Source: Candidatus Brocadia sp.
GTDB taxonomy: Bacteria > Planctomycetota > Brocadiia > Brocadiales > Brocadiaceae
Assembly (NCBI GenBank): GCA_021650915.1
Contig: CP091279.1
Span: forward strand, 2,340,001 to 2,372,000
DNA: 32,000 bases
Reading direction: 5' to 3'
Positions 1 through 32,000 of this stretch are shown here, piece by piece. Under the pieces are notes generated by a model. It did not search any database. It worked only from the letters and a program-made list of their open reading frames with translations, and was not told the DNA's origin. The translations under genes and the position numbers were made by a program. Positions within the stretch are counted from its first letter, which is position 1; the number at the start of each line of letters is the position of its first letter.

Positions 1-468
1 CTCGATAACCACCAGCCCATGGGCACGGGCAATAGCAAGTACAACATCCATGTTCGCACACTGACCGTAGAGATGAACGACCAGGATCGCCTTGGTCTTT
101 TTCGTGACTGCAGCAGCAATCTTCGCAACGTCGATATTATACGTCAGGGGATCGATATCCACAAAAACGGGAACCGCCCCCACGCGCGCAATGGAACTTG
201 CCGTTGCGAAGAAAGTAAAAGGCGTTGTAATAACCTCATCGCCACTCTTGATATCGCATGCCATTAAGGCCAGCAATAGGGCGTCTGTACCCGATGACAC
301 CCCAAGGGCATGCTTCACACAACAAAATTGTGCAATCTTACTTTCAAACGATTCGACATAGGGTCCCAGAATGAAGGACTGGCTACTGATTACTTCTAAA
401 ACCGCTCTATTTATTTCTTCCCGGATCGTTTCATACTGTCGTTTTAAATCCAGAGAACTTACTTTCAT
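1..468 (-). CDS. DegT/DnrJ/EryC1/StrS-family PLP-dependent aminotransferase, N-terminal 156 codons (gene continues beyond window start)
   Basis: Absent from the ORF track because it is open at the window edge. Reverse-strand ATG at 466-468. My translation MKVSSLDLKRQYETIREEINRAVLEVISSQSFILGPYVESFESKIAQFCCVKHALGVSSGTDALLLALMACDIKSGDEVITTPFTFFATASSIARVGAVPVFVDIDPLTYNID... follows the family N-terminal pattern (GVSSGTDAL, TTPFTFxAT, VFVDID). Confidence 0.8.
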   Translation of the reverse strand, partial: MKVSSLDLKRQYETIREEINRAVLEVISSQSFILGPYVESFESKIAQFCCVKHALGVSSGTDALLLALMACDIKSGDEVITTPFTFFATASSIARVGAVPVFVDIDPLTYNIDVAKIAAAVTKKTKAILVVHLYGQCANMDVVLAIARAHGLVVIE

Positions 469-656
469 CAAGAAAACAATCGTTTTTATGAATTGATTAA
501 ATATTAGTCCGTAAGTTTGCTAAACCATTATATTTGCATCAGTGCTGGCAATCATTATATTGAGAGAGACGGGATTTGTCAATAAAAAAGACGACCTGAA
601 GGATTTTCTGTTTTTCTTCCCTCTAAGCAAATGGCAGAATGTAATAATAATTAGGC

Positions 657-684
657 TTGACACTCCTAGATATATTTGTACTAT
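657..684 (+). promoter_or_regulatory. candidate sigma70-type promoter (TTGACA - 16 nt - TACTAT)
   Basis: TTGACA at 657-662 and TACTAT at 679-684, in the ~480-bp intergenic region upstream of the ORF at 952. Sequence match only. Confidence 0.25.
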
Positions 685-951
685 AGGGAAACTCTGAATT
701 ATCATTGAAAAGGTTATAAAACGTATCATTAATTACACGACTACGTGTTGTATCCTTTGATGCAAGAGAAAGATTAACAATGTACATAAACGATGCAAGA
801 TGTCAGAACTACGCCTTGACGTGTCAAAGGGATTGCCTGATGATGCCTTTGAAAAACTCTTTATGAAGGATTGCCTTGAAATAATCGACGATTTTTCTCT
901 ACCCTAACGAAATCGATTAACACACCGGGAAAACCAGATGCGCAACGAATA

Positions 952-1296
952 ATGCAACTAAAAAACTTCGTATTTTATTTTATGCTCGGTGGGGGTATTG
1001 TAAGTACTGTAACTTTTTTGGGTTCACAAGGTAAAGGACTTTTGGCGGCCTTTGTGGCTACTTTTCCCACCATGACAGTACTTACCTTTGCCTTGATCCA
1101 TGGCAAGGCGGGACAATCTGCCACCTTAGATTATGCCAAGGGGTTGCTCTTCATGACCCCTCCATGGATTTTTTATGTGATATGTCTTATCCTCTTATTG
1201 CCAAGATGGGGCTTTCTGAAATCTCTTATTGTTGGTGTGCTCACGTACATGATCCTCGCTGGTCTTGTAAGTGTTGTTATACGACATCTTAAATAA
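952..1296 (+). CDS. small polytopic membrane protein (about 4 predicted TM helices; DUF3147-like by recollection)
   Basis: 114-aa ORF, strongly hydrophobic with Gly-rich helices (MLGGGIVSTVTFLG..., LLAAFVATFPTMTVLTFALI..., WIFYVICLILLL..., LIVGVLTYMILAGLVSVVI). No overlapping better ORF. Confidence 0.55.
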   Translation: MQLKNFVFYFMLGGGIVSTVTFLGSQGKGLLAAFVATFPTMTVLTFALIHGKAGQSATLDYAKGLLFMTPPWIFYVICLILLLPRWGFLKSLIVGVLTYMILAGLVSVVIRHLK

Positions 1297-1371
1297 CCTG
1301 AGCAGGGCAAAACGGCAAAAGATTATCATCGGATTTTTTACCATTGATGGCAGAGAAGTGTTCATCAATCC

Positions 1372-2178
1372 ATGTACAGAATTAACAAATATCATTTTAA
1401 CGAATTCAAATGCCAGGCAAGCTTGCATAAGTCCAATTACGCCGTTTTAATCAACGTGTCAGATACCGGAATAAAATATTCACCCGATTTTGATTTTTCC
1501 GAAGAATATTACATCCTCAAGGAACTCAGTCACCCGCAAATACCCATTACGAGTGATTTTGGAGAGGGAGAATTATTCAGAGACGACAAATTTTTAATCA
1601 AGCAAAATTTTATTGTCTTGCAACATGTTCATGGATATGACTTGGTAGATTACTTCGCTGAAAAGGATATTGAAAATGCAGGAACACTTGATGAAGTTAT
1701 CAAATCATTTATATCCGTCTGCGACCCCCTGCAACACGTCCATAACAAACATTACATTCATTGCGATTTAAAACCCGGGCATCTGATCCTGAATCAAAAA
1801 ACCGGACTCGTGCATCTTATCGACTTTGAGCTGGCTATCAAACGGGGCGGCATCATTAAGGGAATTAGCAAAGAATATGCGTCACCGGAACAATTACAGA
1901 TGCTTAACTACCTGAAGGATCTGCCGAGAAAGGTACATTATGAAACCATCTCCTCTACCATCCGGCTGGACGGCAGGACAGACCTCTATTCTCTGGGCCT
2001 CATCTTCTATCAGATAGTAACAAAAAAATTATGGCAGGTAGAAAAGGCATCACCCTGTAAAATAAATAGCCACATCCCACAGAAACTCGAAGAGGTCCTG
2101 CATAGTCTCCTGGAGGTAAATCCCTCCCAGAGAATTGCGTCTGCAGAGGAAGTAAAAAGGGTATTGATGAGTGTGTAA
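1372..2178 (+). CDS. protein-kinase-like protein (Hanks-type catalytic loop, atypical N-lobe)
   Basis: 268-aa ORF with HCDLKPGHLILN (HxDLKPxN catalytic loop), IDFELA (DFG-like, here DFE), SPEQ (APE-like) and a C-lobe segment DLYSLGLIFYQIVT. No GxGxxG loop or VAIK lysine recognised. Confidence 0.7.
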   Translation: MYRINKYHFNEFKCQASLHKSNYAVLINVSDTGIKYSPDFDFSEEYYILKELSHPQIPITSDFGEGELFRDDKFLIKQNFIVLQHVHGYDLVDYFAEKDIENAGTLDEVIKSFISVCDPLQHVHNKHYIHCDLKPGHLILNQKTGLVHLIDFELAIKRGGIIKGISKEYASPEQLQMLNYLKDLPRKVHYETISSTIRLDGRTDLYSLGLIFYQIVTKKLWQVEKASPCKINSHIPQKLEEVLHSLLEVNPSQRIASAEEVKRVLMSV

Positions 2179-2215
2179 GGTCTGCAAACTTCTTTTCATG
2201 CTGTACGGATAGCCT

Positions 2216-3139
2216 ATGAAAAACATTATCATATCAGACATCCATAGTAACGTTGATGCCTTGCTGGCGGTAGTGAAAGAAATCGCCGGGAAGGAATTCC
2301 CGATCTCCCGGATCCTGATCGCCGGCGATATCGTTGGCTACGGCGCGTCACCCAATGAATGCTGCGACGTCGTCCGTTTCTTACTCTATGGCAGAAAGGC
2401 AGTGGAGGTAACAAAAATCAATGAAATTGCCGCACAGCCATATCTTGATTCCCATCAGCAGCATGATCTGTACCATGCCCTTCTTGCCTTGGAAAAGAAG
2501 GGACTCGCCATCGGCGGAAATCACGACAGGGAAGCAGCCGGAGAACCTTCCCTGACGAGCGAAATGAACCCCGTAGCATTGGCTGCCATCAACTGGACAA
2601 AAGGGGTGTTGACAAAAGAGAATCTTAAGTTTTTACGAGGCCTTTCCCTGAGGATGAAGTTTGGCAAAGAAGGATTCGAAATCGTACACAGTACCCCTTC
2701 TTATCCACGGGGTTATGAATATGTCAGAAATGCCGGCGTGCTAAAGTACACCACACTGTGGTCGCCGGTTACCTTTGGAGGCCATACGCACCGTCCGTCA
2801 GCTTATATCTACACCAGAGAAACCAGGACTGTGAATGCCTCGGTTCTTGTTCCGGCAGATAATTACGATATGAGGCTTATGCTCATCGAAAAGGAATCAA
2901 CGAACAAGGTGGAATCATTTGCTATCGACTCAAGCAAGGATTGGAAGTATTATGTCAACGTGGGATCGGTGGGTCAGCCGCGGGATGGAAACCCTCATGC
3001 ATGTTACGTAATATTCGATTCTACCGAAAAACATCTCGAGTTTAAACGGGTATCGTATAATGCTGAAGCTGCATCAAAAAGAATAACCGAGGCAAAGCTA
3101 CCGAAAGAGTTGTCAGAAAGGGTATTAAAGGGTGTCTGA
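2216..3139 (+). CDS. calcineurin-like metallophosphoesterase
   Basis: 307-aa ORF with the four metallophosphoesterase motifs ISDIHSN, GDIVGYG, GGNHD, GGHTH. Starts 37 nt after the kinase-like ORF on the same strand. Confidence 0.8.
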   Translation: MKNIIISDIHSNVDALLAVVKEIAGKEFPISRILIAGDIVGYGASPNECCDVVRFLLYGRKAVEVTKINEIAAQPYLDSHQQHDLYHALLALEKKGLAIGGNHDREAAGEPSLTSEMNPVALAAINWTKGVLTKENLKFLRGLSLRMKFGKEGFEIVHSTPSYPRGYEYVRNAGVLKYTTLWSPVTFGGHTHRPSAYIYTRETRTVNASVLVPADNYDMRLMLIEKESTNKVESFAIDSSKDWKYYVNVGSVGQPRDGNPHACYVIFDSTEKHLEFKRVSYNAEAASKRITEAKLPKELSERVLKGV

Positions 3140-3209
3140 TTTCATGCCAAAACAGGAAATTTGGTAATAAGGCAGTTTTTGAAAAACATTTCCATCGATG
3201 TTAATTTGC

Positions 3210-3255
3210 GTAGGTAGATTAAGGCGTCGGTTTGTACGCCGAATCCACCAATACT
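3210..3255. repeat. REP-like palindromic element, copy A (GGTGGATT...AATCYACC family)
   Basis: The reverse complement AGTATTGGTGGATTCGGCGTACAAACCGACGCCTTAATCTACCTAC matches 19345-19391 with 4 mismatches. Nested stems GGTGGATT/AATCTACC and GGCGT/ACGCC. Lies between the convergent ends of the phosphoesterase gene and moaC. Confidence 0.75.
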
Positions 3256-3256
3256 G

Positions 3257-3742
3257 TTATCGAGAATTTTTATCAAAAACAAAGGCCCCGCTTTTTCCAC
3301 CCGATTTTTTCACCAGATGAATATCGCTGATTACCATCCCCTTATCTGCAGCCTTGCACATATCGTATATCGTAATAGCACAGACGGCAGCCGCAGTAAT
3401 TGCCTCCATCTCCACTCCGGTCTTTCCGGTCACCCTCACCTCTGACAGCACATCAATTTCATTTACCGAATTGTTCGTGTAGTCAATTTTCACGCTCGTC
3501 AGGTTGAGCGGATGACACATCGGAATCAGGGTGCAGGTCTGCTTTGCAGCCATAATACCTGCAACTCTTGCCACCTCCAGCACGTCCCCTTTCTGCACCT
3601 TTTTATCCATAATAAGCCGAAAGGTCTCAGGTTTCATCACAATCTTTGCATGGGCGACGGCAACCCTGTCCGTAATTTCTTTATTGCTGACATCCACCAT
3701 GCGGGACGCGCCCTGCTCATCAAAATGGGTTAACGGTGTCAT
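3257..3742 (-). CDS. moaC: cyclic pyranopterin monophosphate synthase MoaC
   Basis: 161-aa ORF. LTHFDEQGASRMVDVSNKEITDRVAVA..., TLIPMCHPL, VTGKTGVEMEAITAAAV are the conserved MoaC blocks. Confidence 0.9.
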   Translation of the reverse strand: MTPLTHFDEQGASRMVDVSNKEITDRVAVAHAKIVMKPETFRLIMDKKVQKGDVLEVARVAGIMAAKQTCTLIPMCHPLNLTSVKIDYTNNSVNEIDVLSEVRVTGKTGVEMEAITAAAVCAITIYDMCKAADKGMVISDIHLVKKSGGKSGAFVFDKNSR

Positions 3743-3938
3743 GGCCTAATATTTTCCTCCTCTTTTATTTTTATCATCATAAAACAAACTAAAGATTTTT
3801 CAAGATATAAAAATTCTTTGCCCCTGACAACTGAGTTTTCCAAGAAAAACAACGGTTTAAAATTATTGACAAAGAGAGGCCAGATAGGTAACATTGAACT
3901 TTCTCTGTCTGAAAAATTTTTCATTATGTTGTGATAGT

Positions 3939-4808
3939 ATGCAGTTTGGAACCGTCTGTATCATTGGCCCGGGACTCATTGGTGGCTCCGTTGGGCTGGG
4001 ATTGAAAAAGAGAGATCTGGCAAAGGCCGTCATTGGGGTAGGCCACAAGGCCTCTTCCATCGAAAATGCCTTGAAGATGCAGGCCATCGACAGCGGCACC
4101 TTAGATATTGACTCGGCGGTGAAAGACGCTGATATTGTCATACTCGCCACAGCGGTGGATAAAATTATTGATACGGCAACAAGGGTCATTCCTCTTATGA
4201 AAGGCAATGCCATCCTTACCGATGTGGGCAGCACAAAAAATGAGATCGTGAAACAAATAACCCGTACTTTGAGAGAAGACATTGCGTTTGTCGGTTCACA
4301 TCCTATTGCAGGATCAGAACAAAGGGGCGTTGAATACGCATCATCTGACCTTTTTGCAGGCTGCAACTGTATCCTAACGCCGCCCAGCAGGCATGCAAAG
4401 GGAGTAGAGACCATTGCTTCTCTGTGGCAACTTTTAGGGGCGAGAATTATCTATCTAAGCCCGGAACAGCATGACGAAATACTTGCATACGTGAGTCACC
4501 TCCCACACCTCATTGCCTCGTGCCTGGTAAACTCCATCAAGCAGGAACATCTTGTGTATGCCGCCAGTGGATTAAGAGATACCACAAGGGTCGCTTCTGG
4601 TGACCCGGAGCTATGGATAAATATCTTTGATCAAAATCGTGAAAATGTTATACGATCCATTGATCAACTTATGGCTGAACTTACCGGATTTAGAAATGAC
4701 CTGGTAAAGAGAAACGATGCTTCACTCCTTGATAGATTAACAAAAGCAAAGGTGTCACGTGACAGCGTATTTCATAATAACTCGAAAAATCAGGGTATGA
4801 ATAAATAG
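3939..4808 (+). CDS. tyrA: prephenate dehydrogenase
   Basis: ORF 3894-4808. I prefer the internal ATG at 3939 (MQFGTVCIIGPGLIGGSVGLGL = Rossmann GxGxxG at the N-terminus). GSHPIAGSEQRG and SHLPHLIA are typical TyrA motifs. Confidence 0.8.
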   Translation: MQFGTVCIIGPGLIGGSVGLGLKKRDLAKAVIGVGHKASSIENALKMQAIDSGTLDIDSAVKDADIVILATAVDKIIDTATRVIPLMKGNAILTDVGSTKNEIVKQITRTLREDIAFVGSHPIAGSEQRGVEYASSDLFAGCNCILTPPSRHAKGVETIASLWQLLGARIIYLSPEQHDEILAYVSHLPHLIASCLVNSIKQEHLVYAASGLRDTTRVASGDPELWINIFDQNRENVIRSIDQLMAELTGFRNDLVKRNDASLLDRLTKAKVSRDSVFHNNSKNQGMNK

Positions 4809-4813
4809 ATCCT

Positions 4814-7690
4814 ATGTACTCAAGAATTGAAGTGTTTTTTAAGGACGCATTCCCCGATCCTTTGGGGAACACCATACGATCGGAAATCGAGGCGTTTGGT
4901 TTTCAGGGAATTACCAACGTTAGGGTCTGCCAGGTTTATATCCTCTTTGGAAAGGTAAGGAAAAATGACCTGGACACCATTGCTCAAAAACTCCTGACGG
5001 ATACGATCACGCAACATTATGAATGCAATCCTGCCATATTTACCAAGATAGGAGCGAACGGCCGTTCACCCCTGCATATTGTCGAAATCAGCCGCAAGCC
5101 AGGCGTCATGGACCCCGTTGAACAATCGGTTTTGAAGGCGATTCGTGATATGGGAATAGACGTTGAAGGCGCTAAAACTGCCCAAAAGTATCTCATCGAT
5201 GGGAATATATCTGATGAGGCAATCCACAATATAGCAACCAGAATCCTTGCAAACACCAAGATAGAAGATGTCTTTGTCTATCCTGAGACACCCAATTACA
5301 ACCACGGCACTCTTCAGTACACCCTGAAAAAACTGACTGTACCGCTATTACAAGCAGACGACAAACAATTGGAAGAGATAAGCATTCGCGGCCAGTTGTC
5401 CTTAAATATACCTGAGATGCAATCGATCCAAAGATACTACCAGTCTCTGAAACGAGAACCCACCGACGTTGAGCTGGAAACCATTGCGCAGACCTGGTCT
5501 GAACACTGCTTCCATAAAACCTTCAAAGGGATTATCGATTTCAACGGAAATACGATCGACAACCTTCTGCAACATACCATCATGAAGGCAACCAAAGAAC
5601 TGAATAAACCCTGGTGTGTATCGGTATTTAAAGACAACGCAGGGATTATTGATTTTGATAACACCTATAACGTCTGTTTTAAGGTGGAGACACACAACCA
5701 CCCATCAGCTATCGAGCCTTACGGGGGAGCCAACACCGGTATTGGCGGAGTGATCAGGGATATTATGGGCACAGGATTGGGGGGAAAACCCATCCTCAAT
5801 ACCGATGTGTTTTGCTTTGGTATTCCAGACACCCCGGCGGATAAAATCCCCAAAGGCGTTCTGCATCCAAAGAGGATTTTCAAGGGTGTTATTGCCGGTG
5901 TCAGGGATTATGGCAACCGTATGGGCATCCCCACTGCCAACGGCGCTATCTTCTTTGATGAACGATACCTTGGCAACCCTATCGTTTTTTGCGGCACGGT
6001 AGGTCTTATTCCCAAAAATATGTGTCAGAAAGAGGCCCACCCCCATGACCTCATTGTGGTTGCCGGTGGCAGAACGGGACGGGACGGCATACACGGGGCA
6101 ACATTCTCTTCGGCAGAACTACATGAGCAATCCGAACAGATGTCCGGCGGTGCCGTACAGATCGGCAATGCCATAGCGGAGAAGGCCTTGCTGGACGTGC
6201 TTTTACAGGCCCGCGACAAGGATCTGTACCATTGCATCACCGATTGCGGAGCCGGCGGGCTGTCTTCTGCGGTAGGTGAGATGGGCCAAGACCTCGGCGC
6301 CATGGTCAATCTGGAAAAGGTGCCTCTCAAATACGAGGGGCTTTCCTACACTGAAATCTGGATCTCTGAGGCACAGGAACGCATGGTACTCGCCGTTCCA
6401 CCGGAAAGCGAGCATGAAATCCTTGAACTATTTAAATCAGAAAACGTTGAGGCCACCGTTATCGGAAGATTCACCAACGATAAAATACTCCGCCTCTTTT
6501 ACCATTCCCACCTGGTTGGTGAGATAGGAATGGACTTTCTCCATAAAGGCATACCCAGGCTGGAACGCAAGGCCACATGGCATAAACCCTTGCTTGAGGA
6601 GCCGGCGCTGCCGGAAAAAGAAGATTTTGGAACCGATTTAAAAAAGATCCTTTCTTCATGGAACGTCTGCAGCAAGGAATGGGTAATACGCCAATACGAC
6701 CATGAGGTGCAGGGCGGAAGTGTACTAAAACCGCTTCATGGCTTACACAATGATGGGCCAGGTGATGCCTGTATGATTACACCCGTATTGGGGTCCACAA
6801 AAGGCATTATTGTATCCAATGGCATGAACCCACGATACGGTGATATCGACCCGTATCACATGGCTGCCTCCGCCATTGATGAGGCGCTGCGGCAGATCAT
6901 AGCCGTTGGTGGAAATTTAGGGCAGGTTGCACTCTTAGACAACTTCTGCTGGGGTAACACCAACAAGCCTGACCGTCTTGGCAGCCTCGTGAGGGCTGCA
7001 CAGGCATGTTACGACATTGCCATCACATACGGAACTCCATTTATATCCGGGAAAGACAGTCTGAACAACGAATTCGTCACGGATAAAGAGACGATTGTGA
7101 TCCCCCCAACCTTGCTCATCTCTGCTGTTTCGGTAATAGAAGACGTACGGAACGCCGTATCCATGGATATCAAAGAACCAGGAAACCTGGTCTATATTAT
7201 AGGGATCACTCGTCCGGAGCTCGGTGGTTCGCATTATTACCACATCCACGGATATAAGGGAAATAACGTCCCAAAGGTTGATGCCGTCTTAGGGAAAAAT
7301 GTTATGCATGCCGTATCGCAGGCAACATCACAGAGGATTATCAGGTCGTGCCATGACTGCTCCGAAGGCGGCCTTGCTGTTGCTGCAGCAGAAATGGCAT
7401 TTGCAGGAGGCTATGGCATGTCGCTTAACCTTTCTGGCGTAGTCACAGAAGGACCAGTTCATAGGAATGATACCATTCTCTTTTCTGAATCAAACAGCCG
7501 ATTTATCGTTGAGGTCCGCCCCGAACATCAGAAACAATTTGAGACGTTAATGAAAGACATTCCATGTGGGCTGTTGGGAAAGGTTACATCAGAACCACTT
7601 CTTAAAATCTATGGCTTAACCAACAAACTCATTGTTAGCGAGAACATTTACGATCTGAAAGATGCGTGGCAAGCGCCACTGAGATGGTGA
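4814..7690 (+). CDS. purL: phosphoribosylformylglycinamidine synthase, PurS-PurS-PurL fusion
   Basis: 958-aa ORF. The PurL core has ETHNHPSAIEPYGGANTGIGGVIRD and later AIR-synthase-like repeats. The first ~170 aa contain two PurS-like repeats (VFFKDAFPDPLGNTIRSEIEAFGFQGITNVRV... and VEISRKPGVMDPVEQSVLKAIRDMGIDVEGAKTAQ...). Starts 6 nt after tyrA. Confidence 0.9.
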   Translation: MYSRIEVFFKDAFPDPLGNTIRSEIEAFGFQGITNVRVCQVYILFGKVRKNDLDTIAQKLLTDTITQHYECNPAIFTKIGANGRSPLHIVEISRKPGVMDPVEQSVLKAIRDMGIDVEGAKTAQKYLIDGNISDEAIHNIATRILANTKIEDVFVYPETPNYNHGTLQYTLKKLTVPLLQADDKQLEEISIRGQLSLNIPEMQSIQRYYQSLKREPTDVELETIAQTWSEHCFHKTFKGIIDFNGNTIDNLLQHTIMKATKELNKPWCVSVFKDNAGIIDFDNTYNVCFKVETHNHPSAIEPYGGANTGIGGVIRDIMGTGLGGKPILNTDVFCFGIPDTPADKIPKGVLHPKRIFKGVIAGVRDYGNRMGIPTANGAIFFDERYLGNPIVFCGTVGLIPKNMCQKEAHPHDLIVVAGGRTGRDGIHGATFSSAELHEQSEQMSGGAVQIGNAIAEKALLDVLLQARDKDLYHCITDCGAGGLSSAVGEMGQDLGAMVNLEKVPLKYEGLSYTEIWISEAQERMVLAVPPESEHEILELFKSENVEATVIGRFTNDKILRLFYHSHLVGEIGMDFLHKGIPRLERKATWHKPLLEEPALPEKEDFGTDLKKILSSWNVCSKEWVIRQYDHEVQGGSVLKPLHGLHNDGPGDACMITPVLGSTKGIIVSNGMNPRYGDIDPYHMAASAIDEALRQIIAVGGNLGQVALLDNFCWGNTNKPDRLGSLVRAAQACYDIAITYGTPFISGKDSLNNEFVTDKETIVIPPTLLISAVSVIEDVRNAVSMDIKEPGNLVYIIGITRPELGGSHYYHIHGYKGNNVPKVDAVLGKNVMHAVSQATSQRIIRSCHDCSEGGLAVAAAEMAFAGGYGMSLNLSGVVTEGPVHRNDTILFSESNSRFIVEVRPEHQKQFETLMKDIPCGLLGKVTSEPLLKIYGLTNKLIVSENIYDLKDAWQAPLRW
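5049..5075. repeat. degenerate GC-rich palindromic element embedded in-frame in purL
   Basis: AGGAGCGAACGGCCGTTCACCCCT (5050-5073) is a 24-nt palindrome with 10 of 12 positions pairing. It shares the TAGG[G/A]GCGAA...CCCCT[A/G]C design of the palindrome in the MITE at 8230-8303. It encodes GANGRSPL in the linker between the two PurS-like repeats. Confidence 0.6.
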
Positions 7691-8176
7691 GTAGTGTTTT
7701 ACAAAAAATATTTTTATCATTACCTGGCTTATCAAGTAATACAAGGCTTACAAGCCAATTTTGAGTGGCACATACTTTTTAAAAATACACGAGCAGTTAC
7801 TTCTGAGTTTTTTGACTTACTAACCCGAACTCAATCAAGTAAAGAATCCACCCGCGGAGCAGGTGGCTTTGGGTTAACCCCTAAAAGGGGATAAGTTTGC
7901 CATTTGTACTCATTACGCAAACTGTAAGTAATTCCCGTGGTGTGCAGAACTAACTGCGATTCGTTTTCATGCAACCAAAATGCTTCTTTGAGATATGAGC
8001 GGTAAGCCTATTTGTATTTTCAACGTTTTATACTCAAAATTGAACATCTCTTGGGGAAAATACCGGCATGGCGAAAACCAGTTCCGTCATACTTATCGAA
8101 GGGGATAGCTGGCATAGCCGTTGTTCTCTGACCACGCCCACAGGACGTGGTTTTCTACATTATTAATAAAAAAATG

Positions 8177-8327
8177 GTAACACTTTAGTTTTTTGAAAAA
8201 TTACAATAATAACGATATTACCGCATGGTGTAGGGGCGAAGCATTTGCCATAAATTGGTATAAATGTATTCATACCCCAAGCTGGCAAATGCTTCGCCCC
8301 TACTTTTTCAAAAAACTAAAGTGTTAC
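8177..8327. mobile_element. 151-bp MITE (24-bp perfect TIRs, 8-bp target-site duplication)
   Basis: TIR GTAACACTTTAGTTTTTTGAAAAA at 8177-8200 is the exact reverse complement of 8304-8327. Direct repeat AAAAAATG lies immediately outside both ends (8169-8176, 8328-8335). Internal second perfect 21-bp inverted repeat GTAGGGGCGAAGCATTTGCCA (8230-8250 / 8283-8303). No ORF. Confidence 0.8.
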
Positions 8328-8510
8328 AAAAAATGATAGTACCTTGTGAGAACCGCTGAGTCATTGAAACGATGTTGGAGTTCACAAAGATGTTAATAGT
8401 CGTTTCCGATTTGTAATGTCGTCAGAAAAATATCGCTAGATGCCGGTATTTTCAGCAACGGCACAATGGCATTGAGCATCCGTAGTTGTCCTCCCTGCCC
8501 GAAGCTTACT

Positions 8511-9200
8511 CTACTTTGACTCCTGAACCACGAAATCATCAAAAAAAGTATATGAATCAGCCTTTGTCCAAAGACCCACACCTCCCTGATCAAAGGTGTC
8601 ATCCGCAACTTCTATTACTTTTGCGTTATTAAAAAAGCACTGCACCTTGTCTCCCTTATAAACTACTTTTAAAAGGTGCCATTCATTTGATTTCACCTTC
8701 AGGTCTTTACCGCCAATTTGCCTGCGGTTTCCATCGACTACCTTGTATAATCTGACGTTATTTTCCTTAGCGTTGGCCCTGAGCACATAATAGTTATTAC
8801 TGTCTTTATACCGAAAGACTAACCCGCCGGACTGATCTACATCCCCACTGATAGCCCTGAACTTAACAAACGCCATGGCGTCTTTATAAGATACTCCATC
8901 CATTATCAACAAGGAAAACCGGTAATCGGTACCATCCAATTTGGTTTGCACGACTACATTATCCGCAGAAGGGGCATGTTCAATCTTTTTAACTACCCAG
9001 TGTCCCGGCTCCCCCTTTCCTGTAAAGGCATTTTGAAAACCACGAGGCAGGTCACCGTCTTTGTCGTCGTCGAAGTAATGCTCCTTTCTTTCTCCCAGGA
9101 TTTCAGAACCGGTAATCTTTTGTCCCTGCTGTGCATGAGCATAACTTCCTATGAACGAACTCATACAACAAATTATTGTGGCAATAAAAAGTTTTTTCAT
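8511..9200 (-). CDS. secreted LamG/concanavalin-like (DUF1080-type) protein
   Basis: 229-aa ORF with signal peptide MKKLFIATIICCMSSFIGSYAHA. GGLVFRYKDSNNYYVLRANAKENNVRLYKVVDG...WHLLKVVYKGDKVQCFFNN...GGVGLWTKADSYTFFDDFVV resembles the DUF1080/LamG jelly-roll pattern. Confidence 0.6.
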   Translation of the reverse strand: MKKLFIATIICCMSSFIGSYAHAQQGQKITGSEILGERKEHYFDDDKDGDLPRGFQNAFTGKGEPGHWVVKKIEHAPSADNVVVQTKLDGTDYRFSLLIMDGVSYKDAMAFVKFRAISGDVDQSGGLVFRYKDSNNYYVLRANAKENNVRLYKVVDGNRRQIGGKDLKVKSNEWHLLKVVYKGDKVQCFFNNAKVIEVADDTFDQGGVGLWTKADSYTFFDDFVVQESK

Positions 9201-9305
9201 AAACCGACCTCACCTTATTGAAAATGATATAAAAAACCGATACGGACAAGGGTGTAGACTGAATACACATGCGATTCACATCCGACCTGGAAAACTTTCA
9301 CATCG

Positions 9306-11234
9306 TCAGATCTTGCATCGTGCCTGAAAATTTAACAAACCACCAGCACAAAGAATATCAACCTCACGAGGGGTTAACGCATGGTTTACTCCAAATTTTT
9401 TATTTTTGGTCAGGTCATTGATAACCAGTGCACCACCAGATTTTAATTTATTTTTTATCTCTGGCAACTCGATGTTATCCCCCTGATCAATTACATCATA
9501 GTCATTTTCATTCTCAAAGGTTAGCGGAAGGATTCCAAAATTTATCAGATTCGCCCGGTGGATTCTGGCAAACGACTTGGCAATTACTGCTTTTACTCCT
9601 AAATACATTGGCGCCAGGGCGGCGTGTTCTCTGCTAGAACCTTGTCCATAGTTTACTCCCCCAATGAGGAACCCCCCTCCCTTTTCTTTTGCACGCTTTA
9701 CAAACTCCTTATCCACCTTCTCAAATACAAACTCCGAGATGGCGGGAATGTTCGACCGTAGTGGCAAAACCTTTGCGCCAGCCGGCATGATATGGTCAGT
9801 GGTAATATTATCACCTACCTTTAAAAGAACAGTACCTGTTAAGGTATCAGGTATAGGTTCCTTTTTTGGCAGAGGCTTTATATTAGGGCCTCTCCTGATG
9901 ACTACCTCTTCCGGTTTCGGCGAAGGGGGAATAATCATCGTATCATCAATGGTAAATCCCTTTGGATATTTCACAAATATCGGCTCTCTAAATTCCCTGG
10001 GGTCACTAATAACACCATTTACTGCCGTGGCGATAGCCGTTTCCGGGCTAACCAGGTATACCTGCGCATCGGCCGTTCCGCTTCGCCCCTCAAAGTTTCT
10101 GTTAAATGATCTTACGGAAACGCCTCCGGACGGGGGCGCTTGCCCCATTCCGATACAAGGGCCGCAGGCAACTTCAATCACCCGTGCACCTGCGCAAATC
10201 ATATCTGTTAGTGCACCATTTTTTGCTATCATCTCCAATACCTGTCTTGAACCGGGAGAAATGGTAAGACTTACCTCCGGATGCACCTTTCGTCCTTTTA
10301 GCATTGCCGCTGCCACCATCAGGTCATGGTATGATGAGTTTGTACAACTTCCAATGCAAACTTGCTCAACTTTTTTTCCCTTCACCTCACTAACCCTGCA
10401 AACATTATCGGGGCTATGGGGTCTGGCAATTAACGGTTCTAATGCAGAAAGATCAATCTCTATAATTTCATCGTACTGAGCACCGGCGTCAGCCTTCAAC
10501 GGTTTCCAAACATCCGCCCTCCCTTGCATCTTGAGATACTTTTTTGTCTGGGCATCACTTGGAAAAATCGAGGTAAGCGCCCCCAGTTCCGCCCCCATAT
10601 TAGTAATAGTAGCGCGTTCTGTCACGGTAAGACGCTTTACACCGTCACCTCCATATTCAAATACTTTACCGACGCCTCCTTTTACCGTTACCCTTCTTAG
10701 TAATTCTAAAATTACGTCCTTTGCCGTTACCCAGGGTTGCAACACTCCACTGAGTTTCACCAGCACTACCTTTGGCATGGACACGTAAAATGGTCCACCG
10801 GCCATAGCAACAGCGATATCGAGACCACCTGCACCAATAGCTATCATACCTAAGCCACCACACGTCGGGGTATGACTATCGGAACCCAACAAGGTTTCTC
10901 CTGGTACGGCGAATCGTTCAAGGTGCACCTGATGACAGATGCCATTGCCGGGTTTGGAGAAATAAATACCGTATTTTTCTGCTATGCTCTGAAGAAACAG
11001 ATGATCATCAAAATTTTCAAAACCTGTCTGGAGCATATTGTGGTCAACATAACTTACCGATAGTTTCGTCCTGACCTTTAGTATGTCCATGGCTTCAAAC
11101 TGAAGATAAGCCATAGTCCCAGTAGCATCCTGTGTAAGGGTTTGATCAATAGTAAAAGCGATCTCCTCACCGCTTTTTAGTTTACCGGATACAAGATGTG
11201 AGCTGAAAATTTTTTGTACCAGATTTTTTCCCAT
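9306..11234 (-). CDS. aconitase-family hydratase (642 aa, fused large+swivel domains; putative aconitate hydratase of the short 'Aquifex type')
   Basis: GSDSHTPTCGGLGMIAIGAGGLD, CIGSCTNSSYHDL, ACGPCIGMGQ (Fe-S ligand regions) and C-terminal NYGQGSSREHAALAP (swivel domain). Substrate not assignable from sequence alone. Confidence 0.85.
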   Translation of the reverse strand: MGKNLVQKIFSSHLVSGKLKSGEEIAFTIDQTLTQDATGTMAYLQFEAMDILKVRTKLSVSYVDHNMLQTGFENFDDHLFLQSIAEKYGIYFSKPGNGICHQVHLERFAVPGETLLGSDSHTPTCGGLGMIAIGAGGLDIAVAMAGGPFYVSMPKVVLVKLSGVLQPWVTAKDVILELLRRVTVKGGVGKVFEYGGDGVKRLTVTERATITNMGAELGALTSIFPSDAQTKKYLKMQGRADVWKPLKADAGAQYDEIIEIDLSALEPLIARPHSPDNVCRVSEVKGKKVEQVCIGSCTNSSYHDLMVAAAMLKGRKVHPEVSLTISPGSRQVLEMIAKNGALTDMICAGARVIEVACGPCIGMGQAPPSGGVSVRSFNRNFEGRSGTADAQVYLVSPETAIATAVNGVISDPREFREPIFVKYPKGFTIDDTMIIPPSPKPEEVVIRRGPNIKPLPKKEPIPDTLTGTVLLKVGDNITTDHIMPAGAKVLPLRSNIPAISEFVFEKVDKEFVKRAKEKGGGFLIGGVNYGQGSSREHAALAPMYLGVKAVIAKSFARIHRANLINFGILPLTFENENDYDVIDQGDNIELPEIKNKLKSGGALVINDLTKNKKFGVNHALTPREVDILCAGGLLNFQARCKI

Positions 11235-11332
11235 TTTTGCCCTTTCACTGGTAAATTGCCGTAGCTGCTGTCAGACAATTAACTTTTACACAATAATTAA
11301 TTTTTAAGTTTATCACCAGAACTGAGTAGAAA

Positions 11333-11370
11333 ATGAAAAAAAATCCCACCGCTTTGAGACGGTGGGATTT
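11333..11370 (-). terminator. rho-independent terminator downstream of the cytochrome gene
   Basis: On the minus strand: 11-bp perfect stem AAATCCCACCG/CGGTGGGATTT (11341-11351 / 11360-11370), 8-nt loop, followed by a T-run (plus-strand A-run 11333-11340). Sits 41 nt after the cytochrome stop. Confidence 0.8.
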
Positions 11371-11410
11371 ATGTTAAGGCATTCTACTGCTCTTTCAAAT
11401 CAAATTGATT

Positions 11411-12637
11411 CTATTGGTGTACTAGCTGAGGTTTTAGGTACCCATAACCTCCAAAAAGTAATACGTCAATTTCTTTTGGTATAAAACTTTTACTAAAATT
11501 ATGCGATTTATTCGGGCCGTGACACGACTGACATGTCACCAAATCCTTAGAAATCAAACCCTGTTGACGCAACTCCATAACCTTACCAAAAATCGACCCC
11601 TTGGCTATATTTAACTGAGCATGTTCTGGTCCGCCAATGTGGCATTTTTCGCAGGCATCGGATGCCCTTGCCTCAGTTACCGAGAATTTGTGACTTGGAT
11701 GACAGGCATCACAACTGCCGCCAACTCTATCAAAATCGTAGCTCAGACTTAACTTATGACACCCCTTGCAATCTTTAATATGCAACAATCTTGTACTAAT
11801 CACATCGAACTTACTGGTAACGGCAACAGGGTGGCCTTGGAGATGCTTGCTTTCACGGAAATCAAGGTACTGATTCTGATGGCACTCACCACAGGTACTT
11901 GCAGAAACATGACCACGTTTCTTTGCAATTAACCGATGGTCGTTTCCGTGACACGTGACACACGTCACACCCTTCACCGCGTGAACACCTTTTGTCCATT
12001 CCTTCACAACATCAGGAGTGGCCATCTTATGGCAAGCCAGACAGTCAACCTCTTCGTAGGTACCATATGGTTTGATCTTCCTTGCTGCATAAGCCTTAAA
12101 CAAATCGCCCGGCATGTGTGGATGAACCACACCAAGATGGCAATCTGTGCAGGTCAATTTTTCAAGCGCTACACCATTGTAAACTTCAGTGCGATGTTTA
12201 TTGCTTTTTAAGACATATTCAATATGGGATTTGTCTTTTGTAAAACCTTCTGAATGGCAGCGGATACAGTTCCCATTTAAAATTTCCAAACTGTCTTCGG
12301 CTATTTCAATGAATGCACCATCGCTATATGCCTGGAATGAATGCATCAAAGAATCATGCGTTCCATCGCTGAGTTTTGCGTGGGCATAGCCTTTGAGCCC
12401 TGGACCAACATGACAAGCGTGACAATTTTCGACATGTTCATTATGATGTTTTGATGCCTTAAAAGAATCATAATGGATTTTCATTTCATGGCAACTAGCG
12501 CAAAACTCACTTTTTTCTGAATAATGATATACCTTATGAATCGTAACGAAAAAAACTGCTAGCGCAATTATAGCAAAAAAGCCTACAAGCTTTTTTCTTT
12601 TCTGAATAAATTCTAACACCTGCTTCAACCGCTCCAT
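11411..12637 (-). CDS. membrane-anchored multihaem cytochrome c, 11 CxxCH motifs, NrfH/NapC-like N-terminus
   Basis: 408-aa ORF with N-terminal TM helix (LVGFFAIIALAVFFVTI). Eleven CxxCH motifs: CASCH, CHACH, CIRCH, CTDCH, CLACH, CVTCH, CGECH, CKGCH, CDACH, CEKCH, CQSCH. The first is CASCHEM (the CxxCHxM form I recall from NrfH haem 1). Confidence 0.9.
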   Translation of the reverse strand: MERLKQVLEFIQKRKKLVGFFAIIALAVFFVTIHKVYHYSEKSEFCASCHEMKIHYDSFKASKHHNEHVENCHACHVGPGLKGYAHAKLSDGTHDSLMHSFQAYSDGAFIEIAEDSLEILNGNCIRCHSEGFTKDKSHIEYVLKSNKHRTEVYNGVALEKLTCTDCHLGVVHPHMPGDLFKAYAARKIKPYGTYEEVDCLACHKMATPDVVKEWTKGVHAVKGVTCVTCHGNDHRLIAKKRGHVSASTCGECHQNQYLDFRESKHLQGHPVAVTSKFDVISTRLLHIKDCKGCHKLSLSYDFDRVGGSCDACHPSHKFSVTEARASDACEKCHIGGPEHAQLNIAKGSIFGKVMELRQQGLISKDLVTCQSCHGPNKSHNFSKSFIPKEIDVLLFGGYGYLKPQLVHQ

Positions 12638-12994
12638 ACACTCCTCCTAAATTTCTTTTGACGGCAGTTAACCTTCATTATGTATCTCAGATATTTAATT
12701 AATAATTCTAGTATATAGACACGTTAGTTACGACTCATGACAGCGGTAGCAATTATACCATTATTACACTATAAATGACATCTACATGTTTTCGTTATTA
12801 ATGTGTTATTGTACTAGAATATCAACCCTTTTCCTAATGCAAAACATTAACTAGCTATATTCAACAAATTTAGAATAAAATAAAGCTCTGAAATCCTACC
12901 ATAAAATTTTTACATGTTCAAGTTATTTTTTAATTGGTCACGAATTCTCTTTCTTGGAAAAAGAAATCATGTCTCCATAAAAACAGTTTCCCAC

Positions 12995-13014
12995 ATATTA
13001 ATCGTCTCATAATA
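12995..13014. repeat. 20-bp repeat ATATTAATCGTCTCATAATA, left copy
   Basis: Perfect inverted match to 19240-19259. Lies where the AT-rich cytochrome upstream region gives way to intron-derived sequence. Confidence 0.85.
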
Positions 13015-13029
13015 GAACACACATTAAGC

Positions 13030-14723
13030 TGTCCGTTTAGTGCTTCAATATTGGAGGATGGCGTGCCTTGAAGTATGGGATACCTAAGTGGTTGAAAATA
13101 TCACCTCTGCGAGCCGAAATCCAAGCTGTATGAGATGGTGACGGACGACTGGCTCTCACAGGTCTGTCTTTGAAGTCGTCAGCAGTGCTCATAATAGTTT
13201 CTGGTGTGTACCAGGAATGAAGGGGCATAACCGTAGTAGAGTTGATGAAACGTGGTAGATTGAATACGTTCCATGAGAAAAGAGACTCTTTGCATGGGCA
13301 AGTAGTAGCAAGAGCCTCTCTTGTTTTGCCTCTGTCAGGAGGAATCTCGACTCAGGAAACACGATTGACAAGTCTATTATCCGGAATCAATCAAAAGGAA
13401 CATATCGGGAGATGCTTAAGTATCATTCTTTAAGAGACAAGGTATTCAGTCTGAGAAACCTTTATGCGGCTTTTGGGCACGTAAAGAAGAATAAAGGCAA
13501 GGCTGGTCTCGACAGGGTAAGTATTAAGCAGTTTGAAAGTGACCTTGAGAATAATCTACAAGCTATTCACAAGGAACTGAAAACCGCCATATACAACCCT
13601 GCGCCCGTCTTAAGGGTCTACATTCCCAAAGGCAGGCATGACAAGAGACCTCTTGGCATTCCCATTGTCAAGGACAGGGTAGTACAGCAGGCGTTCAGAC
13701 AAATCATAGAGCCAATATTCGAGAAAGAATTCTCAGATAACAGCTTTGGATTTCGTCCAAACAGATGCTGTCATGATGCTATCAAACGGATTGAACAGTA
13801 TAAGCAGCAAGGGTATCGGAACATTTTGGACGCCGATATAAAGGCGTTCTATGATACCATACCTCACAAGCTTATCATGAACTCCTTGCGTGAGAAAATT
13901 GCTGACGGATGGGTTTTGAACAGTATCGAGAACATGCTCAAGGCAGGGGTCATGGAGAACGGCATCGTGCATGAGACAAATCAAGGCACTCCGCAAGGAG
14001 GCGTCATATCTCCCTTGCTTGCAAACCTTATCGGTGACATCATCGACAAGGAGCTTGAAAAGGCAGGATATAAATTTGTCCGCTATGCCGATGACTTCGT
14101 TGTCATGACTAAAACAAAAGAAGAACTCCCTGCCGCCCTTCAGTACGTCAAAGAAATCATCGAAGGGAAACTTGAAATGAAGCTGAGCGAGGATAAAACC
14201 AGGCTCACCAACTTCAAACGAGGCTTCCGGTTTCTCGGATATAATTTCATGGGCAAGAACAAGGGTATAAGCATGAAATCCCTGGACAAACTCAAGGACG
14301 CCGTCAGAGACATCACCAAACGCACACAAGGCGTCAACCTGCAAGCCGTCATTGATACATTAAATCCTGCCATAAGGGGACATGTCAACTATTTTCGGCT
14401 GGGCAATGTACAAACGGTATATCGCTCGTCAGACTGCTGGGTACGCATGAGACTGAGAAGTTTCAAGTTTTCGAGAAAATGGAAAACTGACAACAAACGT
14501 TTCCCGGTACACCGATTCTTTAAGATGGGGTTACTCTCATTTGAAAGAGAATTTCTTAAGGCACGTGCAAAGGCATGATAGTTTACTTTTCTCTGCTCCA
14601 GAGCAACACTATGGGGTCGCTAACTACGGGAAAGCCGTATGGTTTAAAAGGATACTTTGTCACGTTGTCCAAAGTATCTGGCGACGATTGGGGGTTGGAG
14701 GCGATTCGCCTCCTTCCTACCAG
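13030..14723 (+). mobile_element. group II intron remnant encoding an RT/maturase (5' boundary uncertain; domain V collapsed; domain VI cut by an IS)
   Basis: RT ORF at 13412-14578. Downstream, AAGCCGTATGGTTT (14632-14645) looks like the two ends of a domain V with the middle missing. A DVI-like hairpin GGAGGCG-ATT-CGCCTCC (14697-14713) followed by TTCCTACCAG resembles the DVI at 24424-24459. Only ~380 nt of non-AT-rich sequence precede the ORF. Confidence 0.65.
13412..14578 (+). CDS. group II intron reverse transcriptase/maturase (no endonuclease domain)
   Basis: 388-aa ORF. RT blocks RPLGIPIVKDRVVQQA, FGFRPNRCCHDA, GTPQGGVISPLLANL, VRYADDFVVM (YADD), then X/maturase-like LNPAIRGHVNYFRLGN. 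Confidence 0.9.
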   Translation: MLKYHSLRDKVFSLRNLYAAFGHVKKNKGKAGLDRVSIKQFESDLENNLQAIHKELKTAIYNPAPVLRVYIPKGRHDKRPLGIPIVKDRVVQQAFRQIIEPIFEKEFSDNSFGFRPNRCCHDAIKRIEQYKQQGYRNILDADIKAFYDTIPHKLIMNSLREKIADGWVLNSIENMLKAGVMENGIVHETNQGTPQGGVISPLLANLIGDIIDKELEKAGYKFVRYADDFVVMTKTKEELPAALQYVKEIIEGKLEMKLSEDKTRLTNFKRGFRFLGYNFMGKNKGISMKSLDKLKDAVRDITKRTQGVNLQAVIDTLNPAIRGHVNYFRLGNVQTVYRSSDCWVRMRLRSFKFSRKWKTDNKRFPVHRFFKMGLLSFEREFLKARAKA

Positions 14724-14802
14724 CTAACCCGACTTTCGCAATTCGAGGGGTATACAACCCGCTAAGCCAGGAAAATCAAGGGGTCATGTAAAAAGGTCGG
14801 CA

Positions 14803-16801
14803 CTACAGGCCGACCTGTCCGGATGCGTAAACCTTGGGCGGCGGTTGTTCAGGAAGCGTTAATCCCAACTGCGCCAAAAGGAGTAAAACGTCCTTCTCCG
14901 GCTGGGTATAACGGCTCATGACAATATGACGGCCATCCGTGGTCGGTAAATGAACGTCTATCATTTGAATGCCCGACAGTTTTTCCAAAATCGCTTCAGA
15001 CGTCAGCCCTCCGGCCCTCCCCGCGCAAGATTGCGCAGTGTCGTGTGGAGACAAAAAGCCAAAAAGGAAACAAAGATATGGGCTTCAATTCTCCGTTCCA
15101 ATTGATGCCATAGGGGGCGGACGGAAAGAGACCCCTTCAAGTCCTTAAATGCCTGTTCTATCCGCGTCAACAGCAAATAATTTTCCCAGACGGTTTCTGG
15201 CGCGGCGGCCTGCATGTTGGAACGAAGCAAATAACGCCCCTCGCGCCGATACGCCTGCCTCAGGCGTTCCCGATCCAAACTGAACCGGAACGTATTCTCA
15301 TTGACCGGTTCCTGCGGTTTGGGAATGGAGATCGTGACCAGTCTGTAGTCTCGTCCGGCTTCTTTCTTTAACGCGCCAATATGCATGAGCAGGTCATCGC
15401 GCGTGAGGGCTTTTCGATTGCGAAGTTCGCGCAGGCCCATCCACAAACGTCTGAGTCTGCGCCTACGCATGGCACGCTCCTTAGACACCCGGTCATGGCT
15501 TTCCACGTAAACGTAAAACTCCGATTCCTGCCGAAGAACTTTCACGCGGACACTCTCCCTCGCCTGCATCCAGGTTTGTTCGAGCAACGGTTTTTCTACT
15601 CGCGTCAAATGTCCCTTCGGAGTCCCAACCAAATAATCAATCCCGCGCTCACGCATCTTTTCCAACATCTCCTCCGTTGGAATACCGCGATCCATAAGCC
15701 AGGTGCGCCGGAATTTCCCATACTGCTTTTCAATCCGATCCAGAAATTCCTCCAGCGTTGCGGTGTCTCTGGTATTGCCCGGATACACTTCGTAGGCCAC
15801 GGGAAATCCTTCCGGCGTTAACACCAATGCCACTACCACCTGCACGCAATCCGAACGTTTGTCCCGGCTATATCCAAACCGTTTCTTACTCCCCGATCCA
15901 GTCGGAGGTGGGTCACTTTCAAAATACGTACTCGTCAAATCATACAGCAGCACATCGTACTTCGCCCCAAAGAGTTTTCCCCACTTCTCCTTTAAATAGG
16001 CAAACAGCTCGTCCCGATGCTCAAGCAACAAATCCAAACAACGATACGCCTTGTCCTTCTGCGCCAGGGAATAATCCTCTCCCAGCAGATCGCCTGTTGC
16101 GCTCCGCACGTACCACTCACGGTGAAAACGAAATTCGCTTCCCGGATCGATCAACCGGTAACAGACAAGCGCCTTCAGTATATTCAACCAGCTTGTCCCC
16201 TTCCGGCTTGACGGCAGACGCATCCTCCAGAATGTGTCCAGTTCCAGCATATTCCATAGCGCGGCACAGCCGCAACCAAATTTCCTTTATGAAAGCGGGG
16301 AGATTGCTTCGGAAAAGGCCCTCGCAATGACACCGGCCATGCACTTTGATGGTACACTGCATGTTGTCATTGCGAGTGAAGCGAAGCAATCTTTCACTCA
16401 TAAAAAACGGTACCTCCTGAAAGGGGTTTGTGAAAAAACTCACAGAAAAAAGAAGTTTTTATACAGTAATACTATACATACAATCCCAACCAGCTTGCTC
16501 CCCACTCCCGCGGATGGCGCAGCTCTATTTTGTCCAACCGCACCCGAACGGTCTCACCATCCGGTATCGGCATGGCTTCCCGGTCATCCGGAAACAATGC
16601 CAGTTGTCTTGGCCTGGGTTCTTTACCCGACACCGCCTCTATCGTCCGAACCCACCCAGCCCGTTGATTGTCATTGAGTTCTCCCAAAGAGAGAACCTGC
16701 CGCTGCACCACCCTTCTTCCGCTGACCCGGCGGTTCTCTACCATGCTCCAATAACGGTGGGTTTTTCCATCTTTCGTTCGTGTCTTTTCCCGGAGAAGCA
16801 T
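14803..16801 (-). pseudogene. IS1634-like DDE transposase, disrupted (insert plus frameshift)
   Basis: Three ORF pieces. 16472-16852 is the N-terminus, likely true start MLLREKTRTKDGKTHRYWSMVENRR at 16801. 15003-16250 is the DDE core. 14803-15054 is the C-terminus ...LTSEAILEKLSGIQMIDVHLPTTDGR.... The first two are separated by a ~218-bp insert; the last two overlap in different frames around a G-rich run near 15003-15054. Confidence 0.8.
16260..16477. repeat. ~218-bp non-coding insert inside the transposase gene, carrying an inverted pair of GATTGCTTCG...TCGCAATGACA modules (MITE-like)
   Basis: Transposase reading ...WLGLY (ends 16478) resumes as LWNMLELDTFW (from 16259); the two join into the pattern WLxLxLW. 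Inside the insert, GATTGCTTCGGAAAAGGCCCTCGCAATGACA (16302-16332) faces TGTCATTGCGAGTGAAGCGAAGCAATC (16365-16391). Boundaries inferred from the protein, +/- a few nt. Confidence 0.55.
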
Positions 16802-16961
16802 GCGAGCATTTTCGCACTTCCCCCTGCATGCGTCAAGAGGGTAGGTCGGCACTACAAGCCGTTTTGAAAATTCACCCCTTGAATATCACGGGTTTCCTGG
16901 CGACTCTTGCCCAAAAATAAACTTTTTTGGGCGCGAATTGCGAAAGTCGGGCTAAACCAGG

Positions 16962-17360
16962 GTGAGTATTACGAAAGAGAATTACCTTTTTATGAATTAT
17001 ACCTATCAAAACCCGGAAGATAATCGCGGAAATGACCTGCCGTTTGTTGCAAGACACTACGGCAACTTTGGAGTGAACGCGCGGCCCTGCAAATATATCA
17101 ACGCCAACCTGAGCGCCTTTTTCAGCGGAAATCGGTCCAGGGACGATGACGATCCTGATGAAGAGAGGGACGACTTGTCATCGTATGCCTTGTTAAATCT
17201 CTCTCTCATCGCCAAGGAATTCTTTAAGAGCATGGAGGTGCAGGGAACGGTATTCAACCTGCTCGACAAAGACTATAGCGACCCCGGTCCTCCCGAAGTG
17301 TCCGACGACCTGCCCAGGCCCGGAAGGACATTTTTTGTTGGACTGAGCTACCAGTTTTAG
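16962..17360 (+). pseudogene. 3' fragment of a TonB-dependent receptor / outer-membrane beta-barrel gene
   Basis: Encodes only ~130 aa: ...NYLFMNYTYQNPEDNRGNDLPFVARHYGNFGVN...NLLDKDYSDP...PRPGRTFFVGLSYQF, with terminal aromatic F typical of OMP C-termini. No plug or barrel N-terminal part upstream. Confidence 0.65.
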
Positions 17361-17415
17361 TACCAAAGGAGAAACCCACACTCTCTGAGTGTGGGTTTCT
17401 CCTTTGGTACTAAAA
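17355..17415. other. 27-bp perfect stem-loop overlapping the stop codon of the receptor fragment
   Basis: TTTTAGTACCAAAGGAGAAACCCACAC (17355-17381), loop TCTCTGA, GTGTGGGTTTCTCCTTTGGTACTAAAA (17389-17415). No U-tract after the stem, so not a canonical intrinsic terminator. Confidence 0.7.
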
Positions 17416-17450
17416 TCGATAGAATTGTGCTGAAATAGTGAATATATTTC

Positions 17451-19169
17451 GTAACTATTCAGCGTAATATCGCCCCCTATCGTTACGAGCTGGCAAAATC
17501 AGGCAATTTGCCGCGAAATACCATCCGTAATGCCTGACTTAAATTTACCCCTTGTTTTCGACAAGTCGAGAGATAACTACGGATGAGGCAGAAGATCTTC
17601 GCTCCGTCCAGAGAACGAAAACAGCCCGATATCTTCTGCTGAACCTTCGTCATCCTGATATCGTTTTCGGCCAGGTTATTCGTGAAGGGGACGTTTTTAT
17701 TGTCCATAAATCTGAGCACATCACCCTCATACTCCCGTAATCGTTCCAGGAGATTCCGTGCTTTTGTCCTTTTTACCCGCCCTCTTTTCCCCTTACGGTT
17801 CGTTTCATCAGGGGGCGGGCTTTCAGCTTCTGCGTTTTGCAATATCCCCCGGTACCTTTGCCGGTATTTCTCAGACTCGCCGTTTTCCAACAAACCCCCC
17901 GCATCCTTTACCGCACGGTTTATCTCTTCGAGCAGGGCTTTCATCTCTTTCGCCCACGGTTGCTTCTTATCCTCTTCCCACACCCCCTCCAATTCCCTCA
18001 GGTGGTGTGCATTACAGAGCGCATGTGTACAGCGGGTGTAGGTGTAATACGCCTTCAAATGGTCGTGACAAAGAATCCCCCGAAACTGGGGCAGTATCCC
18101 GATACTATCCATCGCTTCCGTCCCACGTCTTTCGTGAGGGAAAAAGTGTGTCCACAAACTATTGGATGCACTATGCAGCCAATACCTGTCTCCGTTCTTG
18201 TTGATGCTCGTTTCATCTGCCTGCAATACCTCTGATTTGACAAGTTCTTCCTTGGTTTTCCCCTCGAAGGCTTCCAGAGATTCGTAGGCATCCTTGTTAA
18301 AGTTGTAAAGAGAGCCTTCGCTCAGCGGTATCCCCATCTGCTCCTCAAAATACTCCTGGATCCTCTTATAGGGTATCAATTGATACTGTGACATATATAC
18401 TGCGTGCGCTTTCAAATCCGGCCCATACTGCACTGCCTTTGTCACCCCTTCCGGAAATGACGCTACAAACCTACTTCCCTCCGCATCCTCAACTATCTCT
18501 GCCCGATACTCCGTTACCACCCTTGAAATCTTCATATCAAACACCTGACGCGACTCATAACCGATCAACCTGTATTTGCCGCTCGGATACTTCCTCCGGT
18601 CTACTTTTATTACTTCCACCTTATCAGGATTGGCTACCTTTTTCAGCGTTACTCCATCATGACCCTCTTGCCCACCTGCCTTCCTCTCTCCTTTCGCCCT
18701 GCTCTTTCTCGTGCGATTCGGATCGCTTGCGGGCGGCTTACTACTGTTGCGACTGTTCCGGTTCAGACGTCCTACCAGCAGCGTTATCACTAACACCAAC
18801 AACTCTATCATTGACCTTATGGCAGGTGACAGACCTTTTTCCTCTGAAAGCAGCTTTTCTACTTTCCGCAGCGTTGCATCTATATCTATATTCTCTATCG
18901 TCAATGGATGGCACCGGTATTAATAGCCTGAAATCATCTCCTGCGGCTATTATACCACAGGCTTTTTCACCCATTTTTTTCACCCTCTACCGCCCTACAA
19001 AACTCTGTAATTCTCTGGCCGAACATACCCCACACCTCTCTTTGCAAAAACCTCCGATGGGCTACAGTGGCATCCTCCACAGCCATTTATTCTACCAACC
19101 AATTCTACTGCCCCCTTTTCTCATGTTGACTGTCAACTAAATTCTAAAATATTTTCGCTGAATAGTTAC
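17451..19169 (-). mobile_element. IS66-family insertion sequence (single-ORF, ISBst12-like layout)
   Basis: 14-bp terminal inverted repeats GTAACTATTCAGCG (17451-17464) / CGCTGAATAGTTAC (19156-19169) bracket the transposase ORF. No matching 8-bp direct repeat at the flanks (TATATTTC versus ACAAATAC). Confidence 0.75.
17483..18904 (-). CDS. IS66-family transposase
   Basis: 473-aa intact ORF. NSSKPPASDP, QADETSINKNGDRYWLH, CNAHHLRELEG, VPFTNNLAENDIRMTKVQQKISGCFRSLDGAKIFCLIRSYLSTCRKQG are characteristic IS66 TnpC blocks. Confidence 0.9.
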   Translation of the reverse strand: MTIENIDIDATLRKVEKLLSEEKGLSPAIRSMIELLVLVITLLVGRLNRNSRNSSKPPASDPNRTRKSRAKGERKAGGQEGHDGVTLKKVANPDKVEVIKVDRRKYPSGKYRLIGYESRQVFDMKISRVVTEYRAEIVEDAEGSRFVASFPEGVTKAVQYGPDLKAHAVYMSQYQLIPYKRIQEYFEEQMGIPLSEGSLYNFNKDAYESLEAFEGKTKEELVKSEVLQADETSINKNGDRYWLHSASNSLWTHFFPHERRGTEAMDSIGILPQFRGILCHDHLKAYYTYTRCTHALCNAHHLRELEGVWEEDKKQPWAKEMKALLEEINRAVKDAGGLLENGESEKYRQRYRGILQNAEAESPPPDETNRKGKRGRVKRTKARNLLERLREYEGDVLRFMDNKNVPFTNNLAENDIRMTKVQQKISGCFRSLDGAKIFCLIRSYLSTCRKQGVNLSQALRMVFRGKLPDFASS

Positions 19170-19239
19170 ACAAATACAGGATAGAGTGCGTGCTTATTTC
19201 AATAATAAAACAACGAGGTATGCTGCAGCATGTTAATAT

Positions 19240-19259
19240 TATTATGAGACGATTAATAT
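19240..19259. repeat. 20-bp repeat TATTATGAGACGATTAATAT, right (inverted) copy
   Basis: Exact reverse complement of 12995-13014. Confidence 0.85.
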
Positions 19260-19344
19260 AGCACTGCAAAACAGCATTTATATGTTTCGTTATTAATATG
19301 TCTCTACACTACTACAAATCACAAATTGTGAGCCTGTGGAGTAT

Positions 19345-19391
19345 AGTATTGGTGGATTCGGCGTAAAAACCAACGCCTTAATCCACCCTAC
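19345..19391. repeat. REP-like palindromic element, copy B
   Basis: AGTATTGGTGGATTCGGCGTAAAAACCAACGCCTTAATCCACCCTAC. Stems GGTGGATT/AATCCACC and GGCGT/ACGCC. Matches the reverse complement of 3210-3255. Confidence 0.75.
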
Positions 19392-19482
19392 TCATAACTA
19401 GTGTCTGAACGAAAACGCACTTTTTGTAAAAGTGCGAGGTCGATTTTCTATTTACCAATAGATAATTTTAAGATTTGAGATT

Positions 19483-21159
19483 AGGGTTTTTGGCAAAAAT
19501 ACTGTTCTTTTACATATTTCCCTTGTTTTCCCCTTTATTTTAGCCTTGTCTGGGCGTACCTGCCTCCCGGCAGACTGTTTTTCTTCGTGTTTTTTGCTTG
19601 CTTAGGCGGCTTTTCGCAACTTTTCGCACTGCTTCCGTGCCTTCTCCTGCAGCACGTTTCCCAGCTTGTGCAAATTCGCAGCTAACACGCCCATTGCACA
19701 ATATCTTTTAAAGGCATGCAGCCCTTTGTCCGGACACCTATCCAAGCCGTGATGCTCCAAACGATTGATATCCGATTCTACCGCCGAGTGCTTGTGCCTT
19801 AGCTTCTTAAATGTCTTACCCGATTCCTCTTCCTGTTCCGCCTTATTCTTCTTGCCCTTCTTGGGAAGGATTACCTCTGGTATATACAAACTCAGCAACT
19901 CTTTATTCTCTTTCTTGTAAAAACCTTTATCAAAACTTATACTCTTTATTGTGCCTTCTCCGTAACGGCTCAACAACCTATCTGCCAATGGAATTACCAA
20001 CGATACATCCGCCTGTTTTTCTCCTACCACATGGTCCACGATGAAACCCCACTGATCGCTTGCTACCAGAATATTATGTCCCAACTCTACCCTTTTGTTT
20101 GACTTGCCTTTGTACAGCCACTCCGTATGCGGCTCAAACAACGAATGAACCTTTTCTGCCGCCGGTATTACCTCATCCCGGATCACCCTTCTCTCCACCA
20201 GGTCTATCTGTTTATTCAACATCCCGTGAAAATACTCCAGTGTCCCTATTTTCCCTGCATGCTTGTCTACCTGGTTCGTCGTTAGCACCTTTTCGTAGAT
20301 GGCTAACAGACTCGCTCCTATCTTTTCACTCAAACCCCTCGATAATTCCAAGTAACTCCTCACATGCTCTTCCTTGTTTTTCCCCCCGCTGCTTGACGCC
20401 TTTGCGCTTATCCTCATCAGCTTTTTTAACTCTCTCCTCCAATATTTGCTCTTGCGCCATCCTTTCCCCGCCAGGATGCCTTCCTCTATTGCATCCTCTA
20501 TCATGTCCAGACTCTTGCGTCCCGCATCCCACAATAAATTCATATCGGTCGGAAAGTGTACATTCGTCTCTAACACATACGTATCCACCTTAATACACAG
20601 TCCTTCGTCCTTTTTTTTAACCAACTGATGCCCCGATGATATCACCACTTCATTTATCTGCCTGAGGGTCTCCTCATCCAACAATCTTATATTGTCCTTG
20701 ATGCTCTGCATCGAAAAAACCTTCGCCTCTCCAAATGCCGTCTCAACCCCCATTATCTGCCTGATAAGTTTGTGATGGTTGGCAAAATCCTCCAACCTGT
20801 CATAATCGGCATCTAACCCTAATCTTACCACCGACAACACCAAAATATGCCATAAATCCATCCCATATCTTCCCGTCTTTTTCTTCCCCTTCGTTACCTT
20901 CGCCTCTAATATCCGGAATACCTCCTCGTTCAACTCCGGTGTAACATAGATATGTTGCAACGCCCTCAGTATCGGTGGTAGCTCATCTCGACTCTTTATT
21001 GGCAGTTTTACCCCTGAAATGGGTATGATGCCAAGCTTCAATTGCTGCTCAAATCTCTTTCTCATCTTCTATCGAATGTCCTTTGGCTAGTGGGTTAATG
21101 AACCGAATATTTGGACTCTTTATACCCAGAATCCCTTCATTTTCGCCATATTTTACCCT
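19483..21159 (-). mobile_element. IS5/IS1182/ISNCY-like insertion sequence (ends approximate)
   Basis: Transposase ORF 19602-21065. Weak subterminal inverted similarity AGGGTTTTTGGCAAAAAT (19483-19500) versus ATTTTCGCCATATTTTACCCT (21139-21159). True termini not established. Confidence 0.4.
19602..21065 (-). CDS. DDE transposase (IS5/IS1182/ISNCY-like; family not resolved by eye)
   Basis: 487-aa intact ORF. N-terminus MRKRFEQQLKLGIIPISGVKLPIKSRDELPPILRALQHIYVTPELNEE. C-terminal LRHKHSAVESDINRLEHHGLDRCPDKGLHAFKRYCAMGVLAANLHKLG resembles the DDE_Tnp_1 C-terminal block. Confidence 0.75.
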   Translation of the reverse strand: MRKRFEQQLKLGIIPISGVKLPIKSRDELPPILRALQHIYVTPELNEEVFRILEAKVTKGKKKTGRYGMDLWHILVLSVVRLGLDADYDRLEDFANHHKLIRQIMGVETAFGEAKVFSMQSIKDNIRLLDEETLRQINEVVISSGHQLVKKKDEGLCIKVDTYVLETNVHFPTDMNLLWDAGRKSLDMIEDAIEEGILAGKGWRKSKYWRRELKKLMRISAKASSSGGKNKEEHVRSYLELSRGLSEKIGASLLAIYEKVLTTNQVDKHAGKIGTLEYFHGMLNKQIDLVERRVIRDEVIPAAEKVHSLFEPHTEWLYKGKSNKRVELGHNILVASDQWGFIVDHVVGEKQADVSLVIPLADRLLSRYGEGTIKSISFDKGFYKKENKELLSLYIPEVILPKKGKKNKAEQEEESGKTFKKLRHKHSAVESDINRLEHHGLDRCPDKGLHAFKRYCAMGVLAANLHKLGNVLQEKARKQCEKLRKAA

Positions 21160-21177
21160 TTTACCCGAAAAAATTCA

Positions 21178-21723
21178 ATGACTTTCATGAACATTTTTCA
21201 CCAGCTTCTCCTTACTTTACAGGGCTCTGGGGGGTTTCCGTTCAAACACTACATAGACTTTTTTTACCAAATGGCCGATGAACTGGACAAAATCTCTCTT
21301 GGTACGACGGGTTGTCACTTCAACCTGTCTACAACCACCATTAGGTTCAACTGCCATGAAAATATTACGGGTGCCGGCACGTTTATACTCGCAGTCCTCT
21401 TTGACAGGATTGCCCGGACTGGCAGGAATTGGGAGGCGCGGTTGTTCCAAAAGCTGCTTACTCTTCTCGTCTACGCAAATCACTGGCTCGTCCTCACAAT
21501 AAGACCTCGTGTAGAGTTCCAGCAAATCATACATCCTTTGGCGGTATTCCTCAGTCAATTTACCAATATACCACATCAATTTCCGCCAAGGCTTACAGTC
21601 GTTTTTTTTAGAAAGAGACGGATACTTTCACGACTAATCTTTCTAAGTTTTAGCTGTTGCCTTGTTGCTTCAGTCAACAAGGCGATTGTCCAGCGCCTGG
21701 CACCCTTCGGTGGTGCACTACAT
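21178..21723 (-). pseudogene. IS630-family transposase, central fragment (3'-truncated; A8 frameshift site)
   Basis: My minus-strand translation: CSAPPKGARRWTIALLTEATRQQLKLRKISRESIRLFLKK, frame change in the A8 run (plus-strand T8 at 21602-21609), then NDCKPWRKLMWYIGKLTEEYRQRMYDLLELY...VICVDEKSKQLL...YEYKRAGTRNIFMAVEPNGG...RRTKRDFVQFI. Homology is lost near 21180-21220, next to the IS5/ISNCY-like element. Confidence 0.75.
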
Positions 21724-23576
21724 CGGATGTTCACCTCAAGGCAAAAAACAAAAAGGCTGCGAAAGCCTTAATTTTACTGGCTTATTTGTTGCCTGGTAAG
21801 TTTTTTTCTTGTGACTACCCGTAGGTTCCGGCTTGGCAATGCCTCCGGCAGCTTTACCTGCAATGCCTCTAACAATTCACGTGATTGTTGCCGTGGATGT
21901 GGTATCTTCTGGCAATGCGCCTTTTGACCCTTCACCTTCACTTCCACGGAACAAATGGTAGTCAATTGTTTGAGTCCTTCCTCTACCGTCAGATCAAAAC
22001 TCTTCCACGCATCACGTAACCTTCGGATTATCAGGTACGCAAGCATTACCACAAACACATGCCCTTTTGTACTCTCTTCTTTCCTCACGTATACAGGACG
22101 AACCTCAAGATTCACCGTCTTGCACCCCCGAAACACCTTCTCCACCTCTGACAAGTCCTTGTACCGGTCGTGCACCAGATCGGTATCCGCATCGCCCTCC
22201 TTCAGATCGGTCTTGATTACATAACATCCATCAAGATACGATTCTTCCTTGAATGCTTCTTCATTGTTCTCAATCTTCAGCGCCCCGGCCTCGTCTTTTA
22301 TCTGCACCCACCCCTCAAGCTTCAGCTTCCCGAGCTTCTCCTTCGCTGCCTCCAGCGCCTTCGATATCGATGCCTTCGGATGCTCTTTGAGATAGCTGTT
22401 CTTCTTATCGATATAGTCTCCCCATATGCTGTAGTTTTGACATGCGAGTCTTCGCCATCTCTTCTGCCCTTATCGGATTGCGTCTCAGAATATACCGAAC
22501 CCCCTCACTCTTTATCTCGCAGAGCTTTTCTTCAAACAACCCTAACTGCAGAATCCCTTGTTTTATCAACGACTCGATCTGCGGCTTGGTTATCGCCGTT
22601 ATGTAATGAAATCCTTCCGGCAAACATTCGATTTGCATCGTCTTGATCATCCCCCGATCACCTACCATGGTCACCCCGGTGCACCCAAACCGTTCTGCCG
22701 TCTTCTTTACCTGAGACTCAAAGGTCTTTGGGTCCTGGGTATTGCCCCGAAATACCTCCGTGGACACCGGCTCCCCAAATTCATCACACAGCATACCAAT
22801 CACGATCTGCTTCTTCCCCTTCTTGCCGTCACGATTATACCCGTACTCACCAAAATGATTTAACTCCCCCTCCACATAACTGCTCGTCACGTCATACAGA
22901 AACAGCTTCGGCTTCTTGCCTGCCCGTCTTGCATCAAACAACGTTCGCTCTATCTTTGCCTGATGCTCCGATAACCACGATAAATTATCGTAGAGATCAT
23001 TCTCGTCGAACCCCCGCTTCATACCCAGCACATCACCCGCCGCATGCACCTGCGCCAGCCTTACCGCCGAGAGTCTTGACCCCTGATTTATCACCCGCGA
23101 CATTACCTGCCACAGCGCCAGTCTCCCCTGAAAATCCTTCCCCAACGCCTCCTCTATCCCTAATTCCTTTGCCACCTGGTACACACTCCAGATCGCCCCC
23201 ACGGACATCCCCTCCTGGAGTTCCACCGATCCTGACAATGCCCCCAATGCAGTGAGATCCTCTTTATGGCTGAGGGCAAGCTTTATCGCTTCTATCTCCC
23301 GCGATGTGCAGTTCGACAGATTTGCAATGGTACGCTTCCTGACCTTTCCGCCTTCCCGATACGATTCCCGTAAAAGGATGGAACGGTAGATTTTTTTGCC
23401 GGATTTTGATTTGTTTTCCACAATATGCATATCCACTATGATACACTATATTATTCAATATTTTAAGCATATTGTTGAATAATAACAATATATTAGTGAC
23501 TACATAATTGCAGACAAAACAATGCTAACTGTCAATATATTAAATACTTATGTGTTTTGCTTGGGGTGAACATCCG
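21724..23576 (-). mobile_element. IS1634-family insertion sequence #2 (1853 bp, complete ends)
   Basis: TIRs CGGATGTTCACCTCAAGGCAAAA (21724-) and its inverted partner ...TTTTGCTTGGGGTGAACATCCG (-23576), 2 mismatches over ~22 bp. 6-bp direct repeat CTACAT at 21718-21723 and 23577-23582. Removing the element plus one repeat restores the IS630 reading frame. Confidence 0.85.
21774..23436 (-). pseudogene. IS1634-family transposase with one frameshift
   Basis: ORF 22405-23436 (ENKSKSGKKIYRSILLRESYREGGKVRKRTIANL... DDE core) and ORF 21774-22307. The second frame is actually open from ~22460 (..SIWGDYIDKKNSYLKEHPKASISKALEAAKEKLGKLKLEGWVQIKDE..), so a single 1-nt indel near 22425-22440 separates them. 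Confidence 0.8.
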
Positions 23577-23921
23577 CTACATGCCAAAGCTACGACTTCG
23601 GCTTGTTGGTTGGTTCCGTATTTTACCGGTTGGCCGGGTCTGACAACATCGTGAAGTGCATAATCCAAGCCCTTCTCAAGATATGCAGAGCGTGTCCGCC
23701 AAATGGCAGTGCGGCCAACACCCAGAACAGACAGAATATGTTTTTCAGGCACATTTTGGTCTAAAGCCGATAATATATGCGCACGATTGACTTCTCTTGT
23801 CATGTGCTGCCCCTTGGAGCGAAATGACTTCAAGTTTGCTCGTTCTTCCTCGGTAAGTTGAATTTTTGCTTGTCTCATGAAGCACAGCATAATGTATTGT
23901 AATTAATTTGTCAACACACTA
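23577..23921 (-). pseudogene. IS630-family transposase, N-terminal HTH fragment plus element end
   Basis: MRQAKIQLTEEERANLKSFRSKGQHMTREVNRAHILSALDQNVPEKHILSVLGVGRTAIWRTRSAYLEKGLDYALHDVVRPGQPVKYGTNQQAEVVALAC, then interrupted at 23577. Upstream on the minus strand: TTGACA (23909-23914) - 17 nt - TATGCT (23886-23891), promoter-like. Element end inferred near the TA at 23920-23921. Confidence 0.75.
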
Positions 23922-24459
23922 GAGAGTGGTGAAGCCCAGACCTTTTTGGAAAAAGAAGGAAGTCTATCAAGCTGAGGGGTAGCGTGATAAAGCGATGATA
24001 GGGAGCAATGGGTGGTTGGAGACGGAATGGCAGGAAGACAAGGTGCATGAATCAGGGATACCTGACAGAGGGAGTGACAAAGTCAGGAGTCAGAGACTTC
24101 ATAAGAGCGAAGAAGCATCGTAATGGATGTGGAGCGAAGGGAGGCAGGAAGGTGGAGGTATGAAGTGGGTAAGCTGGGAAGACAAACCAAGGTGAGTGGC
24201 AGAAATGCCTAAACAAGTTGGAGAAATCCGTAGAAACGGATTTGAACTTGGCTTATAGCGGACTGCCTGTTGACGGCTTGCATAAGGTGAATGATGAGAA
24301 TCGATGTCATCATTATGAGGTATGAATTGTTCACGTATCCGCAATTTATATTTTCAACGGTCAATCCCGAAGGGGTAACCACTGACTGGAGAGCCGTATG
24401 CGGGAGATCCGCCTGTATGGTTCGGAGGGAGGGGAGGCGAAAGCCTTCCCTACCCCTAT
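23922..24459 (+). mobile_element. ORF-less group II intron (or 3' ~540 nt of one; 5' end abuts the IS630 remnant)
   Basis: Canonical domain V and VI at the 3' end (see next feature). Purine-rich structured-looking upstream sequence without any RT-like ORF in six frames. Short hairpin AATGATGA/TCATCATT (24290-24314) where domain IV would be. No clear GUGYG at the left edge. Confidence 0.7.
24391..24459 (+). ncRNA. group II intron domains V and VI
   Basis: DV is GAGCCGTATGCGGGAGATCCGCCTGTATGGTTC (24391-24423): AGC triad, 9-bp lower helix with G-U pairs, 2-nt CU bulge on the 3' strand, 4-bp upper helix. DVI is GGAGGGAGGGGAGGC-GAAA-GCCTTCCCTACCCCTAT: 9-bp helix, GAAA loop, unpaired A at 24452 seven nt before the terminal ...CTAT (24459). 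Confidence 0.85.
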
Positions 24460-24573
24460 CAACCGCAACCTTGAAATTTTTGTACCTTAAAGATACCAAT
24501 ATGCCTTTTTATCTGAAATGAGTTTCTTACTACTACTCGTTTCTCAATGAACCTAATCCTGAGGTACCTTTTC

Positions 24574-25968
24574 TTAAATTCGCTGTGTTTCCTGAACCTT
24601 GTATTTTCTTGGGTCTGTGGCAGTAATAATTGCTGACACGGAATGCTGGTTAAACCCTTTAAATCCCTGGGTTCTCTGGATATTTTCCAGGTGACTGCTT
24701 ATTGCGCCAGTTTTGTGAAATGTCTCACGCTGTGTCCCAGTTATTGAGCCTTTTTTCAGAAGATCGTCCAGCCGCTTTGTATCAACACGCCACGTTTCCC
24801 CATCGGTGAATGCCTGTTTCAGAAATTCAAAATAAGAGAAGGGGGGCATCGTATTGACATTCGATTGCTTCAGGCCAGCGCTCAATTTTTCAAAATCAAA
24901 CCGTGCCGCAAGATGATGCAGCCCGGACTGCAGGATGCTTTCCCCGTGCAACTCCACCCACAACCCGACCGTGCCACGATGAGAAGTTTGCGTCAACCCC
25001 TCGCGGGCAAAATCCTTGTCCCGTTCTTCTTTCAGGAGATCGATATCGGTAAAAAGCACGATGTTGCATTCCGGGTGCTCTAAGACCTGTGCTCCCCATC
25101 CTGCCTCCTCTCCGGCAAAGAACTGTTCACGGCAGACAAACCCAAGGGTTTCAAAGATTTTTATGAGCCGGGTGAAATTCTCCCGCGATGAGCGGTACGT
25201 GTGGTGATCATGATTTCCCCAGCCCAGACCCAACCTGTCCTGCCGGGCCTTTTGTATCTGACCGGCCCAGTTTCTTCTTTCCCAGTATGCCCGTTCTGCC
25301 CTGAAAAAGGCATCGGTTGCCCTTGCCGGTGTGAGTCTCTTGCAGGTATCCTCAATCAGTTTCTGTACGGCATGCATGCCATCCTCGAGGCTTTCGTAAT
25401 ACCGCTGCCTGCAGAAAAATCCTTCCAGCGCTTGCCGGTATTCCCCGGTATCTTCGGTTGCCTTCTCAGATACGCAAAAGCCATTATACCCTCTCCTTTC
25501 CACGGCAGAGAGGATATGATCTCCCTGGGCAGAGACTATGGCCTTCCTGTATGGCCCGTAGATACTACCTTGCAGGGAGAACCCCTTTCCCATTACCTGA
25601 ATAAAGTGATCAAGCCGTTCTGGTTTTAATGCAACTTCGGTAAATCTTTTTTTTGTGAGCAAGACGGGGAAGAAAATGGCCCCGCGATGGATAAAGACCC
25701 GCATACCGGGTGGGGCTTCGGGATGGCCAGCCTCCTCAAACCCGGCTTCCTTCATTGCCGTGGCGCTGAGGACGTCCTCAGGCAGTACCATATGGTCAAT
25801 CCAGTCAGGGAATCGTGTTGAGGTATCCCGTTCTATCGCGGAAGCAAGTTCACGGGCAAAGTTGTTATTATGCAGAAATTTGTCGATATGCCCAGCCAGG
25901 AGATCTTCAGCATGAGGATACAGTTTCCAGTCGAATTCAGATGGAAATCCACGATTTGATGGTTTCAT
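24574..25968 (-). CDS. conserved hypothetical protein, possibly a VOC/DUF1338-like metal-dependent enzyme
   Basis: 464-aa ORF with good coding appearance. Candidate metal-ligand-like segments GWGNHDHHTYRSS, GLHHLAARFDFEKL, SSHLENIQRTQGFKGFNQ recall DUF1338/HPPD-type folds. Assignment is from memory of motif style only. Confidence 0.35.
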   Translation of the reverse strand: MKPSNRGFPSEFDWKLYPHAEDLLAGHIDKFLHNNNFARELASAIERDTSTRFPDWIDHMVLPEDVLSATAMKEAGFEEAGHPEAPPGMRVFIHRGAIFFPVLLTKKRFTEVALKPERLDHFIQVMGKGFSLQGSIYGPYRKAIVSAQGDHILSAVERRGYNGFCVSEKATEDTGEYRQALEGFFCRQRYYESLEDGMHAVQKLIEDTCKRLTPARATDAFFRAERAYWERRNWAGQIQKARQDRLGLGWGNHDHHTYRSSRENFTRLIKIFETLGFVCREQFFAGEEAGWGAQVLEHPECNIVLFTDIDLLKEERDKDFAREGLTQTSHRGTVGLWVELHGESILQSGLHHLAARFDFEKLSAGLKQSNVNTMPPFSYFEFLKQAFTDGETWRVDTKRLDDLLKKGSITGTQRETFHKTGAISSHLENIQRTQGFKGFNQHSVSAIITATDPRKYKVQETQRI

Positions 25969-26030
25969 AAAGCGCCTCCGAAGAAGGAAAACGATTGTAA
26001 TCTTGCCTGTTTATGTTTTAATAGAATTCC

Positions 26031-27251
26031 ATGAAGTCATCAGAATTTATTATGAAAGACAGCGCTGGCGTCAGAACGGTTCCTGTAGACGCAATCGCCT
26101 TTCTTCAAGACAACGTTGCATGGAATAGGGTAAGCTTCTGTATTCAGGATGGTAAAATTCTATCATGTGAATCTCGAAACGATCCAGCACAATTTTTTGT
26201 AACGCCAGGTTTCGTTAACTGCCATATGCACTGGCTGATGCTCGGCGAGCCAACGCTGGAAAGAGAAATTGAATTGATGAAAAACAGGCCTGATGAGATG
26301 ATCGATATCATGGTGGAAAATGCGCGATCCACGGTCCTCAAAGGCATCACGGCGTGTTGTGATAAAGGCCCTCCTGGACTGGAAACCCACCGGATATATC
26401 AGGGATTAAGAACGGCAAAATCCTGTGGATTGCCGGTGCCAAAGACCCTGGTGTCAACATGGACGATATCGGTGGATGGCGCCTTTGCAAGCCCGCTTTC
26501 CCGGCGTGTGTACAGTCAGAATGAGCTGGAACAAGTAATCCGGGAATTACACGAAACGGGGGCCGGCATCATGAAGATTATACCGGAATCAGGATTGCGC
26601 CTTGCGCAGTTCACGTATGACTGGGTGTTTCCGGAGGCGTATTTTGCCGTAGCAAGGGAGATGACTGCCAGGCTCGGACTGATACTCGCCATTCACGCGA
26701 AAGGCCCAGAGTCCATCGGGATGGGATTGAAGTACTCCGTGGATTGCATTGAACATGCGACAGAGGCTTCCGTAACGCAGCTTAAAGAAATGCAGGGCAA
26801 GGGGATTTATCTCTCACCAACCCTGGAAGGCCTGTGGTGCCGCCTGAACTATGCAACGAGCGCCGGTTCGGGCGTTGCAACGGCGGCTTTTGAATGGGGA
26901 AATGCCACACAGATGTTCCGCAATGCCGTTGTGCTGAACAACGGCAAACCATTCACGCATTTTCTCTTTGGTTCCGATGCAGGTAGTGCGTGCACCCCTC
27001 ATGCCTCACTCAGGGAATTGTATCTTATGAGAAAATTGGGCTTGCCGGCAGAAGATTGTTTGCGGGCCGCCATGGTTAACGGCGCCCGGTTCATGAAATT
27101 GCACGGGTCCATCGGACAATTGACGCCGGGATATTGCGCCGACATGATCTTCTGGCGCCGAAATCCGCTGGAACTTGATGTGGCAGACTGGGAGCACCTT
27201 GACCAGTACATCGCAGCCGTAATGCTTGACGGGAATCTGATAGAACCGTAA
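26031..27251 (+). CDS. amidohydrolase-superfamily metal-dependent hydrolase
   Basis: 406-aa ORF. GFVNCHMHW (HxH), AIHAKG, CIEHAT, FGSDAG (Asp) in the usual amidohydrolase order. Confidence 0.8.
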   Translation: MKSSEFIMKDSAGVRTVPVDAIAFLQDNVAWNRVSFCIQDGKILSCESRNDPAQFFVTPGFVNCHMHWLMLGEPTLEREIELMKNRPDEMIDIMVENARSTVLKGITACCDKGPPGLETHRIYQGLRTAKSCGLPVPKTLVSTWTISVDGAFASPLSRRVYSQNELEQVIRELHETGAGIMKIIPESGLRLAQFTYDWVFPEAYFAVAREMTARLGLILAIHAKGPESIGMGLKYSVDCIEHATEASVTQLKEMQGKGIYLSPTLEGLWCRLNYATSAGSGVATAAFEWGNATQMFRNAVVLNNGKPFTHFLFGSDAGSACTPHASLRELYLMRKLGLPAEDCLRAAMVNGARFMKLHGSIGQLTPGYCADMIFWRRNPLELDVADWEHLDQYIAAVMLDGNLIEP

Positions 27252-27291
27252 TGAACCAGGCTGCCTTCGGTGCTTTTAACCTCTCCTCATT

Positions 27292-27437
27292 GGTAGGACA
27301 AGCGTCCACGCTTGTCACCATAATGTCAGGCGAGGACGCCTGACCTACCTCCTGGGCATGGTCCGCCTGCCGGACGGGCAGGGGTAGTCGGCTTTTTGGT
27401 GGGGGGATATCCACCCCCTAACCCCCGCCAGCGGGGG
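27292..27437. repeat. cluster of five GC-rich hairpin/palindromic units
   Basis: GACAAGCG-TCCA-CGCTTGTC (27297-27316) and GTCAGGCG-AGGA-CGCCTGAC (27325-27344) are enclosed by GGTAGG (27292-27297) / CCTACC (27444-27449). Then CCTGCC-GGACG-GGCAGG (27366-27382), a GGTGGGGGGATATCCACCCCC unit (~27398-27418) and CCCCCGC-CA-GCGGGGG (27422-27437). Confidence 0.75.
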
Positions 27438-27533
27438 ACACTCACGTGCTACGCGTTCTATTTTGTTCGGATTAAATTCAAATGTATGGATTTTTCAAAA
27501 GCTAAATTGTTATCTTTTTCATTCTGAGACGCT

Positions 27534-28298
27534 ATGGAAATCTGGCAGTTTTTCGTTGTCTTTGCCGTTGGCGCACTAGCAGGATTTATGAACGTCCTTG
27601 CGGGTGGCGGCTCAATTCTTACCCTCCCCATGCTTATCTTCCTTGGGTTACCTCCGGCTGTGGCCAACGGCACCAACCGTCTGGCAGTGGTGGTACAGAG
27701 CATCTTTGCCGTTGCCGGGTTCCGAAGCAAGGGCGTCTCAGACTTTAAATCAAGCCTGATCTTATCATGTCCTGCGCTTCTCGGGGGCTTAATCGGAGCC
27801 CAGCTTGCTGTGGCAGTGTCCGATCAGGTGTTCAAAAAGGCGCTGGCCATCATTATGATATTCATTCTCGGATTCATCCTCTGGGACCCGATACGAAAAA
27901 AACATGACACTATTCACCACAAGGAAGACACATCACACCTCAGCACAAGCCGGCGCATAGCGATTATGTTCTTCTTGTTTTTTGCCGGAATTTATGGCGG
28001 CTTTGTTCAGGCAGGCGTTGGTTTCCTGATTATTATGGCGCTGAACATCATTGGTGGGTTAAATCTGGTAAAAACGAATAGTCACAAGGTATTCATCGTC
28101 GGCATCAATGCATTATTTTCCTTACTCGTATTCGTATTTCATAATAAAATATACTGGATTATAGGGCTGGTTTTGGCTGCGGGCAATGGCCTTGGAGGTT
28201 GGATAGGCAGCCATTTTGCCGTAAGTAAAGGCGAACGGTTTATCAGGGTCGTGCTTACCCTTTGTGTCATTGCCATGGTAGTAAAGCTTTTGATTTAG
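27534..28298 (+). CDS. TauE/SafE (TSUP, DUF81) family anion-exporter-like membrane protein
   Basis: 254-aa polytopic ORF. AGFMNVLAGGGSILTLPMLIFLGLPPAVANGTNRL and the repeated second half GGFVQAGVGFLIIMAL fit the TSUP 4+4 TM repeat. Confidence 0.8.
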   Translation: MEIWQFFVVFAVGALAGFMNVLAGGGSILTLPMLIFLGLPPAVANGTNRLAVVVQSIFAVAGFRSKGVSDFKSSLILSCPALLGGLIGAQLAVAVSDQVFKKALAIIMIFILGFILWDPIRKKHDTIHHKEDTSHLSTSRRIAIMFFLFFAGIYGGFVQAGVGFLIIMALNIIGGLNLVKTNSHKVFIVGINALFSLLVFVFHNKIYWIIGLVLAAGNGLGGWIGSHFAVSKGERFIRVVLTLCVIAMVVKLLI

Positions 28299-28364
28299 GC
28301 ACCTTTTCAAGACGAAAATACCGGAAGCGCGTGAAATCATTCCGTCCCTGGGGAAAAACAGACT

Positions 28365-29270
28365 TCATCCGGCATCGCTTTCTTTGCGCATAAGCTTCTT
28401 CCTCAAACCCTGAGATTTCGGGAGACGATCGGGGATTGATTGGAGTTTTTGCAGCAGCCTTAAATTATCTTCGCTTCTTGTGTCCCTTTCCGGAATTTCT
28501 AATATTTTTGGAATATTCAGAAACCTTGGGTCTCTCATGAGGGCATGAAACATTTCCAGCCCCAATTTCCCTTCCCCAATGCAGGCATGGCGGTCACTGC
28601 GGGAACCGAGGCCCGTCCGTGAATCGTTAATGTGAATTGCCTTTATTTGCCTGATGCCAACAATTCTGTCAAATTCACGAAGAACGGCTTCGTAGCCCTT
28701 ATACCCCCTGATATCGTATCCGGCTGCAAAGACGTGCGCGGTATCGAAGCATACGCCCATGAATTCCGGATGGTTCATTTCTTCAAGGAGGCAGGCGATT
28801 TCTTCAAAGGCAGAGCCTATCGACGTTCCCTGACCAGCCATGGTTTCCAGAAGTATTTGAGTTTTTGGATTGCCGCGCGTGTTTGAAATGGTATTGAGGG
28901 TTTCAATGGTTCTCTTCATGCCGTCTCCCTTATTTGAATCTCCGCAACTGCCCGGATGAAGGATCAGGAAATGTACGCCGAATTGTCTCGCCCTCGATAA
29001 TTCTGTCTTCAGCCGTTCCCGTGACTTTTGCTGAAGGTCTTTGTTGGAAGAGGCGAGATTTACCAGATAGGGGACGTGGGCAACTACTTTTTTGACCGGA
29101 CTGTCCTGCCAGGCAGCCTTGAATTTGAGCACCTCTTCGGATGACAACGCGGACACATTCCACCTGCGGGACAGGGTCACATAGATTTGAATACATTCGC
29201 ATCCCCATTTCCTGGCCCAGGAAAAGCCCTTCGGTAATCCGCCTACGGTAGAAACAGTGCATCCTAACAT
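28365..29270 (-). CDS. nfo: endonuclease IV (AP endonuclease family 2)
   Basis: ORF 28365-29306; I prefer the internal start MLGCTVSTVGGLPKG at 29270. HVPYLVNLAS, ILHPGS, LLETMAGQGTSIGSAFEE, CFDTAHVFAAGYD, HINDSRTGLGSRSDRHACIGEGKLG match Nfo blocks. Confidence 0.85.
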   Translation of the reverse strand: MLGCTVSTVGGLPKGFSWARKWGCECIQIYVTLSRRWNVSALSSEEVLKFKAAWQDSPVKKVVAHVPYLVNLASSNKDLQQKSRERLKTELSRARQFGVHFLILHPGSCGDSNKGDGMKRTIETLNTISNTRGNPKTQILLETMAGQGTSIGSAFEEIACLLEEMNHPEFMGVCFDTAHVFAAGYDIRGYKGYEAVLREFDRIVGIRQIKAIHINDSRTGLGSRSDRHACIGEGKLGLEMFHALMRDPRFLNIPKILEIPERDTRSEDNLRLLQKLQSIPDRLPKSQGLRKKLMRKESDAG

Positions 29271-29454
29271 AAACGGTATTATAGGTACCGGTTCGTATCT
29301 TTCCAATGAAATTTATCAGCACAACAACCACATCATGATGCACACCATGATGTGCGTCAAAAGGCAATAAAACCGATTTGATTACCACAAAACAATCCAT
29401 GCCAAAAAGGTCTTTTCTGGTATACATTCCAATGCATGTGATGGTTATCAACCA

Positions 29455-30036
29455 TCAGCCATATATCTCATCGGCATTCATATAAGATACAGCCCGCGCA
29501 ACAACTTCCGCCAATACTACTATGTCCTCAACACAGAATATCTTCGTTATGGTTTTGTCAAAAAGTATATTTGCCTCAGGGCCAAACTCTTCATCCGCTT
29601 TCCAGAGTTCAATTAGTATTGGGACACCTTCAAATGCTTCAATTACAATTGCTGCGTCTGCGCGGTTTGCCTTTTGAGCAGGTAAATTATGCAACACTGA
29701 AAATATATCGAATATATTATTCCCGTATCTTTTCAGTATCACATCAGTAGATCGCTTCTTAAACACATCGGCAAATCTGTTTATAGAAGAGAGTCCATTA
29801 AAACTGAGATATTCTCCGCTTACTACCGGTAAACCAGTTATCTTTTGCAATAAATAATGAAGGATTAGAACCGTTCTATGATCCTCTACTGGTGTATTAT
29901 TGGGCAACGATAATACTTGGCGGAGCTTAAAATTAACCATGTACTCATCATCAAGAAATTTGACTTTGTTATTATCTGATATGCTCGAACCTGAGAGGTT
30001 ATCCCAAGATCTTTTTATTGCTGATTCAAATTTCAT
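29455..30036 (-). CDS. DUF3786-domain protein
   Basis: 193-aa ORF. VLILHYLLQKITGLPVVSGEYLSFNGL..., AAIVIEAFEGVPILIELWKADEEFGPEANILFDKT... resembles the DUF3786 pattern (ILHYL, xLWxGDEEFP, ILFD) as I recall it. Confidence 0.55.
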   Translation of the reverse strand: MKFESAIKRSWDNLSGSSISDNNKVKFLDDEYMVNFKLRQVLSLPNNTPVEDHRTVLILHYLLQKITGLPVVSGEYLSFNGLSSINRFADVFKKRSTDVILKRYGNNIFDIFSVLHNLPAQKANRADAAIVIEAFEGVPILIELWKADEEFGPEANILFDKTITKIFCVEDIVVLAEVVARAVSYMNADEIYG

Positions 30037-30132
30037 GTTTCATGTCGAAGATTGTGCCATTTTTGTTTGATAACGATAAAACCCACCTGCCGCTATGGAA
30101 CGCAGCGGAATAGCGGTCAGGTGCAGCGTTTA

Positions 30133-30270
30133 TTAGGCTTTCTTCACCTTCGCTTTACGCTTTTTGGACAGCAGTGGAATCAAACAACGCAAAGCCCTAT
30201 TTACAGACTCCGAATCTGGGAAGTACGCTCGGATATCCGGTTCAATAATAACTGCCCCCTTTTCTGGCAT
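30133..30270 (-). CDS. possible 45-aa ORF (not in track)
   Basis: My translation of the minus strand: MPEKGAVIIEPDIRAYFPDSESVNRALRCLIPLLSKKRKAKVKKA. The V-x-[LI]-[DE]-P-D-[VI]-x-x-x-F-x-x-SE-x-VN-x-ALR-x-LI tail resembles small antitoxin-like proteins I have seen. In-frame stop 17 codons upstream of the ATG. Confidence 0.3.
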   Translation of the reverse strand: MPEKGAVIIEPDIRAYFPDSESVNRALRCLIPLLSKKRKAKVKKA

Positions 30271-30377
30271 AACTTCTTTATACTCGGGGAGTTCACAAAA
30301 TGTGATTTTAGATTGATAGATTTACAAGGAACGATATGATTTTTAGTGAGCGAGTGTCTAATTGCATAAGTTTCTTA

Positions 30378-30420
30378 CCTAAATCCTGCAAACAAGGCAA
30401 AGCCTTGTTGCAGGATTAGG
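30378..30420. repeat. 43-nt near-perfect hairpin next to the IS1380-family transposase gene
   Basis: CCTAAATCCTGCAAACAAGGC (30378-30398), AAA, GCCTTGTTGCAGGATTAGG (30402-30420). Two single-nt bulges. Lies 130 nt upstream of the transposase ATG. Confidence 0.7.
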
Positions 30421-30550
30421 TTAAAAATGGTAGAATCTCCAGGGGTTTCAAGGTATTGTAAGAACAAAAACACCGAAAAGGAGGTTCACCAATTCCATAA
30501 AGACTATAGCACAAAACGAGGAGAGAAGACAACCGAAAATCAAGACGGAG

Positions 30551-31837
30551 ATGAGTGGGAAGGGATTAACCGTGCATGCAGGACTCTTACCGGTACTGAC
30601 TTTCATGGGGAAGTTGTTATTCAGACAGAGAGTGCAAGAGACAGTACGTAAGGAGCGGGGGGCAAATGCACGGTATCAGATGGTTGATGGTGTGCAAATG
30701 GTCGTCGTGGGGTTGATAGCGGGAGCGACCTCGATGGTGCAGGTAGTGAAGGTGTGGTCGGATGAGGTACTGAAGAAGATACCGGGATGGAAAGAGATTC
30801 CCGTCGATAGCACGATAGGGCGTATTATGAAGCTGGTAAGTCCGGGGGATATTGTGGAACTGACGGGGATAATCCATCGATTCCGGGGACAGGTGTGGAA
30901 ACGGGCGGTGCGTTCAGGGCATACATTAAGAAGTGCGCTGAGCGATATGTGGATAGACGTTGATTCAACGGTGGACGGAGTCTATGGGGATCAGCAGGGT
31001 GCGGAAGTGGGATATAACCCCAAAAAGAAGGGACAGAAGGCGTATCATCCCATGATAGCATTTGTGGCAGAGACGAAAGAGATATTGCATAGTTGGTTTC
31101 GCTGCGGGAGCGCATACATGGGCAATGGGATTGTAGAGTTTATGAGGGAGTGTATGGCGTATACGAAGAAGCGGGTACGGGTGATCTTTCGGGGAGACAG
31201 TGGTTTTTTCTCGGGAGAGTTGCTGGATTACCTGGAGTCGGTATCCGCGGGATACCTTATCAAGGTGAAGCTGAAGAATCTGGTGGGGTTGCTCGAAGGG
31301 CAGAAGTGGGAGGCAGTGGAAGGGCATGCAGGGTGGGAGCAGGCAGATTTTACGTATCGGTGCGGTGAGTGGAATCGTGCAAGACGATTTGTGGCAGTAA
31401 AGAAGTTGATCAAAATCGAGAGAGGGGGGTTGTTTCCCATACCGGTGTATGAGTATTTCTGCTACGTTACGACGGAGCGGTTCGGTCCGATAGAAGCGCA
31501 TTGGTCGTATGGAAAGAGGGCGACCTGCGAGACGTGGATAGAAGAGTGTAAGAGTCAGATGAATGCGGGTCATCTGCGCACGGGTGAGTTTCTGGCAAAT
31601 GCGGCGTTATTTCAGTGTGCGGTGTTGGCGTATAACCTCTTGAAGTGGATGGCGCTGCTCACCGGAGGATTGGTGCAGCAGTGGGAAGTAAAGACGATGC
31701 GGTTGTGGTTGATTCGTGTTGCAGGGAAATTGACAAAGGGAAGCAGGCAGTTGACCTTAAAGTTGCCGGAGAAATTTCTTCATCAGGAAGAATGGCGGGC
31801 GTGGGAAGGCATGTCGCTGAGTGTGGCGTTCGGCTAG
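30551..31837 (+). CDS. IS1380-family transposase
   Basis: 428-aa intact ORF. IDVDSTVDGVYGDQQGAEVGYNPKKKGQKAYHPMIAFVAETKEILHSWFRCGSAY..., RGDSGFF, C-terminal MRLWLIRVAGKLTKGSRQLTLKL match the IS1380 pattern. Element ends not identified; the right end probably lies beyond the window. Confidence 0.8.
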   Translation: MSGKGLTVHAGLLPVLTFMGKLLFRQRVQETVRKERGANARYQMVDGVQMVVVGLIAGATSMVQVVKVWSDEVLKKIPGWKEIPVDSTIGRIMKLVSPGDIVELTGIIHRFRGQVWKRAVRSGHTLRSALSDMWIDVDSTVDGVYGDQQGAEVGYNPKKKGQKAYHPMIAFVAETKEILHSWFRCGSAYMGNGIVEFMRECMAYTKKRVRVIFRGDSGFFSGELLDYLESVSAGYLIKVKLKNLVGLLEGQKWEAVEGHAGWEQADFTYRCGEWNRARRFVAVKKLIKIERGGLFPIPVYEYFCYVTTERFGPIEAHWSYGKRATCETWIEECKSQMNAGHLRTGEFLANAALFQCAVLAYNLLKWMALLTGGLVQQWEVKTMRLWLIRVAGKLTKGSRQLTLKLPEKFLHQEEWRAWEGMSLSVAFG

Positions 31838-32000
31838 AAAGCAATTCTTGTCTTTGACTCCAGATATTTTGGGTGCTCAGAATGCAGCAGGTGAGGATGG
31901 TCTGTCTCCATCCCGGTTTTTGTTGCCCAGAATGGTTTTGGCAGGGCTATTTCCAGATTCTTATCGCCTGCCATGCCGCCCCGGGTAACTCCGCAAACCG

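Follow-up and report, generated by a model that had tools for sequence, protein, structure and literature searches.

A decayed group II intron copy in a Candidatus Brocadia genome appears to represent a mobile intron lineage with a branched domain V

Domain V (DV) is the most conserved and size-constrained part of a group II intron and the counterpart of the spliceosomal U6 stem-loop. The 32,000-nucleotide stretch of Candidatus Brocadia sp. DNA that we analyzed (the window; contig CP091279.1, positions 2,340,001 to 2,372,000 of the forward strand) holds a group II intron in which an uninterrupted reverse transcriptase (RT) ORF is followed by what looks like only a vestige of DV, the string AAGCCGTATGGTTT. 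The original prediction attributed this tail to a 19-nt deletion between two GTATG repeats and proposed three checks, a covariance-model scan, a phylogenetic classification of the RT and a comparison with the other copies of the intron in the genome. The locus thus raises the question of whether this intron has lost its DV or carries one of a different form. The element itself consists of the following parts.

13061-14725, + strand: group II intron copy, 1,665 nt, equal to the 2,004-nt family reference minus 330 nt plus small differences
13114/13115, + strand: deletion junction, 330 nt (reference 55-384) lost in this copy alone and bounded by imperfect repeats CC-KAAATCC
13412-14578, + strand: RT/maturase ORF, 388 aa, uninterrupted, with no endonuclease domain and four residues off the family consensus

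A search of the host's own genome (4.05 Mb, one contig) returned 74 matching pieces. BLAST with a full-length sister identified 23 full-length copies of about 2,004 nt and about 15 fragments, 98 to 100% identical to the reference copy, and the copies sit in 21 distinct flank pairs. The intron is abundant and recently mobile in its host, an anammox bacterium of the Brocadiaceae. The family begins with GCGTGCC and ends with CCTACCAGCT (CCAGCT), as set by a nest, in which one copy inside another can be compared with the uninterrupted sequence, and by 23 sister copies. The same nested self-insertion and sisters place the start of the window copy at 13061, not at 13030 as first drawn, and the stretch ahead of the ORF measures 351 nt in place of an earlier estimate of about 380. 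The termini of the window copy read GCGUGCC and CCUACCAGCU. The ORF was correctly described as intact with its YADD motif; it matches the RVT_1 (8.6e-41) and GIIM (5.8e-15) profiles, and the nearest solved structure is the GsI-IIC RT (2.8e-77). Intact 388-aa ORFs with YADD are present in 17 of the 23 full-length copies, which makes the suggestion that the window RT survives as a trans-acting protein moot. Subtracting the 1,167-nt ORF from the 2,004-nt reference leaves 837 nt of non-ORF RNA.

The standard DV model is silent on this family. A search of 12900-14800 with RF00029 gives no DV up to E<=10, nor is there one in the full-length copy L002, and the Rfam D1-D4 models score at best 20.1 bits (RF01998; gathering score 35) in the window copy and the full-length copy. 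The sisters carry the same tail as the window copy, which is the outcome that the original prediction had itself named as refuting, and the 19-nt deletion is refuted. Of the 23 full-length copies, 22 tails were read; they do not differ in the DV core (P1-P3), and variation among sisters is limited to hairpin B and the loop of domain VI (DVI). What had been taken for a private collapse of DV is instead a native architecture that the window copy has in common with its sisters and with relatives from other phyla. The tail is composed as follows.

14616-14620, + strand: 5' strand of DV helix P1, GUCGC, with CGC at 14618-20 in the position of the catalytic triad of canonical DV
14621-14645, + strand: continuous DV hairpin, comprising P2, wobble, upper helix, loop and bulge
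14621-24 / 14642-45, + strand: P2, within the DV hairpin
U14625.G14641, + strand: U.G wobble, invariant
14626-29 / 14635-38, + strand: DV upper helix, with the 5-nt loop GAAAG at 14630-34
14639-40, + strand: 2-nt bulge of DV
14632-14645, + strand: AAGCCGTATGGTTT, the string singled out in the original prediction
14646-14680, + strand: lineage-specific insertion in the 3' strand of DV, consisting of the linker AAAA, hairpin B and then G14680
14650-79, + strand: hairpin B, whose loop includes GUUGUC
14681-14685, + strand: 3' strand of DV helix P1, GCGAC, pairing with the CGC triad strand
14690-14721, + strand: DVI, intact, with a bulged branch-site A at 14719, the seventh nucleotide from the 3' end

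We evaluated this fold with an alignment of 21 tails from three subgroups. Paired bases occupy 95.2% of the cells, and 20 of the 32 pairs show compensatory changes, most of which separate the three subgroups, which makes independent events fewer than the cell counts. When the partners were slid by 1 to 3 columns, pairing dropped to 35 to 52% with only 2 to 5 compensated pairs, and none of 500 shuffles reached the observed values. A 17-sequence version of the covariation analysis gave the same kind of support, RNAalifold recovered the same helices without prompting, and the single-sequence fold of the window tail has a z-score of -3.6. CGC/GCG and the U.G wobble are invariant in 21/21 tails. 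DVI contributes 14 pairs, 8 of them compensated, and its bulged A lies 7 nt from the end, where group II introns have it 7 to 8 nt from the 3' splice site. Compensations also occur within the close family: L128 has UAU/AUA in place of UAC/GUA, and there are others in most of hairpin B as well as in DVI. The triad helix has a G-C pair where canonical introns have a G.U wobble, and the first P2 position is U.U in the Brocadiaceae-type family (unpaired in 14 of the 21). Hairpin B measures 14 to 34 nt across the lineage and follows an A-rich linker. It had been noted before as an unrelated hairpin of about 45 nt; a hairpin is indeed present at 14650-79, but it is a conserved, covarying part of the fold. 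Its loop sequence GUUGUC could form a kissing interaction with GACAAC in the 3' end of the ORF (14489-94), with two possible compensatory changes (L171 and L175); that site is coding, and the distant subgroup has no consistent partner.

This tail has all the elements that define DV, namely, a triad helix, a bulge of 2 nt that lies five pairs higher, and an upper helix with its terminal loop; a hairpin interrupts the 3' strand. Below the U.G wobble lie four pairs and then the C of CGC, which is the spacing from U9.G26 to C4 of the AGC triad, including that of the canonical relatives' GAGC-CGUG-U. Removing the insertion yields a 10-bp lower helix (with one extra basal pair), a 2-nt bulge, a 4- to 5-bp upper helix and a 5-nt loop. 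We also built a covariance model from the tails; the canonical DV-DVI of relatives aligns to it along its full length, with a gap for the 31 positions of the insertion. In this fold, the 5' strand runs continuously through N, N-CGC, four nucleotides, U and the upper helix into the 5-nt GAAAG loop. The 3' strand returns through the upper helix, the 2-nt bulge, the G of the U.G wobble and four base pairs before leaving for the linker and hairpin B. It then re-enters as GCG-N-N to pair with the CGC strand, with DVI next. The insertion thereby directly adjoins the triad helix in the 3' strand, and DV becomes a three-way junction.

The likeness that suggested a deletion is considerable. AAGCCGTATGGTTT fits 12 of the 14 positions expected if the canonical DV at 24391-24423 lost 19 nt between its two GTATG repeats, and the window copy has no RF00029 match. 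The DV of that other intron is intact as described, a canonical DV/DVI at 24389-24459 (RF00029, 51.5 bits), and it is the one match of that model in the window. However, the P1-P3 core recurs in 22/22 sister tails, and the same architecture extends across genera and phyla. The AGCC part of the string varies, reading AAAACGUAUGG, AAUUCGUACGG and AAAACAUACGG in relatives, while GUAYGGUUU pairs and covaries with an upstream AACUAC strand, as the change from UAC/GUA to UAU/AUA in L128 illustrates, and the supposedly unrelated hairpin covaries as well. We attribute the resemblance of AAGCC to GAGCC to chance, as relatives read AAAAC, AAUUC, AAGUC or AAAUU. In contrast, GUAUGGUUU is truly homologous to the canonical GUAYGGUUC. 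The string was thus rightly located at 14632-14645, but in this fold it covers the final three nucleotides of the loop and the 3' strand of a complete, branched DV and is not a deletion scar. We give practically no credence to a private loss of 19 nt that left AAGCCGTATGGTTT and an unrelated hairpin behind.

Two further readings accept the fold and dispute its function. By itself, the hairpin at 14621-14645 already offers a bulge of 2 nt between a lower and an upper helix, closed by a GAAAG loop, and it could be the whole of DV with AAC as a variant triad, leaving P1 and hairpin B as an extra basal junction outside catalysis. The 5' strand of P2 nevertheless reads UAAC here and CCGG, CCAG or CCGA in the other subgroups, and this lack of triad-like conservation led us to reject AAC as the triad, whereas the CGC of P1 is invariant in 21/21. 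An AAC triad would also sit one base pair (the U.G) below the bulge, not five pairs, and the AGC helix of the canonical relatives aligns on P1. We therefore regard this reading as very unlikely. Somewhat less improbable, though still unlikely, is a branched structure that is real and catalytically inert in a lineage that uses a canonical DV, or other parts, supplied in trans by other introns in the cell. DV can complement in trans in vitro, the genome contains relics of introns with canonical DV as well as ORF-less canonical introns, and an active DV would not usually have an insertion beside the triad or G-C instead of G.U. Against this, CGC, the U.G wobble, the bulge position and the helix lengths are invariant or compensated over three subgroups that share only about 45% RT identity and come from hosts of different phyla, and the other host genomes provide no evidence of a suitable helper. 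Such invariance and compensation across distant subgroups argue for a selected catalytic element, and we infer that the branched DV would be a working catalytic center in cis. Overall, we consider it quite likely that the window element is a decayed copy of an endonuclease-less mobile intron with a complete, lineage-specific branched DV that acts in cis.

We compared RT homologs and their tails. At 70 to 92% identity, the homologs make up a close-knit family that spans bins of Brocadiaceae, Omnitrophota and Chlamydiota as well as many metagenomes; beyond it, identity drops to about 50% or less. The close family members have no RF00029 match, and the same is true of a second group at about 45% RT identity (L017 from Nitrospinota, L071 from Chlamydiota, L094 and L095); 11 relatives gave no match at the RF00029 gathering score of 40 bits. 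A normal DV is present in nine other relatives at 40 to 45% RT identity. One common architecture unites the tails of the two RF00029-negative groups, and a third subgroup with it occurs in two Planctomycetota genomes of about 9 Mb from another family. Among 151 evenly sampled genomes of the phylum, the branched tail occurs in four, always in multiple copies. We placed 135 RTs on a maximum-likelihood tree, where all 16 branched-DV rows lie to one side of a split (SH-aLRT support 97%). There they make up two clades (100% and 99%) with the long-branch L090, which is labeled canonical yet lies on the branched side. The starred branches of this tree force only one change of state, which points to a single origin of the branched tail.

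The insertion sites of the family follow a clear rule. The 23 junctions have in common a 5' exon that ends in GAGRRRG, and the first nucleotide of the 3' exon is A in 20 of them. The complement, CUUUCUC, is found in a domain I loop at reference 213-219 and corresponds to EBS1, so that an EBS1-IBS1 match is present in the family. The intron begins with GCGUG in the window family and in L012, L016 and L179 and with GUGUG in the other relatives, GUGYG being the 5' end usual for group II introns. Empty sites agree with the rule. The intact paralog of an interrupted TonB gene, 99.6% identical over the tail, reads GAGATGG and then AAACCAGG on the two sides of the insertion point, and uninterrupted copies of the repeat found at the 5' flank read TTGGAGAAGG and AAAGCATACG (GAGAAGG and AAAGCAT). 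The ORF of the intron itself holds a target, TTCGAGAAAG followed by AATTC, which is occupied in the Brocadia genome and in Brocadia pituitae. The family would spread by reverse splicing, with EBS1 CUUUCUC pairing with the GAGRRRG exons, and from copy number, empty sites and nested self-insertions we infer that its mobility probably follows the usual mechanism.

The window copy has fared differently, as is apparent from its surroundings.

12996-13056, + strand: 5' flank, made up of the initial 61 nt of a repeat present in at least 20 copies
14728-16951, - strand: IS5-like insertion sequence, 2,224 bp, with at least 23 copies in the genome
15003-16250, - strand: transposase ORF of the insertion sequence (DDE_Tnp_1, 1.5e-14)
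16954-17360, + strand: original 3' exon, encoding the C-terminal end (~130 codons) of a TonB-dependent receptor (PF00593)

The 330-nt deletion takes out most of domain I, including EBS1, and BLAST against the host's own genome found it in no other copy. The 5' part was correctly judged too short for a ribozyme, but alignment to a full-length sister identified an internal deletion of reference 55-384 and thereby ruled out the supposed 5' truncation. The insertion sequence (IS), bounded by terminal inverted repeats CCCGACTTTCGCAATTCG, is flanked by a perfect 4-bp target duplication, CTAA, at 14724-27 and 16952-55. This duplication covers the last two nucleotides of the intron and the first two of the exon, which places the IS on the 3' splice junction; DVI, which had been described as cut by the IS, is whole, but the IS now stands between the intron and its 3' exon. 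YTAR-type 4-bp duplications (CTAA or TTAA) accompany the window IS and four of seven other long copies examined. The element resembles the IS5 family in its DDE_Tnp_1 transposase, terminal inverted repeats and YTAR-type duplication, and we call it IS5-like; its long and short variants occur side by side. Past the IS, the DNA matches PF00593, in agreement with the original assignment of the 3' exon to the tail of a TonB receptor. No TonB-receptor coding sequence lies upstream of the window copy, where the repeat is probably the left end of an IS. The 5' flank and the 3' exon hence stem from different insertion sites, and other copies have mismatched exons too. Since an IS-like repeat and a TonB-receptor tail do not belong together, the simplest reading points to recombination between intron copies at different sites. 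Given the loss of most of domain I with EBS1, the IS on the 3' junction and the mismatched exons, the window copy is probably dead. Its ribozyme was rightly thought to be so, albeit through the deletion in domain I and the IS insertion and not through a collapse of DV.

Comparison with described introns shows where the family fits and where it departs. Class C (IIC) introns have a small ribozyme of about 400 to 450 nt without the ORF. Non-ORF RNA of 837 nt and an IBS1 of about 7 nt make the ribozyme unlike class C, notwithstanding the GsI-IIC RT as the nearest solved match. The endonuclease-less RT and the 5-nt DV loop instead suggest a fit to classes E and F, retroelements like the window family, and the class fit comes from these two features. 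In the window copy this loop reads GAAAG, and relatives, branched and canonical alike, have 5-nt loops of the GAAAN kind or similar; a 5-nt DV loop is a described trait of both classes (PMC3753933). Class E/F introns are IIB-like, and their RT, about 390 aa long, consists of RT and X domains; they also have a GUGYG-like 5' end, a bulged A in DVI, and EBS1-IBS1 pairing (e.g., Nagy et al. 2013, PMC3753933). The RT make-up, the bulged A and the EBS1-IBS1 match recur in the window family, and GUGUG is the 5' end of most of its relatives. The window family differs from them in that the 3' strand of its DV is interrupted by a linker and hairpin, its triad is CGC with a G-C pair, its 3' end is CU and not AY, and its non-ORF RNA has 837 nt. 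A lineage-specific extra hairpin in a still active intron is known from the B.c.I4-type class B introns with a "domain VII" (Stabell et al., PMC2691827; PMC4424553). That hairpin follows DVI and the 3' splice site is shifted, whereas in the window family the hairpin lies inside DV and the branch A keeps its usual distance to the splice site. Degenerate organellar group II/III introns without DV are immobile, host dependent and eroded (PMC4424553), and they would match a collapsed DV; in contrast, the DV of the window lineage shows compensatory changes, its RT ORFs are intact and its copies are many and nearly identical.

A possible structural parallel is the U2-U6 core of the spliceosome, formed by the U6 internal stem-loop and helix Ib, in which the triad strand likewise runs on into a bulged stem-loop while the opposite strand is not contiguous with it. 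We take the break to lie at the same helical step beside the triad, presuming the U6 positions. In the window family, both strands would reside in one RNA and be joined by a hairpin, and the parallel implies no evolutionary link here. The U2-U6 break has been called a "perplexing difference" between the spliceosome and group II introns (PMC4424553). We see an evenly balanced case for a broader claim, namely, that a still-mobile lineage in Brocadiaceae, other Planctomycetota, Omnitrophota, Chlamydiota and Nitrospinota works with a three-way-junction DV, in which an inserted stem-loop splits off the strand opposite the triad; the break would be the one that sets U2-U6 helix Ib and the U6 stem-loop apart from a canonical DV. 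The searchable literature yielded nothing relevant on a branched or inserted DV or on group II introns in anammox bacteria, and an earlier description is possible (Simon et al. 2008; Zimmerly database).

The mismatched exons of the window copy suggest that intron copies may serve as substrates for genome rearrangement in this anammox bacterium. The standard DV model is blind to introns of this kind, and surveys based on DV would miss or misread them. If the branched DV is active, the group II active site can accommodate an interruption of the strand that faces the triad, and an insertion beside the triad has been kept in introns that continue to multiply. The lineage would then offer a natural, testable example of such a tolerated break, which is undescribed within DV in the searchable literature.

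The RT ORF of this mobile group II intron is itself an insertion target of the intron, at TTCGAGAAAG/AATTC. Nested copies produced by insertion into the RT ORF occur both in the Candidatus Brocadia sp. genome (G000) and in Brocadia pituitae:

G000 1850144-1854150: nested intron copies
G000 434880-437809: nested intron copies
L016 (locus of a relative): nested intron copies

The loop of hairpin B, the lineage-specific hairpin inserted in domain V, may pair over a long range with the 3' end of the RT ORF, as judged from base complementarity. The loop sequence GUUGUC (window 14664-14669) is the reverse complement of GACAAC, which lies close to the ORF's 3' end (window 14489-14494), and the same pair of sites reads AUUGUC and GACAAU in the related locus L171 and GGUUG and CAACC in L175. 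The GACAAC site is coding sequence, which counts against this candidate pairing, and no consistent partner for the loop was found in the distant subgroup with a branched domain V.

Upstream of the intron lies a multihaem cytochrome c gene, and elsewhere in the genome the end of the IS-like repeat that flanks the window copy is followed by stubs in which the intron sequence stops after its initial 13 nt (GCGTGCCTTGAAG) and gives way to unrelated sequence. Downstream, an IS5-like element (window 14728-16951) is present in at least 23 copies of two size classes, a long form of 2224 bp and a short form that shares sequence with it only up to window 16258. Window 16954-17450 is 99.6% identical to the final ~500 nt of an intact TonB-dependent receptor frame, which identifies it as a truncated duplicate of that gene. 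The window also holds the domains V and VI of a different intron.

Window 11411-12637 (-): multihaem cytochrome c, 408 aa, NapC/NirT-like and MtrC/MtrF-like domains
G000 129187-129264 (+): intron stub, end of IS-like repeat then intron 5' start
G000 3250223-3250300 (-): intron stub, same arrangement
G000 2315555 to ~2317900 (-): TonB-dependent receptor, intact open frame, ~778 codons
Window 24389-24459: canonical DV/DVI of a different intron (RF00029, 51.5 bits)

Several intron copies carry mismatched 5' and 3' exons (G000 582657-584660 and 723259-725261; window 12996-14725). Two copies share an IS-like repeat as their 5' flank, and in a third copy this repeat makes up the 3' exon. The mismatched exons, together with a repeat common to both sides of different copies, suggest that intron copies have recombined with each other repeatedly.

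Follow-up and report, generated by a model that had tools for sequence, protein, structure and literature searches.

Positions 23922–24459 of a 32,000-nt stretch of Candidatus Brocadia DNA (hereafter the window) look like the 3′ portion of a group II intron without an ORF, raising the question of whether this is a complete, compact intron or what is left of a larger one. An earlier note on this DNA had leaned towards a compact intron that would need a maturase in trans, and had pointed to an RT gene 9.7 kb away. The comparisons presented here indicate that the segment, which extends from 23919 to 24459, is very probably what remains of a non-autonomous ORF-less group II intron, dead and truncated on its 5′ side at an IS630 element. 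The earlier observation was largely right as a whole; what the relatives of this intron contradict is its completeness and the partner proposed for it.

The 541-nt fragment aligns collinearly with ORF-less relatives and corresponds to approximately position 178 to the end of a group II intron of ~718 nt. RF00029, the Rfam model of domains V and VI, matches 24389–24459 on the + strand with 51.5 bits (E = 1.6e-7; gathering score 40). This is the sole gathering-level Rfam hit in the whole window, in which a permissive Rfam scan gave no further credible RNA match; a minus-strand match to Plastid-ycf3 (27.5 bits; gathering score 55) was taken as chance. In the predicted fold, domain V has a 9-bp helix, a CU bulge of 2 nt on the 3′ side, a further 4 bp and a 5-nt terminal loop; its first bases, GAGCC, supply the AGC triad. 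Domain VI is capped by a GAAA loop, and 7 nt separate its bulged A, at 24452, from the intron end, UAU at 24459, an AY-type end. The two domains together fold at −41.4 kcal/mol, compared with −24.5 kcal/mol for shuffled sequences (z −5.4). The covariance-model match above the gathering score and the fold thus bear out the earlier description of a group II intron segment with intact domains V and VI, down to the AGC triad, 2-nt bulge and terminal loop of the one and the GAAA loop and unpaired A seven nucleotides from the CTAT end of the other.

The 3′ boundary, 24459/24460, has independent support. Copies at other loci match through ...CCCCTATC / CCCCTAT+C and diverge right after. All five Logan contigs of the focal locus carry the neighbouring 464-aa gene and end at window position 24431, which we read as the break that a k=31 assembler would make at a repeat with its end near 24460. 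The locus is 99.98% identical to contig LAQJ01000243 of GCA_000987375.1, which we take to be an assembly of Ca. Brocadia fulgida.

Upstream of domain V, none of the Rfam D1–D4 models reaches threshold on the window fragment. The 5′ region of L049, a full-length relative from Ca. Brocadia pituitae, matches RF02001 with 32.6 bits (gathering score 32); most of this region is missing from the window. Across 22 family members, 89 columns reach at least 90% conservation, and the part retained in the window agrees with all 89. The region of domains II and III is collinear with relatives and matches all conserved columns; the domain labels given here are those suggested by the conserved GAGUCAGAG...AUAGUAGCG...GUAA...GGAGCGAAGGGA blocks. 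Purine richness is noted over 23922–24200.

Features of the window discussed in the text, in window coordinates; A2 is the alignment of the intron family.
Feature	Position	Strand	Basis and remarks
Second group II intron, of a different lineage	13064–14717	+	Intact 388-aa RT/maturase at 13412–14578; TIGR04416, 397 bits
IS1634-family element inside IS630	21724–23576	−	22-nt inverted repeats at 21724–21745 and 23555–23576; matches to NF033559 and NF033545
IS630-family element, 5′ part	23577–23918	−	NF033545; abuts and truncates the intron
EBS1 (UAGAG)	23920–23924	+	A2 covariation; implies a lost 5′ exon ending in CUCUA; IS630 junction at the TA of CTAG
Domain I, 3′ part	23925–24060	+	Invariant A2 columns; holds the family-invariant GCUGAGGGGUAGCGUGAUAAAGCG at 23971–23994; putative boundary
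Domain II hairpin; J2/3 and domain III	24061–24087; ~24088–24145	+	Conserved blocks, A2 columns ~435–500; putative labels
Domain IV relic after loss of the RT ORF	24146–24390 (~245 nt)	+	Comparison with the IEPs of L007 and L049; fold
Domain V	24391–24423	+	RF00029 and fold; identical to domain V of the full-length relative L007
Domain VI	24424–24459	+	RF00029 and fold; candidate branch-point A at 24452; end ...CUAU at 24459

The other end of the fragment is different. Homology to relatives begins only at 23919, within the EBS1 loop, where the IS630 end abuts a CTAG (23919–23922): the window reads ...GTCAACACAC|TAGAGAG at this junction and relatives read ...GAGCCTGC|TAGGGAA. The GUGYG of a 5′ splice site is absent; relatives carry GUGCG 177 nt 5′ of the position equal to 23919. 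The closest of them, L010 and L046, extend these 177 nt further, up to GUGCGCC, and the lost piece would consist of GUGCGCC and about 170 nt more, ending in ...GAGCCUGC. It comprises the 5′ splice site and most of domain I, of which only EBS1 and the 3′ part are left. The assignment of EBS1 comes from covariation: in 18 of 22 loci, A2 columns 201–205 are perfectly complementary to the final five nucleotides of the 5′ exon, compared with a mean of 1.9 and a maximum of 7 loci in 2000 shuffled pairings. With the full-length relative L007 (blastn and nhmmer) and the 86%-identical L010 as probes, the missing 5′ piece was not found in the 32-kb window; it could lie elsewhere in the genome. The suspicion of a truncated 5′ edge, voiced in the earlier note because the segment touches the IS630 end and lacks a clear GUGYG, is therefore substantiated, and the idea of a complete compact intron fails on the ground that the note itself had named, that other copies reach further 5′. 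With its 5′ splice site, 5′ exon and most of domain I gone, the remnant would be unable to splice in cis or to move. The intactness of all 89 conserved positions suggests that the truncation is probably recent, and would also fit continued constraint.

The element that abuts the intron is itself interrupted. The HTH-containing N terminus of the IS630 transposase runs from an ATG at 23890 down to 23540 on the − strand, the rest of the transposase lies at 21217–21579, and the IS630 end holds a promoter-like TTGACA-17-TATGCT on the − strand (23914 down to 23886). IS630 elements insert at TA, often within CTAG, and this preference, together with a junction that falls at CTAG, points to insertion of IS630 into the CTAG of the EBS1 loop. 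A search for the other IS630 end as an inverted copy of the 23880–23919 terminus gave no convincing match, and the expected TA target duplication was likewise not found; an IS630 insertion followed by loss is what this one junction suggests.

The loss of the ORF is a separate matter from the loss of the 5′ end. Between a conserved domain I motif and domain V there are 418 nt in the window copy. Across 42 related loci this distance is bimodal: 1,543–1,599 nt in loci that carry an RT ORF in between, intact (440–485 aa) in most and disrupted in a few, versus 427–466 nt in six loci, all without an ORF. Complete ORF-less relatives measure 713–773 nt. The ORF-less state is thus real and arose by deletion. 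The focal fragment has no intact RT ORF, in keeping with the earlier note, but relics of one are recognisable. An N-terminal relic runs from an ATG at 24160 to ~24295 and reads MKWVSWEDKPR*, then ...AEMPKQVGEIR... and ...LPVDGLHKVN in shifted frames; a C-terminal relic at ~24296–24385, near domain V, reads ...GQSRRGNH*. Their counterparts in the B. pituitae IEP (L049) are ...PKQDGEV..., ERMLTALEKGVKG|GKWF... and ...CQSRRGNH*. Together they represent some 45 codons from the N-terminal side of the RT gene and some 30 from its C-terminal side. Domain IV, which had been taken for a 25-nt hairpin, is in fact the whole ~245-nt relic, with a predicted fold of −70.1 kcal/mol (z −2.6); the hairpin, at 24290–24314, marks the ORF deletion junction.

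This junction, hairpin included, is the same in the window copy and in L010/L046, which argues for one shared deletion event. Because L010 and L046 keep a complete 5′ end, the ORF would have been lost before, and independently of, the 5′ truncation. Elsewhere in the family, the derivation is clearest for three ORF-less copies (L014, L029 and L036). They match the full-length L024 at 95% identity, apart from 1,116 nt removed cleanly and in frame by a single deletion. When the shared 5′ RNA is placed in a neighbour-joining tree, every ORF-less copy stands beside a different full-length relative, so that ORF loss looks recurrent, or polyphyletic. Both deletions that could be traced (L014 versus L024; window and L046 versus L049) kept ~48 codons before the RT0 motif GKWFSL and the last 27–35 codons of the gene. 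These terminal codons may have been retained for a second role, as domain IV RNA that includes the maturase-binding region.

The family to which these copies belong was assembled in several ways. An exact scan for domain V returned three loci from metagenomes and no match among species-representative genomes; a degenerate 24-nt domain I motif, common to the window and L007, recovered the 42 loci from species-representative genomes. Their hosts are mainly Acidobacteriota and Planctomycetota, Ca. Brocadia pituitae among them, with single hits in other phyla. Full-length members are ~1,840 nt long and encode an RT/maturase of 445–485 aa, leaving ~495 nt of non-ORF RNA. L007 is one of them: blocks matching window 23971–24230 and 24377–24462 flank a 445-aa RT/maturase (TIGR04416, 410 bits). 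The nearest full-length copy is that of Ca. Brocadia pituitae (L049), 84–86% identical. IEPs of its type are common in metagenome assemblies, where many 449-aa homologues occur, and a truncated 344-aa homologue (P0167), labelled Ca. Brocadia fulgida in its source, is 94% identical to the L049 IEP and is the one lead to a maturase of the focal lineage in this genome. No intron of the focal lineage that encodes an IEP is present in the 32-kb window.

Among the ORF-less forms, those complete with both splice sites are L014, L029, L036, L019, L045 and L050, at 719–773 nt. The protein database, queried with spurious ORFs of the fragment, yielded P0001, a read-through 'protein' of an ORF-less copy. 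Its contig, L010, is identical to L046 in a Planctomycetota MAG, is 86% identical to the window over 23919–24346 and has the same domain IV layout. Among complete ORF-less relatives, L046 (VGXV01000027.1) is the closest. It has lost 15 nt between two GGAGA repeats and, with them, the 5′ strand of its domain V; RF00029 finds no match in it, so that L046 appears to be dead as well.

Two further loci hold 3′ ends of the same intron. L009 retains just the final 197 nt, which share 98.5% identity with the window; ahead of this fragment lie tandem CCAAGTTGTGC repeats (L009 positions 1195–1250) and a 337-aa gene that resembles a REP-associated tyrosine transposase with a DnaA-like C terminus. At L008 (WBZY01006657.1), the same intron 3′ end is followed by a 26-nt flank like window 24460–24485 (3 mismatches). 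Beyond this flank comes a radical-SAM gene resembling queE, where the window has its 464-aa gene; the locus could reflect a rearrangement or else a second insertion at a similar target.

The targets of the family are distinctive. In 35 of 35 distinct 5′ exons, a GC-rich hairpin ends 0–5 nt (mode 3) before the insertion site, and the mean folding energy of these exons is −17.4 kcal/mol versus −8.5 kcal/mol in control segments. This evidence is the family's, the window copy having lost its own 5′ exon. The EBS1–IBS1 pairing is short in the lineage, 5 nt, and covaries; a scan for EBS2 by exon–intron complementarity found no consistent column, a weak negative. The IEPs of relatives match models of the RT and maturase (X) domains only: TIGR04416 for L007, and Pfam RVT_1 and GIIM for the L049 homologues. 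Against solved structures, the IEP scores higher with 7UIM (224 bits) and 6AR1, the GsI-IIC RT (207 bits), than with 6ME0 (152 bits) and LtrA (142 bits), in a set of hits among which no class D, E or F references were identified. We take 7UIM to be the IEP of a IIC intron. The RT- and X-only IEP, the ~495 nt of non-ORF RNA, the hairpin targets and the 5-nt EBS1 are reminiscent of class C introns such as GsI-IIC (PDB 6AR1). The focal domain V has AGC, where the IIC intron of O. iheyensis has CGC, and the target hairpins look REP-like in some hosts rather than terminator-like. Insertion just after DNA hairpins is a described behaviour of class C introns (PMC4424553). Judged by these sequence features, the lineage appears IIC-like and hairpin-directed, and may belong to class C.

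Several copies suggest that the ORF-less forms have moved. L014, L029 and L036, in one Acidobacteriaceae MAG (MFD06714.bin.3.179), are identical over 719 nt and sit in different flanks at hairpin sites with matching IBS1 sequences, which fits mobilization by a maturase supplied in trans. The Brocadia-type ORF-less form likewise has different 3′ flanks in the window, L009 and L046. A trans-acting maturase for the ORF-less forms of the family is thus plausible, and trans mobilization of ORF-less introns has been shown experimentally for TeI3 of T. elongatus (PMC2882425). Such a maturase cannot rescue the truncated window copy. Of the proposal that the segment is a compact intron in need of a trans maturase, what survives is the absence of an ORF and the fit of the family's copies to trans mobilization; what does not is the window copy as an example, at 541 nt and truncated versus 713–773 nt for complete forms.

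The window does encode an intact RT, as had been stated, in a second group II intron (table). This 388-aa RT is, at 45% identity to the focal lineage's IEP, an unsuitable candidate for the partner maturase that the earlier note proposed to try: the intron that it serves has different RNA at both its 5′ and 3′ ends. Its own lineage starts with GUGUGCCUUGAAG 678 nt before the ATG and ends in ...CCUACCAGCUA. Relatives of the RT are 70–98% identical, and eight contigs encode one identical RT in at least six different flank pairs, which indicates recent mobility of the lineage. Neither the window RT nor its 98%-identical cluster representative matched any contig in an exact look-up, and a scan of viral contigs with the window RT returned only distant RTs, of 25–42% identity.

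The 3′ region of this second intron is unusual. RF00029 finds no match there, either in the window copy or in the relatives L053, L054, L055, L057 and L065. Across the lineage (window 14600–14717; L053–L057 and L063–L072), the lower helix has its 3′ strand interrupted by a hairpin of ~40 nt that is conserved and covaries, which produces a three-way junction. Its parts are a closing helix GUCGCU/GGCGAC, a hairpin AACU-ACGR-GAAAG-YCGU-AU-GGUU, a second hairpin of 7–10 bp and a normal domain VI. The AACU...GGUU hairpin resembles the upper part of a domain V, 2-nt bulge included. With the second hairpin set aside, 10 bp, a bulge, 4 bp and a 5-nt loop would give the canonical outline of domain V, with CGC at the position of the triad. 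In the alignment, 94% of cells are paired and 11 pairs show double changes, a level reached in 0 of 500 shuffles; the structure is kept in all 7 distinct relatives aligned, and the window copy carries a compensatory pair. No description of an insertion in domain V appeared in the literature searched, and literature searches for group II introns in Brocadia gave nothing relevant. This lineage, with its hairpin-interrupted domain V that the Rfam domain V/VI model misses, is the more unusual item in the window.

Compared with full-length relatives, the window copy of this intron has a 323-nt deletion in domain I (junction 13113|13114), and its 5′ end is GCGUG, not GUGUG; the RT ORF is intact. The deletion and the altered 5′ end suggest that the RT's own ribozyme is probably inactive. 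The earlier verdict of a dead ribozyme accordingly holds as regards a defective intron and misses as regards the cause, a broken domain V: the domain V is not broken and is typical of its lineage.

How, then, might the focal fragment have arisen? If it is the relic of an intron already without an ORF, a full-length intron of a lineage present in Brocadia would have lost ~1.1–1.2 kb of its RT/maturase gene when an internal stretch of domain IV was deleted; the base of this domain and the first ~45 and last ~30 codons would have stayed behind. The ~718-nt product may still have spliced and moved with a maturase from a full-length relative, and may have spread in this way to several sites, one copy landing beside the window's 464-aa gene. 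Later, IS630 would have inserted at the CTAG of the EBS1 loop, and IS1634 and ISNCY insertions or rearrangements would have come next; the first 177 nt are now gone. Another course, in which the fragment is a plain 3′ piece of an ORF-containing intron that lost its ORF and its 5′ end in one event, could be imagined in a region that is a nest of insertion sequences; we consider it very improbable, since the ORF deletion is internal, with intron sequence on both sides, and its junction is common to L010/L046, which have a complete 5′ end.

The reading of a complete compact intron of ~540 nt, spliced by a trans maturase that might be the RT at 13412–14578, draws on real features, namely intact domains V and VI, a genuine ORF-less state and an intact RT gene 9.7 kb away. 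It nevertheless carries very little weight with us: GUGYG is absent, homology begins inside the EBS1 loop with 177 nt more on the 5′ side in relatives, complete ORF-less relatives are 713–773 nt and not 541 nt long, and the window RT is just 45% identical to the lineage's IEP and belongs to a different intron RNA. Nor do we give more than slight credence to a split, trans-splicing intron, in which a separately transcribed 5′ piece (GUGCG and ~177 nt) elsewhere in the genome would reassemble with the fragment. The absence of decay at 89 of 89 conserved positions is the only hint in that direction. The 5′ piece is not in the window, the break falls inside the EBS1 loop of domain I, no promoter-like site lies upstream on the + strand, and the fragment, in non-coding DNA beside a convergent gene, has no exon to rescue. 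That the likeness to domains V and VI arose by chance in purine-rich non-coding DNA is next to inconceivable; the purine richness of 23922–24200 is all that speaks for it, against the RF00029 E-value of 1.6e-7 and homologues with RT genes and covarying EBS1–IBS1 pairs.

A dead relic that was already ORF-less has close parallels among described introns. The ORF-less TeI3 introns of T. elongatus arose from one large domain IV deletion that left N- and C-terminal ORF relics; they are mobilized in trans by the IEPs of related introns, and truncated and IS-interrupted copies occur alongside (PMC2882425). The focal lineage resembles them in that its ORF-less copies arose by deletion in domain IV with terminal relics of the ORF. 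It departs from them in an IEP without an En domain, which the TeI4h IEP has (PMC2882425), in its IIC-like hairpin targeting and in an ORF loss that looks polyphyletic rather than, as in T. elongatus, a single event; the window copy, moreover, is itself truncated. Truncation, and a setting of other mobile DNA, are common among bacterial group II intron copies (PMC4424553), and the focal copy is like those reviewed there: a fragment without a 5′ end, in non-coding DNA, within a nest of insertion sequences, with the added feature that it was already ORF-less before truncation. The focal element is in this sense an ordinary kind of bacterial mobile-element relic: one more truncated intron in a part of an anammox (Brocadia) genome that is rich in insertion sequences, with a nearby RT that is not its partner. 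The family is of modest interest, as ORF-less derivatives of 713–773 nt turn up repeatedly in an IIC-like, hairpin-targeting lineage across Acidobacteriota, Planctomycetota and other phyla, and some are multi-copy.

Other repeats and mobile elements are spread through the window. The IS nest occupies 15003–23918 and comprises an IS1634-like transposase (15003–16250), IS66 (17483–18904), ISNCY (19602–21065) and the IS630 element split by IS1634 (21724–23576). Inverted repeats of 43 nt, 93% complementary, lie 16 kb apart at 3213–3255 and 19345–19387, and may delimit related mobile elements or a composite structure. Positions 12995–13014, just upstream of the RT intron, and 19240–19259, just upstream of the ISNCY region, share a perfect inverted match of 20 nt (ATTAATCGTCTCATAATAGA-like). 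Finally, nested palindromes at 8177–8327 consist of 27-nt arms, GTAACACTTTAGTTTTTTGAAAAATTA, around a hairpin with 36-nt arms (8230–8303); in L046 the intron is followed directly on its 3′ side by GTAACACTTTAGTTCTTTGAAAAAT, a close match to this sequence and a hint of a common REP- or MITE-like repeat.
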